From sequence record MF158045: a DNA stretch of 64,000 bases; one strand, given 5' to 3'. The notes below the pieces were generated by a model. That model was given only the letters and a program-made list of their open reading frames with translations. It did not search any database and was not told the DNA's origin. The stretch is from Shigella phage Sf22. This document shows, piece by piece, positions 1-64,000 of the stretch; positions within the stretch are counted from its first letter, which is position 1; each line of letters opens with the position of its first letter. The position numbers and the translations under genes were made by a program.

Positions 1-2
1 GT

Positions 3-833
3 ACTGTAATGCCAATAAACATTAATGCTTCCGGTTTGATGAATGTTAATGGCGTTGCAACATTTGGTCGTTCAGTCACAGCCAATGGTGAATTCATTAG
101 CAAGTCTGCAAATGCTTTCAGAGCAATTAGCGGTGATTACGGATTCTTTATTCGTAATGATGCTGCTAATACCTATTTTATGCTTACTGCATCCGGTGAT
201 CAGACCGGTGGATTTAATGGATTACGTCCTTTGGCTATTAATAATGCATCTGGCCAAGTAACGATTGGTGAAGGCTTAATCATTGCCAAAGGTGCTACTA
301 TAAATTCAGGTGGTTTAACTGTTAACTCGAGAATTCGTTCTCAGGGTACTAAAGCATCTGATTTATATACCCGTGCGCCAACATCTGATACTGTAGGATT
401 CTGGTCAATCGATATTAACGATTCAGCCACTTATAACCAGTTCCCAGGTTATTTTAAAATGGTTGAAAAAACTAATGAAGTGACTGGGCTTCCATACTTA
501 GAACGTGGCGAAGAAGTTAAATCTCCTGGTACACTGACTCAGTTTGGTAACACACTTGATTCGCTTTACCAAGATTGGATTACTTATCCAACGACGCCAG
601 AAGCGCGTACCACTCGCTGGACACGTACATGGCAGAAAACCAAAAACTCTTGGTCAAGTTTTGTTCAGGTATTTGATGGAGGTAACCCTCCTCAACCATC
701 TGATATCGGTGCTTTACCATCTGATAATGCTACAATGGGGAATCTTACTATTCGTGATTTCTTACGAATTGGTAATGTTCGCATTATTCCTGACCCAGTG
801 AATAAAACGGTTAAATTTGAATGGGTTGAATAA
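3..833 (+). CDS. 34: Long tail fiber proximal subunit gp34, C-terminal fragment (5-prime end lies outside window)
   Basis: ORF open to window start with no in-frame stop upstream of the first Met; sits directly upstream of 35-36-37-38 in T4 order. Confidence 0.55.
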   Translation, partial: TVMPININASGLMNVNGVATFGRSVTANGEFISKSANAFRAISGDYGFFIRNDAANTYFMLTASGDQTGGFNGLRPLAINNASGQVTIGEGLIIAKGATINSGGLTVNSRIRSQGTKASDLYTRAPTSDTVGFWSIDINDSATYNQFPGYFKMVEKTNEVTGLPYLERGEEVKSPGTLTQFGNTLDSLYQDWITYPTTPEARTTRWTRTWQKTKNSWSSFVQVFDGGNPPQPSDIGALPSDNATMGNLTIRDFLRIGNVRIIPDPVNKTVKFEWVE

Positions 834-841
834 GAGGTATT

Positions 842-1957
842 ATGGAAAAATTTATGGCAGAGTTTGGACAAGGATATGTCCAAACGCCATTTTTATCGGA
901 AAGTAATTCAGTAAGATACAAAATAAGTATAGCGGGTTCTTGCCCGCTTTCTACAGCAGGACCATACGTTAAATTTCAGGATAATCCTGTAGGAAGTCAA
1001 ACATTTAGCGCAGGTCTTCATTTAAGAGTTTTTGACCCTTCCACCGGAGCATTAGTTGATAGTAAGTCATATGCTTTTTCGACTTCAAATGATACTACAT
1101 CAGCTGCTTTTGTTAGCTTCATGAATTCTTTGACAAATAATAGAATTGTTGCTATATTAACTAGTGGAAAGGTTAATTTTCCTCCTGAAGTAGTATCTTG
1201 GTTAAGAACCGCCGGAACGTCTGCTTTTCCATCTGATTCTATATTGTCAAGATTCGACGTATCATATGCTGCTTTTTACACTTCTTCTAAACGAGCTATT
1301 GCATTAGAACATGTTAAACTAAGTAATAGAAAAAGCACAGATGATTATCAAACTATTTTAGATGTAGTATTTGACAGTTTAGAAGATGTCGGAGCTACCG
1401 GGTTTCCAAGAAGAACGTATGAAAGCGTTGAGCAATTCATGTCAGCGGTTGGTGGAACTAATAACGAAATTGCGCGTCTACCAACTTCAGCTGCTATAAG
1501 TAAATTATCTGATTATAATTTAATTCCTGGAGATGTTCTTTATCTTAAAGCACAACTATATGCTGATGCTGATTTACTTGCTCTTGGAACTACGAATATA
1601 TCCATTCGATTTTATAATGCATCAAATGGATATATTTCCTCAACACAGGCTGAATTTACCGGGCAAGCTGGGTCATGGGAATTAAAGGAAGATTATGTAG
1701 TTGTTCCAGAAAACGCAGTAGGATTTACGATATACGCGCAGAGAACTGCTAAAGCTGGTCAAGGCGGAATGAGAAATTTAAGCTTTTCTGAAGTATCAAG
1801 AAACGGCGGTATTTCAAAACCTGCTGAATTTGGCGTCAATGGTATTCGTGTTAATTATATCTGTGAATCTGCTTCACCTCCGGATATAATGGTACTTCCT
1901 ACGCAAGCATCGTCTAAAACTGGTAAAGTGTTTGGACAAGAATTTAGAGAAGTATAA
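842..1957 (+). CDS. 35: Long tail fiber hinge connector gp35
   Basis: 371 aa (T4 gp35 about 372 aa); synteny between 34 and 36. Confidence 0.75.
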   Translation: MEKFMAEFGQGYVQTPFLSESNSVRYKISIAGSCPLSTAGPYVKFQDNPVGSQTFSAGLHLRVFDPSTGALVDSKSYAFSTSNDTTSAAFVSFMNSLTNNRIVAILTSGKVNFPPEVVSWLRTAGTSAFPSDSILSRFDVSYAAFYTSSKRAIALEHVKLSNRKSTDDYQTILDVVFDSLEDVGATGFPRRTYESVEQFMSAVGGTNNEIARLPTSAAISKLSDYNLIPGDVLYLKAQLYADADLLALGTTNISIRFYNASNGYISSTQAEFTGQAGSWELKEDYVVVPENAVGFTIYAQRTAKAGQGGMRNLSFSEVSRNGGISKPAEFGVNGIRVNYICESASPPDIMVLPTQASSKTGKVFGQEFREV

Positions 1958-1962
1958 ATTGA

Positions 1963-1986
1963 GGGAGCCTTCGGGTTCCCTTTTTC
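1963..1986 (+). terminator. Hairpin with UUCG loop plus T-run between genes 35 and 36
   Basis: GGGAGCC-TTCG-GGTTCCC followed by TTTTTC. Confidence 0.55.
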
Positions 1987-1988
1987 TA

Positions 1989-1996
1989 TATAAATA
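1989..1996 (+). promoter_or_regulatory. T4-type late promoter (TATAAATA) for gene 36
   Basis: Exact TATAAATA about 24 nt upstream of the gene 36 ATG. Confidence 0.7.
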
Positions 1997-2019
1997 CTAT
2001 TAAAATAAAGGGGCATACA

Positions 2020-2679
2020 ATGGCTGATTTAAAAGTAGGTTCAACAACTGGAGGCTCTGTCATTTGGCATCAAGGAAATTTTCCATTGAATCCAGCCGGT
2101 GACGATGTACTCTATAAATCATTTAAAATATATTCAGAATATAATAAACCACAAGCTGCTGATAACGATTTCGTTTCTAAAGCTAATGGTGGTACTTATT
2201 TAAATAAAGTAATTTTTAATAAAGGAATGACTGTTCCTGGCGCAGGGTCAGGTGACAATGGTATTTTTGCTGGTCCTGGTGATAATGCCACGTATGATAC
2301 TACAAATATGGATATTGTTTCGTGGTATGGTATTGGTTTTAAATCATCACAAGGATCAGCAGCCAGAACTGTGGTAATTAATACACGTAATGGCGATATT
2401 AGTACAAAAGGCGTTGTGTCGGCAACTGGTCAAGTAAGAAGTGATGCGGCTGCTCCTATAGCAGCGAATGACCTTACTAGAAAGGACTATGTTGATGGAG
2501 CAATAAATACTGTTACGGCAAATGCAAACTCTAGAGTGTTGCGTTCTGGCGACACTATGACAGGTAATTTAACGGCGCCAAACTTTTTCTCACAGAATCC
2601 AGCATCTCAACCTTCACATGTTCCACGATTTGACCAAATCGTGATTAAGGATTCTGTTCAAGATTTCGGCTATTATTAA
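2020..2679 (+). CDS. 36: Long tail fiber distal connector gp36
   Basis: 219 aa (T4 gp36 about 221 aa); preceded by late promoter TATAAATA; synteny. Confidence 0.8.
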   Translation: MADLKVGSTTGGSVIWHQGNFPLNPAGDDVLYKSFKIYSEYNKPQAADNDFVSKANGGTYLNKVIFNKGMTVPGAGSGDNGIFAGPGDNATYDTTNMDIVSWYGIGFKSSQGSAARTVVINTRNGDISTKGVVSATGQVRSDAAAPIAANDLTRKDYVDGAINTVTANANSRVLRSGDTMTGNLTAPNFFSQNPASQPSHVPRFDQIVIKDSVQDFGYY

Positions 2680-2687
2680 GAGGACTT

Positions 2688-5600
2688 ATGGCTACTTTAA
2701 AACAAATACAATTTAAAAGAAGCAAAACCGCAGGAGCACGTCCTGCTGCTTCAGTATTAGCCGAAGGTGAATTGGCTATAAACTTAAAAGATAGAACAAT
2801 TTTTACTAAAGATGATTCAGGAAATATCATTGATCTAGGTATTGCTAAAGGCGGTCAAATTGATGGAAATGTAACTATTGATGGAACTTTACGCGTCAAT
2901 GGACCAATAAACAACTTTGGAAATTTTTCTACAAGTGGTACTATTACGGCAAGTAATATTGTTTCTGCTACAGTATTCAGATCAACATCCGGTTCATTTT
3001 ATACAAGAGCAATAAATGATACTGCAAATGCCCATCTTTGGTTTGAAAATACGAATGGATCGGAGAGAGGGGTTTTATATTCAAAACCACAGTCTGAAAA
3101 TGAAGGCGTAATTACAATGCGCGTTCGCCAAGGAACCGCAGCAGGGGCTCAAAATTCAGAATTTCATTTCATTTCTACTGATGGCGGTATCTTCCAGGCA
3201 CGCAAATTAACTGCTTTAACTTCTATTAGTACACCAACTATTAGTGTTAATTTAATTAATCATGATTCTAAAGCCTTTGGACAATACGATTCACAATCAT
3301 TAGTTCAGTATGTTTATCCTGGAACCGGTGAAACAAATGGTGTAAACTATCTTCGTAAAGTTCGAGCTAAATCAGGTGGAACTATTTACCATGAAATTTG
3401 TACAGCTCAGACTGGGCTAGCTGATGAAGTTTCTTGGTGGACTGGTAATATACCGTTATTTAAACTATACGGTATTCGTAACGACGGTAGAATGATTATT
3501 CGCAATAGCTTGGCCATTGGTACTGTGACGGAAGGGTTTCCGTCAAGCGATTATGGAAATACTGGGGTAATGGGAGATAGGTATTTAGCTCTTGGCGATA
3601 ATGCTTCTGGACTTAAATGGGTTCGTACTGGCGTTATTGACTTAATGGCTAACGGTATTTCTGCGGCGTCTATTATTAATAATGGTATTAACAGTACTAA
3701 AAAATTAATGGTTGGTTATAGTCGAGATTCTGGTTCTACTTGGGATTTCCCAAATAACAACCAAGCAATGTTTACTGCGCGTACCGATGTTGATGGTAAT
3801 AATAACGGTGATGGTCAAACTCATATCGGTTATAGCAGTAATTCTAAAATGTATCACTATTTCCGTGGTACAGGTCGTATGTCCGTTAGTATGGGCGATG
3901 GACTTCTTGTTGAGCCTGGCATTTTAGATATTAAAACTGGTTCAAATTCATTAAATTTGCGTGCTGATGGTACTGTTGCATCTACTCAAGAAGTTAAGCT
4001 TAATAATGGGTTATTCTTTAATAGTAGTTCTTCTAACGCCGGTCTTAAATTTGGCGCTTCTTCTTCTATAAATGGAACTAAGACAATACAATGGAACGCA
4101 GGCACCCGCCCGGGTCAGAACAAAAGCTATGTGACCATGAAAGCATGGGGCAATGCATTTGAGGATAATACTAATAAAAACAGAGAAACTGTATTTGAAT
4201 TAGGCGATGGACAGGGTTGGCATTTTTATTCACAGCGCGTTGCTCCTGCAGCAGGTTCTACTGCCGGTTCTGTTGAATTTGCGATGGCCGGTAGTTTATT
4301 AACTTCTGGTTCTATTACAACAAGATCTTCCCTGAATGCTGATAATGGATTGTCTGTAAATGGACAAGCTAAATTTGGTGGAACGGCTGATGTATTAAGA
4401 ATTTGGAATGCTGAATACGGTGCTATTTTCCGTCGCTCAGAAAGTAATCTTTATATTATACCGACTCCTAAAGATGCTGGAGAATCGGGCGGTATAAGTA
4501 ATCTTAGACCATTGATAATAGAACTGAACACTGGCACAGTTAAAATGTCGCATGATGTTCATTTAGGAGATTCTGGATCTGGTACAGGACTTTTACAAGT
4601 AAGTAATAGTCTTAAAACTATTAAAATGATATGTCCAGTAACTATTAATGAACGCAATGCAGCGCTTACCCTGGATTCTCCTTCATCTTCTTCTGCTAAT
4701 TATTTACAGGGTTCTAAAGCTGGAACTAGATCATGGTACGTTGGTCTTGGCGGCGCTGGAAATGATTTATCTCTTTATAGCCAATCTTATGGACATGGTC
4801 TTGTTATAAGTGATAATTTCACGTCAATCACTAAGCCTCTTAAAGTCGGCAATGCCCAATTAGGAACTGACGGTAATATTACCAATGGTTCAGGAAACTT
4901 TGTCAACTTAAATACCACGTTAAATCGTAAAGTTAATTCTGGATTTATTACTTATGGAGCAACCTCTGGATGGTATAAGTTTGCAACAGTAACAATGCCA
5001 CAATCCACTTCGACGGTCTTCTTTAAAATAGTTGGAGGTTCTGGATTTAATAGCGGATTATTCACACAATGTAATATTGCTGAAATTGTTTTACGTACTA
5101 GTAATGAAAGACCTTCTGACTTAAATGCTGTATTATACACAAGAACAACTGGAATGTATAGCGCAGCATTTAGAAATATTGCAGTTAACAATGTCTCTGG
5201 AAATACATATGACATTTATGTTTATGCTGGAACATATTGTAATCAACTAGTTTGTGAATGGTCATGTACCGAAAATGCTACTGTTAGCGTTATTGGTATT
5301 AACTCATCTACCCAATCACCTGTGGATGCTCTTCCAGATACAGCAGTTGATGGGCAAGTTGCTAATGTTCTTAATAACTTGGTTGATCGTGGTAAAGTTA
5401 AGCGTTATGAAGCCGATTCTGAAATAGCTATTAATAGCCAAACCGGTATTCGTATCAGAAGCAATGCCGATAAAACTGGTTCTGTGGCTACAATGTTACG
5501 AAATGACGGTGGCAGTTTTTATATTCTGTTTACAGATAAAAATGCCACTGATGGCGCAGCAACTGTTAATGGTGATTGGAATAGTAAACGTCCTTTCGCA

Positions 5601-6377
5601 ATTAACTTAACAACCGGCGAAGTGATGATGAATAACGGCATAGCTGTTCGCAGCGCTGCTTTATTCTATAATAGCATAAACGTCAAAGATAATGGTTCTA
5701 TTAACTTTGATAAGTCCGGCGCTAACCCGAGAAACATGCGTATATTCCATGCAGGTGATGGCACTCGTGGTAATCGCATTGAAATTGCTGATGAAACAAA
5801 CTATATTGCTTACTTCCAAAAATTACCTGGTGGTCAAAATCAGGTTTCATTCAATAGTGCTACACTTTCTGGATTAACACAGTGTAATCAATTTGGTGTT
5901 AACACAACAAACGCACTTGGTGGAAACAGTATAACATTTGGTGATACTGATACTGGTATTAAGCAAAATGGCGATGGATTATTAGACATATATGCGAACA
6001 ACGTGCAAGTGTTCCGTTTCCAAAATGGTGATTTGTACTCATATAAAAATATAAATGCTCCAAACGTTTATATTCGTTCTGATATTCGTTTAAAATCTAA
6101 CTTCAAACCTATCGAAAATGCACTTGATAAAGTTGAAAAACTCAATGGTGTCATTTATGATAAAGCTGAATACATCGGTGGAGAGGCAATTGAAACTGAA
6201 GCGGGTATTGTAGCTCAAACGTTACAAGACGTTTTACCAGAAGCCGTCCGTGAAACAGAAGACAGCAAGGGTAATAAAATACTCACTGTTTCTTCTCAAG
6301 CCCAGATTGCTCTTCTGGTTGAAGCTGTGAAAACGCTTTCTTCTCGTGTAAAAGAACTTGAATCTAAACTTATGTAA
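2688..6377 (+). CDS. 37: Long tail fiber distal subunit gp37 (T2-type, with C-terminal chaperone-like segment)
   Basis: 1229 aa, Gly/Ser/Asn/Thr-rich fibrous composition; follows gp36; longer than T4 gp37 (1026 aa) as in T2-type fibers. Confidence 0.9.
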   Translation: MATLKQIQFKRSKTAGARPAASVLAEGELAINLKDRTIFTKDDSGNIIDLGIAKGGQIDGNVTIDGTLRVNGPINNFGNFSTSGTITASNIVSATVFRSTSGSFYTRAINDTANAHLWFENTNGSERGVLYSKPQSENEGVITMRVRQGTAAGAQNSEFHFISTDGGIFQARKLTALTSISTPTISVNLINHDSKAFGQYDSQSLVQYVYPGTGETNGVNYLRKVRAKSGGTIYHEICTAQTGLADEVSWWTGNIPLFKLYGIRNDGRMIIRNSLAIGTVTEGFPSSDYGNTGVMGDRYLALGDNASGLKWVRTGVIDLMANGISAASIINNGINSTKKLMVGYSRDSGSTWDFPNNNQAMFTARTDVDGNNNGDGQTHIGYSSNSKMYHYFRGTGRMSVSMGDGLLVEPGILDIKTGSNSLNLRADGTVASTQEVKLNNGLFFNSSSSNAGLKFGASSSINGTKTIQWNAGTRPGQNKSYVTMKAWGNAFEDNTNKNRETVFELGDGQGWHFYSQRVAPAAGSTAGSVEFAMAGSLLTSGSITTRSSLNADNGLSVNGQAKFGGTADVLRIWNAEYGAIFRRSESNLYIIPTPKDAGESGGISNLRPLIIELNTGTVKMSHDVHLGDSGSGTGLLQVSNSLKTIKMICPVTINERNAALTLDSPSSSSANYLQGSKAGTRSWYVGLGGAGNDLSLYSQSYGHGLVISDNFTSITKPLKVGNAQLGTDGNITNGSGNFVNLNTTLNRKVNSGFITYGATSGWYKFATVTMPQSTSTVFFKIVGGSGFNSGLFTQCNIAEIVLRTSNERPSDLNAVLYTRTTGMYSAAFRNIAVNNVSGNTYDIYVYAGTYCNQLVCEWSCTENATVSVIGINSSTQSPVDALPDTAVDGQVANVLNNLVDRGKVKRYEADSEIAINSQTGIRIRSNADKTGSVATMLRNDGGSFYILFTDKNATDGAATVNGDWNSKRPFAINLTTGEVMMNNGIAVRSAALFYNSINVKDNGSINFDKSGANPRNMRIFHAGDGTRGNRIEIADETNYIAYFQKLPGGQNQVSFNSATLSGLTQCNQFGVNTTNALGGNSITFGDTDTGIKQNGDGLLDIYANNVQVFRFQNGDLYSYKNINAPNVYIRSDIRLKSNFKPIENALDKVEKLNGVIYDKAEYIGGEAIETEAGIVAQTLQDVLPEAVRETEDSKGNKILTVSSQAQIALLVEAVKTLSSRVKELESKLM

Positions 6378-6379
6378 AA

Positions 6380-6407
6380 GAGGGCTTCGGCCCTCTAAGG
6401 ATTTTTA
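6380..6407 (+). terminator. Hairpin with UUCG loop between genes 37 and 38
   Basis: AGAGGGC-TTCG-GCCCTCT then T-rich run; may act as attenuator or RNA stability element. Confidence 0.5.
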
Positions 6408-7202
6408 ATGGCAATTGTAGGTGTTCCTGGCTGGATTGGTGAATCTGCCGTGAATGAAACTGGACAGCGTTGGATGGATGCTGCGATGAGAGCAGTTCGT
6501 GTTTCAGTTCCTGGTTGGATGAGCTCAATGGCTGGGCAATCTAAAGAAGTATATTATAGCATTGGTGCTAGCAATTCTTACAATAAAGACACACTAATAA
6601 ATTATCTCAAATCTCAAGGTAGTACTCCTGTTGTTGTTACTATTACTGGTAACCTAGTTTCTTCATCTGCAAGGCAACCTTGCTTAGATTTTCCTAGCTC
6701 ATTAACTAATGCTTATGTAACGCTTATTATAAATGGCGGTGTAACAGTATATGGTCGCGGAGGACGCGGCGCGCAAGCGGGAAACCAGGCGGGTGAAGCT
6801 GGTGGTACTGCAATTAACAATGGTATAGGTACTCGTCTACGAATCACTAACAATGGAGCAATCGCTGGCGGTGGTGGTGGTGGCGGCGCCCAATCAACTG
6901 ATAATGGATGGGGAGGTAAATATGTTTCTGGCGGCGGCGGCGGACGTCCTTTCGGAGCTGGTGGTAATAATGGAGCAAAAGCTCCGGGTGCATCAGCATC
7001 TTTAACATCTCCAGGCGCAGGTGGAAAAATGTATTCCGGCGTTGGATACTACGGTGGTGACGGTGGTAATGTTGGTGAACGAGGTAAGGATGCGGTTAGA
7101 TTGAACGGCTATTCGAACTCACCTGGCGCAGCAGGTAAAGCTGTTACTGGTAACGCACCAACATGGACTAAGGTTGGTACAATATATGGTTCAAGAGTAT
7201 AA
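6408..7202 (+). CDS. 38: Receptor-recognising tail fiber adhesin gp38 (T2-type, glycine-rich motifs)
   Basis: 264 aa with several poly-Gly blocks (GGGGGGGAQ, GGGGG) separated by variable segments; immediately downstream of gp37. Confidence 0.85.
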   Translation: MAIVGVPGWIGESAVNETGQRWMDAAMRAVRVSVPGWMSSMAGQSKEVYYSIGASNSYNKDTLINYLKSQGSTPVVVTITGNLVSSSARQPCLDFPSSLTNAYVTLIINGGVTVYGRGGRGAQAGNQAGEAGGTAINNGIGTRLRITNNGAIAGGGGGGGAQSTDNGWGGKYVSGGGGGRPFGAGGNNGAKAPGASASLTSPGAGGKMYSGVGYYGGDGGNVGERGKDAVRLNGYSNSPGAAGKAVTGNAPTWTKVGTIYGSRV

Positions 7203-7208
7203 TTTTTG

Positions 7209-7216
7209 AATAAATA
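7209..7216 (+). promoter_or_regulatory. Possible late-promoter-like box (AATAAATA) upstream of t
   Basis: One mismatch to TATAAATA, about 19 nt before the t ATG. Confidence 0.3.
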
Positions 7217-7234
7217 TCCTTAAAAGGAGGGTCT

Positions 7235-7891
7235 ATGGCAGCACCTAGAATATCATTTTCGCCCTCTGATATTCTATTTGGTGTTCTAGATCGCTTGTTC
7301 AAAGATAACGCTACCGGGAAAGTTCTTGCTTCCCGGGTAGCTGTCGTAATTCTTTTATTTATGATGGCGATTGTTTGGTATAGGGGAGATAGTTTCTTTG
7401 AGTACTATAAGCAATCAAAGTATGAAACATACAGTGAAATTATTGAAAAGGAAAGAAATGCACGCTTTGAATCTGTCGCCCTGGAACAACTCCAGATAGT
7501 TCATATATCATCTGAGGCAGACTTTAGTGCGGTGTATTCTTTCCGCCCTAAAAACTTAAACTATTTTGTTGATATTATAGCATACGAAGGAAGATTACCT
7601 TCAACAATAACTGAAAAATCACTTGGAGGATATCCTGTTGATAAAACTATGGATGAATATACAGTTCATTTAAATGGACGTCATTATTATTCTGACTCAA
7701 AATTTGCTTTTTTACCAACTAAAAAGCCTACTCCCGAAATAAACTACATGTACAGTTGTCCATATTTTAATTTGGATAATATCTATGCTGGAACGATAAC
7801 AATGTACTGGTATAGAAATGATCATATAAGTAATGACCGCCTTGAATCAATATGTGCCCAGGCGGCCAGAATATTAGGAAGGGCTAAATAA
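7235..7891 (+). CDS. t: Holin T (lysis, lysis-inhibition sensor)
   Basis: 218 aa; N-terminus MAAPRISFSPSDILFGVLDRLFKDNATGKV and one N-proximal TMD match T4 holin as I recall it; strong SD AAGGAGG. Confidence 0.95.
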   Translation: MAAPRISFSPSDILFGVLDRLFKDNATGKVLASRVAVVILLFMMAIVWYRGDSFFEYYKQSKYETYSEIIEKERNARFESVALEQLQIVHISSEADFSAVYSFRPKNLNYFVDIIAYEGRLPSTITEKSLGGYPVDKTMDEYTVHLNGRHYYSDSKFAFLPTKKPTPEINYMYSCPYFNLDNIYAGTITMYWYRNDHISNDRLESICAQAARILGRAK

Positions 7892-8164
7892 TTATTTGTT
7901 CGTATACATCTCTAGATATCGATATACACCCTCAAAACCCTCGTTGAATTCGTCGATGAGGGTTTTCTTATCTTCTTGAGTTAATTCAGAAACAATTTTA
8001 CGGAATGAATTCTGATTTAATTTTCTACCTTCATGCGTTACTCCAATCTCATTCAGAAATGCAATAAAATTAGCACGATTCTCAACAATATCTTCTCTGG
8101 AAAATTTAATCAAAATAGACGCAACAGTAATAATTTCACGAACTGTATCAATGTTTTTATTCAT
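7892..8164 (-). CDS. asiA: Anti-sigma70 factor AsiA
   Basis: 90 aa, MNKNIDTVREIITVASILIKFSREDIVENRANFIAF matches T4 AsiA as recalled. Confidence 0.95.
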   Translation of the reverse strand: MNKNIDTVREIITVASILIKFSREDIVENRANFIAFLNEIGVTHEGRKLNQNSFRKIVSELTQEDKKTLIDEFNEGFEGVYRYLEMYTNK

Positions 8165-8170
8165 TAACTA

Positions 8171-8329
8171 TACCACTCAATTAGTTGACTTTGTTATAAT
8201 ATCATCAGACGCTTGATTTGTAAACTGGTCTGTGTTATTTTCTTCAAAAATTTTTTCTACGAATTCTTTGAACGACTCACGTTCCTGAGCTACATTATGC
8301 TCAATTACCATTTCAAGATTATGACTCAT
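8171..8329 (-). CDS. Small hypothetical protein (52 aa)
   Basis: Manual minus-strand translation MSHNLEMVIEHNVAQERESFKEF...; start ATG overlaps arn stop (ATGA). Not in ORF track (under 60 aa). Confidence 0.4.
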
Positions 8330-8604
8330 TCGAAATAATCTTCAATTTCGTAATCATGGACATAAATCATTATAGTTTTTAATACATCATCGATACTTTT
8401 TCCTGGAGCTGGAATTACGTAAAAATATCCTGCTTTTGAGAGGTCTTTATAAGTTCCAATCAAGAAATCATTATTCTCGAGATGTAGTTCTTCAACTAAT
8501 TCATTGACAATTGAGTGGTATAAATTTGGTAGAAACTTATATAGCTTTTCTAGAATATCAATTTTGATTGTATATTGAACCACGGATTGAGAATCAATAA
8601 TCAT
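8326..8604 (-). CDS. arn: Anti-restriction nuclease Arn (McrBC inhibitor)
   Basis: 92 aa, position between asiA and motA and sequence consistent with T4 Arn. Confidence 0.85.
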   Translation of the reverse strand: MIIDSQSVVQYTIKIDILEKLYKFLPNLYHSIVNELVEELHLENNDFLIGTYKDLSKAGYFYVIPAPGKSIDDVLKTIMIYVHDYEIEDYFE

Positions 8605-8687
8605 AGACCTTCCCCTTATGTTTCTGTTTGCGATTAGATTCTTTAAACGCTTTCTTCTTATCCTTATGAACAGAAGCTTTATTAAAA

Positions 8688-8906
8688 TTATGTTTTGCGA
8701 CTAAATTGTTCATAGTGCTGAATTACCTCTCTTAAACATTTGCGTGTGAATGAAAACTTTTTAGCTACACCACATTCAAATATATGTTCTCTTAAATCAC
8801 GTGTATCGGTATATCCCATCTCAACAATAAAATGCCGTATTAAATTTTTATCTTTATCATTGAGAGAATTAAAATAGTCAGATTTTGAATTAATTTCCCT
8901 GGCCAA
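8688..8906 (-). CDS. Hypothetical protein (72 aa)
   Basis: ORF track; in arn-motA accessory cluster. Confidence 0.5.
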   Translation of the reverse strand: MAREINSKSDYFNSLNDKDKNLIRHFIVEMGYTDTRDLREHIFECGVAKKFSFTRKCLREVIQHYEQFSRKT

Positions 8907-9186
8907 ATTGAATCACCTTCAGTTGACGTTTTAATTCTTTTATCATTTCTTCGTTCATCGCAATATAAAGATCGCGTAAAGCAGGTTTTAGCATTCCATT
9001 TATTGGAGAACTAAATGGACATACATAATCTTTTCCTACGAGCTTTTTGGTGAATTCCATATTACAGAACTTAAATCCCGGTTCATTGGCATAAATTCCC
9101 CAATTAGTTGACATCATTTTATTGGCATATTCCAATGCCTGGATTTGATTCATAATTCCATCAATTTGAAACTTTTTAATATTCAT
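8890..9186 (-). CDS. Hypothetical protein (98 aa)
   Basis: ORF track; tightly packed with neighbours on minus strand. Confidence 0.5.
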   Translation of the reverse strand: MNIKKFQIDGIMNQIQALEYANKMMSTNWGIYANEPGFKFCNMEFTKKLVGKDYVCPFSSPINGMLKPALRDLYIAMNEEMIKELKRQLKVIQFGQGN

Positions 9187-9647
9187 TAGTAAAGGTCCTC
9201 AGAGTAAAGTTCTTTTTCACTACCACCGCGTTCAATACGTACTTGTCCGGCGTAAGTTGCAATAATCATTGCTTCTTCACGTGTCCAATAATTACTATAT
9301 TGGTCAATAAACCCTTGGTCATCATCACAAACTTGCTGAGTAACTAATTGAGGTTTAACTACATCTAAAACTTCTGCCATATCTTTAGAATAATGACGAG
9401 CACCTGGAATAATAAGAGTTCGTCCATCTTTTAATTTAAAACGGTTGGCTGCGCAAACAATTCGTCGTTGATATTTTTGATTTTCGTCCCAATATGCAGA
9501 CTGCCAACAGATTTCAGGAACTTCTTTCAGAATATCTTCTTCTGTGCATTTATAACCATGCGCTTTAAATTTTTCAACAAGACTTTCTGGAGTCTCACGA
9601 GATAAAGGAACATTCAACATTTTTAAACGATTAATAAATGGGTTCAT
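9186..9647 (-). CDS. Hypothetical protein (153 aa)
   Basis: ORF track; stop/start overlap with neighbours. Confidence 0.55.
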
Positions 9648-9973
9648 TTAAACCATCCTTTAATACGCTGCCACAAAGTTTTCTGTTGAGCTTTGTTAAC
9701 ACCAATTGAGCGAATAACTGGTTGAGATTCCTGGAATTCTTTATAATCAGCAAGGTAAATTTCATAAGCCGCTTGAACAAAAGTACTGATCGCTGCCATA
9801 AAGTTCTTGCGAATTCCCATAGAGGCTTCAGAACCGCCACGGATGATTAAATATTTACCAGTCTTAATCTTTACGATACTTCCAAGATAAGCTCCATGGT
9901 ACCAGATATCCCAACCCTCTTGAGTAGGTTCTGCACAACGACGAAGTTCATTGATAATTTCTAACTTGTTCAT
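9644..9973 (-). CDS. Hypothetical protein (109 aa)
   Basis: ORF track; 4-nt overlap with downstream ORF. Confidence 0.55.
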
Positions 9974-9983
9974 TATTTATTCC

Positions 9984-10619
9984 TCACAGTTCAGATGCTA
10001 CAGTGATTACAGCTTCAATGTTTTCTGCTGAACGTTTAATGTCAAGATACACATTACCGTTTTTAGCGATTTTACATGACATTCCGATATCAGTAAATTT
10101 CTGAATATGATGTTCCATCATTTTGTATCCAAAAATTCGCATATTTCCATTATTGTTAATTTCAAAATTACGAATTCCGTGAGTGCGTTTTTCTAAAATA
10201 GCGAGATAGTTACTGCGATAAGTTTCAACCTTTTTAAGAACAAATCCATTTTCATCTAAAAGTTTTAACATGAAGTCTTTATCTTCTTCCATATCAGAAG
10301 TAATCTCACGAGATTTACGAGTTGCTCGTTTTTTCAGCAGTTCCGGAGCATTTTCCTGTGCGTATAAAGTTGCTGCGTTTGAAATAATATCCTGAGCTTC
10401 ACCAGTAATGATTAATCCATCACCAGATTTCTCTACCAGGCCCTTTTTAATCAATACACCAATATTACTATTAACTACTGCGTTACCTAAATCTGGATGC
10501 ACCTCACGAACTTCTGCAGCTGTAATGAAATCTTTCTTAGCAATAGTAATTAAAATCGCAGCAGTTTTTTCATTCAGAACATCGTTAGAAGCTTTGATGA
10601 TGTAAGTTACTTTAGACAT
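9984..10619 (-). CDS. motA: Middle transcription activator MotA
   Basis: 211 aa, N-terminus MSKVTYIIKASNDVLNEKTAAILITIAKKDFITAAEVREVHPDLGN matches T4 MotA as recalled. Confidence 0.95.
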   Translation of the reverse strand: MSKVTYIIKASNDVLNEKTAAILITIAKKDFITAAEVREVHPDLGNAVVNSNIGVLIKKGLVEKSGDGLIITGEAQDIISNAATLYAQENAPELLKKRATRKSREITSDMEEDKDFMLKLLDENGFVLKKVETYRSNYLAILEKRTHGIRNFEINNNGNMRIFGYKMMEHHIQKFTDIGMSCKIAKNGNVYLDIKRSAENIEAVITVASEL

Positions 10620-10660
10620 TTTCTAATCTCCGTAATTCTGTATCAGTAGTTGATAGTTGT

Positions 10661-10690
10661 ATAGTACCACAGTATGCTTTGGTTGTAAAC
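10661..10690 (-). promoter_or_regulatory. T4-type early promoter upstream of motA
   Basis: Minus strand GTTTAC, 18-nt spacer, TACTAT. Confidence 0.65.
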
Positions 10691-10699
10691 CGTTTTGTG

Positions 10700-10739
10700 A
10701 AAAAAATTTAAAATAAAAAGGGAGAGCCGAGGCTCTCCC
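10700..10739 (-). terminator. Intrinsic terminator-like hairpin downstream of gene 52 cluster
   Basis: Minus strand GGGAGAGCC-tc-GGCTCTCCC followed by U-rich tract; lies just upstream of the motA promoter. Confidence 0.6.
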
Positions 10740-10744
10740 TAAAA

Positions 10745-10894
10745 ATTACTGCATGACTGTGATAACTGTCATGATAACACGTTGAATTCCGAACGCAAGA
10801 AGACCTCCTGCTACGGCTGGAACAACGCCTAAACCCGCCAGTAAAATGCTACCAGATACTAATGCCGCGCTTGTAATACCTATGAATGGACTCA
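10745..10894 (-). CDS. Small hydrophobic membrane peptide (50 aa), translationally coupled to gene 52
   Basis: Manual translation MSPFIGITSAALVSGSILLAGLGVVPAVAGGLLAFGIQRVIMTVITVMQ; ATG overlaps gene 52 stop (ATGA). Confidence 0.5.
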
Positions 10895-12220
10895 TTTGAT
10901 TTCCTCTAAATCTTTGGTGTATTCTGTAACTACATCAGTAGTTTTCCAATATTCGTTTTCTTCTTTTTTAGCTTTAGCTTCTTCTGCAAGTTTCTTTGCT
11001 TCGTCGGAAGTCATATGAAAAATATTCATTCCGACTAGTTTATCAACATAAGAAGAATACATCTCAATTTTAGAAAGTTCTTCAGTCAGTTCTTTACGAG
11101 TTTTACCCTGTACAACAATTTCACCTGAAATTACTTTCTTAATGAAATGTGCCTTGGCAAAGGCTAAACGAAATGCTGATTCAGTTTCTTTAATTTTGTT
11201 ATCAATTCGTTTTTGGACATAAGTTTTACGAACTTCAACAAAGTCTTTAATTAAATCAACTACGTTATCGTAAACTTGTAGCTTTCCTTTCTCATTAATG
11301 ACTGTAATATTTTGGGAACGACGCTCAATCAACCCGAAGTCTTTCATAATTTTTGCATGGCGTTCTTCTTCGTTATCGCTCAAAGAATATTCTTTACGGA
11401 ATTTAACTTTGAATCCAAACCCGTGCTCACCGCAAGCATCATCCCATGTAATGAAGCCTTTATCTTCAAGCGGGTCTAAGATTTTACTCACATAAGTTTC
11501 ACGATCATACTTATACGGAATCTCGGTGATATGCATTTGAGTTCGTGAAGTAAACTTATATGTTCCACGAATTTCATATTGCCCATCAATTTCAACGACT
11601 TCACCACGAAATTCTGGGAATTCTACCTTCGGTTTAGTTACTTTCTTTCCTTGAAGAGCTTGCAGTACAGCTTTCTTAACAGAAGAAACACTATGAGGAA
11701 GAATGTAAGTTGCATAACCAGTTGCAATACCGGAAACACCATTAAGAAGAACAGTAGGAATAATAGGCAAATAGAAAGCAGGCGGAATGTGTTCTTTATC
11801 TTGATGTACCGGAGCATATTCAGTATCTTTATATACGTTATAGAAATTTTTACTTACACGAGCAAAAATATAACGACTTGCCGCTGCCTTTTGGACAGTA
11901 CGAGAACCAAAGTTTCCTTGACCATCTAACAGAGGAAAGTTATTATTCCAAGTATTAGCCATCAAAGCACCTGCATCTTGTGCAGAGTTTTCGCCATGGT
12001 GATATCCAAGGTCCGCTACACCGCCTGCAATAGAAGCGAGTTTGTGAAACTTATCTTTATTTCCTCGTGCCAAATCAAGAGCTCGAGCAATAACAAATCG
12101 TTGAACTGGCTTAAATCCGTCAATCATATTTGGGATAGCACGATTTTCAACCGTGTACATAGCATAAGCCAGTGCTTCATTATCAATGATACTTTTTAAA
12201 TCGCGATTATTCAGTTGCAT
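10892..12220 (-). CDS. 52: DNA topoisomerase II medium subunit gp52
   Basis: 442 aa (T4 gp52 442 aa); GyrA/ParC-like N-terminus (GFKPVQRFVI). Confidence 0.95.
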   Translation of the reverse strand: MQLNNRDLKSIIDNEALAYAMYTVENRAIPNMIDGFKPVQRFVIARALDLARGNKDKFHKLASIAGGVADLGYHHGENSAQDAGALMANTWNNNFPLLDGQGNFGSRTVQKAAASRYIFARVSKNFYNVYKDTEYAPVHQDKEHIPPAFYLPIIPTVLLNGVSGIATGYATYILPHSVSSVKKAVLQALQGKKVTKPKVEFPEFRGEVVEIDGQYEIRGTYKFTSRTQMHITEIPYKYDRETYVSKILDPLEDKGFITWDDACGEHGFGFKVKFRKEYSLSDNEEERHAKIMKDFGLIERRSQNITVINEKGKLQVYDNVVDLIKDFVEVRKTYVQKRIDNKIKETESAFRLAFAKAHFIKKVISGEIVVQGKTRKELTEELSKIEMYSSYVDKLVGMNIFHMTSDEAKKLAEEAKAKKEENEYWKTTDVVTEYTKDLEEIK

Positions 12221-12357
12221 AAATTTACCATACTAGTGAATGTAGTGCCATAATAACATCAGAAATGAAAAGCACGACTTGAATTAATCCGAACATTACT
12301 CCATAATATAGTGCTACCAATAAAGTAGCAAGGGCTAATGAATAGCCCAAGATTTTC
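12221..12357 (-). CDS. Small hydrophobic peptide (about 45 aa)
   Basis: Manual translation MIKKILGYSLALATLLVALYYGVMFGLIQVVLF...; abuts the next small ORF. Confidence 0.35.
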
Positions 12358-12516
12358 TTAATCATTAGTAGATAACAACACAAATGTTAAATATGCACAC
12401 ATACCCTGGGCTAAAGCTTGTGAAAACACACTGCTAGCATCGATACAGATAGTTAAAACACATGCTACTATCCAACAAATAAATGAAATAACTCCTAATA
12501 ATTTTGCGATATTCAT
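12358..12516 (-). CDS. Small membrane protein (52 aa), paralog of adjacent ac-like ORF
   Basis: Internal Met start MNIAKLLGVISFICWIVACVLTICIDASSVFSQALAQGM preceded by SD GAGGAG; the ORF-track 62-aa start is probably artefactual. Confidence 0.5.
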   Translation of the reverse strand: MNIAKLLGVISFICWIVACVLTICIDASSVFSQALAQGMCAYLTFVLLSTND

Positions 12517-12526
12517 AATATTCTCC

Positions 12527-12682
12527 TCAACTATTTTTAGAACCAATGTACGCGAATAATGATAAAATCGCTAATACACCCTGAGCTGATGCTTGCAAAA
12601 ATACTGAAGTTTCTCCAGTTATTACTGTTCCGATGCATAAAAAGAACCAACAGAAAAAGGCTATACCGTGAACAAATTTCAT
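12527..12682 (-). CDS. ac: Small membrane protein (51 aa), ac-like by position
   Basis: Manual translation MKFVHGIAFFCWFFLCIGTVITGETSVFLQASAQGVLAILSLFAYIGSKNS; located between stp and 52 where T4 ac lies; size as I recall for T4 ac. Confidence 0.45.
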   Translation of the reverse strand: MKFVHGIAFFCWFFLCIGTVITGETSVFLQASAQGVLAILSLFAYIGSKNS

Positions 12683-12689
12683 ATTTTCC

Positions 12690-12770
12690 TCACTGGCGTC
12701 CGAAGACGCCTTTGGTTTTAAGATTGTTACGATAAAACTGCATCACATGTTCGTTATGGAAATTACTCAT
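12690..12770 (-). CDS. stp: Stp peptide (activator of host PrrC anticodon nuclease / restriction-alleviation peptide)
   Basis: Manual translation [26 protein letters not shown], 26 aa, matching T4 Stp as recalled; ATG overlaps ndd stop (TAATG). Confidence 0.9.
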
Positions 12771-13213
12771 TAATATGCCTGCAAAACAAATTTAAAGTTA
12801 TCAGCCAACATACGGTTCATTTCTTCAAGTGTTTGATACTCAGAATGATGATTACGAGTAAACGCTAAAGCTAACTGACCTTTTCCAAATCCCGTCGTCA
12901 GAGGTTTCATCTTAGAAGCAGGCAGATAAAACACCGTGTATACCATATTATTATTTGCAATAGTACGCGCAAGTTGAGACCGTCGTTGACGAATATGACT
13001 TAAAACCGCGCTGAATCCTTGCTTAGAACGCTGATTACCTACATAAAATCGTGCAGATACACATGAACCATCGAATTCACTTACTAAAAAGTAAAATCCA
13101 GGTTTAGACAAAATGTCTTTGTGTGGAGTTCCCAAAAACCACTCACCGCCCTTGATTGTACCAATAACAGTAGCGCCTGCGTTGTTCAGATCAGTAACAG
13201 CCATATATTTCAT
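12770..13213 (-). CDS. ndd: Nucleoid disruption protein Ndd
   Basis: ORF-track 163-aa frame; internal start [33 protein letters not shown] resembles T4 Ndd N-terminus, so the start was moved to 13213. Confidence 0.85.
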
Positions 13214-13273
13214 TTTAATTTCCTCTAAATTATTTTCTACTCCAAGGCCGCATGAATACATACGGCCGATAAA

Positions 13274-13489
13274 TTAATCGTCGCAGTCGACGCTCAATTC
13301 CCAAAACTCTTCTACAGTATAAGTTTCAGTATCATTTTCAATACAGAAACGTTCATTACTGTTATTTGCTAAAGTAGCGTTAACTGTCGGTTTCTCGCTA
13401 GTGCTCTTAAGAGGTGAAATACGAATTAACTGATCACCGTTATCTAAACAAAAAATTTCACCAACTTTTACATCTTTAAAACTTTTCAT
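13274..13489 (-). CDS. Hypothetical protein (71 aa)
   Basis: ORF track; in ndd-denB accessory cluster. Confidence 0.5.
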   Translation of the reverse strand: MKSFKDVKVGEIFCLDNGDQLIRISPLKSTSEKPTVNATLANNSNERFCIENDTETYTVEEFWELSVDCDD

Positions 13490-13604
13490 AATTCACCTCA
13501 AGGAGTATAAAATCCAAATGCAGTTGTTGACCATCCCATCCAATATGGGAAATTTGCACCAATGTAAAACATAAGAATATAAAACCAACCGCTCAACAAA
13601 TTCA

Positions 13605-13823
13605 TCATTTTACACCATTCCAAATTGTTTCAACTACGGATTTTAAACCATTTTGATGAATATCCATTCCGACTACCGCCATCAAATAGATTCCAACTAC
13701 AACTGAACCTAAGGCAAAAATCAGCATGAAAATGAATAAAGCCGGAAAAATATTATCGAAAAACCATTCAATAAATGTAAAAGCACTACGTTTACGCTTC
13801 ATATTTTCCTCACATAAATCCAA
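13605..13823 (-). CDS. Small membrane protein (up to 72 aa)
   Basis: ORF track; hydrophobic segment FPALFIFMLIFALGSVVVGIYLMAVVG. Confidence 0.45.
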   Translation of the reverse strand: MDLCEENMKRKRSAFTFIEWFFDNIFPALFIFMLIFALGSVVVGIYLMAVVGMDIHQNGLKSVVETIWNGVK

Positions 13824-13923
13824 AGTAAACGTTTAATACATCAATCATTAAAACGATTGGGAATATACTCAAAACTATTAGTATTATAACTACATTCCAT
13901 ATAGCTTTAATAATCTTTTTCAT
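13810..13923 (-). CDS. Small membrane peptide (37 aa)
   Basis: Internal start MKKIIKAIWNVVIILIVLSIFPIVLMIDVL with SD GGAGG; the upstream part of the ORF-track frame overlaps an early promoter. Confidence 0.45.
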   Translation of the reverse strand: MKKIIKAIWNVVIILIVLSIFPIVLMIDVLNVYFGFM

Positions 13924-13951
13924 TTTCTGTTCCTCCGTAGTTGATAGGGTA

Positions 13952-13981
13952 ATAGTACCACGGAAGAACAGTCTTGTAAAC
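13952..13981 (-). promoter_or_regulatory. T4-type early promoter upstream of small membrane peptide ORF
   Basis: Minus strand GTTTAC, 18 nt, TACTAT. Confidence 0.55.
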
Positions 13982-14166
13982 AACTTTTTTAAAAATATTC
14001 GTAATAAATGTGAATACCAACTACTACCGCTGAAACCTGTGCAACCCACCACGCGCAAGCAATAAGTACAGAATTCAAAATTTTCATAATAACCTCATTA
14101 CAAAAGTAAATGTTAAACAAATTACTGGAATACTAATTAACCAAACAAAACACCACCATAATGAAC

Positions 14167-14442
14167 TCATAGCTCAATCTCAGCGATTTTCATTTCATTA
14201 CTATTAATAGCCTCTTTAAGACTATCTGAAAGAATTACATTCCAGTGGTCATTCATATGACCATTAACTAAGCGTGTAATTTCTTCAGGAGTTGAAAAAT
14301 AAGGCTGATCAGACTCCCAATGCGATAATCCTAAGCGAGTATAAATCATGCCTTCATCATCGCTCGAATATTCAACTGACACAAACTCATCAGTTATTTT
14401 ATGTTTAGCGTAATAAAATTTAAATTTCATTTTATTCTCCAA
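14167..14442 (-). CDS. Hypothetical protein (91 aa)
   Basis: ORF track; early promoter immediately upstream. Confidence 0.55.
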   Translation of the reverse strand: MENKMKFKFYYAKHKITDEFVSVEYSSDDEGMIYTRLGLSHWESDQPYFSTPEEITRLVNGHMNDHWNVILSDSLKEAINSNEMKIAEIEL

Positions 14443-14467
14443 ATCCGTATCAGTAGTTGATAGTTGT

Positions 14468-14497
14468 ATAGTACCACGGTCCTTGTGGTATGTAAAC
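14468..14497 (-). promoter_or_regulatory. T4-type early promoter upstream of ORF 14167-14442
   Basis: Minus strand GTTTAC, 18 nt, TACTAT; same leader motif as the motA promoter. Confidence 0.6.
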
Positions 14498-14512
14498 TGT
14501 TTTGTGAAATTT

Positions 14513-15070
14513 TTAAATGGAAAGATACCATCCGCTGTAGTTGCTTTTTCTTACAACTTTACGAAGGTCTTCTCTGTCACCGATGAACTTCGGAGTGTAC
14601 TGGATGACACCTGGATGAATTTCTTTAGTGTTGAATATAATTATACAGTCAGCGACTTGATGATTTAGAATGGGCCCTAGATTTATTCCAGAACCATATG
14701 GATACTCTCCGCTGCATCCTGTTGTTACCGAAATCCAACGCGAGTCAGTTTGATGTGTCTTAACTTCTACGCGAAGCCCGCAGTATTTTGGATGCGCCAA
14801 TACATCCCATGCATATGTGTACGGATCATCGACATCTTCTTGGCCTTTATTGACATATCCGCTTAGCCAATCTGCCACAAAAAACTCTGCGTACACAGCG
14901 ATACGGCATCTTTCGATAACTTCTGCCTTATCCTGATTTGGATTTTGTTTTAAAGAGTATCTTGCTGTATCAGCAATTTTGACCTTCATTTCACTAGTCA
15001 AGTCACTGTTCGATAGGGTAAATGTCGGAATCTGAAATAGTCTCCGTAAACCCGGATTCGTTTTCTGCAT
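14513..15070 (-). CDS. denB: Endonuclease IV DenB
   Basis: 185 aa (T4 DenB 185 aa); position between ndd cluster and rIIB. Confidence 0.8.
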   Translation of the reverse strand: MQKTNPGLRRLFQIPTFTLSNSDLTSEMKVKIADTARYSLKQNPNQDKAEVIERCRIAVYAEFFVADWLSGYVNKGQEDVDDPYTYAWDVLAHPKYCGLRVEVKTHQTDSRWISVTTGCSGEYPYGSGINLGPILNHQVADCIIIFNTKEIHPGVIQYTPKFIGDREDLRKVVRKSNYSGWYLSI

Positions 15071-15099
15071 TAAACTTTCCTTTATGTCGGAATCATAAT

Positions 15100-15130
15100 T
15101 TCTCTTAAAACAAAAGGGCCGAAGCCCTTA
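15100..15130 (-). terminator. UUCG-loop hairpin downstream of the 64-aa ORF
   Basis: Minus strand AAGGGC-UUCG-GCCCUU plus U-rich tail. Confidence 0.5.
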
Positions 15131-15132
15131 TT

Positions 15133-15327
15133 TTATTTGAATTGTGCGATTCTTTTCTCTAGACACTCAGCATAAGATTTCATTGAGATGAACTGTGAAA
15201 GCAGCAGTTCTTGCTCAACTGCACTAACCGTTAGAAACTTTGTGCTTTCTAAAAATTTGCTCAGTGCATTAATTTTGAGCATTAATTGATCGTATTCTTC
15301 TTTTACTCGTGCTTGATAACCTAACAT
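15133..15327 (-). CDS. Hypothetical protein (64 aa)
   Basis: ORF track; flanked on both sides by near-identical GGGCCGAAGCCC hairpins. Confidence 0.5.
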   Translation of the reverse strand: MLGYQARVKEEYDQLMLKINALSKFLESTKFLTVSAVEQELLLSQFISMKSYAECLEKRIAQFK

Positions 15328-15346
15328 AATTTTCCTTAATATGATA

Positions 15347-15362
15347 AGGGCCGAAGCCCTTA
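15347..15362 (-). terminator. UUCG-loop hairpin downstream of rIIB
   Basis: Same AAGGGCTTCGGCCCTT element as at 15114-15129. Confidence 0.5.
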
Positions 15363-16298
15363 TTTAAATTGTTCAGTAACGTCTTCAACTACTTCGTATT
15401 GGCAGGTACGCATTTTAGCATCGTTGTAATCAATCGGAATTGATACTACATCACGCGGATGTACTTTAACTTTTACAACTCGGCTGGTTGAACTGCCAAA
15501 GTGACGAATATAAGATTTAGAACACACATGCAGACCACGAGAACAAGTTTGTGTATCATCGTCATTTACACGAGTACGTGGCATTTTAACTACTTTACCA
15601 GGACTGTTATCAAAGGTATTTGAGTGACAGTCAAAGTAATTGCTACGAACTACTTTCCAAGCATAGAAGTAACCATCTTCTGTAATTTCAATATCGTTTG
15701 CTACCAAGAAATCAAAGAGTCGAGATACCGCTTTCTGGCTTGGGTTTTCCAGCAGATTTTCCAAGAACGGAAAATAAAATTCAAAGTTTTCGCCTTTTTC
15801 CATCGAGTCAAGAATACGATCAACCAAACCAGACCGCAATTCGATATTTTGATAGAACAAGCTTCCACCTTCAATTCGAACATCGCCGGAAATATATTTT
15901 TCAACAGCGCGACGAACATTAATTTTTTGTGCCGCTTCTTCCAACTTATCTGCTACGAGCAGATTAAGAATTTCCTGGAAGTTTGAATGAGTATTAGGAG
16001 TTGCGTTATAAGTTACGCCATCAACAGTAATTGAAATGAATTTTTTAGATGCATTCCAAATAATGTCAGATTTAGCAACTGGAGCAATAACTGCATCGCT
16101 ATTAACTTTAACTGTAATATCACCGCTAATAGTAACTTTAGGGTGTTTAGCTTCTTCAGCATTTTTCAAAACACGACGGATTGTGTCAACCGATACATCC
16201 TTCCAATAAGCTAATTCCTGCTGAGTGTAATTACCACTTGAATACAGTTTAACAATTTCAGCTTGTTCGTTTTTGGTCAGGCATTTAATATTGTACAT
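15360..16298 (-). CDS. rIIB: rIIB protein
   Basis: 312 aa (T4 rIIB 312 aa); directly downstream of rIIA. Confidence 0.9.
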   Translation of the reverse strand: MYNIKCLTKNEQAEIVKLYSSGNYTQQELAYWKDVSVDTIRRVLKNAEEAKHPKVTISGDITVKVNSDAVIAPVAKSDIIWNASKKFISITVDGVTYNATPNTHSNFQEILNLLVADKLEEAAQKINVRRAVEKYISGDVRIEGGSLFYQNIELRSGLVDRILDSMEKGENFEFYFPFLENLLENPSQKAVSRLFDFLVANDIEITEDGYFYAWKVVRSNYFDCHSNTFDNSPGKVVKMPRTRVNDDDTQTCSRGLHVCSKSYIRHFGSSTSRVVKVKVHPRDVVSIPIDYNDAKMRTCQYEVVEDVTEQFK

Positions 16299-16309
16299 AA
16301 TTTTCCTTA

Positions 16310-18487
16310 TTAGGCCGCAAGGGCCTTCATAGTTTTGGCGATTTGGGAAACTTCATCATCACTTAAAGAGTTGCGATATCCGATGAAGTCGGAAACAATA
16401 CGGAATTTCTTGGTAAACTCAGCAACCATTTTATCACTATTTTTTGAAGCATTACGTGATAATTCATCAAAAAGATTAGTTACCGTCCAGATGTCATGAC
16501 CGATGGTATCTTTTCCACCATTAAAATATACACCACGCAATGAACTAACTATATTAGCGAGTCGTGTATATTCTTCAGAAACTTCATCTGTACTGAAGTA
16601 CTTCATCATAAAATCTAGTTCAGGATACTTGATAATTTTATCAATATATCGTTGAGCTGAACTTGAATAACCTACGTACTTATCATAATCTACATCATCA
16701 AAAGCATCTACATATAAATCACGCAAAGCTTCAAAAATACATTGGCACTGACCGAGTTCTTTTACCTTTTTCTGTAAAAGCGGACGAATAACATAAAATT
16801 CATTAATGCCAATAAGATTAGCCATACGAATCAAAATATTCATAGATGGATGACAAAGAGATGTAGTACCATCCATAGAGAAAATATCAGAACGATGCAT
16901 ATACGCTACATACCCAGTAATTTCATCTGCTTCTGATGTGAGCGTAAATAATTCCTCTTTTTCCCAGCGCCCGTCTTTAATTTCAAACTTAAATGCTGTA
17001 GCAGCTTTAGGACGAGGAGCTTTACTTTTAACTATCTTTGGAATATAGCTTTTAACTAAAGCTTCAATTTCTGACAAATAATGAATGTTAACTTCATCAC
17101 TTTCAAACATCGCCATAATATCAGGAAGCAAATCAATCTGCGATTCTACTTCTGGATTAATAAACAGAAGGCGTTCGTTGTGATGAATATTCAAAGTGTT
17201 ATTAAATTCACTATCATCTAGCGCATGTGCTAATCCACGGACAATATTAACACGATTTTTAATATTATCAATAACGATATTAATTTTTGTTGTATTAATA
17301 CCAAACAGACGATAACTTGACGCAACGGCTGATGTTTCATGACTTTGCTTAATGCGTTTCAGTCGAGGGTCAAGATTTACTTCATACACAACTCCTGCAT
17401 TGCATAACTTACTGTCAGGTTCAAACATGCTCTGCATCTTTTTATATGACAGATTTTTAGTCGTGAATTTGACTGAATTACTAATCATATAATCTCGAGC
17501 AGAATACCCCATCTTCATTAATTCGCGATATGCGTGACGAGGAGATGTAGATTCTTTAAATCGTTTTACATCTTCATTAAATGCTTTCTCACTGAGTTCT
17601 TTAACTCGTTCAATGATATTTTTACGAGTGCGATCATCTAGTGAAAGAGCCTCGCGAGATGGAGCAATATCAAGTGAACCCATTGGAAACTTAATGTAAT
17701 TCACTTCATTGCGAATGCTTAGCCAGTTACGGTCTCTAATAACACCATCGATAGGATAAACAATACCGCCATAGATAGCATATAATCCACCACGATCAGG
17801 CCAGTATCTTTCTGGATTTACACCATAATAATCATCAAAATCAGGAAAATAATCAATTTCGCGGTCAAGACCATTAATGATAGCCAAATCTTTGAACGGT
17901 CGCATGATATAAGAAACTTCATAAGCAAAGTTTCTAAAGTCTTTTTCTTCAACTGGAACTACGATTTCAATACCAGTTTTATCATCTGGACCCATTTCTT
18001 TTACGAATGTAGGTTTAATCTGTGGGCCATCACCATCCATGTAAGCTACATAACCACGAATTTCACCTTTATGATACGAAGTAATACTAAACGTATCAGT
18101 ATAACTAAACGGAGATTTAGAACCTAAACCAAATCCGCCAATAAAGTCATTAGATTCAGCCTTAGATGAACTGAAGTATGAATTATACAGCCCAGGAGAA
18201 TTATCATCACCCTGAATATCAAAATCACTCATACCCGGACCAAAATCTCGACAAACAAATCGTGGATCTAATCGTCCTGGAACTTGAATGATAAATTTTT
18301 CAGGATTTCCATTAAGTGCATGAGCATCAATCATGTTAGTAATCAATTCACGGACTACTGCGCGAATCTTGTTTGTATACAAATCAGATGACAGAATTTT
18401 AAATACTTTAGGATTTGCTGCGATGCTAAATGCTTTTGATTTAGAACCATTGCCAAGAATTGTTTCTTTTTCAGTGGTGATAATCAT
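16310..18487 (-). CDS. rIIA: rIIA protein
   Basis: 725 aa (T4 rIIA 725 aa); ATPase-like N-terminal region; synteny. Confidence 0.9.
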
Positions 18488-18497
18488 AATTTCCTCA

Positions 18498-18701
18498 TTA
18501 ATTCATATTACGTTTAATAACTTCAGCAACTTCTAGTAGTTCATCTTTAGTTGCGGTGTCGGATTGAATTTTATCTCTAATATCTTTAAAGCGGTTTTTA
18601 AATTCTTCGGCTTCTCCCATATCGAAAAAGCGTTGAATGATTCTATATTCTCGATGAACTGCTTTATCAAAAAGTTCTAAATTTACTCTATATGATTTCA
18701 T
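18498..18701 (-). CDS. rIIA.1-like small protein (67 aa)
   Basis: ORF track; strong consensus early promoter upstream. Confidence 0.6.
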
Positions 18702-18727
18702 TTCAATATCCTCATTTGCCCAATTAA

Positions 18728-18756
18728 TTATACCACATCCTTGTGGTAAAGTAAAC
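18728..18756 (-). promoter_or_regulatory. T4-type early promoter upstream of rIIA.1
   Basis: Minus strand GTTTAC, 17 nt, TGgTATAAT (perfect extended -10). Confidence 0.75.
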
Positions 18757-20576
18757 TACTGGCTCATCCATTCTTTACGAAGGTCAGCATTATCTCCCAT
18801 GAGCATTTCAAAAAGCTCTTTCCAATTCTCAGGAAGTTTAACAACATCATATACTGGATTTTGAATCATCTCACGATATTCAGATTTTTCCAAAGAGCCA
18901 AGTCCCTTAATATAACGGATGCTATGTTTAGGTAGAGCATCTTTGGCACTCTCATATTCAGCGACTGTATAAAACCATTCTTGTTTTTTACCGACCTGAG
19001 CGATGATTACAGGAGTTTTGACAAAGCGAATTCGTCCTTGCTCAAACAATTCTGGCCAATTACTAAAAAATCCGAGCAGAGAAGGATAAATGCTTCCTAA
19101 ACCATCATGGTCAGCATCAGTCATAATAGCAATATTATGATAATTCAAGTTTTCAGCTTTTTCACCGAGAACTAGACCAGTGATTGCGCAAATATCAAAT
19201 AATTCTTTGTTTTTAAGCATATCTGCATAAGACATACCCCAACTGTTGAGAACTTTACCACGCAATGGATAACCACCGTGAAGTTCTTTATCACGAACAT
19301 CAATAAGATATCCGATAGCCGAATCACCCTCAGTCAAGAAAAGAGTAGTATCAGCATCTTTACCGCAAAGATTCGCTTTGATATGTTTATGAACTTTAGC
19401 TTTAGAAGCCTTTTTAGCTGCTTTAGTTTCAGCTGCTTTTTCTGCTGCCAATTTACGGGCCAAGGCAGCTTCAATAATCGGCATTAAAATTGCTTCATTA
19501 TTTAGAATAGCGCGTGAAATCTTTTTAGCATCAAGCTGAATATGACTACGAATTTCGCCAAATGGAGAAGTCAAACGCTCTTTAGTTTGAGAATCAAATC
19601 GCATGTTTTTCATATCACGGACAAACATAACGATAGTCAAACATTCTTTGACACGTGCTTTAGTTACATCAATTTTGAACTTACGTTTGATTTGTGGAAT
19701 AAGGTCTTCACAAATATCATCCATAACACAGTCAATGTGATGGCCACCATTCTTAGTGTGAATGTTATTCACATAAGTTAATTGGCGAAATCCATCCGGT
19801 GAACGACCAACCGCAATAGAACAATTTTCTTGTTCTTGAACAATAGCATGTTCATCATACTGTCGTGCATATTTCTTAAAATTGCCCTGAACCTTTTTAC
19901 CATTAAAGGTAAATTGAATATCAGGATAAACTACTGCAAGTGTCTGGAGACGATCCAGTGTAATGTCAAGATAAACTTGGGACAGCTCATTAGTTTCAAA
20001 TGACATAAAATCTGGAATGAAAGTAACACGAGTTCCTTTCCATTTTCCAGGAATAGTTTCCCAGGATTTATTTTCCATGCCATTTGAACAACGAACTACA
20101 ATATTATTTTGACCATCGCCAGTTTCACCGACAAACATCACAGAAAAAATGTTAGTTAAACTAGAACCAACACCATTCATACCACCGGTGACACGTTCTT
20201 TATCATCACCAAAGTTACCACCCGCTTTTGGAATAGTCCAAGCAGCAACTGGACCAGGAATTTCTTCACCGGTAGGTGTTTTAACCATCGCTTGTGGAAT
20301 ACCACGACCGTTATCTTCAACTGTTACTTGATTGTTTTTGATAGTAACATTAATTTTATTTGCGAATTTAAACTTAGTACGAATACCTTCATCTACTGAG
20401 TTATCGATAATTTCATCAATAAGCTTAACAAGACCAGGTACATACTGAACACTTTCCCATTTACCAAACAGAAAGCGCTCATGCATTTCATTAGCAGAAG
20501 AGCCAATATACATGCCGCTACGCTTTTTGATATGTTCAATATCGCTCAGAATTTTAATTTCATTCTTAATCATCAC
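18756..20576 (-). CDS. 39: DNA topoisomerase II large (ATPase) subunit, uninterrupted gp39/gp60 equivalent
   Basis: 606 aa, GHKL ATPase plus Toprim-like regions in one frame; T4 splits this into gp39 and gp60. Confidence 0.9.
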   Translation of the reverse strand: MMIKNEIKILSDIEHIKKRSGMYIGSSANEMHERFLFGKWESVQYVPGLVKLIDEIIDNSVDEGIRTKFKFANKINVTIKNNQVTVEDNGRGIPQAMVKTPTGEEIPGPVAAWTIPKAGGNFGDDKERVTGGMNGVGSSLTNIFSVMFVGETGDGQNNIVVRCSNGMENKSWETIPGKWKGTRVTFIPDFMSFETNELSQVYLDITLDRLQTLAVVYPDIQFTFNGKKVQGNFKKYARQYDEHAIVQEQENCSIAVGRSPDGFRQLTYVNNIHTKNGGHHIDCVMDDICEDLIPQIKRKFKIDVTKARVKECLTIVMFVRDMKNMRFDSQTKERLTSPFGEIRSHIQLDAKKISRAILNNEAILMPIIEAALARKLAAEKAAETKAAKKASKAKVHKHIKANLCGKDADTTLFLTEGDSAIGYLIDVRDKELHGGYPLRGKVLNSWGMSYADMLKNKELFDICAITGLVLGEKAENLNYHNIAIMTDADHDGLGSIYPSLLGFFSNWPELFEQGRIRFVKTPVIIAQVGKKQEWFYTVAEYESAKDALPKHSIRYIKGLGSLEKSEYREMIQNPVYDVVKLPENWKELFEMLMGDNADLRKEWMSQ

Positions 20577-20600
20577 TTATCCTCGTTTGGTTTCGGGAAT

Positions 20601-20625
20601 ATTATACTCCGGTAATCATAAAGCT
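20601..20625 (-). promoter_or_regulatory. Possible middle/early promoter upstream of gene 39
   Basis: Minus strand imperfect MotA box AGCTTTA, 12 nt, TATAAT. Confidence 0.35.
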
Positions 20626-20641
20626 AAAGGCCCGAAGGCCT
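20622..20641 (-). terminator. UUCG-loop hairpin downstream of lipoprotein ORF, upstream of gene 39
   Basis: AAAGGCC-TTCG-GGCCTTT (minus-strand reading). Confidence 0.45.
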
Positions 20642-20642
20642 T

Positions 20643-20912
20643 TTATTTAAAACGAATAGTTGAATCCTTAAAGAACAGCCCAGAACATACTGTTCCTTCT
20701 ACTTTCTGCCCAGTAGGTCCAACAGCACGAAATCCAGTATGTTGGAAATCATTTTCAGAGCAACCAAACCAATTATATCCAGTGATTTCAATATTAGTAA
20801 AACCGCTTGATGACAAAATTTTGGTTGCATTATCAGCATCAGTACATCCTGCTAAAGACACTGCTAATACTAATGCTGCGATAGAACGATTAATATATTT
20901 CATAATTTTCAC
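20643..20912 (-). CDS. Putative lipoprotein (89 aa)
   Basis: Signal peptide with lipobox LAGC (AALVLAVSLAGCTD). Confidence 0.55.
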   Translation of the reverse strand: MKIMKYINRSIAALVLAVSLAGCTDADNATKILSSSGFTNIEITGYNWFGCSENDFQHTGFRAVGPTGQKVEGTVCSGLFFKDSTIRFK

Positions 20913-21280
20913 TTAAATTTAATGGCTTGAAGAAGACTAATAATTCTCAAGCGACTTCTTTCATCTTTAACTGTAAAAGAAAGAGGGTCACCAGATTTCA
21001 TAGTAATAGTACATTCAAAATCAAAATCTTCGGAAACTTCTTTGAAGAAGTCAAATTCTTCATCATAAATTAGAACATTACTCTGACAACTATGAAGAAT
21101 TTTTCCATCATTTCCGGATGCTGTACTAATCATTGTAACATTATGACCTTTCATATCTTCAACGATAAATTCGCTTGTAGATATTACAGCATTAATAGAA
21201 CCATTCCTATAAATAGCAGACATTAGATATTTCTTTTCTTCGCCTTTGCGAATACGATACTTCTTACCGATTTTAAACAT
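20909..21280 (-). CDS. Hypothetical protein (123 aa)
   Basis: ORF track. Confidence 0.5.
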   Translation of the reverse strand: MFKIGKKYRIRKGEEKKYLMSAIYRNGSINAVISTSEFIVEDMKGHNVTMISTASGNDGKILHSCQSNVLIYDEEFDFFKEVSEDFDFECTITMKSGDPLSFTVKDERSRLRIISLLQAIKFK

Positions 21281-21282
21281 AA

Positions 21283-21459
21283 TTATCCTTTAAGTAAGTC
21301 GTAAAATCCACCATTCACATGCTTAGGAGCAGAAGGCCGACGAATAGACAGACGATGACATTTAGGGCAAACATCATTTTCTCGTTCAGAAATCTTTTTA
21401 ATTTTTTCATATTCATGCCCGCAATCTTCGGATTGGCATTTATAATCATACATTGGCAT
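21283..21459 (-). CDS. Small zinc-ribbon protein (58 aa)
   Basis: Manual translation MPMYDYKCQSEDCGHEYEKIKKISERENDVCPKCHRL... with CxxxxC...CxxC spacing. Confidence 0.45.
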   Translation of the reverse strand: MPMYDYKCQSEDCGHEYEKIKKISERENDVCPKCHRLSIRRPSAPKHVNGGFYDLLKG

Positions 21460-21461
21460 AA

Positions 21462-21887
21462 TTATTCCTTAAAGTGAGCTTTCAACATCTGATACAAGGA
21501 CCATGCCTGTTCATTATTTTCAATAGTAACTTTCATGACTGGGAATTCTGTGAAATCTTCTATTTGTTCTTGCTCTTTCTCTTCCTGCTCTTGCTCTTCA
21601 ACTGCCTGATATGGATTTTCCACTTCATCAAAGAACTCGGCTTCGTTAGTAGAGAGCCAGATAAAGTTTTCGTCAAGGATATCACCATGTGTTGCATATC
21701 CAATTGTGCCAGTAAATGACATAATTTTAGTAGGACGACCAAGATGGTCAACATCTAAAATTTTAAAAGGATGCATACCTAAACGTCGTGCATAAATTCC
21801 ATTATCAGTATGGTCTTTAATAAAAGCTTCTTGAGCTTGTTTATTTTTAAATTGATACCATTTATTAACTTCAAATTTAATAGCCAT
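21462..21887 (-). CDS. Hypothetical protein (141 aa) with acidic [11 protein letters not shown] tract
   Basis: ORF track. Confidence 0.5.
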
Positions 21888-22102
21888 TAATAAATTTCCT
21901 TCCAGTAAGTTGTGCCATCTTCAGTAATTTCACGAAATACACCGTAAATTGGTTGTTTATCACCAACCTTTTCATACACATAAACCGAAGTCAAGTGAGT
22001 AAACTTAACGGTATGTTCCTTTTGAACCACTACCAAATCTGGATCAAATAATACATCTTCAAATTCGTCATTAGTGCAATTCTGAACAATTTTACGTTTC
22101 AT
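21887..22102 (-). CDS. Hypothetical protein (71 aa)
   Basis: ORF track; stop/start overlap with upstream ORF. Confidence 0.5.
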
Positions 22103-22208
22103 TACAATTTCCTCATTAATTAAACATTGGAGCGATACGTTTCAGAAGAGTAGCAGCACCTTTAGCGAATTTTACATCATGAAAAACAGTTTCTTCTTCT
22201 GTAACAAC

Positions 22209-22397
22209 TCAAACTTTAATATTTTCACAATCCCAATTTTTACGAACAATCTTCAAAAGCTGCAGTAAATCTTTACATTCAGCAATATCGATAACACATC
22301 CACGAGAATCTTCCATTATCGCACGATAACCGTAAGCCATACCATAATCATTAAAAGATTGCTCGATGATAATTAAGTTTTCCATTTTATTCTCCAA
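22209..22397 (-). CDS. Hypothetical protein (62 aa)
   Basis: ORF track; leader contains a 13-bp inverted repeat. Confidence 0.45.
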   Translation of the reverse strand: MENKMENLIIIEQSFNDYGMAYGYRAIMEDSRGCVIDIAECKDLLQLLKIVRKNWDCENIKV

Positions 22398-22408
22398 GTT
22401 GTTTTCTG

Positions 22409-22451
22409 TATCAGTAGTTGATATTGATATAGTACCATAATCAACTACTGA
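22409..22451. repeat. 13-bp perfect inverted repeat with 17-nt loop
   Basis: ATCAGTAGTTGAT at 22409-22421 and ATCAACTACTGAT at 22439-22451. Confidence 0.85.
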
Positions 22452-22482
22452 TGTATATAGTTTTATGAAAAAATTTTAAACT

Positions 22483-22974
22483 TTATGCATAGCGAGCTTT
22501 GCTGTAGTGTTTAATCCAACTTTCAGGAATGACTTTGTATGTTCCTAAAAATACCGCGTTGTATAACTTAACGCCATCTTCTACCCATTGATCAGTAATG
22601 TATGCACACATAGCGCGAGTACGGTTAACAACACCTTCCTCACCTTCAGTAAATTCAAACTCATAAGGAGCAACGAACTTGATAGCTTGACCGAGTTTCC
22701 ACTTAAAGTCTACACCTACATGCGAAGTATCAATCGTTTCAATTCCTTTAGCGGGAACAGCTTTCAAAAACGCAGGCTCAAGAAATTTCCATCGAACATA
22801 ACCAAACTGAGGTTTAGACATTCCATCTTTAGGAATGATACGCACTTTTACTTCAGAATCTTCATCTTTAACACCATGTTTAAGCTGAATGCTTACGACT
22901 TCAACCAATTTTCCTGCTGCCTTAGAACGGGATTTATCAGATACACGAGCAATTTCACCGATATTAATATTCAT
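22483..22974 (-). CDS. Hypothetical protein (163 aa), possibly MotB-like by position and size
   Basis: ORF track; consensus early promoter upstream; C-terminal domain shared with the neighbouring 145-aa ORF. Confidence 0.5.
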   Translation of the reverse strand: MNINIGEIARVSDKSRSKAAGKLVEVVSIQLKHGVKDEDSEVKVRIIPKDGMSKPQFGYVRWKFLEPAFLKAVPAKGIETIDTSHVGVDFKWKLGQAIKFVAPYEFEFTEGEEGVVNRTRAMCAYITDQWVEDGVKLYNAVFLGTYKVIPESWIKHYSKARYA

Positions 22975-23018
22975 AATTATCTCTCACTTGTTAAAAAGAT
23001 TTTATACTCCACGGGACC

Positions 23019-23048
23019 ATTATACTCTGGTCCCAAGAGTTTGTAAAC
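23019..23048 (-). promoter_or_regulatory. T4-type early promoter upstream of ORF 22483-22974, -10 inside an inverted repeat
   Basis: Minus strand GTTTAC, 18 nt, TATAAT; TATAAT lies in the loop of GGGACCA/TGGTCCC (23013-23034). Confidence 0.65.
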
Positions 23049-23485
23049 TAGCTTACACGAACATTAATCACTGCGCTGCGAGGAACTACAGAGTACTCTC
23101 CAGCATGAACTACGTTCAGAAGTTCAACACCATCTTCAATCCACTGATCAGTCACCCATCCACCCACAGGATTCGCGAATGGACGACGAATATAAACTGC
23201 CTTACACAGCAGATCAGTTGGATCTTCAGGTTTTTCAATTTCTGTCAATAGACTAAAATCTTTTTCATAAATAATAAGCGGTGATACCATTCCATAATAG
23301 TTTCTAATTTCAATATACATCATACCGATAAGAATTCCGCTATTAACACTAATAACAGTAAAAGGATATCCGCCAGTTAAACCAAGAAGTTCACAAAACT
23401 TATTATGAGCTGTATTAGACAGTACCGAAAAATTCTTAATTTCATCAAATTTTTTCAATTGATAAACAGCATTATTTTTAATCAT
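23048..23485 (-). CDS. Hypothetical protein (145 aa), paralog of 22483-22974
   Basis: Shared C-terminal motif VTDQWIEDGVELLNVVHAGEYSVVP vs ITDQWVEDGVKLYNAVFLGTYKVIP. Confidence 0.5.
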   Translation of the reverse strand: MIKNNAVYQLKKFDEIKNFSVLSNTAHNKFCELLGLTGGYPFTVISVNSGILIGMMYIEIRNYYGMVSPLIIYEKDFSLLTEIEKPEDPTDLLCKAVYIRRPFANPVGGWVTDQWIEDGVELLNVVHAGEYSVVPRSAVINVRVS

Positions 23486-23495
23486 AATTTTCTCT

Positions 23496-24038
23496 TTAAT
23501 CTAAGGTAATAAAGCCTTTTAATTCGGCATGGGATTTACGGAACATTACTTGGTGCCCGCCAATGATAACTTGATCATCTGGAACTTCGTATACAGCGAG
23601 ATAAAATCCTTTAGAAGATAATTCTTCACGCTCTTCTCGTGTGAACCATCTCATCATATCATATTCGCTAGCGAAAGCAAAATGATAAAGAGCTATAAAC
23701 CATCCTGGAATATAGTGATCTACGCCTACATATTCTTCTTTCTCAAAATTAGTATTAATTGCTATATTAGCATTTTTAACTAATAATTTGTCTTCGTGTG
23801 GAAGAGGAATTCTTTTATTATCATTACTATGATGCATAAAATTAGGTCTGTCATAACCTACGTGTAATAACCACTCTTCGCTCCATGAATCTATTATACT
23901 CCTGTATGGCGTTATTTGAACACAAAGATCTCGACGTATTGTTATAGCATCTTCATAATTAAGAATACTAAACGATGATTCAACACGATAAATTTTCATT
24001 TTATTATCCTCAGTAGCTATGGTGTTATAATACCACAA
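23496..24038 (-). CDS. Hypothetical protein (180 aa)
   Basis: ORF track; early promoter upstream. Confidence 0.5.
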   Translation of the reverse strand: MWYYNTIATEDNKMKIYRVESSFSILNYEDAITIRRDLCVQITPYRSIIDSWSEEWLLHVGYDRPNFMHHSNDNKRIPLPHEDKLLVKNANIAINTNFEKEEYVGVDHYIPGWFIALYHFAFASEYDMMRWFTREEREELSSKGFYLAVYEVPDDQVIIGGHQVMFRKSHAELKGFITLD

Positions 24039-24056
24039 CTAACCGAGGAAGTAAAC
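24027..24056 (-). promoter_or_regulatory. T4-type early promoter upstream of ORF 23496-24038
   Basis: Minus strand GTTTAC, 18 nt, TATTAT. Confidence 0.6.
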
Positions 24057-24062
24057 AACTTT

Positions 24063-24746
24063 TTATCGTTTAGTTGGAAGAGATAGAGGATCGCATTCTT
24101 CCTCTGACGGAGCATCTTCAAGACCCATAGCATATCGCAAAGCATACTTCATCATCAGGATGTCTTTCGCACAGTCATGAATAGAATCATGTGCAACGAA
24201 TCCATCTAAAGTTCCTTTTGGAAGAGGACACGTGGTCATATCACGAACAAGCAGAAGTGCTTCAATTCTGGTACGAATATCACGCTGATTCCAGAATTTA
24301 CATGGTTCTAACTTAAATGTATCAAGCTCATTCTCGGAAACGCCATTAAGACGTTGAATATCGCGAATGAGATCGACTAAAATTGGAAAATCAAACGACA
24401 TTCCACGGCACCAGCCTTGAGATTTCCAAGGATCGATATTATGTGCATTGATGTAATCGTTGAATTTTGCAATACCATCAATGGTGCTTACATCTTCATC
24501 GGATGGTGCAATATTTTTTCGAGCTTCAGGAGACTGATTTTTCCACCATTCGATAGTGCTTTTAGTAAAAAGACGATGTCCTTTTTGGCTTTTTAAATCA
24601 AATTTGATTTTAATGCCACGTGAAACTAGTTCATCGAATGATTCAACTACTTCTGGGTTAGGGTCAAAAGCAATTACAGCCAAATCAATAACAGCTGCTT
24701 TTTCACCGCTTCCCATTGTTTCAAAATCTATAATAAAATCAAACAT
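24063..24746 (-). CDS. dexA: Exonuclease A DexA (DnaQ-like 3-prime to 5-prime exonuclease)
   Basis: 227 aa (T4 DexA 227 aa); N-terminal DFETMG-type exonuclease motif; adjacent to dda. Confidence 0.85.
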   Translation of the reverse strand: MFDFIIDFETMGSGEKAAVIDLAVIAFDPNPEVVESFDELVSRGIKIKFDLKSQKGHRLFTKSTIEWWKNQSPEARKNIAPSDEDVSTIDGIAKFNDYINAHNIDPWKSQGWCRGMSFDFPILVDLIRDIQRLNGVSENELDTFKLEPCKFWNQRDIRTRIEALLLVRDMTTCPLPKGTLDGFVAHDSIHDCAKDILMMKYALRYAMGLEDAPSEEECDPLSLPTKR

Positions 24747-25003
24747 TAAATTTTCCTCGCTAAATCACGAATTTGGCCTACAGTATAGTCTTGAATATAA
24801 ACTTTATTAATAGGCTCATCAATAAATTTTGCCATAGATTCAATATCTTTTTGTATCTCTTCAAGACTGTATACTATCTTTAAAGCTTTTTCGCGAATAG
24901 TAACATTATCAGGTCCTGAATTTTCTTGAATGACAGCTTTAACATTTGCCATAAGAGATTTAAACTGGTACCAACTTAATTCAATCATTAATAATCGCCT
25001 CAT
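24746..25003 (-). CDS. Hypothetical protein (85 aa), member of tandem paralog trio
   Basis: ORF track; shares a LEEIxxDI ... VxIxDYxxGxI pattern with the next ORF. Confidence 0.5.
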   Translation of the reverse strand: MRRLLMIELSWYQFKSLMANVKAVIQENSGPDNVTIREKALKIVYSLEEIQKDIESMAKFIDEPINKVYIQDYTVGQIRDLARKI

Positions 25004-25241
25004 AAAGATAGCTAATTTCGCCTAAAACGTAATCATTGATTGTAACAGTTTTCACTTCACCACAAAAGAATTCTAACGCAATTAAATCTCGTTCAATTTC
25101 TTCTAATTGAAGCATCAACTTACTAGATTCAATTTTTACAGTTTCACGATTTTTACCATGAGCAATTTCATAAATTTCGCTAACTTTATCCTGAAGAAGA
25201 TAAAACTGATCTTTAGTTATTTCCACGAATAGCTTCCTCAA
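24981..25241 (-). CDS. Hypothetical protein (86 aa), member of tandem paralog trio
   Basis: ORF track; similarity to neighbours. Confidence 0.5.
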   Translation of the reverse strand: MRKLFVEITKDQFYLLQDKVSEIYEIAHGKNRETVKIESSKLMLQLEEIERDLIALEFFCGEVKTVTINDYVLGEISYLYEAIIND

Positions 25242-25473
25242 ATTTAATTAGTAATTTACAGACACTTTCATCTAGTGTAATTACCGTATCTGTATTACTG
25301 TGATATGATTGTTTTTCAATTCGTTTAATTGCTAATATAGTATCACTTATAAGATAAAGCTTATGAAGGAGCTCAGCTCCTGTTACCATAACATTAAGAT
25401 TATCTTGCTTATTAGTATGCTTCCTTATACCATCTATTAGACGATTTAAATATTTTGAATTGATGTTAATCAT
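25213..25473 (-). CDS. Hypothetical protein (86 aa), probable third paralog
   Basis: ORF track; same size class and weaker similarity. Confidence 0.45.
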   Translation of the reverse strand: MININSKYLNRLIDGIRKHTNKQDNLNVMVTGAELLHKLYLISDTILAIKRIEKQSYHSNTDTVITLDESVCKLLIKFEEAIRGNN

Positions 25474-25479
25474 ATATCC

Positions 25480-26799
25480 TCACACATAAAACACATCATA
25501 ACGACCACGAGTGACACCTACATAAAGAAGTTGCTGAGCTAATTCAGCATCTGCATAATGAATACAAGGCGTATAAATGAAAGCACGGTCTACAGACATA
25601 CCCTGAGCTTTATGGAATGTTGATGCAGGAAGTGCTTTCACTTTACTGAACTGTGATTTAGCATCCCAAAAATCACTCCATGGAGCTTTTCCGCCTTTGT
25701 TCCAATTTTTATAAGTTTCTGCCGTTTTACCTAAAAATAGGTTAAACTTATATAGCTCTTCATCAGATGAAATTATTTTAATCTTTTCACGATAATATTC
25801 ATCATCGCCGTAAGTTTCTACTGTTAAATCCCAATGACGAATTAAGTATTCTCCAGGAACACCACGAGCTTTAACAAACGTTGATGTATACTCTGCTTCT
25901 ATAATACGAACTAATTGTCCATTATTAAAAATAATTTCTGATACAGGCTTTCCATCAATTTTATATGTTTTAATTAATGGTTCCTGCATTACAATAATTT
26001 CACCGACAATAAAATCTTTATCAGTTTCAAAAATCTTTTTACGAATAATGCTATTTAACTTGTCAACAGATTTATTCGTAAATGCCATTACGCGATTTTC
26101 AAACAAATCATCTAGAGATTTGACGATTGAAAAATAATTTACCATAAAATCGCGTAAAGCGGTATCACCAGTAAATCCACGTACTCCATGCCCGTCAACA
26201 ACTTTATCATAAATCCACTTACCGTTGCGAACATCAGTAGCTACATCAATAATAGGAGCATTACTGCGTTTAACTTCAGTGAGTTCACACTGATAAAAAT
26301 CTTTATGTGTAAAGAATGGACTGATATAAGCAGTGTTTTCTCCTGGGTCAACAGGTCTAATTTGCTTATTATCGCCTATTCCAATTATAGTACACCACGG
26401 TGGGATAGTTGAAAGCAAAATTTTGAAGAGCTTTCTATCATACATTGACACTTCGTCGCAGATTAATACCCTGCATTTAGCTAAATCTGGTACTTCTTTT
26501 TGTTCAAAAAGAACGTTTTCTTCATACGTAACTGGGTTAATTTTAAGAATACTGTGAATAGTACTCGCTTCTTTCCCCGACAGTTTTGAAAGAATCTTTT
26601 TAGCTGCATGAGTAGGAGCTGCTAAAATAATACCAGTTTCACCCGTAGATATTAAAGCTTCAATGATGAATTTTGTAAGAGTAGTCTTACCAGTACCAGC
26701 AGGTCCATTAATAGTTACATGATGTTTCTTTTCTTTAATAGCCCTCATAACGATGTTAAAGGCATTTTTTTGGCCTTCTGTCAAATCATCAAATGTCAT
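25480..26799 (-). CDS. dda: DNA helicase Dda (SF1B)
   Basis: 439 aa (T4 Dda 439 aa); Walker A GPAGTGKTT. Confidence 0.95.
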   Translation of the reverse strand: MTFDDLTEGQKNAFNIVMRAIKEKKHHVTINGPAGTGKTTLTKFIIEALISTGETGIILAAPTHAAKKILSKLSGKEASTIHSILKINPVTYEENVLFEQKEVPDLAKCRVLICDEVSMYDRKLFKILLSTIPPWCTIIGIGDNKQIRPVDPGENTAYISPFFTHKDFYQCELTEVKRSNAPIIDVATDVRNGKWIYDKVVDGHGVRGFTGDTALRDFMVNYFSIVKSLDDLFENRVMAFTNKSVDKLNSIIRKKIFETDKDFIVGEIIVMQEPLIKTYKIDGKPVSEIIFNNGQLVRIIEAEYTSTFVKARGVPGEYLIRHWDLTVETYGDDEYYREKIKIISSDEELYKFNLFLGKTAETYKNWNKGGKAPWSDFWDAKSQFSKVKALPASTFHKAQGMSVDRAFIYTPCIHYADAELAQQLLYVGVTRGRYDVFYV

Positions 26800-27107
26800 C
26801 GGAAAGTCCCTGCAATTGGAATACTAACAATACGCCCAGTATCTAGAATTCGTTGATATAATCTTTGTGTATCTACATCAGGCTTAACATGTTTAACTTC
26901 TATTTTATTAAACCAAAACTTGCGTGGAGTCTCAACTAATCTTGGAATTCCTTTACCTAAAGCTAATCGATACTGCTCTTTAAGAGTAGTAAATACTTTA
27001 TCAGCAATATTCCATTCAAAAAATACAGCAGGACGATGTTCATCAAGCGGAACTGGCGCCGTAAATCCGTCTTTGTCTCGGTAAACTATCGCATATACAT
27101 AAACCAT
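26796..27107 (-). CDS. Hypothetical protein (103 aa), dda.1-like by position
   Basis: ORF track; overlaps dda start. Confidence 0.5.
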   Translation of the reverse strand: MVYVYAIVYRDKDGFTAPVPLDEHRPAVFFEWNIADKVFTTLKEQYRLALGKGIPRLVETPRKFWFNKIEVKHVKPDVDTQRLYQRILDTGRIVSIPIAGTFR

Positions 27108-27108
27108 A

Positions 27109-27855
27109 TTATCCTCGGATAAGTTTAAAAATTGAACAATTCAGCGGATATCCTCTTTTCAGTTTAAGTTTATCAATAAAAGACAAGTTTTGATACCGCT
27201 CTACACCTTGAATAATTTTATCACACATATCATATTGCATTTCTGCTTCTGACAACTTTTTCACAGTTTTCCAATCCGAGCCTTTAAGAAGAACGTTCAG
27301 TTTAACAACTTCAGCGCCTTCTGCTATGCGAGAACCATCAATACGAGCTTTAAGTGCTATAATTCTTAGCTTAATGTCAGAGGTCTGTTTTGATTTAGAA
27401 AGCTGAGAAATGTGTTCAATTCGGTTTTCACGTTTTTTCTGTATAGCTTTAATTTGATTATAAGTCTTTTTGATTTTAGCCCATTTCTTTTCATCTAAAT
27501 TTAGTTTATGAACTTTTTTCGCAGATGAACGACCAATTCGCAAAGCAAATAAATCACGCTTTTCAATCAACTCTTCTAAAGTATAATCAGAACGAAATGT
27601 ATTATACTTTTTCTTTACTGCAATAACATTCCCTTTAATGTATCCAACGTTATTATCAAAACGTTCTAATGATAATTTCTCTCCTTCAATACGATTATCA
27701 AAAGGTTCTCCCGAGTAAGCGCAAACTTTCTGATCTAAAATGTTCTTAATGTAATTGAAGTCTAAGTTAAAATCTTTAGAACGTCTTTTTGCAGATGCCT
27801 GAGTATGCTCTAAACGACGTTTAATTTTACGAATTTGATTATTAGACAGTTTCAT
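27109..27855 (-). CDS. srd: Srd-position protein (248 aa), lysine-rich, with degenerate HNH/EndoVII-like motif
   Basis: Position between dda and modA as for T4 srd; segment CAYSGEPF...LSLERFDNNVGYIKGNVIAVKKKYNTFRSD resembles an HNH core lacking the Cys ligands. Confidence 0.45.
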   Translation of the reverse strand: MKLSNNQIRKIKRRLEHTQASAKRRSKDFNLDFNYIKNILDQKVCAYSGEPFDNRIEGEKLSLERFDNNVGYIKGNVIAVKKKYNTFRSDYTLEELIEKRDLFALRIGRSSAKKVHKLNLDEKKWAKIKKTYNQIKAIQKKRENRIEHISQLSKSKQTSDIKLRIIALKARIDGSRIAEGAEVVKLNVLLKGSDWKTVKKLSEAEMQYDMCDKIIQGVERYQNLSFIDKLKLKRGYPLNCSIFKLIRG

Positions 27856-27890
27856 ATTTTTCTCACATCTTACGGACGATTGACTACTAT

Positions 27891-27920
27891 ACTATAACAT
27901 TTTTACTTTAACTTGTAAAC
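27891..27920 (-). promoter_or_regulatory. T4-type early promoter upstream of srd-position ORF
   Basis: Minus strand GTTTAC, 18 nt, TATAGT. Confidence 0.55.
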
Positions 27921-27933
27921 AACTTTATGTAAA

Positions 27934-27960
27934 AATGCTTTAAAAATTTCATGGTATAAT
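27934..27960 (+). promoter_or_regulatory. Plus-strand MotA-box plus extended -10 promoter-like element, antisense to modA
   Basis: Plus strand AATGCTTTA (MotA box), 12 nt, TGgTATAAT. Confidence 0.4.
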
Positions 27961-27977
27961 GAATCTAAGTCCTTCCA

Positions 27978-28580
27978 TTATAGATTAAATCCTTCAAAAT
28001 CAAGAGTATAGATAGTGTATGTTGAATACTTTTTGTACTCATATCTATCTGCAATTTTAAATACACTTCCAGCTGGTATCATTACTTCTTGTTCATCTGA
28101 AACTAATTCCATATTACGATAACGATGGCTATCCGGAAACTTAAAGTTTGGATTGTATTCTTTACAGCGTAGAGCTTTTATAGCATACTCCTGGAAATTG
28201 AATACCATAGGAGCTTTGAATTCAAAAATAACTTGTGTGTTATACTCTAAACCGGAAGCAAAATGTAGAGCTATATTTTTATCATATGAAGCTGATACTA
28301 CTTTATCAAATGTAATAATATCAATTCCTTGATTTAATATTTGTTTAGTCTCAACTGGAACACCTCTCCAAAGAGGTTTATCGTTTGGAACCAAACGAGA
28401 TTTGATTATTTCATTTAACCAAGTATGGTCATCTGGCTTATTAGTAATACAATGAATTAAAAGTTCAATTTCAGATAAATTAAACCCTTCAGAAAGTAAT
28501 TCTTCACGAATAGAAGCACGCACCGATGCATCCATTGATTTTATTTTAAAATCTTTTAGTTGCATTACTGAGTATTTCAT
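27978..28580 (-). CDS. modA: ADP-ribosyltransferase ModA
   Basis: 200 aa (T4 ModA 200 aa); ART-like R...S...E-x-E pattern (LWRG, QEVMIPAG). Confidence 0.8.
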   Translation of the reverse strand: MKYSVMQLKDFKIKSMDASVRASIREELLSEGFNLSEIELLIHCITNKPDDHTWLNEIIKSRLVPNDKPLWRGVPVETKQILNQGIDIITFDKVVSASYDKNIALHFASGLEYNTQVIFEFKAPMVFNFQEYAIKALRCKEYNPNFKFPDSHRYRNMELVSDEQEVMIPAGSVFKIADRYEYKKYSTYTIYTLDFEGFNL

Positions 28581-29200
28581 TCAACTACCTCAATATCATA
28601 AACTTTAAATGTTCCAAATGAATCGTGTAATTTTTCTTTTGAAATAGAAGTTATTTTATACTTTCCAATTGGAATCATCCATTCTTGTTCATGTACAATC
28701 ATCATTAAGTTATCAGTACGCTCTGAATCTAATCCATCAGTATCTTCATACGTGTACTTAAACTCAGTATTAGGAGAAGAAAGTATAATATCGCTGATAT
28801 GGTCAGAGTAATTAAAAGCTTTATCAGTTTTTAAACGAAGTATTGTTTCAGTGAAATATTCAGCATAAGAAAAAGAACACGCTGTATGCAAACTAGTAGT
28901 AAATGAATCTACCCTGTTCGTTGAAAACACTTCTCCAACTTGTAAATCTTTAATAAGTTCTTTTGTCGATTTTGATATACCACGATATAACTGATAAGGC
29001 GATTTAGTTAAATGCTTTTTAATGATTTTATTCAATTGCCGATGAAGAGCTTCATTCTTTTTAGCTTCCATACATTGCCAAAGAACAGACTGCTCAAAAT
29101 CAGTAAATTTTTCACAGACCTTTTTATACATATCATATTGAAAATCAACGCTTTCAGCTTTTATAGATAACTGTTCAACATCTGCAAGATTAATAATCAT
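28577..29200 (-). CDS. modB: ADP-ribosyltransferase ModB
   Basis: 207 aa (T4 ModB 207 aa); paralog of modA (LYRGIS, QEWMIPIG); early promoter upstream. Confidence 0.8.
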   Translation of the reverse strand: MIINLADVEQLSIKAESVDFQYDMYKKVCEKFTDFEQSVLWQCMEAKKNEALHRQLNKIIKKHLTKSPYQLYRGISKSTKELIKDLQVGEVFSTNRVDSFTTSLHTACSFSYAEYFTETILRLKTDKAFNYSDHISDIILSSPNTEFKYTYEDTDGLDSERTDNLMMIVHEQEWMIPIGKYKITSISKEKLHDSFGTFKVYDIEVVE

Positions 29201-29226
29201 GATAGCCTCCGTATACTTCAGAAGCT

Positions 29227-29256
29227 ATCATATCATCGTTAGAAAGGAAAGTAAAC
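29227..29256 (-). promoter_or_regulatory. T4-type early promoter upstream of modB
   Basis: Minus strand GTTTAC, 18 nt, TATGAT. Confidence 0.6.
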
Positions 29257-29267
29257 AACTTTTTGAA

Positions 29268-29450
29268 TTATTTTGCCCAGGGAGCCCAGGGCGGAGGGTC
29301 AAGATGGTATGAAGCTAGTTCTTCTAGAAGAGCATCTGGGGCTTCAATTCCATAATTCTGTAATACTATACGGTACTCTTTCTTATAATCACTAGAATCA
29401 TTCTGGATATTCGTAGAATGATTATCTTCTAACATCTCAAATAAATCCAT
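29268..29450 (-). CDS. Hypothetical protein (60 aa)
   Basis: ORF track. Confidence 0.45.
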   Translation of the reverse strand: MDLFEMLEDNHSTNIQNDSSDYKKEYRIVLQNYGIEAPDALLEELASYHLDPPPWAPWAK

Positions 29451-29458
29451 ATTAATTC

Positions 29459-29929
29459 CTAGCGATAAAAACCAAAGTGACGATTAGCTTCAACAATCTT
29501 TCTTTCTTCTTCAGACATTCTCCAGCGTAGTCCAACATCAAAATGAGCCCAGACCATCTTAACAAATGCGTTTATATCTTTAATATCTTCAATAATGAAT
29601 GTTTTACTTTTAGAAGGTTGACTCGCTAATTTAACTTTATCGTCTTCAAACATGTCAAAAAGACCATATTCATGAGCTCTTTTATAGCCTTTAATAGTTA
29701 AAGCTTCAGAAGAAGAAAATGGTGAATCTGTATTCTGCAAAATATCTTCAGTATGCTTTATAATTAGAATAACATTTTCTGGATATTTTCTTTCTTTTAT
29801 ATCTTTAATTAAAATATCCGGATTTTCTGCTAAAGGAATAATTAACGAGCATTTTTTATCAAGTGTATTTACTGATTTACCTTCTTTAGACATAAATTCT
29901 ATTGAATATAATTTTGCTACTTCAATCAT
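29459..29929 (-). CDS. Hypothetical protein (156 aa)
   Basis: ORF track. Confidence 0.5.
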
Positions 29930-30082
29930 GTGATTTCCTTTTGCCTACTAATGGACCGTCAGGAATTTTGTTTTCCTGAATGTATTTCTCATTTTCTTCC
30001 ATCATTTTACTACCGATTTTAAGAAGCAAATCTAAGGCTTCATTTGCTTTAGCTTTAGCCTCTTCTAACGTCATGTTCTTGT

Positions 30083-30286
30083 TCATGATTTATCCCCATA
30101 GATATCTCTCATCAATTTAAGTGCTGAGCGTTCTAATTTCTTTTCTTTCTCAGCACTAATCATTGATTTCATCCATTCTTCCGATTCGTTCTGCATTTCT
30201 TTATTTGCCTGTTCAACCCAACCATCGTCAATATACATTGAGTTTGGTCTACTGAACCATTCAAGCATCTTCTTCAGAACTTTCAT
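30083..30286 (-). CDS. Hypothetical protein (67 aa)
   Basis: ORF track. Confidence 0.45.
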
Positions 30287-30746
30287 TTGTTTTACCTAAA
30301 ACAATAGTAGGAGCATCGTCAAATTCATGAATTTTTAGCAATTTTGGATTTAAATTATTCCATACATAATAAATAAAGTATGATAAAGCATCTTCACTCG
30401 CAATTATAAATTTATTTCCTTCATTTATTTTCCAGTCATATACTGAATCGTACGAATAAAAAGATAAAGGATTACCATTATATTGTTCTGCGCTAACATT
30501 AATGTATTCGGATTTAGTAAATGCTTCAATTGCTCTAAACGGACTATTTGGCACAGTTTCAATAATTCCGATCTTTTTAAGTTTTATTTCAACATCTTCT
30601 GGAACTGGCATTGAAACGAAATTTTCTACGAGATACATAGGGTTACAATAACCCTTATCAATCACTACGGCTACAGTAATTGGAACATCTTTAGCAAACG
30701 ACATGCTATTACTGCTAATATACATTTCAAACAAAATCGCTTCCAT
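30261..30746 (-). CDS. Hypothetical protein (161 aa)
   Basis: ORF track. Confidence 0.5.
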
Positions 30747-30754
30747 AATTTTCC

Positions 30755-31249
30755 TCAGTCACAAGATGTAGATGAACAACCAGAATCACAAGAACTTCCA
30801 CATGAATCACCAGTCCAAGAACTAACAGCCGTGACTGTTATAATAGGAGCGGTATCGATATAGCTTTCTGAACGTCTTGAATCTAAATGTTCTTTTAACT
30901 TTTTAGAATTCAATGGAAGCGCACCTGCACCAACATTACCAGCTTTTTCTGGTTGACGAATAATTTCTTCCATCGTATCGTCGCTCGCATAAACATTAGT
31001 ATCATATGAATCAGAACTAGACTGTGTATTAGATGATGTAGTAGGTACTGACCAGCGCCAAGGATTTTTATAATATTCTTGGGCTTCTTCATAAGTCATA
31101 GTAACTGCTTCTACTGTTCCATCTCCCATATAAACATATTCAACTACAGTTAAAGGAAGATAGTCATTTGAAATAGGAACTACACCTTCTCCCGGAGTTG
31201 TAGAGAAAAAATCTGTAAAGAAATTTTTAAACCAATTAAAGATAAACAT
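30755..31249 (-). CDS. Hypothetical protein (164 aa) with Cys/Ser-rich C-terminal tail
   Basis: ORF track; C-terminus [17 protein letters not shown]. Confidence 0.5.
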
Positions 31250-31455
31250 TACAAAAAGCCTCTTTTGAATTCGACCTGCTTCTCACCATAATCATATCGA
31301 ATCTCTGCGTTAAATTCAACAGAACCATCTGCGTACATCATAAATGAATGCACAACAACTTCTGTAGACCATGGTTGCAATTCATATTTCTTCATTACAT
31401 GCCGTGAAATGATAATATCTAAATCTTCATTTGGTTTAATCCAACGATTTAACAT
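31249..31455 (-). CDS. Hypothetical protein (68 aa)
   Basis: ORF track; consensus early promoter and UUCG hairpin upstream. Confidence 0.5.
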   Translation of the reverse strand: MLNRWIKPNEDLDIIISRHVMKKYELQPWSTEVVVHSFMMYADGSVEFNAEIRYDYGEKQVEFKRGFL

Positions 31456-31481
31456 AGTGCTCTCCTCTATAAGATAATTCT

Positions 31482-31511
31482 ATTATACCATACTCATTTT
31501 GATATGTAAAC
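31482..31511 (-). promoter_or_regulatory. T4-type early promoter upstream of ORF 31249-31455
   Basis: Minus strand GTTTAC, 18 nt, TGgTATAAT. Confidence 0.7.
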
Positions 31512-31520
31512 CATTTAAAT

Positions 31521-31545
31521 GAAAAAGGACTCCCGAAGGAGTCCT
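31521..31545 (-). terminator. UUCG-loop hairpin downstream of soc
   Basis: Minus strand GGACUCC-UUCG-GGAGUCC then U-rich tail; followed by an early promoter. Confidence 0.55.
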
Positions 31546-31553
31546 TAAATTAT

Positions 31554-31811
31554 TTAACCACCTACACCTGGTGTAGGTGTAACAGTCCAAAGACCTTCAT
31601 TAGCAGTGATCCATTCAGTACGCTGATTTTCTTCATATACTGTAGAATATGCTGCTTTTTCAGAAGGGAATGTCTGATAATGAGCACCAGAAATTTTGTG
31701 AACATCAGAATAAAGAGGGAAAGCTACAGAAATTTCTTTACCCTGAATTGTACCACCATCAACTGCTTGGTCAAATGTTTTGATATTAACATAACCGCGA
31801 GTACTAGCCAT
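31554..31811 (-). CDS. soc: Small outer capsid protein Soc
   Basis: 85 aa, MASTRGYVNIKTF...KEISVAFPLYSDVHKISGAHYQTFPSEKAAYSTVYEENQRTEW matches T4 Soc as recalled; late promoter TATAAATA upstream. Confidence 0.9.
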   Translation of the reverse strand: MASTRGYVNIKTFDQAVDGGTIQGKEISVAFPLYSDVHKISGAHYQTFPSEKAAYSTVYEENQRTEWITANEGLWTVTPTPGVGG

Positions 31812-31827
31812 GTAATTCTCCTTTTAT

Positions 31828-32037
31828 TTAAATTACATGATTATTTATAATAAATTCTCGCGGAACGTTAAAATACCCGATTTTAGTTAATATAACAACA
31901 TCACCGTTAATAATTACCGGAGAATAATCTTCTGGAGCATTAAATTTCCAATGGGCTCTAATATTATATCCATCAGAACCAAATGCTCGAGTAGCCGGTC
32001 TCCCGGCTTTTTGCCACGCGTAGAAATCAAATTTCAT
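31828..32037 (-). CDS. Hypothetical protein (69 aa)
   Basis: ORF track. Confidence 0.45.
   Translation of the reverse strand: MKFDFYAWQKAGRPATRAFGSDGYNIRAHWKFNAPEDYSPVIINGDVVILTKIGYFNVPREFIINNHVI
31842..31849 (-). promoter_or_regulatory. T4-type late promoter (TATAAATA) for soc
   Basis: Exact TATAAATA on minus strand about 30 nt upstream of the soc ATG. Confidence 0.7.
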
Positions 32038-32228
32038 TTTGAATGCTCTATAATTAATTTTAAAGCTTCTTCACTGACAAAAATTTCGTCAGGACCTTCT
32101 ATAACTTCAACCATACGAAGTTGATTAGTTAAGAGCTCACATACGAGCTCCTTGTTATAATCTTTAAATAGCTGGTCAATACGTTTCTTGTGGGCTTTCT
32201 TAAGCTGGCGTTTATTTAAACGAGCCAT
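32034..32228 (-). CDS. Hypothetical protein (64 aa)
   Basis: ORF track; stop/start overlaps on both sides. Confidence 0.45.
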   Translation of the reverse strand: MARLNKRQLKKAHKKRIDQLFKDYNKELVCELLTNQLRMVEVIEGPDEIFVSEEALKLIIEHSK

Positions 32229-32746
32229 TAATAACCTCGGTCTTGACGAGCGAAGTTTTCAGCATTTTTCAGATAATAAAGTTTAAAGATTTCTTCAGCC
32301 GTAAGACCGAGACCTTGGAACATGTTCAGAACGAAATGAAGAATATCAATCATTTCGAATTTAATTTCCAACTGGTCTTGTGGAGACAAATCAGTAATTA
32401 AAGTTTCACGACGTTCACCATGTTGAGCTTTCCAAGGCTTCCATACAGCAGATGCATCTTTTTCGCCATTGCTCATACCACCAAGAGAAGTCAATAGTTC
32501 GCGGAATTCATCATCAATATAATCTTTCTGATTACGCAGCCAATCAACAACTTCACCCGCAGTAGCCAAATCATCAGGATGACGGTTATATTCAGGTTTA
32601 TCTTTAGCTAAACGAACCTGAAGAGATTTCTGCATATCAAGCATAACTTGCAGCGGGTCTTTTTCATCACCGAGAATATCCCAGTATTCATTTTGAGCTT
32701 TATCAGCGCCTTCAATCAGTTGTGAACATTCATTAAAGTATGCCAT
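32228..32746 (-). CDS. 56: dCTP pyrophosphatase gp56 (MazG-like)
   Basis: Internal start MAYFNECSQLIEG gives 172 aa (T4 gp56 171 aa); the ORF-track 5-prime extension is unlikely. Confidence 0.8.
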   Translation of the reverse strand: MAYFNECSQLIEGADKAQNEYWDILGDEKDPLQVMLDMQKSLQVRLAKDKPEYNRHPDDLATAGEVVDWLRNQKDYIDDEFRELLTSLGGMSNGEKDASAVWKPWKAQHGERRETLITDLSPQDQLEIKFEMIDILHFVLNMFQGLGLTAEEIFKLYYLKNAENFARQDRGY

Positions 32747-32817
32747 TATTTTTCCTTTCAATTCATGGGTTAGTAGATTAATTATACAATAAATATATAA
32801 AGCAATAAGGAGGACAT

Positions 32818-33018
32818 ATGGTACAAAAATTAATGGCACTTGTTAATGCCATAAAAGGTAATAAAAAACGTATAGCTTTTACTATTTCTGCTATGGTAGG
32901 AATTTTACTCTGGAACTTTATTCTATCACCTGTTGCAATTGCGCATGGTATTAATATTCCAGTAGTTACTCTTGATACATTTGTAGATTTAGCATTTGCT
33001 TTAGTTGGGTTGATTTAA
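32818..33018 (+). CDS. Small membrane protein (66 aa) on plus strand
   Basis: Strong SD AAGGAGG 6 nt before ATG; two predicted hydrophobic helices; only plus-strand ORF with a good RBS in the early region. Confidence 0.5.
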   Translation: MVQKLMALVNAIKGNKKRIAFTISAMVGILLWNFILSPVAIAHGINIPVVTLDTFVDLAFALVGLI

Positions 33019-34043
33019 ATCTTAGCATATTTAGATAGCCGCATTTTAGCCATCAACCCTTGGGCAATATTATTTTTCATATATTCCATAATTTGTTTAG
33101 GGGTTGCACCTTCCTTTCTAATCATATCATTGACATCTTTTGATTTCCAGGGAGATTTATCCCAAAACATAACCCTTTCTCCTGCATCAACTAATTTAGT
33201 CATTCGCTTAATAGTGTCAGGATGACGAGGTTCATTATCTAAAACCCACACACGTCTATCTTTAAATGGAACAACTTCTAGGTCTAATTGACCACCCGTA
33301 ATAGCTATACCATTTTCAATAAAAAGTGAATCTATAGGTCCTTCTAGAACATATACATCACCATCTTTAACTCGTTCGACTCCATAGATTTTTGTTGCTT
33401 CAGGATAAGCTTTGATGGTGATATATTTTTGAGGAGCATCTTTCTTTAATGCACGTCCTTGAAAAGACTCAGCTTTTCCATTAGCATTATAAATTGGAAT
33501 AACAAGACGAGGCTCAGAAATTTCCTTTTTGTATGTTCCTGGTGCTATGCTATTAACTAATTTAGGCCATTCGGTTGTAAACCAAAGATATTTCCATTTA
33601 TCCTTTGGAATACAACGAGCTTTTACATATTTTATAATTGCATGGTCTTCCGCCAGTTTATCTAATCGAACACATGACGGAAGAGATTTAATTATTTTCT
33701 TCTCAGGTTGTTTAGGAAGTTCTTTAGGTTTTTCTACTGGACGACTTTTACCTTTTTCTTTTCTTATTTCAAAGATATACTCACGATATAAATCAGGTTC
33801 AAACTCCTTTAAATATATTCCGATTGGTGCATGATAGTTACAGTTATAACAATGAATATTTCCTTCATTATTATCACCATAATACCATCCACGAGCTTTA
33901 TTCTGGTCGGTTTTTGAATCTCCACAAACAGGACATCTAAACCGTAATTTAAAAGTTGAACTATTATTTACTTGTGTGAATTTAGGTAAATGAGCTAATG
34001 CACGGTATGCAAACTCATTATCAATCCAAGGTATTGATGACAT
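33015..34043 (-). CDS. 61: DNA primase gp61
   Basis: 342 aa (T4 gp61 342 aa); N-terminal zinc ribbon CPVCGDS...CYNCNYH. Confidence 0.9.
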   Translation of the reverse strand: MSSIPWIDNEFAYRALAHLPKFTQVNNSSTFKLRFRCPVCGDSKTDQNKARGWYYGDNNEGNIHCYNCNYHAPIGIYLKEFEPDLYREYIFEIRKEKGKSRPVEKPKELPKQPEKKIIKSLPSCVRLDKLAEDHAIIKYVKARCIPKDKWKYLWFTTEWPKLVNSIAPGTYKKEISEPRLVIPIYNANGKAESFQGRALKKDAPQKYITIKAYPEATKIYGVERVKDGDVYVLEGPIDSLFIENGIAITGGQLDLEVVPFKDRRVWVLDNEPRHPDTIKRMTKLVDAGERVMFWDKSPWKSKDVNDMIRKEGATPKQIMEYMKNNIAQGLMAKMRLSKYAKI

Positions 34044-34046
34044 TTT

Positions 34047-34211
34047 TACTCTTCTTTTTCTTTAGATTCCTCTTTTTTCTTTTTAGGAATCTGCTCAGGG
34101 CCTTTATTTACTACAGCGCCTGACGTTGTTCCAGTAGAGATATTTTCAGGATTACCACCTGAATCTCCAGCGACCATATCTTCTTTAATAAATTCTTTAT
34201 ATGTTTTCATA
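34047..34211 (-). CDS. Small hypothetical protein (54 aa), Lys/Glu-rich C-terminus
   Basis: Manual translation MKTYKEFIKEDMVAGDSGGNPENISTG... Confidence 0.35.
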
Positions 34212-34256
34212 TTAACCTCTATTCATAAAAGCATTAAAAATTTGGTCATCAATAGA
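34211..34256. repeat. 46-bp direct repeat, copy 1 (3-prime end of 61.1-like ORF)
   Basis: ATTAACCTCTATTCATAAAAGCATTAAAAATTTGGTCATCAATAGA, one mismatch to the copy at 34569-34614. Confidence 0.9.
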
Positions 34257-34568
34257 TGGAATAGCAACCTTTTCGGCATCATTTAGCAAATCATTAATTT
34301 CATCAGATAGCATAACACATGTGCCTTTATTTCCTGTAATTGTTACTGCACAATTACGAACGTTTTCTTTATCAAATTTTAGGTTAATATTTTCGTAGTG
34401 AAAATCCTTTAATGCCGAATATATCTTTAAAATGAAATTGTCTTTTACTACAATAAACCCAACTTCACTATTAAAACGTGGTTCATGGAAACTGTAATAA
34501 ACCTTTTCATCTATAAAATCGTATGAAATTTTTTCCATTTTTAAATATGAAAATTCAGAACTATACAT
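34212..34568 (-). CDS. Hypothetical protein (118 aa), 61.1-like
   Basis: ORF track; C-terminus SIDDQIFNAFMNRG shared with the next ORF. Confidence 0.5.
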   Translation of the reverse strand: MYSSEFSYLKMEKISYDFIDEKVYYSFHEPRFNSEVGFIVVKDNFILKIYSALKDFHYENINLKFDKENVRNCAVTITGNKGTCVMLSDEINDLLNDAEKVAIPSIDDQIFNAFMNRG

Positions 34569-34614
34569 ATTAACCTTTATTCATAAAAGCATTAAAAATT
34601 TGGTCATCAATAGA
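34569..34614. repeat. 46-bp direct repeat, copy 2 (3-prime end of 61.2-like ORF)
   Basis: Near-identical to 34211-34256. Confidence 0.9.
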
Positions 34615-35196
34615 AACATTTACTTTAGACTGTTTTTCAGATGGCAATTCATATCCACATATTACAATTTTATGATCAATATTAAAATACACAGAAGCAA
34701 TATGATTAATGATATTTTCAGTGAAGTCTAAATCGACATCAATATCTTTTTGACCAAAGCCCAAAGGATAAATAATGCGAGTAATTCGATTATCTTTAAC
34801 AAAGATTCCACCGACATACTCTGTACTGCGTTTAAAGTCTACACGCCGACGAAATGAAAAATATTCAGGCTCTCTATGAGCTCGGCTCATAGGACACAAC
34901 GAGTAACTAGAATAAGAGATGTCAAATCCTACACCTTCGATATGAGCCAAAGTGTTATGATTAAACCAATTATAATCGTACGCCAAATCCATTAGATTAT
35001 AATATGTAAAAGGCACCGGATTAACATCATTAGTCACAAGCATGTAATTAGCAACTGCTATAATTTCATTGTTTTTAACGAATACAAACCGTGATTGATG
35101 CGAATGACCTGGACCCGCGTTTTCACGATTAATGATATAACACTGGGCACCTTTATATTTGTATGTATCTTTGCACTTGTGCATTTGATAGAGCAT
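34570..35196 (-). CDS. Hypothetical protein (208 aa), 61.2-like
   Basis: ORF track; C-terminus SIDDQIFNAFMNKG shared with the previous ORF. Confidence 0.55.
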   Translation of the reverse strand: MLYQMHKCKDTYKYKGAQCYIINRENAGPGHSHQSRFVFVKNNEIIAVANYMLVTNDVNPVPFTYYNLMDLAYDYNWFNHNTLAHIEGVGFDISYSSYSLCPMSRAHREPEYFSFRRRVDFKRSTEYVGGIFVKDNRITRIIYPLGFGQKDIDVDLDFTENIINHIASVYFNIDHKIVICGYELPSEKQSKVNVSIDDQIFNAFMNKG

Positions 35197-35489
35197 TATT
35201 CACCTACCACTTCAGCGATGATATTTTTGTTATTAAAGTTTTTATCGCAATACAGAACATAATTATACTGCATTACACCACCAGACTTAAGTTGTTTTTG
35301 CACTTCAGCTTTCATTTCAGGACGATCACGCTCAACGATATTCATAATATCCGCTTCAATTTGAGTTTCAACTTCAGTCTGATCCGCAGTCATAGACCAT
35401 TCGCACAAATCTTTATCATAACCTGCCATAGCAGGCTGAGCAGCACAAGAAGCTAAAGCAAAAATTGTGGCAAAGATAAATTTTTTCAT
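35196..35489 (-). CDS. sp: Spackle periplasmic protein (superinfection exclusion, gp5 lysozyme inhibitor)
   Basis: 97 aa with signal peptide MKKFIFATIFALASCAAQPAMA; position between 61 and 41; T4 Sp is 97 aa. Confidence 0.75.
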   Translation of the reverse strand: MKKFIFATIFALASCAAQPAMAGYDKDLCEWSMTADQTEVETQIEADIMNIVERDRPEMKAEVQKQLKSGGVMQYNYVLYCDKNFNNKNIIAEVVGE

Positions 35490-35549
35490 GATAATCTCCT
35501 CAGTAGTTTATGTTTATATAGTATCTCAATTTCCAACAAAAATAAACAG

Positions 35550-35849
35550 TTATTTTAAAACTTCTGCGTAATCACATGTTACAAACTGTTTCTCTAGCTT
35601 AACGATCTTACGAAAATACCTTTTACACTGACGAATCTGTCGCTTCGTAGGACGTACAGCAAACTTAATAAATTCCACTAGACCAAATGGAGGACTTTCT
35701 TCTGCTGGAATATCTAACACCAATTCCCACGTATCTGCAATAAGTGCTTTGAATTGCGTATTTTTCCTGACGTTATACGGAGTAGGTTTAAATAAAACAA
35801 TATGCATATTATCCTCGGCAATCCACTTCGCACACTTTCTTGTCATCAA
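35550..35849 (-). CDS. Hypothetical protein (99 aa), 61.4-like
   Basis: ORF track; position. Confidence 0.5.
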   Translation of the reverse strand: MMTRKCAKWIAEDNMHIVLFKPTPYNVRKNTQFKALIADTWELVLDIPAEESPPFGLVEFIKFAVRPTKRQIRQCKRYFRKIVKLEKQFVTCDYAEVLK

Positions 35850-35991
35850 TGAAAGCTTTAACTAATGCTTTATTAACTTCAGCATACTGAGTAGTAGCCC
35901 ATTGAACGTCATCTTTCATCATTGTGGTTTCTTTAGTAAACATGCTTTCATTCTTAAACCACCCCATAAAAACTACCTTTACCAATTCCAT
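35809..35991 (-). CDS. dmd: Dmd antitoxin (inhibitor of host RnlA/LsoA toxins)
   Basis: 60 aa, MELVKVVFMGWFKNESMFTKE...; size and position adjacent to gene 41 match T4 Dmd. Confidence 0.8.
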   Translation of the reverse strand: MELVKVVFMGWFKNESMFTKETTMMKDDVQWATTQYAEVNKALVKAFIDDKKVCEVDCRG

Positions 35992-36049
35992 AACAATCTC
36001 CTCATTTAACCAACAAGACTACTATACCATAGTCTCGTCAGCTTGTAAA

Positions 36050-37477
36050 CTAAAATTTTAATTCATTCGCCAAAGCATCTAACTGAGCTCGAGTCGATTC
36101 GTTTCTTTGATAGCGATTCTGTTCAGCCTGAATCTGTTGTGAACCTGCTACCTCACTCACTTCAGTTGGAGTAGAATCTTGTTCAATTTCTACCCATTTC
36201 TGATTTCCCTTTTGAACACCCATCAAAAACTTATTCCACTTATTCTTATCGCCATATCGTGATTTGATTTGCTTAATGAGTTGTTGTTCAGCAGCTGCTA
36301 GCTCCTCGGTTTCAATGACCGCAAGCATAAAATCAGCTGTTGCTGGAAGACCAGCAGATTCTGCAATATCGCTCATGTTAACATCAGAAGAGTCCCAAGC
36401 TTGTTTACCGACCTGTGCTGCAGTCCAAAGAACAGTTTCGGTTTCAACAGCCAGAGCACGCAATTCCTCTGCGATAGCTTTAACAGTTGTGTAACTATTT
36501 TCTGAATAAACTCGGATGCGACAAGATTTACAAATACCCAGATAGTCGACAATAATGATTGTTGGAACAAAATTCTTTTTGAGCTTTAATTCATTTAAAA
36601 GTGATCGAAATGTATTAGCATCTGCTCCACCAGTAGGGTACTGTTTAACGATTAAACGACCAAGAGTAGATTTCTCACGCCATTTTTCCATTTTTCCTTT
36701 ATACTCGGCGTAAGAAATATGTCCATCATCAATATCGTCAAGAGAAACATCGAGCATATTAGCATCAATACGTTTAGCGCAGACTTCTTCTGCCATTTCC
36801 ATGGAGATATAAAGAACGTTATGACCAAGCTGCAAATAATCTGCTGCTAATGAACAAAGTCCTAATGATTTACCAACGTTAACGCCAGCCATTAAAACGT
36901 TCAGTGTTCCAGTCTCAGCTCCGCCTTTAGTAATTTTGTTTAGAATTCTGAGTTTAAATGGAACCTTACGAGCTTTATTCATATAAGATAGCCAACGCGC
37001 TTCGTAGTCATCCATCCAATCATGACCAACGTAACTATCAAATGAAATTGATAATGCTTGGCGCATGATGTCAGGAATAGCACCAACATCCGGCATTTTC
37101 TTATTTCGTTTTTCCGGAGGAAGTTCAGCATTAGTTTGAATTTCGATTATTTTAGACGTAGCATTAAACATCGCCCTTTGCTGAACATATTTTTCTGTTT
37201 CTTTTACTAACCAACTGTGGTCTTCCGGAGAATCAGCTAGTTTTGAAATAAGTGTTTTTACACCAGAATATTCTGTTTCAGTAAATGAACTATTTTCTAA
37301 TGCAACATTTAACGCATTAATAGATGGAACGCTATGGTACTCATTAACATGAGATTTAATTAATTTGAATGTATTTTTAGCTGGACCACTTTCAAAATAT
37401 TCTGAATCCATATATGGCCAAACTTTTGAAAAATAAGCTTGATCAAATATAAGATGAGAAAGAATAATTTCTACCAC
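36050..37477 (-). CDS. 41: Replicative DNA helicase gp41 (DnaB-like)
   Basis: 475 aa (T4 gp41 475 aa); Walker A GVNVGKS. Confidence 0.95.
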   Translation of the reverse strand: MVEIILSHLIFDQAYFSKVWPYMDSEYFESGPAKNTFKLIKSHVNEYHSVPSINALNVALENSSFTETEYSGVKTLISKLADSPEDHSWLVKETEKYVQQRAMFNATSKIIEIQTNAELPPEKRNKKMPDVGAIPDIMRQALSISFDSYVGHDWMDDYEARWLSYMNKARKVPFKLRILNKITKGGAETGTLNVLMAGVNVGKSLGLCSLAADYLQLGHNVLYISMEMAEEVCAKRIDANMLDVSLDDIDDGHISYAEYKGKMEKWREKSTLGRLIVKQYPTGGADANTFRSLLNELKLKKNFVPTIIIVDYLGICKSCRIRVYSENSYTTVKAIAEELRALAVETETVLWTAAQVGKQAWDSSDVNMSDIAESAGLPATADFMLAVIETEELAAAEQQLIKQIKSRYGDKNKWNKFLMGVQKGNQKWVEIEQDSTPTEVSEVAGSQQIQAEQNRYQRNESTRAQLDALANELKF

Positions 37478-37486
37478 ACTTACTCC

Positions 37487-37849
37487 TTAAAAGAATTTAA
37501 ACTTTTTCTTTGACCTTTTATTAAATGCATCTTGTAGTTGCATTGTAATACATTTTTCTACATGAGGAGCTAACTCAGCTTTTCTTTCTTGGTCAAGAAC
37601 AGCAAAGTCCATTACAACCTTTCCATCAACCCAATCCAGTTTAGTTACATACACTATATGTGTAGAACCATCTTCTAGTTTAATGACAATCTCCTGGATA
37701 ACATTTTCCATGGCAGATTTAATTATCTTAAGAGATTCATTAAAAAGACGTTCTTTTCTTTCTTCTTCCCCCTCCGAAGAGGGGGATTCATCGATAATTT
37801 CTAGATCTAAATCTAAATCATCTTTATTCATTAAATTCTTCCATATCAC
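37487..37849 (-). CDS. 40: gp40-like protein (head vertex assembly chaperone) by position
   Basis: 120 aa between 41 and uvsX. Confidence 0.6.
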   Translation of the reverse strand: MIWKNLMNKDDLDLDLEIIDESPSSEGEEERKERLFNESLKIIKSAMENVIQEIVIKLEDGSTHIVYVTKLDWVDGKVVMDFAVLDQERKAELAPHVEKCITMQLQDAFNKRSKKKFKFF

Positions 37850-39005
37850 TTAACTGCTCGAGGTCAGTTTCTAAATCAGCTGCTGATTTACTTTTACTTT
37901 CTGGAGATTTAAATTTTTCAACCTTTGAGTTAATCAATTCATCAACTTCCGCTTCAACAATTTCATTACTATCAATAGCACCTAACTGATAAGCACGCTT
38001 AATAGCATCTCGGAATGGTTGATGCTTAAATAAAGGACCCCAGAATGTAGTGCAGTTAGTATCTTTTGCACGCCAAGATTTTTCTTCGCGAATCATCTCG
38101 CCAGTTTCTTCGTCAAGAAATTCACGCGCATACCAACCATTTTTAGGTTTTACTACAAATCCTAATTCTAGAGCCATATCTAACAATCCAGAATAAGGAT
38201 CGATACCACCGTCAAATTTAACATCAATAAAGAATTTACTTTTTTCTTTAACGGTACGAGATTTTTCTACATTTAGAACAAATTGATACCCCTGAAGATC
38301 AGAACCATCTTTAATCTGACGCTTACCGATAATGAATACAGTATCAGCCGAATACATTACGCCTGTACCACCTGTCATCACGGTTTTACTAAACATTTCA
38401 ATTGTTTCAATTGTATGGTTAACCGCAACACATGGAATATTTTTAATGCTAAAATAAGGAGTAACAATACGGAATAATGACTTCAGTGATTTAGCACGAG
38501 TCATATCTGCCACAGATTTTTCATTCAAGGCATCTTCAGTTTCTTTCTTAGAAGCCATATTACCGATTGAGTCGATGAATACAATAACTTTTTCACCGCG
38601 CTCAATAGCTTCAAGCTGATTCACCATATCAATTTTCAGCTGTTCAACTGACTGGATTGGCGTATGAATTACTCGTTCCGGGTCAACTCCCATGGATCGC
38701 AAATAAGCTGGAGTAATACCAAATTCGCTATCATAGAATAGACAAACCGCGTCAGGATATTTGTTCAAATACGCCGCAACCATAGTCAAAGACATATTTG
38801 ATTTAAAGTGTTTAGAAGGACCTGCAAAAATAGTTAAACCAGACTGCATGCCGCCATCAATCGCACCAGAAATAGCAATATTAAGCATTGGGATTTTTGT
38901 ACGGATTACATCCTTTTCATTAAAGAATTTAGATGTAGTCAGTTCAGCAGTCATTTTAGAAGTGGAAGCTTTAATCAAACGGGATTTTAAATCTGCAATA
39001 GACAT
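37824..39005 (-). CDS. uvsX: Recombinase UvsX (RecA-like)
   Basis: 393 aa; RecA-fold nucleotide-binding loop (GPSKHFKS); synteny. Confidence 0.95.
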   Translation of the reverse strand: MSIADLKSRLIKASTSKMTAELTTSKFFNEKDVIRTKIPMLNIAISGAIDGGMQSGLTIFAGPSKHFKSNMSLTMVAAYLNKYPDAVCLFYDSEFGITPAYLRSMGVDPERVIHTPIQSVEQLKIDMVNQLEAIERGEKVIVFIDSIGNMASKKETEDALNEKSVADMTRAKSLKSLFRIVTPYFSIKNIPCVAVNHTIETIEMFSKTVMTGGTGVMYSADTVFIIGKRQIKDGSDLQGYQFVLNVEKSRTVKEKSKFFIDVKFDGGIDPYSGLLDMALELGFVVKPKNGWYAREFLDEETGEMIREEKSWRAKDTNCTTFWGPLFKHQPFRDAIKRAYQLGAIDSNEIVEAEVDELINSKVEKFKSPESKSKSAADLETDLEQLSDMEEFNE

Positions 39006-39082
39006 TCATTTTTTCCATAGGCATCATTATATTTTCCTCACTGGTTAAAGATAGAGTAATTATAACACAATAAATTTAGGCA

Positions 39083-39931
39083 TTAATCAACTGCTATTGG
39101 ATGAATAGCATTAAACTTATGAAATGCTTCTGATTTTTCTTTACGCGAAACACACATGCGAAGAACCTTTAATGGCTCGTCTTCTTCACCCAACGATTTT
39201 CGTTTTTCAATATTAGAAGTTTTCCAACGAGCTTGCTCTGGAAACTCTCTATTGATTTGCTCAAGCGCTCTATTATGTTTAGAATTACTACGAATTGAAC
39301 TGCACCCGCCAGGAGCTTGTGCTTTTCCAGATACAACCAGATATTTGAACAAGGCCAAATGCGGATAACCTTGATTAATTAAATTGAGAAATGCATACAT
39401 ATCTTCGCACAAATCAATTTTTCCATACCCAATTTGTTCTGTCGTAAGTTTTCCGAGGTCATACCATGTATTCGTGAATCCATATGAATTTTCACGATAA
39501 TTACCCCAAGATGAAGTAATTTTAAAAATAGGTAGACGAGCATGGCCATGATAATACCCACAATCCATGGCATCCTCAACATATTGAATCAATTCATAGA
39601 ACTGTTCACGGGTTAATTGATTGACTTTATCTACACAACGACGGTCATCTCTTTTTCGCATTGAACTCATACGAATAGTAGTATCATCGTCAATCATCCA
39701 GATTCGTTGACCTGTATACATATCAGTAATTGCTTTACGAGTACCGGCAATTCCGTTTACATCATCAGGAATAGTTATAATTTTAGCTCTAGACCCATAA
39801 GCGTCATGATAAGCTTTTTCTTCATGTTCACGCACTACAATATGGGGTTCATAATCAGTCGGAAACATATTAAGGGCAGAAACTGCCCCTACACGCTGAT
39901 AACTTGGAATTACGAATTGAATCATTTCCAC
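39083..39931 (-). CDS. Putative glycosyltransferase at the beta-gt locus (candidate beta-glucosyl-HMC alpha-glucosyltransferase of T2/T6 type)
   Basis: 282 aa; DxD-like motif IWMIDDDTTI; occupies the uvsX-42 interval but does not resemble T4 beta-gt (351 aa). Confidence 0.5.
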   Translation of the reverse strand: MEMIQFVIPSYQRVGAVSALNMFPTDYEPHIVVREHEEKAYHDAYGSRAKIITIPDDVNGIAGTRKAITDMYTGQRIWMIDDDTTIRMSSMRKRDDRRCVDKVNQLTREQFYELIQYVEDAMDCGYYHGHARLPIFKITSSWGNYRENSYGFTNTWYDLGKLTTEQIGYGKIDLCEDMYAFLNLINQGYPHLALFKYLVVSGKAQAPGGCSSIRSNSKHNRALEQINREFPEQARWKTSNIEKRKSLGEEDEPLKVLRMCVSRKEKSEAFHKFNAIHPIAVD

Positions 39932-40662
39932 TCACCGTTATAATCTTTTTTCACAATATGAGTTTCGCCAGTATTCCACCAATGATCAACCAAGTAAAAA
40001 TGACGAGAATATACATGAAGACTTCCAACATTCCATATAATAGAACCCGCTTTATACTGACGAGTTGAATCGCCTGCATTCAAATCAGATACTAATTTAT
40101 CTAATACGTATTTTTGCCATGCATAATCATTACGGAATCCGAAGACCACGTCATTTGAGCGCATGCTTACTACTGCATTGACTTTCTTATCACGAATCAG
40201 GTACTGTACTGTATTAGTACACATGAAATCTGACATACCATCTTTATTGTAGTCAAATTGCATGGATGGACGAGTATAAATCATGATACCACGTCGAGAA
40301 TCAGGATTTTGACCAAGTTCAGCTAAACACATATCATACTGGGCATAGTTATCTTCTGACCAAATAGCCCAACCATAGTTCGAGTTAATTTCGCCTTTAG
40401 AAGATGCTACTTGTTGCCAAATCTTCGGTGTTTCACCTGGAATATCTTTAACAAACAAGCTCTTAGATTTATACCATTCAAGTTCACGCTGAATGTATTC
40501 ATCATTAAGAGCGCCAAAAATAAAGGGTTCATCTGCTACAAATGATGCGCCAATAATTTCAATAGTTTTAACGCCAGTTTTATCAACTACGAAATCTTTT
40601 TCTTTTAATGCAAGCCCCAAATGAAGACGGATTTCTTCAACTGTCATAGAGTCACTAATCAT
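39922..40662 (-). CDS. 42: dCMP hydroxymethylase gp42
   Basis: 246 aa (T4 gp42 246 aa); synteny. Confidence 0.9.
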   Translation of the reverse strand: MISDSMTVEEIRLHLGLALKEKDFVVDKTGVKTIEIIGASFVADEPFIFGALNDEYIQRELEWYKSKSLFVKDIPGETPKIWQQVASSKGEINSNYGWAIWSEDNYAQYDMCLAELGQNPDSRRGIMIYTRPSMQFDYNKDGMSDFMCTNTVQYLIRDKKVNAVVSMRSNDVVFGFRNDYAWQKYVLDKLVSDLNAGDSTRQYKAGSIIWNVGSLHVYSRHFYLVDHWWNTGETHIVKKDYNGEWK

Positions 40663-40667
40663 TTAAA

Positions 40668-40817
40668 CCTCAATTGATACATTCATATTTAAATTGTAAC
40701 AGTAATAAACCCCACCCTATGATAAGAGTTGGAATCATAGCAGGAACTGTTACGCTATAGTATATACTTATTATAACCATCAAGATTAAAAGCAACACTG
40801 TTATAATTTTGCTTTTC
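40668..40817 (-). CDS. Small membrane peptide (about 49 aa)
   Basis: Manual translation MKSKIITVLLLILMVIISIYYSVTVPAMIPTLIIGWG... Confidence 0.35.
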
Positions 40818-41067
40818 ATTCTTTCTCTCTGATGATAATTACCTGATTTGGCTGTGCAGACTTTTTAGTTTCACCAGCAATTGACCAAATAAATGTAATA
40901 AACCAACCAATAATTGACCAGTTAAACAGTAAAGATGTGAAAAAGATTCCTACTGTCGATTTTGACCCACGCATCAAGGCGATAAACCATGGAAGCATGT
41001 ATATAATAATAGCCAACACACCTGAAACTAAAACCATAAAAATTGAACCTGCTACTAAAGTTTCCAT
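40816..41067 (-). CDS. imm: Immunity protein Imm (superinfection exclusion membrane protein)
   Basis: 83 aa, two TMDs; T4 Imm is 83 aa; position between 42 and 43. Confidence 0.8.
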   Translation of the reverse strand: METLVAGSIFMVLVSGVLAIIIYMLPWFIALMRGSKSTVGIFFTSLLFNWSIIGWFITFIWSIAGETKKSAQPNQVIIIREKE

Positions 41068-41074
41068 GTTTTCC

Positions 41075-41446
41075 TCACTTAGTCAAATTTTTTACACATG
41101 AATTATAAGAATTCACTACATACTCCATCGGAGCATTTTTACCAGTACGCCATTGGTAATTATTAGCCCAAATTTCGGCGCAGTAGTTTTCAATTTTTTC
41201 TTCGCGTGTAATTACATCAGAATTACGATATGCTTGAGCAGATTCATCTGGACGAATAGCTTCGTCAAAATTCGCCTGCATTTGTTCGACTGTTTGCTTT
41301 GGAGCTTCTTTATAACACTTGACATTAGGATTATAAAATTTGCTTGAACAGTTTACAATTTTTCCTACATCAGACTGATTTACTACCGGTCCTTGAGCTA
41401 CACAACCAGTAAGACCTAATGCAATAACCAAAATAGCGATTTTCAT
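41075..41446 (-). CDS. Putative lipoprotein (123 aa), imm.1-like
   Basis: Signal peptide with lipobox LTGC (MKIAILVIALGLTGCVAQ). Confidence 0.55.
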   Translation of the reverse strand: MKIAILVIALGLTGCVAQGPVVNQSDVGKIVNCSSKFYNPNVKCYKEAPKQTVEQMQANFDEAIRPDESAQAYRNSDVITREEKIENYCAEIWANNYQWRTGKNAPMEYVVNSYNSCVKNLTK

Positions 41447-41456
41447 AATAATTTCC

Positions 41457-41705
41457 TCAAATGCAAGTAGTAATTACTCCAGTAGTGCTTATGCAGGTAT
41501 TACCCATTTGCACACCTAAAGATCCATTTGTATTCACATGAAGATTATCATCAATTTTAACTGATATTTTACCATTAGTGTGAATAACGGTGCTAGATTC
41601 AATCACAGGTTGAGTATCATTTTCAACACTAACAAATGGAACTGCTGCTAATGCAACTAAACAAACTGCTAAGCATCCCATAACAATTTTCATTTTATTC
41701 TCCAA
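41457..41705 (-). CDS. Putative secreted/membrane protein (82 aa)
   Basis: N-terminal signal-like segment MKIVMGCLAVCLVALAAVPFV; early promoter upstream. Confidence 0.5.
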   Translation of the reverse strand: MENKMKIVMGCLAVCLVALAAVPFVSVENDTQPVIESSTVIHTNGKISVKIDDNLHVNTNGSLGVQMGNTCISTTGVITTCI

Positions 41706-41727
41706 ATCCGTATTAGTTGATAGTTGT

Positions 41728-41757
41728 ATAGTACCATGGAAGAACAGTCTTGTAAAC
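41728..41757 (-). promoter_or_regulatory. T4-type early promoter upstream of ORF 41457-41705
   Basis: Minus strand GTTTAC, 18 nt, TACTAT. Confidence 0.6.
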
Positions 41758-41844
41758 AGTTTTGTGAAAATTTTTTAGGGAATTCTAAAGGTCCAGAATC
41801 ATCTGTTTTTCATAAGTATAGATTTATATTACTTGTATGAAAAA

Positions 41845-41860
41845 GGGACCCGGAGGTCCC
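41845..41860 (-). terminator. Hairpin downstream of gene 43
   Basis: GGGACC-tccg-GGTCCC (minus-strand reading). Confidence 0.45.
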
Positions 41861-41873
41861 CAGATTTATTCTA

Positions 41874-44570
41874 TCAGCCAAACAGGAAGTCTAACGAAGC
41901 TTTTTCTTCATAGTCCATACCAGCCGATTCACACATACCCGCAAGCGGTTTAACAAACGATTTTTGGAACAAAGTTGAGTAGTCAATCCAAGACAGTACG
42001 TCAGAACGAATTTCTTTTGGAAGTTCTGTGCCCGACGGCCAAGCAATACACTTGTCACCAAATGGATTTCCTTCACGTAATGGAAGAACCATTACTTTAT
42101 TTCCATCCAAAATTGGAGCTACACCCAGACCATTAACAGCTCGACGATAAGTTAGCACACCACGAATATGGAACGGGCATTTAAATCCTGGCCAACCTTT
42201 ATCATCATATTTCGCTATATCGTTCGCAGTTTTTACTTCAGCAATAACTTTATAGTCAAGTTGACGATATTCTTTCTCGAAGTTCTTGTAATATTCTTGG
42301 ACAGACTCTTCACCTTCCTGAAGAATACGACGAATACTTTCTTCGAGAGCTTCTTGCACTGCTTTTGGTGTTGAACTCTGCTGAGTTTCCATACCCATGA
42401 TTTTTAGATGCGGTTCAGCAAATCGCTTATCTTCCATATCATAAACGTTCAGAGCATAACGCTTTTTCGCTTTCCAAAATCCGCCAACGCCTTTTGAACC
42501 AAGTGGAGGGCAAGAAATAGCTTCACGGTCCATATGCATCAGATGCTCGCGGTTATTCATATAATCACATAACTCACGATATGCAACATCAATCATAGGT
42601 TCCATCTTTTTCTTACCGAACTGATTCATGAATTCAACTAAATCGTTCTGCTCTTTGAATCGGTCAAGACCAACTTTTTCAATAACTTTATCTACACAAA
42701 CATATACCGAATCAGTATCACCTGCTGCGATGAAATCTTCGCCATTAGTTCCACATACTTTATTCAGATACTCATTAATTTTACGAGCAATCCACTGAAT
42801 ACCGACTTGACCAAAAATTGTAATAGCAGTAGCATTTCGCAAATCATAGTAGCGGAAATGAATATTACCAAGAGCACCGTAAAGGCTGTTAATAAGAATT
42901 TTACGGTTCAGCTGATTTGTATTAGCAAGTGTAGCCGCTTTTTCACATTCTTCAATCAAACTATTGAGAACAGATTCAGTATAATTCGATAGTTCATTTA
43001 AGAAATCATCACTGAACTTAACATATCGTTCAACTTCAGGTTTAGTTGAACAAGACCCTGCGCCTTTCATAATAATCTTTTTAATAGCTTCGGCATTCAT
43101 TTCTTCAGCGAACATTTTCTTTTTCCAATCTTTACGCTGGAAAAATACTTTAGCGATTTCCTTTGGAATGATACCTTCTTGATGCTTATCATACATCCAT
43201 CCATTCGGAGAACAAGAATATTCATCACTCGGTTTAGGAGCTGTTCCTGCGATATATTCATGAATTGGATGAACTTTAAACTGCCCACGAATAGTCTCAG
43301 GACTAATGTTAACCTGACGAATAATGCTCGGATACAGAGACGTCAAGTCAAAACTCATAATATATCGACGAGCAATTGGTTTAGGTTCAAACACAAATGC
43401 ACCCGGAAAACTCTGTTTAACATGCGAACCTTGTTGAGGAATAACCTTATGTTCACCTTTCAATGAGTTAAAAATAATAGCATCCCAGGTTTTAATAGGA
43501 CTCATTACACCGGAAAAAGGCATTTTAGCGTAATAAGACATACTTAAAACTAGATCGATAAACCCGCGAATTTTATCAATTGCTTGAACTGATTCTACGT
43601 CAATGATGTTATAACTAATGTATCGTTGATGATTAGTCTCACGAAGTTTATTAATAGGACCGTCGTATGGTAATTTACCTTTTTTGGTTTCATGTTGAGC
43701 AACTGATTCCAAAGAGAATGACGGCAAATTAGTAAAAGCGAATTTCTTGTACAAATCTAAATAATCAAGAATAGATACGCCATCAATAGAATAAATTTCT
43801 TTGCTACCGTACATATTTTGAATTAATTTAGATTTTACTCGACCGATTGGAGAGAAGCGTTTCATACTACGTTCACCGAGAACCATTTTAACGCGATTCA
43901 TGATATACGGAACGTCAAATCCCTCAATATTCCAACCGGTAAAAATAGCAGGTCGTTTCTGTTCCCAAAGATTAATATATTCCATGAGCATATCACGCTC
44001 ATTATCGAATGGCATATAAATTACTCGGTCAAGAATTTCTTGAGGAACTTCATCACCACCTTCACAGTCAAGCTTAGCAGCTAACTTTGCATCCCATTTT
44101 GATACTGAACCATACATTGAATTCAAAAGGTCGAAAACATAAAAACGATCATCAATTGAATCGTAATGAGTGATAGCATCAATTTCATATTCAGCTTTCA
44201 TTGGGTCAGGAAATTTATCACCAGTAACCTCAATGTCACAGTTAGCTACACGAACAAATTTTCGGTCATAAACAATTTCTGAACCGTATGTATCACTGAT
44301 ATAAGCGAGTTTAAAATCGTTCATACCGAGAGCTTCGAGACCGATGTCTTCCATTCGTTTCATCCAATCTCGAGCATCTTTCATTGATGAAAATTTTTGA
44401 GGAGCGCAATTTTTACCATAGATGTCTTTGTACTTTGACTCTTCCTTACAATGCCTAAACATAGTCGGAAGATATTCTACTTCACGAGTACGTTCCTTTC
44501 CGTTTTCATCAATATAACGTTCAACAATGTTATTTCCGACTGTTTCGATAGAGATATAAAATTCTTTCAT
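41874..44570 (-). CDS. 43: DNA polymerase gp43 (family B)
   Basis: 898 aa (T4 gp43 898 aa); polymerase motifs SLYGALG and AAGDTDSVYV. Confidence 0.97.
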   Translation of the reverse strand: MKEFYISIETVGNNIVERYIDENGKERTREVEYLPTMFRHCKEESKYKDIYGKNCAPQKFSSMKDARDWMKRMEDIGLEALGMNDFKLAYISDTYGSEIVYDRKFVRVANCDIEVTGDKFPDPMKAEYEIDAITHYDSIDDRFYVFDLLNSMYGSVSKWDAKLAAKLDCEGGDEVPQEILDRVIYMPFDNERDMLMEYINLWEQKRPAIFTGWNIEGFDVPYIMNRVKMVLGERSMKRFSPIGRVKSKLIQNMYGSKEIYSIDGVSILDYLDLYKKFAFTNLPSFSLESVAQHETKKGKLPYDGPINKLRETNHQRYISYNIIDVESVQAIDKIRGFIDLVLSMSYYAKMPFSGVMSPIKTWDAIIFNSLKGEHKVIPQQGSHVKQSFPGAFVFEPKPIARRYIMSFDLTSLYPSIIRQVNISPETIRGQFKVHPIHEYIAGTAPKPSDEYSCSPNGWMYDKHQEGIIPKEIAKVFFQRKDWKKKMFAEEMNAEAIKKIIMKGAGSCSTKPEVERYVKFSDDFLNELSNYTESVLNSLIEECEKAATLANTNQLNRKILINSLYGALGNIHFRYYDLRNATAITIFGQVGIQWIARKINEYLNKVCGTNGEDFIAAGDTDSVYVCVDKVIEKVGLDRFKEQNDLVEFMNQFGKKKMEPMIDVAYRELCDYMNNREHLMHMDREAISCPPLGSKGVGGFWKAKKRYALNVYDMEDKRFAEPHLKIMGMETQQSSTPKAVQEALEESIRRILQEGEESVQEYYKNFEKEYRQLDYKVIAEVKTANDIAKYDDKGWPGFKCPFHIRGVLTYRRAVNGLGVAPILDGNKVMVLPLREGNPFGDKCIAWPSGTELPKEIRSDVLSWIDYSTLFQKSFVKPLAGMCESAGMDYEEKASLDFLFG

Positions 44571-44630
44571 AGATATTCCTTAGTTTATAGCCCGAGTTAT
44601 TAGGCTCTTGATATATTATACTCCAAATAA

Positions 44631-44645
44631 GGGGCCGAAGCCCCT
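44631..44645 (-). promoter_or_regulatory. UUCG-loop hairpin in regA-43 intergenic leader
   Basis: GGGGC-TTCG-GCCCC (minus strand) just upstream of a TATAAT and the gene 43 RBS. Confidence 0.4.
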
Positions 44646-44648
44646 TGC

Positions 44649-45017
44649 TTAATTACCAATCGTATATTTAGGAACGAGTTTCCATTCATGTTTTTGTTTA
44701 AAAGAAATAACTCGGAAGTTATTAGTTAAATCTTTCATAAAAGTTCTTTGACCAGGAACGATTTCAATCAGTCCCCAATCTTCTAACAACCATGCAATCG
44801 AATCACGACGAACTTCATCTTCTTCTGTCATTTCAACTTGACGGCCATCCATACGAAGCATTTCTTTAAAATGAACGATATAGTATAGTCCTTTTTTCTG
44901 AAGAATATGACAGGACTGATACAGAACTTTATCTTTATTATTAGCAATTCCCATACGAGTCAAAGTTTCTTTTACTTTCAGAAAATCTTCAGGTTTTTTA
45001 AGAGTAATTTCAATCAT
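44649..45017 (-). CDS. regA: Translational repressor RegA
   Basis: 122 aa (T4 RegA 122 aa); synteny 43-regA-62. Confidence 0.9.
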   Translation of the reverse strand: MIEITLKKPEDFLKVKETLTRMGIANNKDKVLYQSCHILQKKGLYYIVHFKEMLRMDGRQVEMTEEDEVRRDSIAWLLEDWGLIEIVPGQRTFMKDLTNNFRVISFKQKHEWKLVPKYTIGN

Positions 45018-45018
45018 T

Positions 45019-45582
45019 TTACCATTCCAATGCTAGTTTTTTGAGTTGTTTCTGTTCTTTTACGTTCTTAGTCACTTCTTTCAAAAAATCATCCGTGACT
45101 AATCCTTTAAGTTCTTTTAATACTAAAGGTAGTTTTCCATTTTTAGTAAGAATTGATTTATAGTTAATTGCATCATTTGTATTAACTTGATACCGCTTAG
45201 CAAGTAACTTAATAATCAATACTTCGGTGGAATCTTCGACCAGTTTTGCCCATTTACCATATCTTTTACCACGAGGAACTGCAGCCATCAGATAATTAAA
45301 ATGGGCTTCATCACTTAAACCTGATCCAATTAAATTCATAGCATATACAGCTGGCATGCACTCTGGAAATTGTGATAATGCATTTTCGACCATGAATTTT
45401 GAATAATCTTTTTGAGCAATAGAGCATTTAGTTTTATTATTAATAGCTCCAATTATTTCAAAAAATTCATTTTCAGCTTTTTCTTTAAAAGAATCAGCAG
45501 CGGATTGGACAGCTGTCCAATCTTTTGAATACCAAGCAACTTGATGCTCGTTTAATTGAATATCATCTTCAAATAAGCTCAT
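45019..45582 (-). CDS. 62: Clamp loader small subunit gp62
   Basis: 187 aa; synteny. Confidence 0.9.
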
Positions 45583-45583
45583 A

Positions 45584-46558
45584 TCACTTCCACTGCATTT
45601 CGCATGCTAATTGAATGAAAAGATAAACTAAATGTAATTCAGTGTTAGCTGCAATTCCATGATACTGATTATTTTCACCAACAATTTCGTACATACGAAT
45701 AATACTTTGTGGAGTTACACGTGAATAGATTTCTTCGGCAAGTTTACCCACGAACCACGAATAATCAGCTGCATATTTTGGTGCTAAAGCTCTGAGTTGT
45801 TTAACATCTTTATTTTTGAGAGACTCAAGAACATCATCAATAGCACCACGATCGTTAGTAACCAGTGATAAAATACCAGCATCCAAAACACCTTTAGATG
45901 AATAACTATCGAGCTCGCCAATAGTTTTACGAAAATCAGGAAAATTCTTTTTAACCAAAGCTGCTACAACTTTCATATCAGCTATAGCAATACCTTCATG
46001 TTTACAGATTTCAGTCAATCGACGAATCATCTGCTTCATCATTTCAATTTTATCTTCATCGGTCGGTTGACCGAACGTAATAACTCGGCAGCGTGACTGA
46101 AGTGGTTTAATAATACCATCAATATTGTTAGCAGTAATAATAATACTACAGTTCGAACTATAAGCTTCCATAAAGGAACGAAGATGTCGCTGAGACTCTG
46201 CTAGCCCTGAACGGTCAAATTCATCAATAACGATTACTTTTTGACGACCATCAAATGAAGCTGCACTAGCAAAATTAGTCAAAGGACCACGAACGAAATC
46301 AATTTTACAGTCTGATCCATTCACAAACATCATATCAGCATTTACATCATGACACAATGCTTTTGCTACAGTTGTTTTACCTGTTCCTGGAGAAGGAGAA
46401 TGAAGAATAATATGTGGAATTTTACCTTTACTTGTAATAGATTTAAAGGTTTCTTTATCAAAGGCGGGAAGAATACATTCATCGATAGTAGATGGACGAT
46501 ATTTCTGTTCAAGAATGTGTTCTTTTTCATTTACGGTAATCATAATTTCCTCATTCAA
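45584..46558 (-). CDS. 44: Clamp loader ATPase subunit gp44 (AAA+)
   Basis: 324 aa; Walker [11 protein letters not shown]. Confidence 0.95.
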
Positions 46559-46577
46559 GTTTTAGTGTAAATTATAA

Positions 46578-46591
46578 AGGGCCGAAGCCCT
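46578..46591 (-). terminator. UUCG-loop hairpin between genes 45 and 44
   Basis: AGGGC-TTCG-GCCCT (minus-strand reading). Confidence 0.4.
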
Positions 46592-46594
46592 CTA

Positions 46595-47281
46595 TTAAAA
46601 ATCGTGGGTAGAATCAGCTTCAAGAGCTACTACATAATTCGCGTGTTCACCTTCAAATTTAGCAGCACCTTGTTTACCTTTTGCCCAGAGCAGAAGTTTA
46701 TAATTTCCTGGTTGCATTTTCATATTTGCCATATTGATAATGAAATTAAATGTATTTTCACCATCATAATCACCAAGAGTCAAAGAATATTTAACACGGG
46801 TAAGAGCAGAATCTTCTACTTTATTAAAACCGTTAATTACGATTTTACCTTCTTTTACCGTGATAGCAATTGTATCAATCTGCAGACCACGAGATACACG
46901 CAACAGCTGTTGAAGGTCTTCAGCTTTAATTTCAGTAACAACAGATGCTACCGGGAATGGAATTGGTTTATTAGGAGCAACTACTGTACTCGGATCGGCT
47001 GCTGGCCAAAAAATTGTTGAACGGGCATCAGCAATTTTAATATTACCATCTTCTGACTGGGAAATTTCTGCATCGTCATTAACTAGAGACAGAATACCGA
47101 GAAAACCGTTCAAATCGTAAATCGCTACATCAAAATCAATAGTGTCAGAAATATTTGCTTCCGCATAAGTTGTACCATTAACTGCGCGAGTCATAATAAA
47201 TTGACCGGATTTAAGCATAATACCAGAGTTAATAGTAGCGAAATTTTTAAGCAGAGCAGTAGTATCTTTAGACAGTTTCAT
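46595..47281 (-). CDS. 45: Sliding clamp gp45
   Basis: 228 aa (T4 gp45 228 aa); MotA-box middle promoter upstream. Confidence 0.9.
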   Translation of the reverse strand: MKLSKDTTALLKNFATINSGIMLKSGQFIMTRAVNGTTYAEANISDTIDFDVAIYDLNGFLGILSLVNDDAEISQSEDGNIKIADARSTIFWPAADPSTVVAPNKPIPFPVASVVTEIKAEDLQQLLRVSRGLQIDTIAITVKEGKIVINGFNKVEDSALTRVKYSLTLGDYDGENTFNFIINMANMKMQPGNYKLLLWAKGKQGAAKFEGEHANYVVALEADSTHDF

Positions 47282-47310
47282 GTAATTTCCTTCAATTCAA
47301 ATGAGATTTA

Positions 47311-47335
47311 ATTTTATAACTAATTTAATAAAGCA
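47311..47335 (-). promoter_or_regulatory. MotA-dependent middle promoter upstream of gene 45
   Basis: Minus strand MotA box TGCTTTA, 12-nt spacer, TAAAAT. Confidence 0.65.
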
Positions 47336-47336
47336 A

Positions 47337-47726
47337 TTAACGATTAAAATCAGCCGCAATTGTTTCCGCAACAATTTGTGCAGCAACAATTAGGCGTTCA
47401 TCTGCATTACCGCAATAATCATCTTCAAGGCGTTCACCACATGAAGTCATAATAAATTTAGCACCGGCGTTTAGAGATTCTGTAGTATGTTTGCGCATTA
47501 GTTCAATCCATTTATTACTTACTTCACGATCGATAGCTTCATAATACGCATGACGAGCAGGTGCAGATTTAATTTTGTTCTGAATAACTTCCATTGCGTT
47601 ATCAGAAAGAGACAAAACCCATGCTCGACGGATTTTATTTTGGTTTTGTGGATTTGATTCAGAACGCACGTGTTTTGGCTGAATATCTTTTACATCAACA
47701 GTATAATTCACAGTAATTTTAGTCAT
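47337..47726 (-). CDS. rpbA: RNA polymerase binding protein RpbA
   Basis: 129 aa; position between 45 and 46. Confidence 0.8.
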
Positions 47727-47735
47727 AATACACCT

Positions 47736-47924
47736 TTAGTCATAATAATCAGTAACAGTCCAAGCTTCATTTCTATTGGACATTATTTTTGTATATTCTG
47801 CTTTAAATGCATTCCTAAGCATATATTCAGTAACTATATGCTCTTCATTAGAAAAATTATTTCTCAGAATATATCGTTTTATTTCAGGAATAGTTAATAG
47901 ATGCTGTCCAGTTGAATATTCCAT
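47736..47924 (-). CDS. Hypothetical protein (62 aa), 45.2-like
   Basis: ORF track; position. Confidence 0.5.
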   Translation of the reverse strand: MEYSTGQHLLTIPEIKRYILRNNFSNEEHIVTEYMLRNAFKAEYTKIMSNRNEAWTVTDYYD

Positions 47925-47979
47925 GTTTTTCCTCCATAGAGATTATACTCTAATAAATTAAAGCATAATCTCTTATAAA

Positions 47980-49662
47980 TTAAACCATTACAGTAAATCG
48001 ACCAACTTTCTTCATTTGAAGATGCTGACCGTATGCTTGCGGGTCATGGTCTCTATGTGAAATAACAAAAACATTAGTATTTTTTAAACTATCTAAAATA
48101 GTTGAAATAGCTTTTACACCTTCAACGTCGGTCGCTGAATCAAAAACTTCATCAAGAATTAGTGTGTTTATTTTAACACCTGAAACTTTTTCAGCAATAT
48201 CACGCCAAGTAAATAAAAGAGCAATATCAATTCGTGCTTTTTCACCTTGACTAAATGAAGCATAACTAAAATCTTCACGACCACGGGATTTAATTGTCTC
48301 ATTAAATTCTTCATCTAATGTAAACACATAATCCGCTTCCATTATTTTAAGATAATGGTTAATCTGCTTATTAAATAATGGAATGTACTTTTTAATAATA
48401 GCACCTTTAATACCAGAATCTTTGAGCATGTCAGTCAAAATTCCTCTGTGGTATTTTTCCATTACTAAATTAGTTTTTGTCTTAACAATTTTATCAAGTT
48501 CTTCTTGAAGCAGTGCTATTTCATCAGCATGGTCAATAAACTCGGATGATGCTTTTTCTATAGCTGCTTTAACTTTTTTAGCTTTATCTACCGTCGTGAT
48601 TAGAGATTGCTTTTTATTGCAAATATCATTTGCCAACGTCTGCTGGGTTTTAATATTATCTCGGTATTCATCAACAAGAACTTTTAAATTATCACGATGT
48701 GTTGAAAGCTGTTCAAATGAATGCGTGCATTCAGAAACTTTATCTTTAATTTTAGAAACAACTTTATCACCGGAACTTAATTGTGACAAACAGGTTGGAC
48801 ATAATCCACCTTCGTGATACATATTAATGACTTTATTATACGAATCAATTTTTGATTTAATTAAAAATGCTTCTTGACCGATTTTATTAAATGCATCAGT
48901 CGGGTCTTCATCCAAAACAATATTAACTAATCTTTCGTTAGCTTCTTCTATTTCCGATTTTAGCGTTCTAGCTTCTTTTGCCAAATCATCATACATATTT
49001 TGAAGACGTGTAAGGTTGTCACCCGTTAATTTTTTCTGGCGTTCAACGTTATCATTATATATTTTAATTTGTTGGATAATACTATCTTTTTTAACATCAA
49101 GCACTTGGTTTTGTGAATTTAATTCACGTATTAGTGCTTTATTAAGCTTATCCATTTCAGCTAATGTTCCTACCTCAAGCAGGTCTTCCACAAGCTTTCT
49201 TCGCGCAGGGGTCGACAAACCCATGAAAGGGGTATACCCTGCTGTACCAAGGACAACAATCTGCTTGAAACTGGCATATGACATTCCGATAAGCTGTTCA
49301 AATTCTGCTTGGAAATCTTTACTGCTGGCAGATTCATTAAGACGTGTACCGTTAACGGTGATTTCGAAAACGTTTGGTTTTTGTCCTCTTTTGATATAGT
49401 ACTTTTTCTCATCATATTCCATCCACAGTTCAACTAAAAGTTCTTTCTTATTTGTGCTGTTTATTAATTGACCTTTCTTTACATCACGAAATGGCTTACC
49501 AAAAAGCCCAAATGTGATGGCTTCTAGCATAGTAGACTTACCACCGCCATTTCGTCCAGTAATAAGAGTTTTTTGAACCTTATCTAGTTGAATGTCAATA
49601 GGATTTCCACCTACTGACATTATATTTTGATACCTAACTCGGTTTAGTTTAAAATTCTTCAC
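47980..49662 (-). CDS. 46: Recombination nuclease subunit gp46 (SbcC/Rad50-like)
   Basis: 560 aa (T4 gp46 560 aa); Walker A GRNGGGKST; coiled-coil middle. Confidence 0.9.
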   Translation of the reverse strand: MKNFKLNRVRYQNIMSVGGNPIDIQLDKVQKTLITGRNGGGKSTMLEAITFGLFGKPFRDVKKGQLINSTNKKELLVELWMEYDEKKYYIKRGQKPNVFEITVNGTRLNESASSKDFQAEFEQLIGMSYASFKQIVVLGTAGYTPFMGLSTPARRKLVEDLLEVGTLAEMDKLNKALIRELNSQNQVLDVKKDSIIQQIKIYNDNVERQKKLTGDNLTRLQNMYDDLAKEARTLKSEIEEANERLVNIVLDEDPTDAFNKIGQEAFLIKSKIDSYNKVINMYHEGGLCPTCLSQLSSGDKVVSKIKDKVSECTHSFEQLSTHRDNLKVLVDEYRDNIKTQQTLANDICNKKQSLITTVDKAKKVKAAIEKASSEFIDHADEIALLQEELDKIVKTKTNLVMEKYHRGILTDMLKDSGIKGAIIKKYIPLFNKQINHYLKIMEADYVFTLDEEFNETIKSRGREDFSYASFSQGEKARIDIALLFTWRDIAEKVSGVKINTLILDEVFDSATDVEGVKAISTILDSLKNTNVFVISHRDHDPQAYGQHLQMKKVGRFTVMV

Positions 49663-49922
49663 AAAAGATTCCTTTTAATGTATCTTTTAGACCATTCTAT
49701 CATATCATCATAATCTAAAAAGTATTCATCAAATTCAGCCATGCAAACAACGCCTTGTGCTGTTTTTGATGTGATATAAATTATTCCAACATATCTAGAA
49801 TCTTCTTCGGTATAATCAATGTTTGCTATGAATTCATCATTAATGTCAAATGTCGAAAACTTCACAGTATGCATCCTTAATACAAGATACAGCCATATCT
49901 TGTAATGATTTAGGTGTGTCAT
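49659..49922 (-). CDS. Hypothetical protein (up to 87 aa), 46.1-like
   Basis: ORF track; overlaps the next ORF in another frame, so the true start is probably internal. Confidence 0.4.
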   Translation of the reverse strand: MTHLNHYKIWLYLVLRMHTVKFSTFDINDEFIANIDYTEEDSRYVGIIYITSKTAQGVVCMAEFDEYFLDYDDMIEWSKRYIKRNLL

Positions 49923-50109
49923 TATCTAAAATGTTGAAGTTAAAAGATACAGCCCAGTCAGTGCAGACTGTAACCTTTTTAATACAATTATCTTCAACCT
50001 CTAACGGTTCAAACCAATATTCAATAATTTCTTTATGACCAATATCATCTTTTACTTCGCATTCAAAATGCTGACTCATCATAACATTTTTAAATTCATC
50101 AAAAGTCAT
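49846..50109 (-). CDS. Hypothetical protein (87 aa), 46.2-like
   Basis: ORF track; 4-nt overlap with gene 47. Confidence 0.5.
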   Translation of the reverse strand: MTFDEFKNVMMSQHFECEVKDDIGHKEIIEYWFEPLEVEDNCIKKVTVCTDWAVSFNFNILDNDTPKSLQDMAVSCIKDAYCEVFDI

Positions 50110-51125
50110 TGCGTTGCCTCTACATATAACTGATTTGCATATTGAATAAGTGCTTCGCGGTCAGAATCAGTGATGTCTGGAATTGCATTAATGTATTCTT
50201 CCATCAACGTCTGAAGAGATTGAACTTCAACTTCTTCACTGTCATCTGACTCGACAGAGTTATCAATCTTTGACACAACTCGTAACGAATGCACAACTTT
50301 TTCTAGTTCAGATTCGAACTTCGTTAGATTTTTGTCTACTTCAGTTACTATAACACGTACTGATAGATTTGTAAAATCTTTATAGTCAATTTTTCCTTTA
50401 AATGGATAATGAATTCTACGATGCCAGGTAGTGTTGTTTGGAATAAATTCCATTCGTTCTGTTTCTGTATCAAACATCCAGAACCCACGAGGGTCATTCT
50501 CGTCACCTGCAGTTAGTGTCCATGGTGTCCCAATATATCTGACGTTTGCAGCCTCAGAAATAGTATGGAAGTGACCAGACCACACCTCTTTATAAGTCTT
50601 AAGGAAATCAGGTTCAAGACCGTGAGATTTCATTCCTTTATAAAAATAAAATCCATTCAGTTCCCAGTGACCAACACAAAAAGAAGCAGAAGAAGTTTTT
50701 ATGTGCTCGAGAATTTCACCAGTATTTTCTTCACACATCCAAGGAATTAAATCAATTAAACATCCGTCAAAATCTACTGTAGTAGGCTTATCATATACTT
50801 TAACATTAGGATATTTAGCCAAAAGCTCAGTAGAGGCATTTGGAGTTAAAGTATTTTTAAAGTGCATATCATGGTTTCCTACAACAGTATGCAGGGTAAT
50901 ACCAGCATCATCAAGCATTTGAACTATTTCACGAGCGAACTCCATAGTTTTATGTGTGATTGCTTTTCGCACATCAAAAATATCGCCGTATTGAATCCAT
51001 GTAGTAATTCCATTTTTCTTAGAATATTCTATTGCTTGTTTAATTCCATCTAACTGAATGGATTGAACCCACTCATCATCGGCTTTAACGCCTAAATGCC
51101 AATCACCTAAATTTAAAATTTTCAT
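50106..51125 (-). CDS. 47: Recombination nuclease subunit gp47 (Mre11/SbcD-like)
   Basis: 339 aa (T4 gp47 339 aa); N-terminal phosphoesterase motif LGDWHLG. Confidence 0.9.
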   Translation of the reverse strand: MKILNLGDWHLGVKADDEWVQSIQLDGIKQAIEYSKKNGITTWIQYGDIFDVRKAITHKTMEFAREIVQMLDDAGITLHTVVGNHDMHFKNTLTPNASTELLAKYPNVKVYDKPTTVDFDGCLIDLIPWMCEENTGEILEHIKTSSASFCVGHWELNGFYFYKGMKSHGLEPDFLKTYKEVWSGHFHTISEAANVRYIGTPWTLTAGDENDPRGFWMFDTETERMEFIPNNTTWHRRIHYPFKGKIDYKDFTNLSVRVIVTEVDKNLTKFESELEKVVHSLRVVSKIDNSVESDDSEEVEVQSLQTLMEEYINAIPDITDSDREALIQYANQLYVEATQ

Positions 51126-51287
51126 ATATCAAGAACCGTCATTGAAATGCAAAATAAAATTATTGAAATAAATCCATCTGGAGTGCTAAAGAACCCAATC
51201 CAGCATGCTCTAGTGAATAGATAAAATGCAAGAAAAAGTATCACATATCCAAGAAATATCATTATATCAAACTCCGTATAAAGCTAA

Positions 51288-51303
51288 AGGGCCGAAGCCC
51301 TTT
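51288..51303 (-). terminator. UUCG-loop hairpin at 3-prime end of a-gt
   Basis: AAGGGC-TTCG-GCCCTT overlapping the a-gt stop codon. Confidence 0.45.
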
Positions 51304-52504
51304 ATTTTGTAATAATGTCAAACTGTTCTTTAAAGCAGAAGCTTGAATCTTGATGCTGATACAAAAATTCATATGCTTTTTCTCGCTCACGGTCATAAAG
51401 AGCTCGGTCAGATGACAGTTCTTTAATACGCTCGAATGTTGATTCCATATCATTTTCATCAAACCAAACGATACCGCTATCATGCGAAATTAGCGGAGTA
51501 TTATCAACACGGAATTTTAAATTTTCGCCAGTAGATTTCCAAAATACCGGAATTGTTCCACATGCACCAAGCTCGAGATGAGTATATTCTAAAGAGCGCT
51601 GTAGATATTTTTTATCCAACTTACTCAGCTGATAACCAAAACCGGATTTACTCATACGTTCAAGCATTTCGCTATTTACATAACGGTCAAGAATTTGCGT
51701 TGGCAAATTAGGAGCAATTTTAATTTGGTCTACTTGATGAAGACGATAATACTCGTATGGAATTCCTTTTTCTTTAATAGGAATGAACGCTGGAGAACGT
51801 TCCAGACCTTCCATAATAGTACTTAGTCCTGCAGGTTTAAGATGTTTTTCATGAAAATCAAACATCTGATAAAAACCTTTCCATGTAGTCGTACGACCAA
51901 TCCAACGGTTGATATTCATGTTAATTTCAGAAACATCTTTCCAGTAAGTTGACCGAACCTTCGCAATATCCATAGGAGGCTGAAAGTTATATACTGTCGG
52001 TGCTTCTTCAATATCATCAAACAGAGAAACAGTTTCTGGATACCATTCTTTCATCAGAACTTTATTAAAATCACCATTATCAGAATGGCTAAAAATAACA
52101 TCAGCTCGACGAACAGTTTCTTCTAATCCCAAATTTCGACGCAAAGAAAGAGAAGAATGGTCATGCTGATAAACTACAACACGAACCGAAGGTTTAATGT
52201 TATCAATAATTTTTTTATAGTTATTAATAGTGTCTTCTTCAACCGAAGTAGCAGGAACTGAATTGATAATTAGAATATCACAATCATTTACCAGCTTAAG
52301 TGTTTTATCATATTCTTTTGCCAATAAAACCGGAATTGAAAATGATTTATAATCATGCGCGCAATTACGAGTAAATGATTTATCTTTAGCATAAACCAAA
52401 GTCACTTCATGACCATTTTTAATAAACCAATCACGTTGCTCGAGTGAGAATTTTGTTACACCACAACCTTCAAGACCTCGAGCCATAAAAATACATACTT
52501 TCAT
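51302..52504 (-). CDS. a-gt: Alpha-glucosyltransferase (HMC-DNA alpha-glucosylation)
   Basis: 400 aa; N-terminus CIFMARGLEGCGVTKFSLEQRDWFIKNGHEV matches T4 AGT as recalled. Confidence 0.9.
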   Translation of the reverse strand: MKVCIFMARGLEGCGVTKFSLEQRDWFIKNGHEVTLVYAKDKSFTRNCAHDYKSFSIPVLLAKEYDKTLKLVNDCDILIINSVPATSVEEDTINNYKKIIDNIKPSVRVVVYQHDHSSLSLRRNLGLEETVRRADVIFSHSDNGDFNKVLMKEWYPETVSLFDDIEEAPTVYNFQPPMDIAKVRSTYWKDVSEINMNINRWIGRTTTWKGFYQMFDFHEKHLKPAGLSTIMEGLERSPAFIPIKEKGIPYEYYRLHQVDQIKIAPNLPTQILDRYVNSEMLERMSKSGFGYQLSKLDKKYLQRSLEYTHLELGACGTIPVFWKSTGENLKFRVDNTPLISHDSGIVWFDENDMESTFERIKELSSDRALYDREREKAYEFLYQHQDSSFCFKEQFDIITK

Positions 52505-52528
52505 TTAATATCCTCTTTGTTTTGGTTT

Positions 52529-52552
52529 ATTTTACCAAAAATTTATAAAGCA
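52529..52552 (-). promoter_or_regulatory. MotA-dependent middle promoter upstream of a-gt
   Basis: Minus strand TTGCTTTA, 11 nt, TAAAAT. Confidence 0.55.
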
Positions 52553-52557
52553 ATATA

Positions 52558-52571
52558 GGAGCCGAAGCTCC
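52558..52571 (-). terminator. UUCG-loop hairpin upstream of a-gt middle promoter
   Basis: GGAGC-TTCG-GCTCC (minus-strand reading). Confidence 0.4.
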
Positions 52572-52747
52572 TATCCGCATAATACGCCATACAGAGGCTC
52601 GTTAGAACTTTTAAATTTTATGCGCTTATATTTTATAGTTCCTTCTGCTTTAGCTTTATCATGAGACTCTTTAAAGCGTCTCATCATTTCCTCTTTAGAG
52701 GAACGAATTTTATTATAATCTATTTCAGAAGTCTGGGTGTTCATCTT

Positions 52748-52954
52748 TCATAGTTGCCACCATTTTTTGACTTGATAGGAATCAACCCACACTTTCATAT
52801 TAGGGTCTGCTCTTACAATAGGAGGATTAACTTCTTTAATTGAACTATCATGGTATTCTTTTTCAGAAATTTTCACACAAAGATGACCATTCAAAGATTC
52901 AGTAAATCCTGCATTAATTTTAAGACGCTTGAATTTTACGTGTGTAAGCATCAA
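52748..52954 (-). CDS. Hypothetical protein (68 aa)
   Basis: ORF track. Confidence 0.45.
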   Translation of the reverse strand: MMLTHVKFKRLKINAGFTESLNGHLCVKISEKEYHDSSIKEVNPPIVRADPNMKVWVDSYQVKKWWQL

Positions 52955-53237
52955 TCATATCCTCAATTTGCGATCTAGTAGTCTTCCAAAGAATACTGAT
53001 GAGTTCATCGTTATATGGCTGTTTTAGAATATCCCGACTTTTCTTGATAGCATATTCGTATTGAGCAAAATTATTGTTTTCAGCTGCGATCTGAGCGTGC
53101 TTATAAAGACGATTCAGTTCGCGTTTGTTTTTAGACAATAACTTATTTGCTTTTCTTTCTGCTTCAAGACGGTTCTTTTCTTCAATAGAAGAAATAAGCT
53201 TTTCCACTTCATCATTAATTTCGGGTTTATCAGTCAT
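52920..53237 (-). CDS. Hypothetical protein (105 aa)
   Basis: ORF track. Confidence 0.5.
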   Translation of the reverse strand: MTDKPEINDEVEKLISSIEEKNRLEAERKANKLLSKNKRELNRLYKHAQIAAENNNFAQYEYAIKKSRDILKQPYNDELISILWKTTRSQIEDMIDAYTRKIQAS

Positions 53238-53238
53238 A

Positions 53239-53457
53239 TTATTTCTCTAATATAAAATAAAAATCATCATCTGTTAAATGATACCGATAGTTTAATTCTA
53301 CACCATTAGATTTAAAAGCGGTATCATACGGATTTTCTGGATCAATATCAATGTCAAGAGCTAAAACTTCCCTGAGATACATTTTAAGTAAATAGGGAAT
53401 AGCTTCAACTTCAGGTATTTCTTCCAAGAATCCGGAGAGGTTAATCGTTAGCCTCAT
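53239..53457 (-). CDS. Hypothetical protein (72 aa)
   Basis: ORF track. Confidence 0.5.
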
Positions 53458-53998
53458 ATAAAAAATCCAAACTAGGAGAATCGTCTACAACACTTTTCTT
53501 TTCAGCCCCCGGTGTTCTATAGGTTGATTCTTCGTAATGCGTCATTTTATCGTAGATGTCTTGAATAAAAGTTTCATCTACTAACGCAACCATATCGTCG
53601 TCACGACTGTCATAGACATTGTGAACGAAGTAACTGTATTTCTTTGCAACTTCCTTACGTTCTTTTTTAATACGTTGGACGAATGCATTAAAACAAGCTT
53701 GAGTTATATATGCATGTGGGTTTTTATATTTCGTTTCATCAAAATTATGAAGCCCCTTAATAGAAGCTTCTATACCATCTGCAATCATTTCTTGTTTCCA
53801 GGATTGGGTGTATCCTGAAAAGTTGAAACGTTTAGATAAGCCTTCTGCGATAAGCATAATGGCCAATCCGATAGTATCATTCTGACGAACTACTTTATTT
53901 GGGTCTTTATTATTTGCTAATTCTGTTTTCCAATCAATAATAGCTTGTAAAAGCTCTTTATTGTTTACGTAATTATATTTAGGCTTAGTTTCTGACAT
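53441..53998 (-). CDS. 55: Late-transcription sigma factor gp55
   Basis: [24 protein letters not shown] matches T4 gp55 N-terminus as recalled; start set at second Met (185 aa). Confidence 0.9.
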
Positions 53999-54076
53999 TT
54001 TCACCTCTTAGCTCAATTCATAGATCTATTATATCATAATATTTGAAGATCTATCTTAAAGCATAGAGGATATCAG

Positions 54077-54346
54077 TTATCTAAGTAAGCAGTATGCTTG
54101 GAATACTTTCTCCATCATCTTTTTAAATTCATGAATATCTATATAATGACTAGTTAAATCAGCATGATATAAAAAGTCTAAAAACTTTTCATGTGTGCTA
54201 GCATATTCACTTTCATTTAATTCAGAAACATGGCTTTCCCAATATCCAACACCAGTCTTATTTGGGAAAAATGAAATTTTCATGTATTGGTCAACATAGA
54301 AAATGCCATAATTTTCAATAGTAATAGAAATATTAATAAATTTCAT
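54077..54346 (-). CDS. Hypothetical protein (89 aa)
   Basis: ORF track. Confidence 0.5.
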   Translation of the reverse strand: MKFINISITIENYGIFYVDQYMKISFFPNKTGVGYWESHVSELNESEYASTHEKFLDFLYHADLTSHYIDIHEFKKMMEKVFQAYCLLR

Positions 54347-54558
54347 ACATTCATCAACTTAGCCGCTTCAAGAGCTGCATCTAATGAATCAAATTGATCA
54401 ACATATTCAATCAATTCGCCGTAATTGGCATATAACCACCATTGGCTAAATTCATACTCAAGGATGAATCCGTTTCCTTCAATTTGAGTTAAACCAATGC
54501 CATTTGTATTTACTTCATACCCAGCAAGACGTAAATCGTTAATAAGAGCTTCGTTCAT
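54343..54558 (-). CDS. Hypothetical protein (71 aa)
   Basis: ORF track. Confidence 0.5.
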   Translation of the reverse strand: MNEALINDLRLAGYEVNTNGIGLTQIEGNGFILEYEFSQWWLYANYGELIEYVDQFDSLDAALEAAKLMNV

Positions 54559-54560
54559 AA

Positions 54561-54887
54561 TTATACCTTAGTAATTTTCAGGTCTGCAAATTTTTTCTTG
54601 CGTTGATTTTTCATGCGACGAATAGTTTTATCGGAAATTTCATGCTTTTGATAAGCTTTAGATTCTACGCCAAAAGCTTTAACATCAAATTCCGACAAGA
54701 TATATTGAACCAGCAATTCACGGACAGTATTACGTCCAATCTTCTGATCATTCTGTTTCATCGTCTGATGAAGCTCTTTTTCCCATTTATCCAAAATTTG
54801 AGGAGTTACAATATCGCCTTTTTCTAGCAAAGAAACTACTTTATCATATGCGTAAGAATTAATGACGTTTTTAATTTGAATAGTCAT
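54561..54887 (-). CDS. Hypothetical protein (108 aa)
   Basis: ORF track. Confidence 0.5.
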   Translation of the reverse strand: MTIQIKNVINSYAYDKVVSLLEKGDIVTPQILDKWEKELHQTMKQNDQKIGRNTVRELLVQYILSEFDVKAFGVESKAYQKHEISDKTIRRMKNQRKKKFADLKITKV

Positions 54888-54926
54888 ACATTATCCTCAA
54901 TTACGTTAAAATTTTATTATCCAAAA

Positions 54927-54942
54927 AGGGCCGAAGCCCTTA
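54927..54942 (-). terminator. UUCG-loop hairpin between ORFs 54940-55140 and 54561-54887
   Basis: AAGGGC-TTCG-GCCCTT. Confidence 0.4.
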
Positions 54943-55140
54943 GCTAAACTTTTTGGCGCCCTTCCAGCCTTCATACATCATTGCGGCTGATATTAATATT
55001 GCTCCTGAGCAACTTGAATATTTGTGATTCCAAAACCAGTTTAGAAAAACTTCGTCATCAATACCTTGTGCTATCATATTTTCAAAGAACTGACGACGAG
55101 CTTCGGCAATTCGCTGCGATAATTTAGATTCAGGATTCAT
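54940..55140 (-). CDS. Hypothetical protein (66 aa)
   Basis: ORF track; UUCG hairpin upstream. Confidence 0.45.
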   Translation of the reverse strand: MNPESKLSQRIAEARRQFFENMIAQGIDDEVFLNWFWNHKYSSCSGAILISAAMMYEGWKGAKKFS

Positions 55141-55272
55141 TTAAATTTCCCAATTACCATTTTCATCAATGAATTTAATCCAGTCATTTACTGACCACTT
55201 AGTTGTATCGCCTTTTGGAGTAACATTTAAAGTATATAGCCCTTGCTTAAAAAGCATTCGTTTGATATTCAT
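55141..55272 (-). CDS. Small hypothetical protein (about 43 aa)
   Basis: Internal start MNIKRMLFKQGLY with SD GAGGAA; the ORF-track 71-aa frame overlaps its neighbour. Confidence 0.35.
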   Translation of the reverse strand: MNIKRMLFKQGLYTLNVTPKGDTTKWSVNDWIKFIDENGNWEI

Positions 55273-55279
55273 AATTTCC

Positions 55280-55573
55280 TCAGCTGTAACGATAACACTC
55301 GTTTGATTTACGTTTAGCAACTCGTTGAGAAGTATTATAATCAAAATCATCGTCAATGTAAACTGATTTTTTCAACTTTCTTACTTCACCACGTAATTGG
55401 CGATTTAGCTCATCTTTAACTTCTGAATCAATACCTTTCATTCTACGCCATTTATCTGAGCGAAAAATGTTTTCAACCATATCTTTATGACTTACCCCAT
55501 CAGGAGCTTTACGCTTTCCGAAATAGTCATAATCACGAACTTTCAAGTCTTTACGACGATACGTTTTACCCAT
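55280..55573 (-). CDS. Small basic protein (about 97 aa)
   Basis: Internal start MGKTYRRKDLKVRDYDYFGKRK; highly basic. Confidence 0.4.
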   Translation of the reverse strand: MGKTYRRKDLKVRDYDYFGKRKAPDGVSHKDMVENIFRSDKWRRMKGIDSEVKDELNRQLRGEVRKLKKSVYIDDDFDYNTSQRVAKRKSNECYRYS

Positions 55574-55748
55574 GGAGTTTAATTTCCTTAGCAACTGAAC
55601 TAAATGCAGCACGATCGCAAATCATGCGTTTATGTAACTTGAGTATAATATAGCAAACTTCAAAACTATTTACATGAGTAACACGAACAGCATTACCATT
55701 AATGAGATAATACTGTCCCTTTTTAATTTCTTTATCAACCACAACCAT
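55566..55748 (-). CDS. Hypothetical protein (60 aa)
   Basis: ORF track; consensus early promoter upstream. Confidence 0.5.
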   Translation of the reverse strand: MVVVDKEIKKGQYYLINGNAVRVTHVNSFEVCYIILKLHKRMICDRAAFSSVAKEIKLHG

Positions 55749-55777
55749 ATCAATTCCTCAAAAGTAATTCATATGTT

Positions 55778-55807
55778 AATAATACCATGGTTTGAACTTG
55801 TTGTAAA
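55778..55807 (-). promoter_or_regulatory. T4-type early promoter upstream of ORF 55566-55748
   Basis: Minus strand GTTTACA, 18 nt, TGgTATTAT. Confidence 0.6.
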
Positions 55808-55905
55808 CAACTTTGTGAAAATATTTTAGGGAATGACAAGAAGGGAACGATAGCTTAGAATGGTAATATACAGAATGCGAGAAAGAAAGGCCCAGAGGGC
55901 CCGTC

Positions 55906-56214
55906 TTAATCTTCTATGATATCTCTATCATATCCAAGTGAAATGAGAGTTTCTTTGAAGTGTTTAATGTTCTTTTGCCTAGAATCATTAATGAAAATGA
56001 CCGGATACCGAATATTAAGAGATGTGAATCCGGCGCGTTTGGCAAGAGATACAATCAGTGGACGATCATACTCAATCTTACCATTATTAGTAAGAACTTT
56101 ATAGAAAGTAAAAGGAGCATTGAGCTCCTTTAGAAGTTTTGTAACTGATTGACATCCAGGACAACGACCTACTTCATCTGGAATTCCATAGACTTCAATC
56201 TTATTTTGTTTCAC
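55906..56214 (-). CDS. nrdH: Glutaredoxin-like protein NrdH
   Basis: 102 aa with redox motif CPGC near the N-terminus; adjacent to nrdG/nrdD. Confidence 0.7.
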   Translation of the reverse strand: MKQNKIEVYGIPDEVGRCPGCQSVTKLLKELNAPFTFYKVLTNNGKIEYDRPLIVSLAKRAGFTSLNIRYPVIFINDSRQKNIKHFKETLISLGYDRDIIED

Positions 56215-56216
56215 AA

Positions 56217-56429
56217 CTATTCCTTACTAAGAGCAGCATTCAGCTTGTTAGTAATTTTATCCAGACGCTCATTGAACTCACTAGAAGATAAGCCCTTTTC
56301 TGGAGAAATTAAACTAATCACGAAAAATATAGCAATAAAAGGAATAAGGAAAATAGCTCCAACTGCCATAAACAGAAAGAATGTTACAGTTGTAAGAAAA
56401 TCAGCTAAACCTTTACGAAATTTATACAT
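56217..56429 (-). CDS. Small membrane protein (70 aa)
   Basis: ORF track; two hydrophobic helices. Confidence 0.45.
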   Translation of the reverse strand: MYKFRKGLADFLTTVTFFLFMAVGAIFLIPFIAIFFVISLISPEKGLSSSEFNERLDKITNKLNAALSKE

Positions 56430-56544
56430 ATTTTACCCTTAATTGATTAACCAAGCATTGATAAGCACTAAACTATATTGCGAATAAAATTCTGGACCAA
56501 AATGAAAAATCATATCATTTATAGTATCCATAATGTAATTCAAT

Positions 56545-57015
56545 TTAATCATGTGTCCACACCCCATCGGTATTTGACCAAAGTCGCTGATTATCTGATC
56601 CTCGCCACAGCTTTTTGGTCGGAAGATTTTTCTCATACTTCCCATCAATAATAACATCAACATATTTAAGCATTTCTAGTTGTTTAATATCTTCAAACTT
56701 ATATCCTGTCCACAACCAAATGCTTTTACTGGGATAAAGATTTTTTACTGTTTGAACGATGCAATGAATAACATCTCGGTTATCAGGATAGAGAGGGTCT
56801 CCTCCAGTTATAGTTAATCCTTCTATATAATCATTATTCAAACATTCAATTAATTGCTCTAGTGTTTCACCAGTGAATGGAATACCATTTCTAGCATTCC
56901 ATGTTGATTTATTATAACACCCTTCACATTTATGCAAACAACCTGTAACGAAAAGAACGACCCTGCAACCAGGGCCATTCACAAAATCACAGGGATAAAA
57001 TCTATCGTAATTCAT
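56545..57015 (-). CDS. nrdG: Anaerobic ribonucleotide reductase activating protein NrdG (radical SAM)
   Basis: 156 aa; radical SAM cluster motif CLHKCEGC; overlaps nrdD stop. Confidence 0.9.
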   Translation of the reverse strand: MNYDRFYPCDFVNGPGCRVVLFVTGCLHKCEGCYNKSTWNARNGIPFTGETLEQLIECLNNDYIEGLTITGGDPLYPDNRDVIHCIVQTVKNLYPSKSIWLWTGYKFEDIKQLEMLKYVDVIIDGKYEKNLPTKKLWRGSDNQRLWSNTDGVWTHD

Positions 57016-58829
57016 TGGTGTTTAACCCTATGCATGATTTCTTTATTTTTACCGAGATTAAATCCGCGCTCGTTCGGATTTCCCAAATAACCACATGTTC
57101 TTCTTATGGTATTCATCTTTTTAGGATCAGTTTCTCCACAAATAGAACAAACAAATCCGTTTTCAGTAGGAGTCATTTCATGGGTACTTCCACATGTAAA
57201 ACATTTATCTACTGGCATATTAACACCAAAATAATCTAAATGTTGTGCAGCATAATCCCATACGGCCTCAAGACCTTTTAAGTTATTTTTCATATCAGGA
57301 AGTTCAACATAAGAAATGTGACCACCTGTCGCAATGAAATGATATGGCGCTTCACGAGAAATCTTTTCAAACGGAGTAATATTTTCTTCTACTGAAACAT
57401 GGAAACTGTTAGTGTACCAGCCTTTATCGGTAACATCTTTTACACTTCCATATTTTTCTGTATCAAGTTTACAGAAGCGATAACAAAGGTTTTCAGCAGG
57501 AGTCGAATATAAACTAAAAGCAAATCCAGTTCTTTCAGTCCACTGTTTAAGATGAGCATTCATTTTAGTTAAAATTTCTCGTCCAATATCACGACCGACA
57601 AGAATATTCAATTCGTGAATACCAATGTATCCTAAAGACACTGAACTTCTACCGTTTTTAAATAACTCAATTATGTCGTCATCAGGTTTAAGACGAACCC
57701 CGAATGCACCTTCTTGGTAAAGAATAGGAGCAACAGTAGCTTTAACTCCTTTTAAGGAACTAATTCTACACATCAAAGCTTCAAAACATAAATCCATTCG
57801 TTCATTGAATAATTCAGCAAATTTCTGTTCATTGAACTGTGTTCCAATATAAGAATCTAACGCGATGCGAGGAAGATTCAGTGTTACAACACCAAGATTA
57901 TTACGTCCATCAAGAATTTCATTACCAGTCGAATCTTTCCATACGCTCAAGAAACTACGGCATCCCATCGGAGAAACAGGAACAGATGAACCAGTGATAG
58001 CTTTATTGTTCTTAGCTGAAATAATATCAGGATACATCCTTTTGCTTGCACACTCTAGAGCAAGTTGCTTAATGTCGTAATTCGGATCGTCTTTATAAAG
58101 ATTAACGCCTTCTTCAACGAACATAACAAGCTTAGGGAAAATAGGAGTTATTCCATCACGACCAAGACCTTTAATACGATTTTTCAGAATTGCTTTCTGA
58201 ATCATTCGTTCAGTCCAGTCAGTTCCCGTACCAAATGTAATTGTTACAAAAGGCGTTTGTCCGTTTGAACTAAAGAGAGTATTTACTTCATATTCATAAG
58301 CTTGGAATGCATCGTATACGTCTTTTTCTGTTTTAGATTGAGCATAATTCAACGCATCAGCGATTTGCCATTTTTCTGCATCCTCAATATGTTTTGCATA
58401 GGTGCGTTTAACATAAGGAGAAAGTACTTTATCTACATTCGCAAAAGTCGTTCCGCCATATTGATGGGAAGCAACTTGCGCAGTAATTTGTGCCATAATT
58501 GCAGTAGCAACGCCAATTGATTTAGGAGTTTCAATCTGTGCATTACCAAGCTTAAATCCGTTCTCAAGCATTCCTTTTAAATCTACTAAACAGCAATTAG
58601 TAAATGGAAGAGCAGGGGAATAATCAATATCATGGAAATGAATAATTCCGCTTTCATGCGCTTTCATAATAAAAGACGGGACCATATTTTTGGCAATGTG
58701 TTTAGACACAATACCAGCCATAAGGTCCCGTTGAGTTGGAAAAACACGAGAATCTTTATTAGCATTCTCGTTTAAAAGGTCTTTATTAGTTTTATGAATC
58801 AATCCTTCAATTTCTTTTTCAATTGTCAT
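57012..58829 (-). CDS. nrdD: Anaerobic ribonucleoside-triphosphate reductase NrdD (uninterrupted)
   Basis: 605 aa; C-terminal glycyl-radical motif RTCGYLG and zinc ribbon CFTCG...CSICG; single continuous frame. Confidence 0.95.
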   Translation of the reverse strand: MTIEKEIEGLIHKTNKDLLNENANKDSRVFPTQRDLMAGIVSKHIAKNMVPSFIMKAHESGIIHFHDIDYSPALPFTNCCLVDLKGMLENGFKLGNAQIETPKSIGVATAIMAQITAQVASHQYGGTTFANVDKVLSPYVKRTYAKHIEDAEKWQIADALNYAQSKTEKDVYDAFQAYEYEVNTLFSSNGQTPFVTITFGTGTDWTERMIQKAILKNRIKGLGRDGITPIFPKLVMFVEEGVNLYKDDPNYDIKQLALECASKRMYPDIISAKNNKAITGSSVPVSPMGCRSFLSVWKDSTGNEILDGRNNLGVVTLNLPRIALDSYIGTQFNEQKFAELFNERMDLCFEALMCRISSLKGVKATVAPILYQEGAFGVRLKPDDDIIELFKNGRSSVSLGYIGIHELNILVGRDIGREILTKMNAHLKQWTERTGFAFSLYSTPAENLCYRFCKLDTEKYGSVKDVTDKGWYTNSFHVSVEENITPFEKISREAPYHFIATGGHISYVELPDMKNNLKGLEAVWDYAAQHLDYFGVNMPVDKCFTCGSTHEMTPTENGFVCSICGETDPKKMNTIRRTCGYLGNPNERGFNLGKNKEIMHRVKHQ

Positions 58830-59299
58830 TTTAAACTCTTTCTAAGCTGCTTCTTAAATGAAGCTATTAATTGTGTTTTAGTGTCAGATTCATTATATTC
58901 AAATCCTCTTTGAAGCATCTCAGCCATCATTTCCTCTTTTCCTAAACGAGAAAATTCCTTTGATTTATCTCCAACGAAGTTAGGGTGAATATTATTTTGG
59001 GTGTAATCGGATTTTAAATAAGTAAGTAAATTTTCTAGCCATTCAAGATAATCAACGCCTTGTCCCTTTAAGCCAGAACGATTAAATTTATGCTTCATTT
59101 GACCTTCCGCAGCATTGCAGAGATTACAGAGCAATCCACGTACCTTTCCTGCTTTTGGTCCATTTAATTCATGGTCATGGTCAAGGTGATTAGCTTGAAC
59201 ATCAGGATTTAGTTCTCGTTGGCAAATTAAGCATTTACCGTTTTGTGCATTATAAAATTTTTGTTTTTCTTCTTTATATAATTTGCCAGTCAATAACAT
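58826..59299 (-). CDS. 49: Recombination endonuclease VII gp49
   Basis: 157 aa; MLLTGKLYKEEKQKF...CLICQ...HLDHDH...LCNLCN matches T4 EndoVII as recalled. Confidence 0.9.
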   Translation of the reverse strand: MLLTGKLYKEEKQKFYNAQNGKCLICQRELNPDVQANHLDHDHELNGPKAGKVRGLLCNLCNAAEGQMKHKFNRSGLKGQGVDYLEWLENLLTYLKSDYTQNNIHPNFVGDKSKEFSRLGKEEMMAEMLQRGFEYNESDTKTQLIASFKKQLRKSLK

Positions 59300-59348
59300 A
59301 ATAAAACCCTTACCTTAAATAGATAAGGGTATTTATTATTTTCAAGTA

Positions 59349-59813
59349 TTAAAACGCTCGGTCAGAAAAAGAAATTTGAGTTTCAAGCCATTCAATATAT
59401 TCTGCCGCGGCTTGCATTAAATTTCCTTCATAATCATCAATATCTTTTTTCAACGCCGATTTAGATAATGCATATGAAATTCGTTCACCCTGAAATCCAG
59501 CTTTAGGTTTATGAAGAACTTGATCAATTCGTTCTACAACTTCTTCAATTTCGCCATTTTCTGCGGATTCAGTATTCCACAAGCACCAATACGTAATTGG
59601 CTTATCATAGATGTTAATAATCTTTCCATCAGAAAGTTCAATTTCAATAATTCCAGTATCAGGTTCTATATCATCTTCGCATTCTTTTGCAAGTTCACGA
59701 ACTTTAAAGACAGTACCTGCACTAAGTTCCGGCCAGTAATTACACAGCCCTTTATCAGCACGATTAATTCTAAACCACTTATCTACTGCAATCATGTCCC
59801 ATCTCCATATCAA
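59349..59813 (-). CDS. Hypothetical protein (154 aa), possibly Pin-like by position
   Basis: ORF track; downstream of gene 49 where T4 has pin. Confidence 0.4.
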   Translation of the reverse strand: MIWRWDMIAVDKWFRINRADKGLCNYWPELSAGTVFKVRELAKECEDDIEPDTGIIEIELSDGKIINIYDKPITYWCLWNTESAENGEIEEVVERIDQVLHKPKAGFQGERISYALSKSALKKDIDDYEGNLMQAAAEYIEWLETQISFSDRAF

Positions 59814-59918
59814 TTAAGTCATTTATTGTTGGTTCATTATATACTGTTTCTTCATCAGTGTAAACCGGTTCTTCCGGCTCTGGCTCTACAGTTTCCCATC
59901 TAGCCGCCCACCAGGGTT

Positions 59919-60239
59919 TTATAGCGTAATCCATTCTCGTACTGTCTGAGTTACTACACGTTCATGGGGCTCGACTAGTTCAACAGTCGGAACTGCATAA
60001 TACCAGTCAGAATGATAAGAACCTGACCGAGATTCATTTACAGCCACATGTACATTATGTTTTGGACTAAAGTAAACACACTGACGATATTGACATTTAC
60101 CATCTTGCACCCAGTCTTCTATTTCGACAGGTTTAAGATAATCGGAAAAATCGAAATCATAGTTTTCCGAAAATGCATCATGGTCTTCAATGATTTCGCT
60201 CAGAACTGCATCAACATCTAATTTATTTTCAATAGTCAT
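59919..60239 (-). CDS. Hypothetical protein (106 aa)
   Basis: ORF track. Confidence 0.5.
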   Translation of the reverse strand: MTIENKLDVDAVLSEIIEDHDAFSENYDFDFSDYLKPVEIEDWVQDGKCQYRQCVYFSPKHNVHVAVNESRSGSYHSDWYYAVPTVELVEPHERVVTQTVREWITL

Positions 60240-60422
60240 TTTTCACCAATTAATTTCGCAATTTATTAAGTTCTTCATCATCAATCCAGGATTCTAGTCC
60301 TGATGGCAGGGCACATTCAATTTCCCAAAGAAGTTCTTCAATTTTCTGAAGACGTTCTAGTTCTTCGGCTGGAATAGCAACCATTGACGGAGCTCGTGAT
60401 ACATTAATATCGTAAATCATAT

Positions 60423-60638
60423 TTACCCCAATTTAACCATACAATCGCCGTATTTCCACTTAGAAATAGACTTTTCACCATTAGAATAATAAACTTCGAG
60501 TTTAGCACGATTATTTTTAATTTGAATAACCTTTGCTGTCATCAAAGTTCCATACCCATAATAAACTGCAACTTCATCACCTACATATACCGCGCTTCCA
60601 CGATAATCATGGATATAATCAGTTCCTTCGAACATCAT
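60423..60638 (-). CDS. Hypothetical protein (71 aa)
   Basis: ORF track; 4-nt overlap with nrdC. Confidence 0.5.
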   Translation of the reverse strand: MMFEGTDYIHDYRGSAVYVGDEVAVYYGYGTLMTAKVIQIKNNRAKLEVYYSNGEKSISKWKYGDCMVKLG

Positions 60639-60898
60639 TTAAAGTATTCTCGCAGTTGGTCAAATCCACCAATATGACTTCCATCAGGAGCAAATACCTG
60701 AGGCATTGTCAAGCCGATTTGAGTATCACGACCTAGTTTAGTCAGAAGCTCAGCGATTTTCTCATCATCAAAAACACCTTTTTCCGGCATAATGTTGATA
60801 AATTCAAACGGCTGTTTCTTCACAGTCAAAAGACGTTTTGCATTATCGCAATACACGCATTTATGAATGTTGCTATCATAACCATATACTTTAAACAT
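60635..60898 (-). CDS. nrdC: Thioredoxin/glutaredoxin NrdC
   Basis: 87 aa; redox motif CVYC; matches T4 NrdC as recalled. Confidence 0.85.
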   Translation of the reverse strand: MFKVYGYDSNIHKCVYCDNAKRLLTVKKQPFEFINIMPEKGVFDDEKIAELLTKLGRDTQIGLTMPQVFAPDGSHIGGFDQLREYFK

Positions 60899-60899
60899 A

Positions 60900-61142
60900 T
60901 TATTCCTTAATTCCTAGTACTTGTTTAAAAGTCTCGTCGTAATCAAGACTTTGGCCCGTTTGTTCTTTATGTTTGTATATAATATCACTTACTTCTGATA
61001 GCATATTTTTATATGAACGAGTTAAAGCAGATTTAAGCACGCTGTATCTATCAGGAAATTTACCATGTTCATTATAATAAGCTATTGCTAATTCACGGAC
61101 TGCCTTTTCAGCAGTCTCCATATATTCTTTACGCTTGGTCAT
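60900..61142 (-). CDS. Hypothetical protein (about 80 aa)
   Basis: Internal start [18 protein letters not shown]; the ORF-track 133-aa frame overlaps the upstream ORF. Confidence 0.4.
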
Positions 61143-61446
61143 TTTCTTCTCGGTCAAATCGGTGTTTACAATGGCGACATTTATAACGAAGATTATTAGT
61201 CTGCCAATGGACCAATTGCACCTGTTCAGTTCCACATTCAGGGCAATTAGGAACGTTTTTAGAAGCCCTTTCGCGACGTTCAACCATAGCCATAATAGCA
61301 TCCCATGCTGGAGGTTTAAAGTCTAAATCATCACAACCATGAATCTTTCCACGCATTTCCAGATCGTCTTCTTCACCAGCCATAATAATTTTAATTAGAC
61401 TGGAATTACTTGAAGCTGCAATATCTTCTAATAGACGCTTTTTCAT
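61129..61446 (-). CDS. Zinc-ribbon protein (105 aa)
   Basis: ORF track; C-terminal CPECG...CRHCKH four-Cys pattern. Confidence 0.5.
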
Positions 61447-62372
61447 TTCAATACCTCAATAGCATTACGTAAACCATTTGCTTTTGCATTAAGAGCTTTT
61501 AACAATTTGGTGTGTTCGGCAATCTGGGCTTCAACTTCAATCAAACGGGCATTGAGATATTCACGTTCTTCACTCAGATTATCAACCTTTTCTACTTTAG
61601 GTTCTTTTACAACTGTCTTATATGTATTAGGGTTCTTCAGTTTAATTAGAATGCGTGAACTGTATAACATTGAACCATTATCTTCGGTTTCGTCATACAT
61701 TTCCACTACGTCCATAATTTTTAACATCATGCGGAGTTTATAAGACAACGAACGAATAGTTTTGTTGTGCTTATTAATTTCTTTAGCTGTCATGGTGCCA
61801 AGATTACGTGAGTAATAATAAGGAACCTGGATATTAATTAATACTGATGAACCACCTGGCTTGTGTGTTACTTCATCAGCAATAACCCAGTCCTTAACAT
61901 GAACTGTATTTGTACGGTCATCGCCCGCGGTAAATAGTTTGCGAGCATGCTTAAAAAGCATATTCACTTGGTCATTGAATTGACAAGCAAATTTATCAGC
62001 AAATTTAGTTTCAGGAATGGTAGAAAACCAATCAGCCAAATGAGTCTTTTTAACATCATTAACAATAGTAAATTCAACCAAATCGGTTATAGATGTCTCA
62101 GATTTAATAAAGCTCGGCTTCATAAAGTTTTTAATGTTCTCATGAGCTACAGTAGAAGATAACATACGAGAACGTTTAAACCATTCAAGCAAATTGCCTA
62201 ACGAATGAGAATAAGCGTTTTGAGTATCTTTACAGATATGATTTTCCTGACCAACATATTGAAGGAAATCACGAAGAATATTATTGATTACTGCTCTGTG
62301 CCCGATCTGATAATTACGGTGTTTAGTAATAAGACTGTCAAAATAATCAATATAATGTTTACGAGTTTTCAT
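61443..62372 (-). CDS. Hypothetical protein (309 aa) with C-terminal coiled-coil
   Basis: ORF track; heptad-like C-terminus; nrdC-distal region. Confidence 0.55.
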   Translation of the reverse strand: MKTRKHYIDYFDSLITKHRNYQIGHRAVINNILRDFLQYVGQENHICKDTQNAYSHSLGNLLEWFKRSRMLSSTVAHENIKNFMKPSFIKSETSITDLVEFTIVNDVKKTHLADWFSTIPETKFADKFACQFNDQVNMLFKHARKLFTAGDDRTNTVHVKDWVIADEVTHKPGGSSVLINIQVPYYYSRNLGTMTAKEINKHNKTIRSLSYKLRMMLKIMDVVEMYDETEDNGSMLYSSRILIKLKNPNTYKTVVKEPKVEKVDNLSEEREYLNARLIEVEAQIAEHTKLLKALNAKANGLRNAIEVLK

Positions 62373-62424
62373 ATTCTTCTCACTTGGTTAATGGTTTATA
62401 CTCCGAGCCATCCTTGGCTTTAAA

Positions 62425-63426
62425 TTACTTAATTAACTGTAAAGCTTGTTCAAGACGATCAAGACGATTAACGGATTCTTCCCAAATCTTTTTAGCCTGC
62501 TCATATTCTTTCTGCGCTTTATTAGAAATTTCTAGAACTTCTTTATAAGCTTTTTCTAATGCAATAACTTCTGGACGAATTTCTACCGGTTCAGGTGAAT
62601 CATCAAGACATTCCATTAGTTCCTCAAGGGTAGTTTCTTCTTTAGGAGTATTCACAATTTCATCACATTTTTGTTGGTAAATTTCTTTACTAGTAGGTGA
62701 ATAAGCACATTTCACTTCACGAAGACTAATTACAATTTTATATCCTTCCCATCCGCATATATTCTTAAAAGGATATGTATGAATATTTTCTACTGTTTCC
62801 ATACAAAGTAATGCAGTCTCTAACTGACGAGTTATAGTGCTAGCAATTGAGAAAAATTTATTAATATTCTTTTGGTTAGCGTTTGGTGTAAAAAATCCAT
62901 AATTCACAAAAATAGCTACTTTATTTTCATCAAGCTCATATTCTTTTACGATAATCATATCAGAAGCCAAAGGATGAATTTGACGATAATCGCCATAACA
63001 TAATTTAGAAGCTGATTTTAGAATTTGTCCTTTGAAAAGTCTGAAATTACTAATCCAACGACGAGTAAAAATATTCTCAGGGTCTTCTTTATTATTAAGA
63101 TGATAAGAATTAACATCACCGAACCAATTATATCCTACTACATCTTTGGTTCGTTTAATTTCTTTCCCAAAATTACCAAGAATATCCCGATTAACCAAAT
63201 ATGAAAGAAGACGAGACTCTTTAAAAGTTTTCTTGATAACATCTTTATCTACACGGCTAGAAATTTTACGAATTTCATGAATAAATTTAGTAGAAGAAAC
63301 AATACTTGCATCAACACTATTGAGCCATTGATTGATAATAGAAAGAACGATATTTTGACCAAACATCGGTATAGCTTTATCATCAATAACGCTATTGAAT
63401 GATTTGATATATTCGTTACGAGTCAT
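62425..63426 (-). CDS. Hypothetical protein (333 aa)
   Basis: Start at MTRNEYIKSF preceded by SD GAGGAG and a consensus early promoter; the ORF-track 5-prime extension runs through the promoter. Confidence 0.55.
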   Translation of the reverse strand: MTRNEYIKSFNSVIDDKAIPMFGQNIVLSIINQWLNSVDASIVSSTKFIHEIRKISSRVDKDVIKKTFKESRLLSYLVNRDILGNFGKEIKRTKDVVGYNWFGDVNSYHLNNKEDPENIFTRRWISNFRLFKGQILKSASKLCYGDYRQIHPLASDMIIVKEYELDENKVAIFVNYGFFTPNANQKNINKFFSIASTITRQLETALLCMETVENIHTYPFKNICGWEGYKIVISLREVKCAYSPTSKEIYQQKCDEIVNTPKEETTLEELMECLDDSPEPVEIRPEVIALEKAYKEVLEISNKAQKEYEQAKKIWEESVNRLDRLEQALQLIK

Positions 63427-63454
63427 ATTAATCTCCTCAGTAGAAAGTAAGAAC

Positions 63455-63484
63455 ATTATACCACATCCTTGTGGCAAAGTAAAC
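63455..63484 (-). promoter_or_regulatory. T4-type early promoter upstream of ORF 62425-63426
   Basis: Minus strand GTTTAC, 18 nt, TGgTATAAT; nearly identical to the promoter at 18728-18756. Confidence 0.75.
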
Positions 63485-63948
63485 TAGTTCAGTGCATTTA
63501 GTGCATTGTTCAGTTTAGAACGTTGCTTCGTGAGATTTTTGACTTTTTCTTGTGCTTTTTCTAGCATCTTTTCAGCTTCTAACACTTCATTGGTCGCTTT
63601 AACGAGTTCATCATCTACTGCCTTAAGGGACTTCTCAATCGCATCCGCGTGCCATTTTTCAACAGGTTTAAGACTCGGATTTTCAATAGGAAGAAAATTC
63701 ACTTTATTGAATTTCCATGCATCTTTATTACCTGAACTATACATCCAAAATTTAGGATCATTTGACGAGTAATTAGATAAATTTAAGTTATCTTGCACTT
63801 CCTGCTTTTTCTCTTGCGGGACTTCGTCCTTTCTCAAAAAATCGTATTTAAATGAAACGATCATATCAAGTTCATATGTTGTCGTATCTAATTTAAATCG
63901 TTCGAAATGCGGCGAAATCTTAGATTGAACAGCAGCAACAACATCCAT
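63484..63948 (-). CDS. Hypothetical protein (154 aa) with coiled-coil C-terminus
   Basis: ORF track; in-frame stop upstream of the Met, so it is complete within the window. Confidence 0.5.
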   Translation of the reverse strand: MDVVAAVQSKISPHFERFKLDTTTYELDMIVSFKYDFLRKDEVPQEKKQEVQDNLNLSNYSSNDPKFWMYSSGNKDAWKFNKVNFLPIENPSLKPVEKWHADAIEKSLKAVDDELVKATNEVLEAEKMLEKAQEKVKNLTKQRSKLNNALNALN

Positions 63949-64000
63949 ATACTTAAATGCTTCTGTCAGCTGTGATTTAAGACATTCACAAATTGAAAGA

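Follow-up and report, generated by a model that had tools for sequence, protein, structure and literature searches.

What kind of receptor-binding end does the long tail fibre of Shigella phage Sf22 carry, and which host receptor would it address? An earlier note on this DNA had proposed a T2-type module, in which a long gp37 ends in a chaperone-like domain and is joined by a glycine-rich gp38 adhesin. Here, we examine the locus within the window, a stretch of 64,000 nucleotides from the Sf22 record (MF158045), by profile searches, alignments and comparison with solved structures. Very probably, the whole is the end by which a Tequatrovirus with long tail fibres of the T2 type binds its receptor, acting through the mechanism proposed below.

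Results

Genes 37 and 38 (Table 1) lie in the canonical order 36-37-38-t, and both reading frames have the lengths given previously, 1229 and 264 aa, respectively. The stop of gene 37 and the start of gene 38 are 30 nt apart. The spacer between them holds a hairpin with an RNA folding energy of -13.4 kcal/mol (z=-2.1), and the record of phage K3 (X04747) annotates the same hairpin as a potential terminator that overlaps the gene 38 ribosome-binding site. A Pfam ILEI match in gp35 was dropped as a special feature, as T4 gp35 matches likewise, and an NCBIfam scan of gp37 and gp38 matched no family in that library, which is aimed at bacterial proteins.

Table 1. Features of the gene 37-38 locus of Sf22 (nucleotide positions in the window; loops by gp38 residue).
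Feature	Position	Strand	Basis or sequence
Gene 37, distal long-tail-fibre subunit	2688..6377	+	1229 aa; ORF and Pfam Gp34_trimer, gp37_trimer, Peptidase_S74
Exchangeable cassette: gp37 tip, chaperone and gp38	5903..7252	+	87-100% nt identity to ime09 and KRT47 (sliding)
Conserved distal tip of mature gp37, aa 1081-1130, ends ...APNVYIR	5928..6077	+	Predicted docking surface of the gp38 N-terminal domain
Intramolecular chaperone / Peptidase_S74 domain, gp37 aa 1131-1229, 99 aa	6078..6374	+	PF13884 and homologous cleavage site
S1131-D-I-R-L-K1136, putative catalytic Ser/Lys dyad motif	6078..6095	+	Read directly from the sequence
Intercistronic hairpin AGAGGGC-UUCG-GCCCUCU, then T-run, in the gene 37/38 spacer	6379..6396	+	Terminator-like match
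Gene 38, T2-type tail-fibre adhesin	6408..7202	+	264 aa; Pfam GP38 8e-73, Gp38_N 8e-18
gp38 N-terminal attachment domain, aa 1-42, W9/W22/W37	6408..6533	+	PF21721
gp38 receptor-recognition region	6771..7115	+	Five loops, Gly-rich motifs between
Loop A	aa 122-127		AQAGNQ
Loop B	aa 164-173		TDNGWGGKYV
Loop C	aa 187-192		NNGAKA
Loop D	aa 207-214		KMYSGVGY
Loop E	aa 230-236		VRLNGYS

The C-terminal end of gp37, which also bears Gp34_trimer and gp37_trimer domains, is a Peptidase_S74 domain that runs to the stop. The whole PF13884 profile (1-58 of 58) is matched at aa 1131-1188 (E=3.4e-15, 56.5 bits, cut-off 22), and the chaperone alone matches two solved structures, S16 gp37 (6F45_A, 5e-6) and the MYRF autoprocessing domain (7DC3, 7e-4). 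The domain opens with the motif SDIRLK, in which Lys stands five residues after Ser. Its S, D, R and K do not vary in an alignment with T2, ime09, Phaginator and S16, and its counterpart in the MYRF domain 7DC3 is ADLRAK. The domain as a whole is identical to that of ime09 (100%) and one residue off that of T2. The chaperone-like character claimed for the last roughly 130 residues of gp37 therefore stands, but not the size: the Pfam match and the S16/T2-like cleavage site delimit 99 aa. The peptide quoted for this region, IRSDIRLKSNFKPIENALDKVEKLNGVIYDK..., is present and starts at gp37 aa 1129, with 101 aa to the end.

In S16, the chaperone releases itself by autocleavage at the corresponding site, for which the sequences DLNVS^SDRRIKK (S16) and DVYIR^SDGRLKI (T2-like) have been reported (PMC7917993). 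By analogy, a cut of Sf22 gp37 between R1130 and S1131 is predicted; autoproteolytic release is expected because T2 gp37, with its domain one residue different, is processed, and because of the S16 case. The distal tip preceding this site (aa 1081-1130) is 95-100% identical to T2, ime09 and K3 and can be aligned to the gp37 construct in the S16 co-crystal structure with gp38 (6F45_A, 3.4e-11). A role of the ...VYIR strand in gp38 docking has been described (PMC7917993).

As had been proposed, gp38 aligns with the T2-type adhesins and not with T4 gp38. It matches GP38 (PF05268) at aa 47-264 (8e-73, 245.3 bits, cut-off 25), Gp38_N (PF21721) at aa 1-42 (8e-18, 64.6 bits) and PHROG 2056, "tail fiber protein; host specificity" (1.8e-102), and among solved structures the gp38 proteins of PP01 (9V85, 5.6e-56) and S16 (6F45_D, 3.5e-45). 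Neither these family matches nor the S74 match of gp37 is due to chance. Residues W9, W22 and W37 are invariant among Sf22, PP01, S16, T2 and Phaginator, and such Trp "prongs" plug into the gp37 tip (PMC7917993). Residues 1-46 are 97.8% identical to T2, and this T2-subtype N-terminus is coupled with the T2-subtype gp37 tip described above; co-varying subtypes of gp37 tip and gp38 N-terminus are described by Trojet et al. (PMC3157838).

The remainder of gp38 has the proposed architecture of poly-Gly blocks parted by variable stretches. Glycine makes up 22% of the protein, with runs at G154-G160 and G175-G179 and more Gly-rich motifs split by variable stretches, and invariant Gly columns (G116-G121, G132-133, G154-159, G175-179, G183/186, G203/205 and G217-226) flank the variable loops. 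Homology to 9V85 and 6F45_D suggests that gp38 folds as a polyglycine-II sandwich; gp38 is 54% identical to a solved structure, and its fold can therefore be regarded as already fixed. Single-sequence AlphaFold2 of gp38 gave a mean pLDDT of 32.6 and a pTM of 0.23, values too low to say anything about the fold.

The five loops A-E were placed by alignment onto those of the PP01 gp38 crystal structure (PMC12892980). All of them are identical to the loops of KRT47 and ime09, as is the whole of aa 119-240 (100%). Against PP01, an OmpC binder, 6 of 10 residues of loop B and 4 of 6 of loop C are shared, and loops A, D and E differ; in PP01 gp38, loop E is the main specificity determinant (PMC12892980). 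Over its full length, gp38 is 99.6% identical to ime09, with one residue different, and 98.9% identical to KRT47. R89, outside the loops, is private to the gp38 studied here and is Gly in ime09 and KRT47.

The exchangeable cassette that contains these elements has its left junction at about nt 5830-5900. Directly upstream, gp37 aa 1020-1085 are shared at 100% identity with phages PaulHMueller and F13076; this segment had appeared unmatched in a small panel, a reading that these two phages led us to reject. Segment-wise comparison reveals that the gp37 shaft is a mosaic. Its best full-length match is Phaginator (81% aa), and among 50,697 phage records nothing exceeds 68% identity to a mid-shaft segment at aa ~430-570. 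Residues 1 to ~640 are collinear with T4 gp37, homology to T4 ends near aa 640-800, and the distal ~590 aa are T2-type and unlike T4 throughout. The excess of about 200 aa over T4 gp37 (1026 aa) that had been pointed out is real, but gp37 is not T4 gp37 with an added chaperone, as the entire distal half differs from T4. Among T2-type fibres (T2 1341, ime09 1282, KRT47 1276, Phaginator 1275, K3 1243 and PP01 1109 aa), a gp37 of 1229 aa is unremarkable in length.

Discussion

How would this module be assembled and used? What the sequence shows directly is the family of each protein, the conserved motifs, the near-identity with known modules and the placement of the loops, and it contains nothing contrary to the module assignment. 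In the mechanism that we propose, three gp37 chains would fold into the distal half-fibre, with the 99-aa chaperone nucleating trimerisation and folding and cutting itself off at R1130|S1131, where S1131 would serve as nucleophile and K1136 as base. Release would bare the flat hydrophobic tip ...APNVYIR, on which a single gp38 would dock via its Trp-bearing N-terminal domain (aa 1-42), and the rest of gp38 would form a beta-helix and a polyglycine-II sandwich from its Gly-rich motifs. From this sandwich, five hypervariable loops would project and bind an outer-membrane porin, most probably OmpC, since they equal the loops of Shigella phage KRT47. Cleavage, capping, the 1:3 stoichiometry and the receptor are all drawn from relatives and would be shared by Sf22. 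That gp38 sits at the virion tip and sets the receptor has been shown for T2, K3, Ox2, S16 and PP01 and by gp38 swap experiments, and by analogy gp38 would be the tip adhesin that fixes the receptor in Sf22.

Might the S74-like domain instead be kept in the mature fibre, either inactive or as part of the tip, with gp38 binding elsewhere or transiently? Cleavage of Sf22 gp37 is a prediction from homology, and the Pfam match spans just aa 1131-1188 of the 99-aa tail. However, the Ser/Lys motif is intact, the domain is that of ime09 and within one residue that of T2, whose gp37 is experimentally processed, and the surface on which gp38 docks in S16 becomes accessible only once the chaperone has been released (PMC7917993); we regard retention as very improbable. 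The chance that gp38 is a T4-type assembly chaperone, absent from virions, with receptor binding left to gp37, is smaller still and close to negligible, even though some database records name the orthologue "distal long tail fiber assembly catalyst", a legacy label derived from T4. Adhesin families and two solved adhesin structures are matched strongly, which speaks against it, as does a gp37 without the T4-type C-terminal receptor-binding region. We rejected this assignment, as BLASTP against T4 gp38 gave E=0.81 over 5 aligned residues and the Pfam search gave no such match. The two outcomes that the earlier note had named as refuting its reading, a gp37 C-terminus unlike S74 domains and a gp38 of T4 type, were both looked for, and each check favoured that reading.

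OmpC is most probably the receptor of Sf22, given that all five loops match KRT47, for which a need for OmpC has been reported; mutations in OmpC loop-5 and loop-7 impair adsorption of that phage (Tinney et al. 2022, as cited in PMC12892980). This call depends on that one report, made in Shigella and relayed second-hand. It is unlikely that architecture and mechanism are as proposed and the receptor is OmpF, OmpA, Tsx, FadL, OmpW or LPS. The known receptors of Tequatrovirus gp38 adhesins comprise Tsx, OmpA, OmpF, FadL, OmpW and OmpC, and a single loop residue can switch the porin, as does Q206L in RB68 from OmpF to OmpW (bioRxiv 10.64898/2026.04.02.716166). Moreover, the three loops that differ from PP01 do so from the structurally characterised OmpC binder, and phages with near-identical gp38 have been isolated on E. 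coli, Shigella and Citrobacter rodentium. The CrRp10 paper was checked for receptor data, and none were found. Against a receptor other than OmpC stand the identity to KRT47 across the loops and all of aa 119-240, with the OmpC dependence relayed for that phage, published phylogenies in which close gp38 relatives share a receptor (PMC12032242), and loops B and C, which are nearer to PP01 than to T2, Phaginator or S16.

The module is textbook T-even biology, and the reading of the earlier note, though essentially right, repeats published work (PMC3157838, PMC7917993, PMC12892980). It has been known since 1986-87 that T2 gp37 is cleaved and that gp38 caps it (Drexler 1986; Riede 1987), and PMC3157838, citing Drexler et al. 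1986, describes T2 and T6 gp37 as proteolytically processed and then gp38-capped. The structure of the S16 gp37-gp38 complex is likewise known (PDB 6F45, Dunne et al. 2018). Every element, from gp37 processing and gp38 capping to the design with glycine-rich and hypervariable parts and the three-dimensional structures, has thus been published, and no open question is touched. Mildly new are only the mosaic shaft and its one mid-shaft segment without a match above 68%. The unsampled shaft, the OmpC adhesin cassette of ime09/KRT47 type and the private G89R could conceivably, if with rather poor odds, together give a host range or a fibre property (length, flexibility or secondary lateral LPS contacts) that is absent from known relatives; such a pairing of shaft and cassette would combine alleles in a new way and leave the mechanism as it is known. 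The value of the locus is practical: its sequence predicts the use of a gp38 adhesin, probably directed to OmpC, and the cassette of ~1.35 kb could be swapped to retarget a phage.

How does the Sf22 module compare with known systems? The closest, ime09 and KRT47, resemble it in the cassette DNA (87-100%) and the receptor loops, and ime09 also in an identical chaperone, whereas their gp37 shafts upstream of aa ~1063 are just ~61-63% identical to Sf22. T2 has the same gene order, ~95-100% identity in gp37 tip and chaperone and 97.8% in the gp38 attachment domain, but its gp37 is 112 aa longer, and gp38 aa 119-240 are just 50% identical to Sf22; the receptor specificity therefore differs. The receptors of T2 are FadL/OmpF. 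S16 (6F45) has the autocleaving chaperone, Trp-mediated cap, polyglycine-II sandwich and five loops that homology predicts for Sf22, although gp38 is 47-48% and the gp37 C-terminus ~34% identical, the S16 chaperone has 113 aa instead of 99, and its gp37 is far shorter (749 aa). The closest solved structure is PP01 gp38 (9V85), which binds OmpC of E. coli O157 and has similar loops B and C, whereas its loops A, D and E differ and loop D of Sf22 is two residues longer.

Beyond the T-even adhesins, Peptidase_S74 domains of the endosialidase / T5 pb1 type and the eukaryotic MYRF ICA domain share with Sf22 the profile match and a Ser-x4-Lys motif at the start of the domain, and the endosialidase / T5 pb1-type domains also lie, as here, at the very C-terminal end of a trimeric fibre. 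In Sf22, however, the domain sits on a T-even long tail fibre and not on a tailspike, and the bared tip would, by homology, take a separate adhesin, whereas in the endosialidase type the bared tip itself binds the receptor. T4 shares the gene order and, in the N-terminal ~640 aa, a homologous gp37, but T4 gp37 ends in its own receptor-binding tip without an S74 domain, and T4 gp38 (183 aa) is an unrelated chaperone.

Results

Family membership, sequence motifs, mapped receptor loops and near-identity to characterised modules place genes 37 and 38 in a T2-type receptor-binding module, made up of the distal long-tail-fibre subunit gp37 and the tail-fibre adhesin gp38 (Table). The earlier note had read them this way, with the correct lengths for both products, and its reading stands with two corrections, to the chaperone length and to how unusual the length of gp37 is.

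In the C-terminus of gp37, residues 1131-1188 match the Peptidase_S74 ('chaperone of endosialidase') domain over its full length (56.5 bits, E=3.4e-15; Pfam threshold, 22 bits) and open with S1131-D-I-R-L-K1136, the Ser/Lys motif that marks the self-cleaving Peptidase_S74 family. Alignment with T2, ime09, Phaginator and S16 shows no variation at the S, D, R and K positions of the motif. Among solved structures, the last 128 residues matched S16 gp37 (6F45_A, 5e-6) and the MYRF autoprocessing domain (7DC3, 7e-4), with the motif in register with those of both. A published alignment (PMC7917993) places the cut at DLNVS^SDRRIKK in S16 gp37 and at DVYIR^SDGRLKI in T2-like fibres; together with NVYIR^SDIRLKS at the corresponding site in the window, this predicts a released piece of residues 1131-1229. 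The putative piece has 99 residues, not the roughly 130 proposed earlier; the peptide quoted with that proposal is present and begins at residue 1129. The chaperone domain is identical in ime09 and differs by one residue in T2, whose gp37 is proteolytically processed and then capped by gp38, as PMC3157838 relays from Drexler et al. 1986. The earlier note called gp37 long, but its length is nothing unusual for a T2-type fibre (1109 to 1341 aa in our panel).

That gp38 is a T2-family adhesin is borne out by its matches to Pfam GP38 (8e-73) and Gp38_N (8e-18), to PHROG 2056 'tail fiber protein; host specificity' (1.8e-102) and to the solved adhesins of PP01 (9V85, 5.6e-56) and S16 (6F45_D, 3.5e-45); it does not resemble the T4 gp38 chaperone (E=0.81). 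Aligned distant relatives all share the N-terminal residues W9, W22 and W37 and unchanged glycine-rich motifs, with variable stretches between the motifs. Loops A-E were located by mapping onto the receptor loops of the PP01 crystal structure (PMC12892980).

The window is a portion of a T-even (Tequatrovirus) genome, and many E. coli and Shigella phages with sequenced genomes share 96-97% DNA identity with a 25-kb stretch adjoining the module. The local order is 34 (C-terminal end), 35, 36, 37, 38 and t, then asiA, arn, motA and 52 on the opposite strand; ARAGORN detected no tRNA genes anywhere in the 64,000-nt window. Other open reading frames resemble the usual T-even early region (annotated matches to motA, gene 52, rII, topoisomerase and helicase). 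The hinge protein gp35 matches Pfam ILEI, the eukaryotic interleukin-like EMT inducer domain, at residues 58-126 (E=1e-8); we rejected this as a peculiarity of the phage, since T4 gp35 gives the same match, making it a family trait. A terminator-like hairpin of 14 pairs lies just past the t stop, inside the asiA 3' end, and AATAAATA, 19 nt ahead of the t start codon, is a putative late-promoter site that fits the T4 consensus, TATAAATA, at 7 of 8 bases. The 30-nt gap separating genes 37 and 38 holds a G+C-rich hairpin capped by a UUCG tetraloop (AGAGGGC-UUCG-GCCCUCU; -13.4 kcal/mol, z=-2.1) and followed by a T-run. The 1986 phage K3 record annotates the same hairpin, describing it as a potential terminator that overlaps the ribosome-binding site of gene 38.

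Table. Features of the tip module and its surroundings; loops are mapped from PP01
Feature	Window (nt)	Strand	Residues or length	Sequence or closest reference
Gene 35	842-1957			
Gene 37	2688-6377	+	1229 aa	
gp37 segment			1-440	Phaginator
gp37 divergent segment	3975-4397		~430-570	
gp37 segment			561-920	Phaginator / UFV13 / K3
gp37 segment			921-1040	SholemSchwarzbard / K3
gp37 segment			1081-1229	T2 / ime09 / K3
Gene 37/38 hairpin	6379-6396			
Gene 38	6408-7202	+	264 aa	
gp38 residue 89	6672-6674			Arg
gp38 loop A			122-127	AQAGNQ
gp38 loop B			164-173	TDNGWGGKYV
gp38 loop C			187-192	NNGAKA
gp38 loop D			207-214	KMYSGVGY
gp38 loop E			230-236	VRLNGYS
Late-promoter-like site	7210-7216			
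Holin gene t (next after gene 38)	7235-7891			
asiA (convergent with t)	7892-8164	-		
Terminator-like hairpin	7934-7966	+		

Discussion

Taking cleavage, capping, stoichiometry and receptor from the relatives, we infer that the gp37 chaperone domain would drive trimer folding of the distal fibre and then remove itself between R1130 and S1131, exposing the tip. The exposed tip would receive one gp38 via its Trp-bearing N-terminal domain, and the gp38 polyglycine-II sandwich would present the five loops to a porin receptor.

Which porin might these loops recognise? The adhesin is 99.6% identical to that of ime09, the sole difference being Gly at position 89, and 98.9% identical to that of KRT47; residues 119-240, all loops included, are identical in the three. 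Position 89 lies outside the receptor loops and is Gly also in KRT47, T2, Phaginator and S16. KRT47 reportedly depends on OmpC, and its adsorption is weakened by mutations in loops 5 and 7 of that porin (Tinney et al. 2022, as cited in PMC12892980). Because residues 119-240 are those of KRT47 and close relatives in gp38 phylogenies have a common receptor (PMC12032242), we predict OmpC as the receptor. Our confidence is only moderate, because the source is second-hand and single substitutions in gp38 loops can switch the porin used.

The closest reference for gp37 changes from segment to segment across the reference panel; its best full-length match is Phaginator (81% identity), and at megablast level no phage record covers at least 80% of the gp37-gp38 DNA. 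Residues 1020-1085 are identical to PaulHMueller and F13076. The divergent mid-shaft segment (residues ~430-570) overlaps a Gp34_trimer-like Pfam match at residues 495-611; the best of 50,697 phage records, DCP80, matches it at only 68% identity. Known phages match the flanking segments at 92-100%, and the divergent segment itself appears to be an allele that is locally unsampled. Over nt 5903-7252, spanning the gp37 tip, chaperone and gp38, DNA identity to ime09 and KRT47 is 87-100% and drops sharply upstream, so the tip module behaves as an exchangeable cassette. A gp38 attachment domain of T2 subtype (97.8% to T2) accompanies a T2-subtype gp37 tip, a pairing of subtypes described by Trojet et al., and patchwork is the well-documented norm at this tail-fibre locus (PMC3157838). 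The biology of the module has been known since 1986-87, its structure was resolved for S16 in 2018 and for PP01 in 2026, and this specific adhesin is already present in public databases.

Follow-up and report, generated by a model that had tools for sequence, protein, structure and literature searches.

Tandem genes for Ac-family membrane peptides between stp and 52.1 in Shigella phage Sf22

The interval from ndd to gene 52 in Shigella phage Sf22 (sequence record MF158045), which we analyzed within a window of 64,000 nucleotides (the whole stretch of DNA studied), is a conserved block of early genes, ndd-stp-ac-52.1-52, from a Tequatrovirus (T4-like phage). It includes, in tandem, two genes of the Phage_T4_Ac family, here called acA and acB, such that the Sf22 window contains both types of a gene that is single in T4. 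The Ac family has two clades, with T4 Ac as its divergent member; many T-even phages from nature have a gene of the other clade or genes of both. The explanation that best accounts for the locus as a whole, and which we favor with moderate confidence, combines a T4-like block, a tandem Ac pair generated by an old duplication, an Ac-like effect of both peptides on efflux, and a hairpin in stp that punctuates the mRNA. The genes involved were already annotated, and the finding represents a modest evolutionary footnote and no new kind of system.

Layout and gene identities of the ndd–52 interval

ORF calls and translations place all genes of the block on the minus strand. The features of the interval, with the two junction copies assigned by sequence comparison and the hairpin by sequence and local folding, are as follows:

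10892..12220, minus strand: gene 52, topoisomerase II medium subunit, a 442-aa ORF so annotated in T4 and relatives
12225..12365, minus strand: 52.1, a 46-aa hydrophobic peptide
12358..12516 (counted from the ATG), minus strand: acB, 52 aa, orthologue of the classical T4 ac
12512..12532, minus strand: second junction copy, AGTTGAGGAGAATATTATGAA, with the acA stop, a GGAG-containing Shine-Dalgarno sequence and the acB start
12527..12682, minus strand: acA, 51 aa, Ac-family paralogue of the ancestral (RB32/RB69-like) type
12678..12694, minus strand: first junction copy, AGTGAGGAAAATATGAA, with the stp stop, Shine-Dalgarno sequence and acA start
12690..12770, minus strand: stp, 26 aa, identical to T4 Stp
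12695..12710, minus strand: C(UUCG)G tetraloop hairpin, GGCGUC-UUCG-GACGCC
12770..13213, minus strand: ndd, nucleoid disruption protein, 147 aa

The gene order originally predicted between ndd and gene 52 agrees with these ORFs and with their homology to T4 and its relatives. The lengths of 51 and 52 aa predicted for the first two ORFs after stp are likewise correct, while the third, given as about 45 aa, is 46 aa long. Comparison with T4 ac and 52.1, which the original prediction had proposed, assigns the 52-aa ORF to ac and the 46-aa ORF to 52.1, and leaves the 51-aa ORF, acA, as an extra gene without a T4 counterpart. This extra gene occupies the slot between ndd/stp and 52.1, upstream of gene 52. 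Gene 52 itself forms the downstream anchor of the block.

At the upstream end, Ndd shows 99% identity to the Ndd proteins of RB68 and wV7 and 92-93% to that of T4 in tblastn, and homologous records annotate this ORF as ndd. Its stop codon overlaps the ATG of stp (TAATG). Stp, with 26 aa and the conserved N-terminal 18 residues, matches Pfam PF08133 (E 2e-21) and phrog_6763. [quoted passage not shown] The predicted link to PrrC is thus borne out by identity to T4 Stp, the PF08133 match and this literature. The 52.1 peptide is 98% identical to T4 gp52.1, belongs to phrog_3595, and matches DUF7396 (PF24129) over residues 1-46 (E 3.5e-23). An overlap of 8 nt (ATGATTAA) links the acB stop with the 52.1 start, and the 52.1 peptide showed no similarity to acA or acB in the Smith-Waterman shuffle test used for the Ac pair below. 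Overall, 52.1 is a translationally coupled membrane peptide unrelated to Ac.

Relationship, distribution and origin of acA and acB

BLASTP aligned acA with acB at 17/40 identities, or 43% (E 6e-10). Their Smith-Waterman score of 85 was reached by none of 20,000 shuffles of one of the two peptides, which scored 23.8 +/- 4.8 with a maximum of 55. Pairwise alignment upholds the paralogy that had been predicted for the 51- and 52-aa peptides, and both contain the strings CWxxxC and SVFxQAxAQG on which that prediction drew; outside the turn motif, the helices of the two peptides differ. Judged by their sequences, acA and acB are true but old paralogues, with protein divergence (37-38% identity) as deep as that between phage genera. 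Both match the phrog_2501 profile (acA, E 4.9e-26; acB, E 3.7e-25), and the BLASTP match of acA to acB is a match to T4-type Ac. Precomputed matches to PF26944 (Phage_T4_Ac) exist for two close acA-type alleles (P0004 and P0007) and for a metagenomic relative that groups with acB, while neither Sf22 peptide gave a match in the Pfam copy that we searched, which contains no Ac model.

The two genes differ in their closest relatives. acB is 99% identical to T4 ac at the nucleotide level, and encodes T4 Ac with one extra threonine near the C terminus. acA is 37-43% identical to T4 Ac, a range set by which residues are aligned, with W, T, SV(F), Q, A, Q and G aligned and conserved and Gly35 of acA corresponding to Gly38 of Ac. 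It resembles T4 Ac in length, genomic position, predicted two-helix hairpin and the SVFxQAxAQG motif including the key glycine, but reads TGET where the turn of T4 Ac reads IDAS. acA belongs to the clade of the RB32/RB68/RB69-type ac genes, its product being 71-78% identical to those of RB32, RB68 and wV7 and 48% identical to a Mosigvirus protein. The RB32/RB68/RB69-type gene ends in ...KND* and overlaps the start of 52.1, whereas acA ends in ...KNS*, with a spacer of its own and then the second Ac gene downstream.

Comparison of acB with T4, T6 and T2 revealed eight synonymous and no non-synonymous differences. acA alleles are diverse, most so at the C terminus, with dN/dS values of 0.2-0.5. 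Thus, acB is under very strong purifying selection, and acA also shows dN/dS below 1. It is highly improbable that acA is a decaying, non-expressed remnant and that acB alone matters. The T4-type and T2/T6-type lineages have each lost the gene, in at least two independent events, and in one record (H87) the acA match falls into two pieces; but the acA ORF of Sf22 is intact with a consensus T4 ribosome-binding site, its protein is 100% identical in at least 14 GenBank phages, its dN/dS lies below 1, and RB32, RB68, wV7 and phages of other genera have acA as their only Ac gene.

An approximate census of GenBank T-even records comprises ~350 T4-type, ~56 T2/T6-type, 49 tandem and 42 acA-only records. 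acB occurs in 458 GenBank phage records and acA, at the DNA level, in 91. The tandem junction was found in 49 records, and an independent count of records with two Ac places gave 47. T2/T6-type records retain a 3' remnant of acA, and the acA type is the only Ac in RB32, RB68, wV7 and the Mosigvirus, Jiaodavirus and Dhakavirus phages examined. acA is the older and more widely distributed Ac type. Our literature searches found no paper on a second Ac gene or on the tandem arrangement. The Ac family is small, because a word-indexed search of 5.8 billion proteins yielded only seven clusters and an exhaustive HMM search of 1.84 billion representatives only eight matches, six of them ~50-aa peptides; we judged the other two, short patches in large proteins, to be spurious. 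Every Ac member with a traced source comes from a T4-like enterobacterial phage, and several metagenomic representatives are untraced. A scan of IMG/VR for 52.1 returned 16 loci, too few for a full census.

The two junction copies bracket acA as a degenerate direct repeat. In related phages, a 13-nt core of the first junction (TGAGGAAAATATG) is invariant before four different downstream cassettes. Aligned with Sf22, T4 shows a 166-bp gap at acA that lies exactly between two similar ribosome-binding-site repeats, and T2, T6 and FN lack acA but keep the second junction and 18 nt of the acA 3' end. Most likely, a unit comprising a ribosome-binding site and ac was duplicated in tandem long ago to give the pair. 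T4 would then have lost acA through a 166-bp deletion between the two similar repeats, and T2/T6 through a different deletion that joined the 5' end of stp to the last codons of acA. The local duplication posited in the original prediction is plausible because the acA-acB junction repeats the ribosome-binding site of the stp-acA junction, but the event would be ancient, with acA and acB now only 55% identical at the nucleotide level. Because the acA/acB split is genus-deep and acB groups with a metagenomic peptide (P0009) and not with acA, duplication in situ is unproven.

A possible, though somewhat doubtful, origin of the pair is the stacking of two alternative Ac cassettes by illegitimate or short-homology recombination between co-infecting phages that had Ac genes of different types in this slot. 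The depth of the acA/acB divergence and the clustering of acB with the P0009 peptide fit such an origin. Moreover, dS among acA alleles (0.32-0.55) is 3-10 times that of the flanking 52.1 (0.03-0.10), which points to cassette exchange over simple vertical descent. Further observations agree with stacking: the unrelated peptides phrog_9347 and phrog_5941 occupy the same slot in other phages; in JS98, a stp'-acA'-52.1 fragment is joined to stp-phrog_9347-52.1 at a GAGTAAT microhomology; one contig (L029) carries a phrog_9347 peptide together with an Ac peptide; and the ribosome-binding-site motif that bounds the cassettes is repeated genome-wide, with 9 copies against 0.73 expected. On the other hand, the acA-acB junction reads like a duplicate of the stp-acA one altered by small indels, as head-to-tail duplication predicts, and acA and acB are homologous, unlike the other stacked pairs. 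We rejected a relationship between Ac and the phrog_9347 slot peptides, with a profile-profile probability of 0.85% (Probab=0.85).

The locus clearly illustrates how, in a variable region of T4, genes are lost and stacked at repeats of a ribosome-binding site. It recalls the PeSL (promoter-early stem-loop) cassettes through which T4-type genomes shuffle their modules (PMC2839356, PMC4122927), in that short repeated regulatory motifs surround small variable ORFs and that indels and replacements fall exactly at the motifs. The repeated motif here differs, consisting of a ribosome-binding site with the start sequence, 15-21 nt in length. The published PST/T4 comparison reported no PeSL here, and we rejected assignment as a PeSL cassette, as no early-promoter-like site follows the stp hairpin on the minus strand.

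Predicted topology and function of the Ac peptides

AlphaFold2 models predict two helices in each Ac peptide, at residues 2-22 and 26-49 of acA (pLDDT 75) and residues 3-24 and 28-51 of acB (pLDDT 77), and the computed hydropathy and charge distribution support this fold. The original assignment of the 51- and 52-aa ORFs as membrane peptides is consistent with these predicted hairpins; acA has the form of an Ac-family member, with ~50 aa and two hydrophobic helices separated by a short turn. ESMfold gives the same two-helix prediction for T4 Ac (bioRxiv 10.1101/2025.06.30.662393). We infer that the two helices of each peptide span the inner membrane as a hairpin and leave both ends cytoplasmic, which would place the conserved turn (TGET)SVFxQAxAQG on the periplasmic side. 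A PDB sequence search with the Ac-family profile returned nothing at E <= 1, and a Foldseek search of the PDB with the acB model returned only generic helical hairpins, every one at E > 1.

T4 Ac, the "acridine resistance protein", has served as a genetic marker for 60 years. In T4, knock-out of ac confers acriflavine resistance, and Ac expression sensitizes E. coli to acriflavine and ampicillin; the substitution G38R, in the AQG motif common to acA, abolishes T4 Ac function, and the variant with the extra threonine is functional in phage PP01 (bioRxiv 10.1101/2025.06.30.662393). The same 2025 preprint proposes that Ac blocks AcrAB-TolC, a proposal repeated in PMC13250531, and summarizes the older literature, which read the Ac effect as a change in permeability and not in efflux. 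Acridine sensitization has been demonstrated for the T4-type Ac protein only (bioRxiv 10.1101/2025.06.30.662393), and the link to AcrAB-TolC is a one-preprint hypothesis. By analogy to T4 Ac, the likely function of acA and acB is a similar drug sensitization. The peptides would enter the host membrane early in infection, and their insertion may cause acridines and other efflux substrates to build up inside the cell, through the proposed interference with AcrAB-TolC. Two diverged copies could broaden or reinforce this sensitizing activity.

AcrZ, a 49-aa peptide of E. coli with one transmembrane helix, binds AcrB and modulates the substrate preference of the pump. As a functional analogy only, Ac resembles it as a small inner-membrane peptide tied to AcrAB-TolC, by proposal in the case of Ac; Ac differs in being proposed to block the pump. 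We rejected an AcrZ-like sequence or fold for Ac, as the two have no sequence similarity and Ac has two predicted helices to the single helix of AcrZ. BLASTP of Ac against AcrZ gave no alignment at E <= 100.

The roles of acA and acB could also be distinct instead of redundant, a reading that we consider rather unlikely. The two might form a hetero-oligomer, one might modulate or antagonize the other, or they might address different envelope targets such as other RND pumps; alternatively, they might act in a process other than efflux, such as general permeability or superinfection exclusion. Both genes are intact with strong ribosome-binding sites in 47-49 records, including many named phages, and the contrast between very strongly constrained acB and diverse acA alleles, especially C-terminally, would suit separate roles, as would the restriction of shared sequence to the turn motif and the preference of the older literature for permeability over efflux. 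Against this, one type alone suffices for most T-even phages (acB only in ~400 records, acA only in ~42), and neither copy can therefore depend on the other.

A broader reading, which we regard as speculative and rather improbable, treats the ndd-52.1 interval as a combinatorial slot, with the stp hairpin and ribosome-binding site as one boundary and the start of 52.1 as the other. Such a slot would hold one to three interchangeable ~50-aa two-helix membrane peptides belonging to three or more unrelated families (the two Ac clades, phrog_9347 and phrog_5941) and acting as host-envelope effectors, with acA and acB a sub- or neo-functionalized duo. If so, the effectors could include RND efflux pump inhibitors, acA and acB could hit different targets or form a heteromer, and the single-copy T4 laboratory strain, the basis of all Ac work, would display a reduced system. 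For tests of the pump model, the pair is useful in that strong sequence sharing is confined to the turn motif around the essential glycine. Tandem, acA-only and acB-only phages provide named natural variants for experiments, the tandem type being represented by BASEL Bas41 (FriedrichZschokke), ECML-134 and PST.

The C(UUCG)G hairpin at the 3' end of stp

The hairpin predicted within the stp coding sequence exists, but at 12695-12710, 2 nt from the predicted 12693-12708. It spans Stp codons 21-25 and the first base of codon 26, and ends 3 nt upstream of the acA GAGG ribosome-binding site (12691-12688). Its 6-bp stem and UUCG loop closed by a C-G pair define the extra-stable C(UUCG)G type. The local fold has a free energy of -12.2 kcal/mol (z = -3.1), and one of 200 shuffles was as stable. 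CUUCGG occurs 32 times in the window against 12.6 expected, a 2.5-fold enrichment, and 14 copies form hairpins with stems of at least 5 bp, 12 of them on the early-gene (minus) strand. The stp hairpin is thus a common T4-type CUUCGG hairpin and not peculiar to stp. Most likely, it would serve as mRNA punctuation or as a stabilizer just upstream of the next ribosome-binding site, and not as a regulator of Stp. We rejected a sense-strand intrinsic terminator, as the stem is followed by AGUGAGGAAAAUAUG, with no U-tract.

We also weighed whether the hairpin lacks any RNA function on the sense strand, being either a by-product of the Gly-Val-Phe-Gly-Arg codons or an antisense terminator on the plus strand; this we think unlikely. 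In plus-strand orientation, the palindrome precedes a T-rich tail, TTTGGTTTTA, and scores as terminator-like. T2, T6 and FN have lost the hairpin with no evident cost, the 131-nt ndd-stp-acA junction RNA as a whole has an unexceptional fold (z -0.34) such that only the local hairpin stands out, and an Rfam scan of 12000-13400 at E <= 1 gave no match. However, Stp variants with differences at five of the nine preceding residues (12-20) retain GVFGR and the exact stem, even though the C-terminal eight codons are largely dispensable. In divergent stp genes all three substitution types, too few for a covariation test, leave the stem unbroken, two giving G-U pairs and one lying in the loop. The enrichment of CUUCGG and the strand bias of its stemmed copies also argue for a role on the sense strand.

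Punctuation of the mRNA, our preferred reading, accords with the intercistronic C(UUCG)G hairpins of T4 (Tuerk et al. 1988, as summarised in PMC4371310). These share with the stp hairpin the loop, the closing pair, a 6-bp G+C-rich stem, the early-gene strand and a position immediately upstream of the ribosome-binding site of the next cistron. Unlike them, the stp hairpin lies inside the last codons of its gene, while at least nine of the 13 other stemmed copies in the window are intergenic.

The ndd-gene 52 block and its two Ac-family genes

The window belongs to a Tequatrovirus; its 12100-12900 segment matches 556 phage records, with 99.3% identity to the Escherichia phages ECML-134 and ADUt. 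All genes of the ndd-gene 52 interval lie on the minus strand:

12770-13213, minus strand: ndd, 147 aa
12690-12770, minus strand: stp, 26 aa, same sequence as T4 Stp
12527-12682, minus strand: acA, 51 aa, MKFVHGIAFFCWFFLCIGTVITGETSVFLQASAQGVLAILSLFAYIGSKNS
12358-12516, minus strand: acB, 52 aa, MNIAKLLGVISFICWIVACVLTICIDASSVFSQALAQGMCAYLTFVLLSTND
12225-12365, minus strand: 52.1, 46 aa
10892-12220, minus strand: gene 52, 442 aa

This block is the classical T4 ndd-stp-ac-52.1-52 cluster, annotated in the T4 reference in the order 52, 52.1 (46 aa), ac (51 aa), stp (26 aa) and ndd. Alignment of the window to T4 identifies the 52-aa ORF (acB) as T4 ac with one extra Thr and the 46-aa ORF as T4 52.1, and reveals a clean 166-bp gap in T4 that takes out the 51-aa ORF (acA) together with one ribosome-binding site. 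The original prediction had placed stp and three consecutive membrane-peptide ORFs here and proposed comparison with T4 ac and 52.1; all of its ORFs are real, the third measuring 46 rather than about 45 aa, and its interpretation was essentially right. In profile searches both Ac-like peptides matched phrog_2501 (acA, E 5e-26; acB, E 4e-25), 52.1 matched DUF7396 and Stp matched PF08133. A more recent Pfam entry, PF26944 (Phage_T4_Ac), has been assigned to alleles of the acA type and to a metagenomic relative grouping with acB.

Pairwise alignment bore out the predicted relationship between the 51- and 52-aa peptides: they are paralogues. BLASTP aligned them with 17 identities in 40 residues (E 6e-10), and their Smith-Waterman score of 85 lies far above those of 20,000 composition-preserving shuffles (23.8 +/- 4.8, maximum 55), so the match is not due to common hydrophobicity. 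By the same shuffle test, 52.1 is unrelated to either. Nucleotide identity between acA and acB is 55% over 40 aligned codons. AlphaFold2 models both peptides as a helix-turn-helix (acA helices 2-22 and 26-49, acB helices 3-24 and 28-51; pLDDT 75-77), and the residues common to the two sit where helix 1 ends (C-W) and across the turn into the first part of helix 2 (SVFxQAxAQG). Both probably have cytoplasmic termini and a periplasmic turn, with which the charges are compatible: each has Lys near the N terminus and an acidic residue in the turn, and the C-terminal charge is Lys in acA and Asp in acB.

Both genes bear marks of coding sequence. Compared with T4, T6 and T2, acB shows eight synonymous and no non-synonymous changes; dN/dS between acA alleles is 0.2-0.5, and at least 14 GenBank phages encode an acA protein with 100% identity to this one. 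A GAGG-type ribosome-binding site precedes each gene, and the starts of stp and 52.1 overlap the stop codons of the genes before them (TAATG and ATGATTAA), an arrangement suggestive of translational coupling. The acB ribosome-binding site (12517-12529, minus strand) contains GGAG, the motif cut by the T4 RegB endoribonuclease, as does that of T2, T6 and FN. The T4 ac site, GAGGAAAA, is without GGAG, so Ac expression may be regulated differently in the tandem and T4 arrangements.

Distribution and history of the tandem pair

We counted four arrangements among GenBank phage records. Phages with acA only include RB32, whose annotators had already noted that its ac was 'more similar to RB69', as well as RB68 and wV7.

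Census of Ac-family arrangements. Counts are GenBank phage records, duplicate GenBank/RefSeq entries included; T4-type and acA-only figures were derived by subtraction.
acB present, any arrangement: 458
acA present at the DNA level: 91
Tandem acA-acB junction: 49 (47 by an independent two-place count)
T4-type (stp-acB): ~350
T2/T6-type: ~56
acA only: ~42

In the Mosigvirus, Jiaodavirus and Dhakavirus phages examined, a single acA-like gene has its stop overlapping the 52.1 start. A distance tree groups acA with the Mosigvirus protein and acB with the metagenomic peptide P0009, apparently an intermediate between the two types; acA and acB are 37-38% identical to each other, a value as low as those between genera. 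Only six Ac-like peptides of ~50 aa emerged when 1.84 billion representatives were searched exhaustively with a profile, and all family members of traceable origin belong to T4-like phages of enterobacteria.

The stp-acA junction AGTGAGGAAAATATGAA and the acA-acB junction AGTTGAGGAGAATATTATGAA form degenerate direct repeats flanking acA, which explain the precise 166-bp gap in T4. T2, T6 and FN are without acA yet retain the 18 nt at its 3' end together with the GGAG spacer, in FN with 100% identity. In these phages the remnant continues the stp reading frame directly behind codon 18, so that Stp ends in NFGILG(F/S)KNS; most simply, a tandem ancestor underwent another deletion, independent of the one in T4. 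We conclude that the pair is old and that at least two lineages descend from the tandem state through loss. Among acA alleles dS is 0.32-0.55, against 0.03-0.10 in the adjacent 52.1, so the slot (the ndd-to-52.1 interval) is mosaic, with old alleles frequently exchanged by recombination.

The slot varies beyond Ac. Several ~170-kb IMG/VR relatives, JS98/Dhakavirus included, carry hydrophobic peptides of 53-54 aa (phrog_9347) there. Directly after ndd, another hydrophobic peptide of 57-59 aa (phrog_5941; ...FERICK...) replaces stp in the Klebsiella-phage loci L006 and L007 (1037-1210 in both) and in locus L022 (1153-1332), and lies between ndd and stp in JS98 (798-971). By hhalign, no relationship of these slot peptides to Ac was detected. 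JS98 (NC_010105, 960-1510) and locus L020 hold a stacked module with two stp copies: its first half comprises a variant stp', an acA-like acA' and a frameshifted 5' fragment of 52.1, its second half an ATG-less stp, the phrog_9347 peptide and an intact 52.1, and in JS98 the halves meet at a GAGTAAT microhomology. A T4-like metagenomic contig (Logan SRR8048111, 720-1200) has no stp and carries, between ndd and 52.1, a phrog_9347-type peptide gene followed in tandem by that of P0009 (TTGESRVF turn, CAYLTF helix 2).

Two origins were weighed for the acA-acB pair: it may be a stack of alternative cassettes, or it may have arisen by duplication in situ. Repeats like those flanking acA are just what would remain after head-to-tail duplication of a unit made up of ac and a ribosome-binding site, and we consider in-situ duplication somewhat more likely than stacking. 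The core motif TGAGGAAAATATG stands ahead of four different cassettes. Its 15-nt form TGAGGAAAATATGAA, a stop-overlapping ribosome-binding site plus start, occurs nine times in the window at up to two mismatches (0.73 expected), always on the minus strand (for example 12678-12692, 13798-13812 and 55268-55282). It is a genome-wide ribosome-binding-site consensus, whose copies are possible substrates for short-homology deletions and duplications.

The extra gene acA is not new to the databases: it is in GenBank, where 'acridine resistance' is its label in many of the records listed, and in PHROGs, and Pfam covers its alleles. The tandem pair is no new kind of system. Added here are the identification of acB as the copy corresponding to T4 ac, the recognition of T4's Ac as the divergent clade, the count of four states together with junctions that speak for independent losses, and the view of the ndd-52.1 interval as a slot in which small membrane peptides vary.

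The hairpin within stp

The hairpin GGCGUC-UUCG-GACGCC (-12.2 kcal/mol, z = -3.1) is present in the stp coding sequence as predicted, at 12695-12710 rather than 12693-12708. CUUCGG is 2.5-fold over-represented in the window (32 copies, 12.6 expected); in 14 of the copies the stem measures 5 bp or more (5-9 bp), and 12 of these 14 lie on the early-gene strand (examples of the motif at 15114-15129, 15344-15363, 44629-44646 and 54926-54941). Most of the 14 are intergenic (at least nine), and most are of the AAGGGC-UUCG-GCCCUU type. Such hairpins are a classical T4 feature (PMC4371310), and the stp copy is unusual only in its position inside a coding sequence, at codons 21-26. These codons fall within the eight C-terminal Stp residues whose loss lowers activity only moderately, the N-terminal 18 being essential (PMC3014915).

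GVFGR and the stem are kept in Stp variants differing at five of the nine preceding residues (12-20). Three hairpin substitutions were seen (GGC to GGU, which creates a U-G pair; C to U at the terminal position, which creates a G-U pair; UUCG to UUUG in the loop), and all leave the stem intact, which hints at RNA-level selection, three being too few for a covariation test. The hairpin is lost in T2, T6 and FN. Its 3' end lies 3 nt ahead of the acA GAGG (12691-12688) and 12 nt ahead of the acA AUG, so it would not mask the acA ribosome-binding site. Our best guess is that it would act in mRNA punctuation or stabilisation.

Other roles were considered. With no U-tract after the stem, a sense-strand terminator is ruled out. 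On the plus strand (12695-12720), the palindrome is followed by UUUGGUUUU (TTTGGTTTTA) and scores like an intrinsic terminator, which could in principle stop antisense transcription. The slot's cassette variability resembles the PeSL-mediated shuffling described for T4-type phages (PMC2839356, PMC4122927); unlike a PeSL, the stp stem-loop has no promoter downstream, and we rejected it as one.

Activity of Ac peptides and neighbouring features

Knowledge of function is confined to the T4-type protein: ac knock-outs are acriflavine-resistant, Ac expression sensitises E. coli to acriflavine and ampicillin, and G38R abolishes activity (bioRxiv 10.1101/2025.06.30.662393). A +Thr variant, the Ac form encoded by acB in the window, behaves like wild type in the same study, which was restricted to genes of 93-100% identity to T4 ac and leaves the second type unmentioned. 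Since the essential Gly38 is the Gly of the AQG motif common to acA, we infer by analogy that acA has the same kind of activity. Those authors proposed that Ac blocks AcrAB-TolC, which a 2026 PNAS paper restates as an assumption (PMC13250531). Ac showed no sequence similarity to AcrZ or to any PDB chain, and no informative fold match.

Two further features lie in or near the block. A single 65-aa membrane ORF (13605-13802, minus strand; MKRKRSAFTF...WNGVK) is the counterpart of T4 ndd.3 and ndd.2a together. Shortly behind the ATG the T4 reference is missing one nucleotide (ATGAA[G]CGTAAA), which is why its annotation shows two short ORFs in place of one; ndd.3 and ndd.2a may be one frameshifted gene. 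Inside 52.1 (12303-12331, minus strand), the inverted repeat TGCTACTTTATTGGTAGCA coincides in part with a promoter-like TTGCTA-17-TATTAT match a short distance upstream of gene 52, which may be an embedded middle or early gene 52 promoter.

Follow-up and report, generated by a model that had tools for sequence, protein, structure and literature searches.

Five very short ORFs lying in succession on the minus strand of Shigella phage Sf22 (MF158045) are very probably the ndd.6, ndd.5, ndd.4, ndd.2a/3 (as one 65-aa gene) and ndd.2 genes of a Tequatrovirus, encoding early, coupled and accessory membrane micro-proteins. The window, that is the whole stretch of DNA that was analyzed, is 64,000 nucleotides in length. 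The preliminary description of these ORFs, made from the sequence alone, is a correct re-discovery of T4 genes that are already known and are uncharacterised.

Gene layout and identity with the ndd genes of T4

Five successive ATG-started ORFs of 28, 32, 37, 65 and 35/36 aa were found on the minus strand between positions 13498 and 14170, occupying 89% of this interval on one strand, with the opposite strand containing one such ORF. They lie between denB and ndd, with stp, ac and 52.1 located downstream on the same strand. The genes of the locus are as follows:

14513-15070: denB, one flank of the ndd.6-ndd.2 run
14430-14167, minus strand: 87-aa ORF (ORF-X; phrog_2390, RB69ORF270c family), hydrophilic, mostly beyond the range of the preliminary description
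14170-14084, minus strand: ndd.6 homologue, 28 aa, hydrophobic, one helix (phrog_8851, E=1.6e-17)
14087-13989, minus strand: ndd.5 homologue, 32 aa, hydrophobic, one helix (phrog_5011, E=3.6e-26)
13923-13810, minus strand: ndd.4 homologue, 37 aa, hydrophobic (phrog_3098, E=5e-21)
13802-13605, minus strand: 65-aa gene (ndd.3 + ndd.2a), hydrophobic (phrog_2401, E=3.4e-30; Pfam DUF7248, E=4.4e-20)
13608/13605-13498, minus strand: ndd.2 homologue, 36/35 aa, hydrophobic (phrog_4135, E=1.7e-24)
13489-13274, minus strand: ndd.1 homologue, 71 aa, hydrophilic (phrog_2183)
12770-13261: ndd, the other flank of the run

The ndd.1 homologue is the next gene of the unit formed by ndd.4, the 65-aa gene and ndd.2 and is not a micro-membrane protein. 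The sizes first given for the ORFs (27, 32, 35, 37 and up to 72 aa) match those of 28, 32, 37, 65 and 36/35 aa, the 65-aa ORF becoming 72 aa if started at an upstream TTG. The remark that a six-frame ORF list mis-starts them was also found to be correct, as the rule of taking the first start after a stop gives TTG-extended ORFs of 82, 43, 72 and 41 aa.

The window represents a Tequatrovirus (T4-like) genome. With Enterobacteria phage Kha5h the region shares 98.9% identity, and it matches 506 phage genome records, almost all of them of Tequatrovirus. When compared with the T4 reference (NC_000866/AF158101), in which ndd.2-ndd.6 correspond to T4p270-T4p275, the order and strand of the genes from denB to ndd were the same, as were the overlaps and the positions of the early promoters, and the peptides were 97-100% identical to the T4 products (Ndd.6, 100%). 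Every ORF gave a full-length PHROG match (E=1.6e-17 to 3.4e-30), and the DUF7248 match of the 65-aa ORF reached 71.9 bits, the cut-off being 27. The locus differs from that of T4 in having one 65-aa ORF in place of ndd.3 and ndd.2a and an 87-aa gene upstream of ndd.6. The first of these differences corresponds to one missing G in the T4 reference (NC_000866, at 166,62x), this G being present in three other T4 records, and the split into ndd.2a and ndd.3 looks like a one-base error of the reference. A further record, 'T4_ev151' (LR597660), was considered for the examination of this frameshift and set aside; it has the 87-aa ORF and does not derive from T4.

The view that such micro-proteins are an overlooked class, rarely annotated, finds no support at this locus. 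In T4, ndd.2, 2a, 3, 4, 5 and 6 have been annotated for decades, there are PHROG families for each and one Pfam DUF, and ndd.2-ndd.6 have been entered in the T4 transcriptome, proteome, CRISPRi and Tn-seq tables. Annotation is uneven between genomes, with ndd.6 missing in the Kha5h RefSeq record, T6 and Ge15.

Overlaps, ribosome-binding sites and promoters

The ATGA joins reported between the ORFs are present at three junctions, namely 14170-14167 (end of the 87-aa ORF and start of ndd.6), 14087-14084 (end of ndd.6 and start of ndd.5) and 13608-13605 (end of the 65-aa ORF and start of the 36-aa ndd.2, use of the second ATG making the junction TGATG). The 37-aa and 65-aa ORFs are separated by 7 nt, and the 32-aa and 37-aa ORFs by 65 nt containing a promoter. 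As had been noted, some of the ORFs possess good Shine-Dalgarno sequences: GAGG or GGAGG lies 6-8 nt upstream of the 32-, 37- and 65-aa ORFs (GAGG for ndd.5, GGAGG for ndd.4), with weak sequences ahead of the 28-aa and 36-aa ORFs.

In every relative examined, the start of ndd.6 and the TGA of the ORF ahead of it overlap (NTGA). Tequatrovirus, Mosigvirus and part of Dhakavirus/Gaprivervirus (JS98, RZ) use ATG as the start codon, AnYang and IME341 use TTG, and SP18 uses GTG, with the overlap intact. On this sequence pattern, translational coupling is best documented for ndd.6.

Two promoters of the T4 early type were found at the locus:

14468-14497, minus strand: T4 early-type promoter motif GTTTACA-N13-GTGGTACTAT, exact match, upstream of the 87-aa ORF, ndd.6 and ndd.5
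13952-13981, minus strand: second T4 early-type promoter motif GTTTACA-N13-GTGGTACTAT, inside the 65-nt gap between ndd.5 and ndd.4

All 10 occurrences of this motif in the window are on the minus strand; the number expected is 0.03. A sigma-70-like scan of the first promoter (14468-14497) gave TTTACA-17-TACTAT with TG. The two promoters have a 30-nt downstream repeat in common, and the spacer of the second (13952-13981) is one base off that of a copy at 41728-41757, the rest being identical. They define two units, the first consisting of ORF-X, ndd.6 and ndd.5 and the second of ndd.4, the 65-aa gene, ndd.2 and ndd.1 onward.

Shuffling of promoter cassettes by PeSLs in the hyperplastic regions of T4-like phages was reportedly described by Arbiol in 2010. 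The present locus resembles such a system in that repeats of the early promoter bracket units of small ORFs; it differs in that the stem-loop half was not found beside the two promoters (a terminator scan gave none at 13980-14000 or 14500). The presence of ndd.4/.5 in T4 versus other ORFs in PST has been given as an example of promoter-cassette shuffling (Comeau et al., 2014; PMC4122927).

Published data on the T4 orthologues

Transcripts of ndd.2, 2a, 3, 4, 5 and 6 were assigned to the early class in T4, whereas the protein class of ndd.2-ndd.6 is 'NA', that is not detected, in the shotgun proteomics of the same study, with Ndd and Ndd.1 being detected as early proteins (Wolfram-Schauerte et al., 2022; PMC9697503 Table S2). 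Such non-detection would be expected, since these are hydrophobic peptides of 28-65 residues with few tryptic sites. Of the two features of a T4 early gene, the early-type promoter upstream is present at the locus itself, and the early transcript class is that of the T4 orthologues in the literature. A literature search found no ribosome profiling study of T4.

With regard to fitness, all of ndd.2-ndd.6 were scored 'Not Fit' by CRISPRi-ART (PMC11879866) and 'Non-essential' by HIDEN-SEQ transposon sequencing, in which nearly every TA site was hit (bioRxiv 10.1101/2025.11.20.689424). Neither knock-down nor transposon disruption carried a fitness cost in laboratory E. coli. The genes named as conditional hits in the latter study, under RexAB, RnlAB, CBASS, DarTG1, DarTG2 or minimal medium, were others. 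Phages with the sa-delta-9 deletion, which lack 52.1, ac, stp, ndd, ndd.1-ndd.6 and denB, are viable, and in them the T4-induced stimulation of phospholipid synthesis was virtually abolished (Kutter et al., 2018; PMC6071114).

The variable position upstream of ndd.6

The gene occupying the position upstream of ndd.6 differs between the window, T2 and T4. T4 is without the 87-aa gene due to a deletion between two AAATGAAA repeats upstream of ndd.6, leaving a remnant of 8 codons (MKIAEIEL) which preserves the ndd.6 overlap and was seen in each of the four T4 records examined. In T2 the position is occupied by an unrelated 68-aa gene with the same last codons. The 87-aa ORF is a diverse member of the locus, unlike the highly conserved micro-ORFs. 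An AF2 model of its product (pLDDT 89.6, two of five models) had no neighbour in the PDB, and its structure matched only uncharacterised proteins of T4-like phages. In one metagenomic sequence ndd.6 is fused to the 87-aa protein.

Distribution and conserved motifs

To examine distribution, full-length tblastn matches were counted among 50,697 phage genomes. Matches to ndd.6 were found in 646 records, including 154 at ~50% identity, and matches to ndd.5 in 489, all with at least 90% aa identity; the counts were 595 for ndd.4, 493 for the 65-aa ORF and 517 for ndd.2, the last including 25 Klebsiella phages (~44% identity). The same locus carries homologues in Mosigvirus, Dhakavirus, Gaprivervirus, Kanagawavirus and Marfavirus, with ndd.6 conserved in the first three of these genera and ndd.2 adjoining ndd.4 in Marfavirus and Kanagawavirus. 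The denB-ndd interval of Klebsiella phage P545 and Enterobacter phage IME523 contains ndd.4 and ndd.2 as a pair with strong Shine-Dalgarno sequences. Protein searches (5.8 billion and 1.84 billion sequences) returned T-even-type relatives only, the 65-aa protein being represented by 8 clusters and ndd.4 by only 6 representative clusters among the 1.84 billion proteins. A related-locus search of viral contigs with the 65-aa protein gave 5 near-identical loci only.

The alignments showed the motifs MSS..W...W...IP.IC..F in ndd.6 and K.I.N......VL.I.P.V..ID in ndd.4, and G.N.PYW.GW in ndd.2, with the alignment pattern G.N..YW.G. The 65-aa protein has a conserved C-terminus (NGLKSVVETIWNGVK; NGLKSV....WNG.K in the alignment). 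Prolines in mid-helix are among the conserved residues, and the four proteins retain these motifs in other genera of the Tevenvirinae.

Disrupted copies were also seen. The 65-aa gene of T2 is interrupted by a nonsense codon at position 45, an in-frame deletion in Sf25 joins ndd.4(1-32) to the C-terminal 30 residues of the 65-aa protein, and the end of ndd.6 is frameshifted in one IMG/VR contig (L006). These disruptions fit an accessory role.

Evidence for coding and selection

The preliminary description had proposed that conservation be analyzed across related T-even genomes. The locus was compared with that of 14 further Tequatrovirus genomes and of Mosigvirus, Dhakavirus, Gaprivervirus, Kanagawavirus and Marfavirus phages, and the frames were found to be kept, contrary to the lack of conservation that had been named as refuting the idea. 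Variable sites at codon positions 1/2/3 and the ratio of synonymous to nonsynonymous changes within Tequatrovirus were as follows:

ndd.6: variable sites 2/0/4; synonymous to nonsynonymous 5:1
ndd.5: variable sites 1/1/8; synonymous to nonsynonymous 7:3
65-aa ORF: variable sites 2/2/22; synonymous to nonsynonymous 21:5
ndd.2: variable sites 5/3/13; synonymous to nonsynonymous 14:6
ndd.1: variable sites 4/5/18; synonymous to nonsynonymous 19:8

In the two other frames of the same strand, used as controls, the ratio was reversed (for example, 3:23). The excess of third-position changes, together with dN/dS below 1, shows purifying selection on the reading frames. For ndd.4, the 6 variable sites within Tequatrovirus (4 nonsynonymous versus 1 synonymous, all conservative changes among I, V, A and M) are too few to judge. 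Against Dhakavirus/Gaprivervirus its identity is 59-61% with an NG86 dN/dS of 0.12-0.16, dS being saturated (~1.7-2.3), and its identity in Kanagawavirus is 61%; on the cross-genus comparison only, the ndd.4 frame is taken to be upheld by selection. The cross-genus dN/dS of ndd.6 was 0.28-0.93, calculated on 28 codons only. Its length is 28-29 aa in all four genera examined, and its DNA is ~71% identical to that of the RB69 group.

The layout was also compared with 2000 dinucleotide-preserving shuffles of 13498-14170. These contained on average 1.9 such ORFs with 30% coverage; five or more ORFs were present in 1.8% of the shuffles and coverage of at least 85% in 0.05%. It is hardly credible that the ORFs are chance open frames in an AT-rich spacer between promoter cassettes, a reading favored by their very short length, by a strand with 41% T favoring hydrophobic codons, by the lack of a proteomic peptide (PMC9697503) and by disruption without fitness effect (PMC11879866; bioRxiv 10.1101/2025.11.20.689424), given that 89% coverage is so rare in the shuffles, that third-position substitutions accumulate in precisely these frames, the control frames showing no such pattern, that amino acid motifs persist across genera in which synonymous sites are saturated, and that changes of the ndd.6 start codon keep both frame and overlap. 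The pattern of substitutions in effect refutes this reading already. In the cross-genus alignments, specific residues rather than hydrophobicity alone are conserved, and chance ORFs are excluded. The micro-ORFs are almost certainly real coding genes.

Predicted membrane character of the micro-proteins

The five ORFs were described from the outset as hydrophobic, and this agrees with their GRAVY values of 0.6 to 1.9 and with their best 19-residue Kyte-Doolittle windows of 1.2 to 3.1. The N-terminus of ndd.4 has the pattern KK..K followed by a helix, ndd.5 has K2 and the 65-aa protein has KRKR; by the positive-inside rule, the N-termini of these three proteins are predicted to be cytoplasmic. 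In the AF2 model of the 65-aa protein (pLDDT 80), helices at residues 4-17 and 19-64 are separated by a kink at P20, and the conserved, partly polar tail would on this model be periplasmic. In Ndd.2, zero residues are charged and W, F and Y are abundant. Hydropathy, charge distribution and the AF2 helix model indicate that the micro-proteins are probably inserted in the membrane. The action on the host membrane that had been suggested for them is plausible from these sequence features. No supporting experiment was found for the database labels 'outer membrane' and 'periplasmic'.

Possible roles during infection

AcrZ, MgrB, MgtS, KdpF and CydX are small inner-membrane regulators of bacteria. 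As is generally known, they have 30-65 aa, a single transmembrane helix and conserved residues on a helix face, in all of which the ndd proteins resemble them. They have no homology to the ndd proteins and the analogy is a functional one only. Closer at hand are Stp (26 aa), Ac (51 aa) and gp52.1 of T4, tiny early products of the same non-essential sa-delta-9 block, with Ac and gp52.1 also being predicted membrane peptides. The three show no sequence similarity to the ndd proteins, Stp being soluble and acting on PrrC and Ac having a drug-sensitivity phenotype. They show that peptides this small from the sa-delta-9 block can be functional.

The following course may be proposed. In the first minutes of infection, ribosomes would read through each unit and re-initiate at the overlaps, and each product would form one hydrophobic helix inserting into the inner membrane of the host. 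There the peptides would bind and modulate larger membrane proteins of the host or a prophage, or membrane physiology, as bacterial small membrane proteins do, in what would be an accessory role varying with host or conditions. The conserved prolines and polar residues in the helices suggest specific helix-helix contacts, which favors binding and modulation. It is put forward tentatively, at somewhat below even likelihood, that the micro-proteins modulate membrane proteins or physiology of the host.

The same peptides could be superinfection-exclusion or anti-defence factors directed against membrane-associated systems of the host or a prophage, acting in particular hosts only. The locus is part of a hyperplastic accessory region in which flanking genes meet host defences (stp with PrrC, rIIA/B with RexAB), it shows cassette-like gain, loss and exchange, and it is dispensable on K-12. 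Its genes were absent from the HIDEN-SEQ conditional hits for RexAB, RnlAB, CBASS, DarTG1 and DarTG2 (bioRxiv 10.1101/2025.11.20.689424), and the micro-ORFs retain >90% aa identity across ~490 genomes, unlike many fast-evolving anti-defence genes. Such a role is considered unlikely. Similarly unlikely is the more specific proposal that ndd.6, ndd.4, ndd.2 and the DUF7248 protein form a coordinated group of early effectors which dock on specific inner-membrane proteins of the host, with ndd.6 working together with the variable 87-aa protein to which its translation is always coupled.

Two further possibilities are very unlikely. In the first, at least one of the micro-proteins would be the determinant of the stimulation of phosphatidylglycerol synthesis mapped by sa-delta-9. 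Stimulation of phospholipid synthesis is virtually abolished with sa-delta-9, and the specific stimulation of phosphatidylglycerol is also lost with the overlapping rII-delta-DD2 deletion; no lipid function is known for any of the deleted genes, several of which encode predicted membrane proteins (PMC6071114). The mapping is coarse, since ~13 genes are deleted, and the ndd proteins have no sequence link to lipid enzymes. The stimulation is also lost in strains lacking dCTPase, EndoIV and Alc (PMC6071114), so that an equally good candidate is denB, or an indirect effect through the metabolism of host DNA or nucleotides.

In the second, the micro-proteins would be host-killing membrane toxins of the type I or holin-like kind, contributing to host shut-off by depolarising or permeabilising the inner membrane at an early point of infection. 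It is general knowledge that Hok, TisB, Ibs and Ldr are of this size with a single hydrophobic helix, and the likeness in length and helix extends to holins. Many small early genes of T4 are lethal to the host when cloned (Kutter et al., 2018; PMC6071114). Against this, no antisense or toxin-associated RNA was matched in Rfam at E<=1 within 12000-16000, as would mark a type I toxin-antitoxin system, and there was no family match to known toxins, holins or defence proteins (none of the seven proteins matched a PADLOC or NCBIfam family at E<=0.1). Holins are late genes situated beside lysis genes, whereas the ndd genes have early promoters and transcripts and have denB, ndd.1 and ndd as neighbours. 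Depolarisation at an early stage would presumably also hurt the energy-dependent development of T4 itself.

Returning to the tentative reading of the micro-proteins as modulators of the host membrane, if its more specific form of a docking effector set were true, the set might cause the stimulation of phosphatidylglycerol synthesis mapped by sa-delta-9, or might disarm a membrane abortive-infection system confined to natural hosts. For the annotation of T4, 'ndd.3' and 'ndd.2a' should become one 65-aa DUF7248 gene. The comparative evidence shows that the micro-ORFs are coding genes under selection, a point that was beyond the reach of shotgun proteomics. The genes ndd.2-ndd.6 represent small-membrane-protein 'dark matter' of phages, in a block genetically linked to an unexplained lipid phenotype, and are reasonable targets for experiments designed with small proteins in mind.

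The 65-aa ORF and its T4 Counterparts

Among the small hydrophobic genes between denB and ndd of Sf22 is a single ORF encoding a DUF7248 protein:

13605–13802, minus strand, 65-aa ORF; counterpart in the T4 reference NC_000866 (L002) at 3433–3629

In the T4 reference one G is missing in codon 2 of this ORF (ATGAAGCGT to ATGAACGT), because of which it is broken into "ndd.3," which is read in the wrong frame and is a PHROG singleton, and "ndd.2a," which begins at Met26 of the 65-aa ORF. The G is present and the ORF unbroken in three further T4 genome records, namely KJ477684, OZ209023 and OL964735 (L022, L023, and L024). The ndd.3/ndd.2a split is probably a one-base error of the T4 reference annotation; ndd.3 appears with a length of 82 nt in the T4 annotation used in the HIDEN-SEQ transposon sequencing study (bioRxiv 10.1101/2025.11.20.689424).

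Natural disruptions of the micro-protein genes were also identified. In Shigella phage Sf25, ndd.4 is joined in-frame to the 65-aa gene as a 62-aa chimera (L014, 1036–1224); position 45 of the 65-aa gene in T2 is a nonsense codon (GGA to TGA; L015, 1399–1533) and one IMG/VR contig carries a frameshifted ndd.6 with read-through to 83 aa (L006, 2369–2620).

It should also be noted that some spurious product names for ndd.4, the 65-aa ORF and ndd.2 have spread through databases. The 37-aa ndd.4 is labeled "naphthalene 1,2-dioxygenase" (L001, 2111–2224), and in T6 (AP018814; L010, 929–1233) the 65-aa ORF is labeled "dNMP kinase" and ndd.2 "chaperone for long tail fiber formation."

The ORF Upstream of ndd.6

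A hydrophilic ORF, here called ORF-X, lies upstream of ndd.6, the two being without exception predicted to be translationally coupled:

14167–14430, minus strand, 87-aa gene (ORF-X), phrog_2390, RB69ORF270c family

In T4, ORF-X is deleted between two AAATGAAA repeats, with an 8-codon ORF (MKIAEIEL; L002, 3994–4020) remaining and the overlap with the ndd.6 start retained. T2 possesses an unrelated 68-aa gene instead, with the same final codons. ORF-X and ndd.6 are fused in one metagenomic protein (P0012). Since ORF-X alleles within Tequatrovirus are just 52–57% identical (window against L011–L014) vs. 96% for the adjoining ndd.6, sequence comparison indicates that ORF-X alone has been subject to mosaic or allelic replacement. 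AF2 modeling of ORF-X gave a pLDDT of 89.6 in two of five models and ∼40 in the remainder, and no neighbor of the model was found in the PDB.

Early Promoter Motifs and Downstream Genes

Scanning of the window with up to two mismatches allowed detected the early-promoter motif GTTTACA-N13-GTGGTAYTAT ten times. Chance would give 0.03 copies, and every match is on the minus strand:

8196, 10661, 13952, 14468, 18727, 24027, 31482, 41728, 55779, 63455, minus strand, motif matches

The 13-nt spacer is identical in copies 13952 and 41728. Further micro-protein genes are located at 12358–12770 on the same strand as ndd.2–ndd.6:

12690–12770, minus strand, stp, 26 aa
12527–12682, minus strand, ac, 51 aa
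12358–12546, minus strand, 52.1

The stp product exactly matches the T4 Stp sequence, and the RBS-start string GTGAGGAAAATATGAA is exactly common to ac and the 65-aa ORF.

The denB–ndd Interval in Other Phages

RB69 and ST0 have ∼250 bp without annotation between ndd.1 and ORF270c. In RB69, this stretch contains two ORFs:

L008, 2504–2590, 28-aa ndd.6 homolog
L008, 2397–2507, 36-aa hydrophobic ORF (MKNALLIVLRTICDTGFYIACSFTGTWLALTYFNVI) occupying the ndd.5 position, with no detectable similarity to ndd.5

Klebsiella phage P545 (L025, 1386–1611) and Enterobacter phage IME523 (L026, 1501–1747) each carry adjacent ndd.4-like and ndd.2-like genes between denB and ndd, with strong SDs and products of 35–39 aa, the 65-aa gene, ndd.5 and ndd.6 all being missing from this interval. 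That these distant genera carry the pair without the other three genes suggests that, of the whole cluster, ndd.4 and ndd.2 are the most ancient.

Follow-up and report, generated by a model that had tools for sequence, protein, structure and literature searches.

The 64-aa ATG open reading frame at 15133-15327, on the minus strand of the window (the whole 64-kb stretch of DNA that was analyzed), is by sequence comparison the already annotated phage T4 gene denB.1, and the identical elements on either side of it are very probably ordinary UUCG hairpins of the T4 family rather than the boundaries of a cassette that actively moves. The sequence-only reading had placed the ORF in the denB-rIIB interval of a T-even phage, and this assignment was correct: the region is the minus-strand early/middle unit rIIA-rIIB-denB.1-(DUF7418 remnant)-denB of a Tequatrovirus (T4-like) genome. 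Upstream of denB.1 lies rIIB (15360-16298, minus strand, 312 aa), which shares 95–98% DNA identity with annotated rIIB of T4 and its relatives, and the downstream neighbor is denB, encoding endonuclease IV (14513-15070, minus strand, 185 aa as annotated). The best DNA match of the locus was Shigella phage ESh31 (98.5% over 1786 nt), with T4 at 95.9%. In T4, denB.1 is annotated in the same place as the ORF of the window, and the order rIIB, hairpin, denB.1, hairpin, denB is the same, as are the hairpin cores.

The DenB.1 protein of the window is identical to that of T4 (T4p277, UniProt P39251) at 63 of 64 residues (98%), and the gene is also annotated in RB32, AR1 and other phages. It matched the Pfam family PF21825 (crAss001_48-related) over residues 4–61 with 69 bits (cutoff 24.8, E = 3e-19), and it also matched phrog_774. 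Across five genera, 24 of the 64 residues were invariant, and among 12 Tequatrovirus alleles the variable sites were distributed over the three codon positions as 6/2/16, a third-position bias; at the sequence level, the gene appears to be under purifying selection. AlphaFold2 predicted two long helices (pLDDT 95), which would make the protein a small antiparallel helical hairpin. A sequence search of the PDB gave a chance-level match only (E = 0.5), Foldseek against the PDB returned generic helical hairpins with every E value above 0.1, and a word-indexed protein search found close relatives only. The T4 omics supplement places denB.1 in the middle class for both RNA and protein and reports that the protein was detected in infection (PMC9697503), while CRISPRi-ART scored the gene as "Not Fit," meaning that knockdown caused no laboratory fitness defect (PMC11879866), and a loss of denB.1 would therefore be tolerable in the laboratory. 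In the literature, the name denB.1 appeared in one main text only, and crAss001_48 in none of the papers. We thus regard denB.1 as a known, conserved, expressed and laboratory-dispensable gene, and its flanking "repeats" as probable members of a dispersed T4 hairpin family.

Copies of a UUCG hairpin do stand on both sides of the ORF, as had been claimed, although the two elements, described as near-identical, are in fact identical over 20 nt. The exact 20-mer AAGGGCCGAAGCCCTTATTT occurs on the plus strand at 15114-15133, where the first copy had been placed, and at 15346-15365, a 1-nt shift from the 15347-15366 given for the second; there are 0 mismatches between the copies, and these direct repeats are 232 nt apart. 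Read along the minus strand, which is the transcribed one, both elements give AAAUAAGGGC-UUCG-GCCCUU and so form a C(UUCG)G tetraloop hairpin. The hairpin at the rIIB stop (HP1, holding the copy at 15346-15365) and the one after denB.1 (HP2, holding the copy at 15114-15133) both read GGGC-UUCG-GCCC on this coding strand, with the UUCG loop closed by C-G. Predicted folding energies were -11.9 kcal/mol for HP1 (z = -3.6) and -11.4 kcal/mol for HP2 (z = -2.3) relative to shuffles, and both hairpins were retained in the fold of the entire 341-nt interval. We observed six matches to the 20-mer at three mismatches or fewer, compared with none in 100 dinucleotide-preserving shuffles, which rules out chance for the 20-mer sequence itself.

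Hairpins of this kind are common in the window: CUUCGG sites whose stem has 3 bp or more number 17, of which about 14 reach 5 bp or more, and the core AAGGGCUUCGGCCCUU is common to about five. It is therefore not very unlikely to meet a pair such as HP1 and HP2 where adjacent genes join. The UUCG loop lay on the minus (transcribed) strand in 13 of the 17 stem-loops, most of which were preceded by a stop codon and followed by an SD/ATG or a -10-like TATAAT sequence. The CUUCGG hairpin was reportedly discovered in T4 mRNA by Tuerk et al. in 1988. A later review describes it as originally from an mRNA and as extraordinarily stable (PMC4371310). HP1 and HP2 share with the C(UUCG)G hairpins of T4 mRNA the C-G-closed UUCG loop, the short G+C-rich stem, the placement between cistrons of the transcribed strand and the many copies per genome; we found no essential difference, and both are instances of that family. 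A search of 14400-16400 against Rfam returned no family at E ≤ 1. The identity of the two hairpins would follow from GGGC-UUCG-GCCC between A/U-rich flanks being the most frequent form of the family in T4-type genomes, and not from their delimiting a mobile element.

HP1 (15344-15363, minus strand) is a C(UUCG)G hairpin, AUAAGGGC-UUCG-GCCCUUAU, with an 8-bp stem that includes the rIIB TAA stop (15362-15360) in its 5′ arm; on its 3′ side it runs into CAUAUUAAGGAAAAUU-AUG of denB.1, with no U-run. Sixteen distinct sequences, drawn from at least seven sampled lineages, had a hairpin in the same place. In their alignment, 95.8% of cells were paired and four of six stem pairs showed double (compensatory) changes, a covariation score that was matched by none of 500 shuffles, and across genera the UUCG loop and its closing C-G pair were nearly invariant and the stems covaried. 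These comparisons point to a stable fold beyond what composition would give, kept by selection. HP1 failed the test for an intrinsic terminator, with CAUAUUAAGG after the stem and no flag from the terminator scan. Given the missing U-run, and since many orthologous HP1s are followed by a purine-rich SD sequence and likewise have no U-run, HP1 is not a canonical terminator, and its function is the least certain for want of that U-run. In the mRNA, HP1 would fold where rIIB stops and serve as an attenuator, as protection of the 3′ end, or as both, setting rIIB apart from denB.1. In T4, the RNA of rIIB is classed as early and that of denB.1 and denB as middle (PMC9697503), which agrees with a transcriptional discontinuity at HP1; an unmapped middle promoter within the 3′ end of rIIB would be another possible source of this difference.

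HP2 (15105-15129, minus strand) has the form AAGGGC-UUCG-GCCCUU (15129-15114) followed by UUUUGUUUU (15113-15105). It passed the sequence test for an intrinsic terminator, with a 6-bp G+C-rich stem and then TTGTTTTAAG, and the terminator scan flagged it as terminator-like on both strands; its A-tract and U-tract are able to lengthen the stem. Compared with Rho-independent terminators, HP2 is alike in its G+C-rich hairpin and the tract that follows, HP1 is unlike in having no U-run, and a hairpin with a U-run is also found 3′ of rIIB in RB69, Nispero, Pm5461 and Henu6-like loci. In several GenBank records, this interval carries annotated "terminator" features. In an rIIB-anchored survey, a hairpin occupied the same place 3′ of denB.1 in EcS1, CHI14, PM2 and Moonvirus loci, and we accordingly rejected the notion that HP2 is specific to Tequatrovirus. 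The core of this hairpin in EcS1 (AAGGGC-UUCG-GCCCUU) is identical to that of HP2, and in CHI14 it reads AAGGCC-UGAA-GGCCUU, so that across EcS1 and CHI14 the position is conserved despite changes in stem and loop. HP2 may thus serve as a (partial) intrinsic terminator downstream of denB.1, and from the sequence we infer terminator, attenuator or stabilizer activity for the two hairpins.

The likeness of the repeats reaches slightly beyond the 20-mer into both upstream genes, and this bears on a different account of their identity, namely that one "QFK-stop-hairpin" end was copied from rIIB to denB.1 or in reverse by ectopic duplication or gene conversion. RIIB and DenB.1 of Tequatrovirus, the only genus in which HP1 and HP2 are identical, both end in QFK-stop (ACAATTYAAATAA), with a 4–5-nt indel and the same hairpin next, and in RB32 the 13 nt preceding the hairpin (ACAATTTAAATAA) are the same at both sites except for a 4-nt ATAA insertion. 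Homologues elsewhere end in (Q/R/N)F-stop without the Lys (EQF* in SP18 rIIB; RF* or NF* in DenB.1 of PEi20, F48 and EcS1). Such copying would be primed by the common CAATTY (Gln-Phe) codons, and it would have rewritten the C-terminus of Tequatrovirus DenB.1. When the window's GGGC-type hairpins are compared, HP1 does come closest to HP2 in its flanks, but other hairpins of the family follow with little distance (flank scores of 9.0 versus 8.0 upstream and 8.0 versus 7.0 downstream), and the Gln/Arg-Phe end of DenB.1 is ancestral. Moreover, EcS1 has AAGGGC-UUCG-GCCCUU after denB.1 together with a different HP1, and the HP1 of PM2 has AAGGGC stems with another loop, which indicates that this stem type is recurrent and that HP2, instead of having been copied recently, is probably old. 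We therefore consider copying unlikely.

The proposal that had been made for this locus was that denB.1 forms a small cassette which recombination between the hairpin repeats adds or removes. With homologous recombination as the process, denB.1 would be a promoter-less analogue of a PeSL (promoter-early stem-loop, a mobile regulatory cassette of T4-type phages) and might come out as a mini-circle. Exact direct repeats over 20 nt at a spacing of 232 nt speak for it, as do the lack of a laboratory fitness cost on denB.1 knockdown and the PeSL recombination and mini-circles described in T4-type hyperplastic regions, including the neighboring ndd.4/.5 in T4 versus PST (PMC2839356, PMC4122927). Within Tequatrovirus, we found denB.1 DNA in 495 records versus 499 with the rIIB 3′ end (at least 90% identity), a survey that consisted of counts plus about 100 inspected rows or loci, and both hairpins were present in all 17 of the intervals readable end to end (the window and 16 loci). 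In this genus, the alignment comparison thus gave the outcome named beforehand as counting against the cassette, an ORF and two hairpins that are invariantly present. We also modeled hairpin-by-hairpin deletion as a 669-nt product and compared it with 50,697 phage records; the best 40 matches all kept the insert of about 232 nt, aligning in two to three pieces over about 900 nt. Removal of denB.1 between the hairpins would give the junction ACTGAACAATTYAAATAAGGGCTTCGGCCCTTTTGTTTT, and the junction ACTGAACAATTYAAATAAGGGCTTCGGCCCTTTTG would speak for hairpin-mediated loss. Exact-pattern scans for the deletion junction returned 0 hits in IMG/VR versus 5 intact HP1 junctions and 0 in JGI metagenomes versus 8, scans that are low in power given so few intact controls. 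The shortened T4 clone T4_7t1 (OL964745) was considered as a denB.1-less record and rejected, as the gene is retained there and the deletion joins rIIA to rIIB.

The indels that do segregate in the interval lie away from the hairpins, at microhomologies (TAAAAG, TGATT) or illegitimate junctions, and comprise a deletion in the DUF7418 gene, a further 19-nt deletion and a 265-bp duplication in Sf24. The DUF7418 gene, of the RB32ORF268c/RB69ORF272c family, is represented in the window by a remnant at 15071-15096 (minus strand), recognized by homology to the full-length gene, with the 5′ ATGATT and 3′ AAAGGAAAGTTTA ends kept around internal deletions; its SD and ATG are still there, in a mini-ORF of four codons, AUGAUUCCGACAUAA (15096-15082), with the denB Shine-Dalgarno sequence next. 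Full-length copies, with 310–312 nt after HP2, occur in RB32, Sf24 and six of the surveyed loci. The full-length gene matches PF24193 at E = 7e-35, and the proteins of RB32 and RB69 do so at E = 1e-35 to 1e-37. The remnant measures 94–98 nt in T4 and three surveyed loci and 74–76 nt in the window, ESh31 and one further locus, which differ from T4 by the additional 19-nt deletion between HP2 and denB.

Across genera, sequence comparison indicates that denB.1 is a facultative module of the T4 superfamily, and in this respect the claim of a gene gained or lost held. RB69 (Mosigvirus) and Nispero (Jiaodavirus) have no denB.1, and the gene is also missing from Cronus, Pm5461 and Henu6/ZZ1-like loci; like denB.1, the DUF7418 gene is variably present between genera. 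RB69 and Jiaodavirus-like phages keep exactly one UUCG hairpin between rIIB and the next gene, an "empty site" of the sort that recombination between hairpins would leave. Where junctions can be resolved, however, they fall at start codons or microhomologies rather than at hairpin repeats. In the best-resolved gain/loss pair, F48 and Nispero (RIIB 83% identical), the difference runs exactly from the ATG of denB.1 to the ATG of the next gene, without a second hairpin. In EcS1, CHI14 and PM2, denB.1 lies between two hairpins of unlike sequence, and these pairs cannot serve as recombination repeats because their sequences differ. The cassette idea thus finds support in the facultative presence of denB.1, but no deletion product appeared in the roughly 495 Tequatrovirus records, the 5 IMG/VR contigs or the 8 metagenome contigs. 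Since the QFK-stop extension and the RB69-type single hairpin are also what it would leave behind, hairpin recombination is possible as a historical event; as the explanation of this locus, we judge it quite unlikely.

Comparison with the PeSL of Arbiol et al. (2010; PMC2839356) and Comeau et al. (2014; PMC4122927) gave likenesses in the stem-loop after an upstream stop, the A/T-rich context, the upstream stop at the 5′ end and, at the 3′ end, the SD and ATG that belong to the next gene, as well as in a hyperplastic region with genes variable between relatives and in ORFs bracketed by repeated regulatory motifs. A PeSL unit combines the stem-loop with a sigma70-like early promoter (-35, about 17 nt, -10) in about 50 nt (PMC2839356, PMC4122927), whereas only 16–17 nt separate HP1 and HP2 from the next ATG and hold no sigma70-type promoter, which means that the two are not PeSLs as defined. 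The promoter scan gave a single overlapping match (9/12) at HP1/HP2 and 12 matches in the region versus 9.5 expected, none above shuffles. Nor did the breakpoints follow the PeSL pattern, since they lie at microhomologies and start codons, with no HP1-by-HP2 product in about 495 genomes. Other parts of the window do contain PeSL-like units of hairpin plus promoter, such as those near 20626, 44629 and 51285. A related proposal, that promoter-less UUCG hairpin-SD units form a minimal "terminator-only" class of PeSL type, yielding a rare denB.1 mini-circle or deletion and, as a fixed product, the single-hairpin rIIB-DUF7418 arrangement of RB69 and Jiaodavirus, strikes us as very doubtful. Under that proposal, the identity of HP1 and HP2 in Tequatrovirus may stem from gene conversion.

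A role for the hairpins as DNA, that is, as protein-binding or cruciform sites (for instance as hotspots of recombination, as signals for replication or packaging, or as attC-like folded sites), is highly improbable and was rejected along with the integron attC-like reading on strand bias, loop conservation and size: perfect palindromic stems could be extruded on either strand and HP2 scores as terminator-like on both, but the UUCG loop is on the transcribed strand only (13 of 17 stem-loops of the window being so oriented), a near-invariant UUCG loop and C-G closure with covarying stems is an RNA tetraloop signature, and stems of 6–8 bp are far below attC length. Like integron cassettes and lambdoid "morons," denB.1 is a small accessory ORF between structured or regulatory elements; unlike them, it is flanked by elements far shorter than attC whose orientation and conserved loop argue for RNA, and it has no promoter of its own as a moron would. 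We know of no integrase in T4-type phages.

We thus return to denB.1 as a known gene between ordinary T4-family hairpins, in an rIIB-denB interval that is plastic over long evolutionary time, with denB.1 and the DUF7418 gene each lost or gained and with start-codon or short microhomologies, not recombination between hairpins, at work wherever an event can be resolved. As denB.1, the hairpin family and modular shuffling in T4 hyperplastic regions have all been published already, this carries little weight as a discovery; it offers a checkable picture of the evolution of one small T4 interval, and a caution that a hairpin-bracketed ORF need not mean a mobile cassette. Across the sampled T4-like genera, denB.1 and the DUF7418 gene, both accessory, are gained and lost independently of each other, and the hairpins at the gene boundaries persist.

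Four minus-strand ORFs were listed in 14513-18487 of the window: rIIA (725 aa), rIIB (15360-16298, 312 aa), a 64-aa ORF at 15133-15327 and denB (14513-15070, 185 aa as annotated). The 20-mer AAGGGCCGAAGCCCTTATTT occurred without mismatch at both 15114-15133 and 15346-15365, and no such 20-mer was found in shuffled sequences. This bore out the sequence-only reading that the 64-aa ORF lies between two copies of one UUCG hairpin; the copies are exact, and the second had been misplaced by 1 nt. Read on the transcribed strand, both copies are AAAUAA-GGGC-UUCG-GCCC-UU. The first hairpin, HP1 (-11.9 kcal/mol, z = -3.6), overlaps the stop codon of rIIB, and 16 nt separate it from the small ORF's ATG downstream. 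The second, HP2 (-11.4 kcal/mol, z = -2.3), starts 3 nt past the stop of the small ORF and is followed by UUUUGUUUU. Both were retained when the entire interval was folded.

The closest match of the interval was Shigella phage ESh31 (98.5% identity), and several hundred Tequatrovirus genomes were 93-98% identical to it, among them T4, where the small ORF is annotated as denB.1 between rIIB and denB. The object is thus already known as T4 denB.1 flanked by CUUCGG hairpins. denB.1 is a real gene. Its product falls in Pfam PF21825 ("crAss001_48-related," 69 bits) and phrog_774, with 24 of 64 residues invariant among homologues that include those of Dhakavirus, Gaprivervirus, Kanagawavirus and Marfavirus, and variable sites among 12 Tequatrovirus alleles were distributed 6/2/16 by codon position. 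In T4, both its RNA and its protein are classed as middle in a time-course omics supplement (PMC9697503), and CRISPRi-ART knockdown caused no fitness defect (PMC11879866). The AlphaFold model is a confident helical hairpin (pLDDT 95), and searches of the PDB by sequence and by fold returned nothing informative; a role as a small protein-binding modulator is our guess.

The sequence-only reading had proposed a cassette gained or lost by recombination between the hairpin repeats, which was not borne out within Tequatrovirus. denB.1 DNA was present in 495 phage records and the neighbouring 212 nt of rIIB, at 90% identity or more, in 499, a gap of about four records that likely comes from short partial T4 entries. 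Among the Tequatrovirus intervals that could be followed over their full length, that of the window and 16 others taken from GenBank, IMG/VR and metagenomes, 17/17 contained denB.1 and both hairpins. When the product of a deletion between HP1 and HP2 was simulated, it had no contiguous match, the 232-nt insert being kept in the 40 best records, and the exact junction was not found in IMG/VR or metagenome contigs, where controls showed T4-like contigs to be few. At the level of the genus, this is the outcome that the sequence-only reading had named as counting against it. denB.1, both hairpins and denB were also intact in the mutant T4 clone T4_7t1 (OL964745.1; a laboratory derivative with a 159.7-kb genome). 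The deletion in that clone is of the rIIA-rIIB fusion type.

Within-genus variation instead adjoins HP2. A full DUF7418 gene (RB32ORF268c, PF24193; ~95-109 aa; here X) lies between HP2 and denB in about half of the sampled Tequatrovirus genomes. T4-type genomes carry an internal X deletion with its junction at a TAAAAG microhomology, and the window, ESh31 and one other compared locus (L039) have also lost 19 nt between TGATT repeats, which left AUGAUUCCGACAUAA. The "intergenic" HP2-denB spacer of the window (15071-15113, minus) is an X remnant (compare RB32 and Sf24). After the second deletion it holds a four-codon mini-ORF, MIPT*, which has an SD of its own. The stop codon of this mini-ORF and the denB SD overlap, which makes translational coupling possible. 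A 22-nt direct repeat (15022-15043 and 15084-15105, plus; 77% identity, spacing 62 nt) includes GATTCCGACAT when read on the coding strand. It matches a "DSDI" motif found near the X N-terminus and again in the X C-terminal tail, which overlaps the denB 5′ region. Where a Tequatrovirus carries X, the X 3′ end overlaps, in another frame, the opening ~23 codons of denB as annotated at 185 aa (window 14990-15070, minus; RB32 locus 991-1058; locus L009 1971-1990). The RB69, F48 and Sf24 annotations place the DenB start ~23-27 codons further in, at a conserved MKVKIAD, and the Tequatrovirus N-terminal extension and true start may deserve checking. Sf24 (NC_042078, locus 991-1585) carries a 265-bp tandem duplication over the denB.1 3′ part, HP2 and the X 5′ part, so that the locus has three hairpins along with two X-like ORFs (gp121, gp122); its junction shows little or no microhomology, and it could be either real or an assembly artefact.

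Across T4-like genera, a survey anchored on rIIB (40 IMG/VR loci plus GenBank records) revealed a modular rIIB-denB interval. A single hairpin separates rIIB from denB in Erwinia Cronus, Proteus Pm5461 and Acinetobacter Henu6/ZZ1-like phages, and from X and denB in RB69 and Jiaodavirus Nispero. denB.1 follows the hairpin after rIIB and abuts X ahead of denB, with no second hairpin, in IME08, SP18, PEi20, F48 and others; it stands between two hairpins ahead of X and denB in Tequatrovirus, EcS1 and CHI14, and ahead of denB in Pectobacterium PM2; and in Moonvirus Merlin, Moon and CF1 rIIB overlaps denB.1, followed by a hairpin and X. denB.1 is therefore facultative across genera, and the empty site that the earlier reading predicted exists in RB69, with one hairpin and no denB.1. 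The hairpin repeats are nonetheless unsupported as the mechanism. F48 and Nispero, whose rIIB proteins are 83% identical, differ by precisely the segment between the ATGs of denB.1 and X, with no second hairpin. Outside Tequatrovirus the two hairpins around denB.1 are unlike each other (AAGGAGAC-UUCG versus AAGGGC-UUCG in EcS1; UUCG versus UGAA loops in CHI14). DenB.1 identity between genera is 46-88%, a divergence similar in scale to those of rIIB and DenB; as an informal comparison, this is consistent with long residence. Together with the lack of a deletion product in Tequatrovirus, these results argue against recombination between hairpins. Separately, L075 (IMG/VR 2706796082) has an ORF with HNH/AP2-like homing-endonuclease motifs right after rIIB, and other small unrelated ORFs occupy distant T4-like intervals (L080, L084), with UUCG hairpins after them in L084.

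HP1 and HP2 are members of a known dispersed hairpin family. C(UUCG)G hairpins were reportedly discovered in T4 mRNA by Tuerk et al. in 1988. CUUCGG stem-loops number 17 in the window; ~14 have stems of 5 bp or longer, and 13/17 are on the minus strand. Judged from their flanks, most come after a stop codon and before the next SD/ATG or a -10-like TATAAT, and about five share a AAGGGCUUCGGCCCUU core. Since 6/17 have a GGGC/GCCC stem, family consensus best accounts for the two copies being identical. A copying event is possible because rIIB and denB.1 proteins both finish QFK-stop ahead of the hairpin, but HP1/HP2 flank similarity is only slightly above that to other family members. Sixteen distinct HP1 sequences from at least seven sampled lineages showed a nearly invariant UUCG loop and closing C-G pair, double compensatory changes in 4/6 stem pairs and 95.8% of cells paired, which no shuffle or slid register equalled; HP2 aligned in position in T4, RB32, EcS1 and CHI14, with covarying stems. 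This pattern is the signature of a coding-strand RNA element and not of a DNA recombination site. The HP1 loop is UUUG (GGGCUUUGGCCC) in two Tequatrovirus IMG/VR contigs (L011, L012), and among L020/L028 it is UCCG in a Dhakavirus-like contig, with a shortened GGGGA-CUUG-UCCCC in a Marfavirus-like one; the stem is kept, and the UUCG loop is not absolutely required.

Both hairpins are most likely intercistronic mRNA structures. HP2 passed a terminator scan (hairpin plus U-run) and HP1 failed it; no Rfam family matched at the locus. HP2 would act as a partial intrinsic terminator that ends or attenuates the rIIB-denB.1 message, and HP1 as an attenuator and/or 3′-end protector at the rIIB end. 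The unusual stability of C(UUCG)G hairpins has been reviewed (PMC4371310). In T4, rIIB RNA is classed as early and denB RNA, like that of denB.1, as middle (PMC9697503), which fits a discontinuity at HP1; a middle promoter that has yet to be mapped could also account for it.

Among published concepts, the PeSL comes closest. It joins a stem-loop to an early promoter, SD and ATG, and in hyperplastic regions of T4-type phages such units were demonstrated or argued to bring about indels and mini-circles; the regions include the ndd.4/.5 genes close by, in T4 versus PST (PMC2839356, PMC4122927). HP1 and HP2 lack the defining promoter, given only 16-17 nt from each hairpin to the following ATG and promoter signals no stronger than in shuffles, and they showed no recombination breakpoints; we therefore rejected them as PeSLs. 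Unlike them, stem-loop and early-promoter units at 20626-20643, 44629-44646, 51285-51304 and 52555-52574 (minus) match the published layout, their UUCG hairpins having TATAAT-like -10 boxes within ~10-30 nt (e.g., GGCCCUUUAgctttatacggagtttgatataat). The cassette idea thus receives partial support as deep history, because denB.1 is facultative across genera; as a mechanism of hairpin-repeat recombination it is unsupported.
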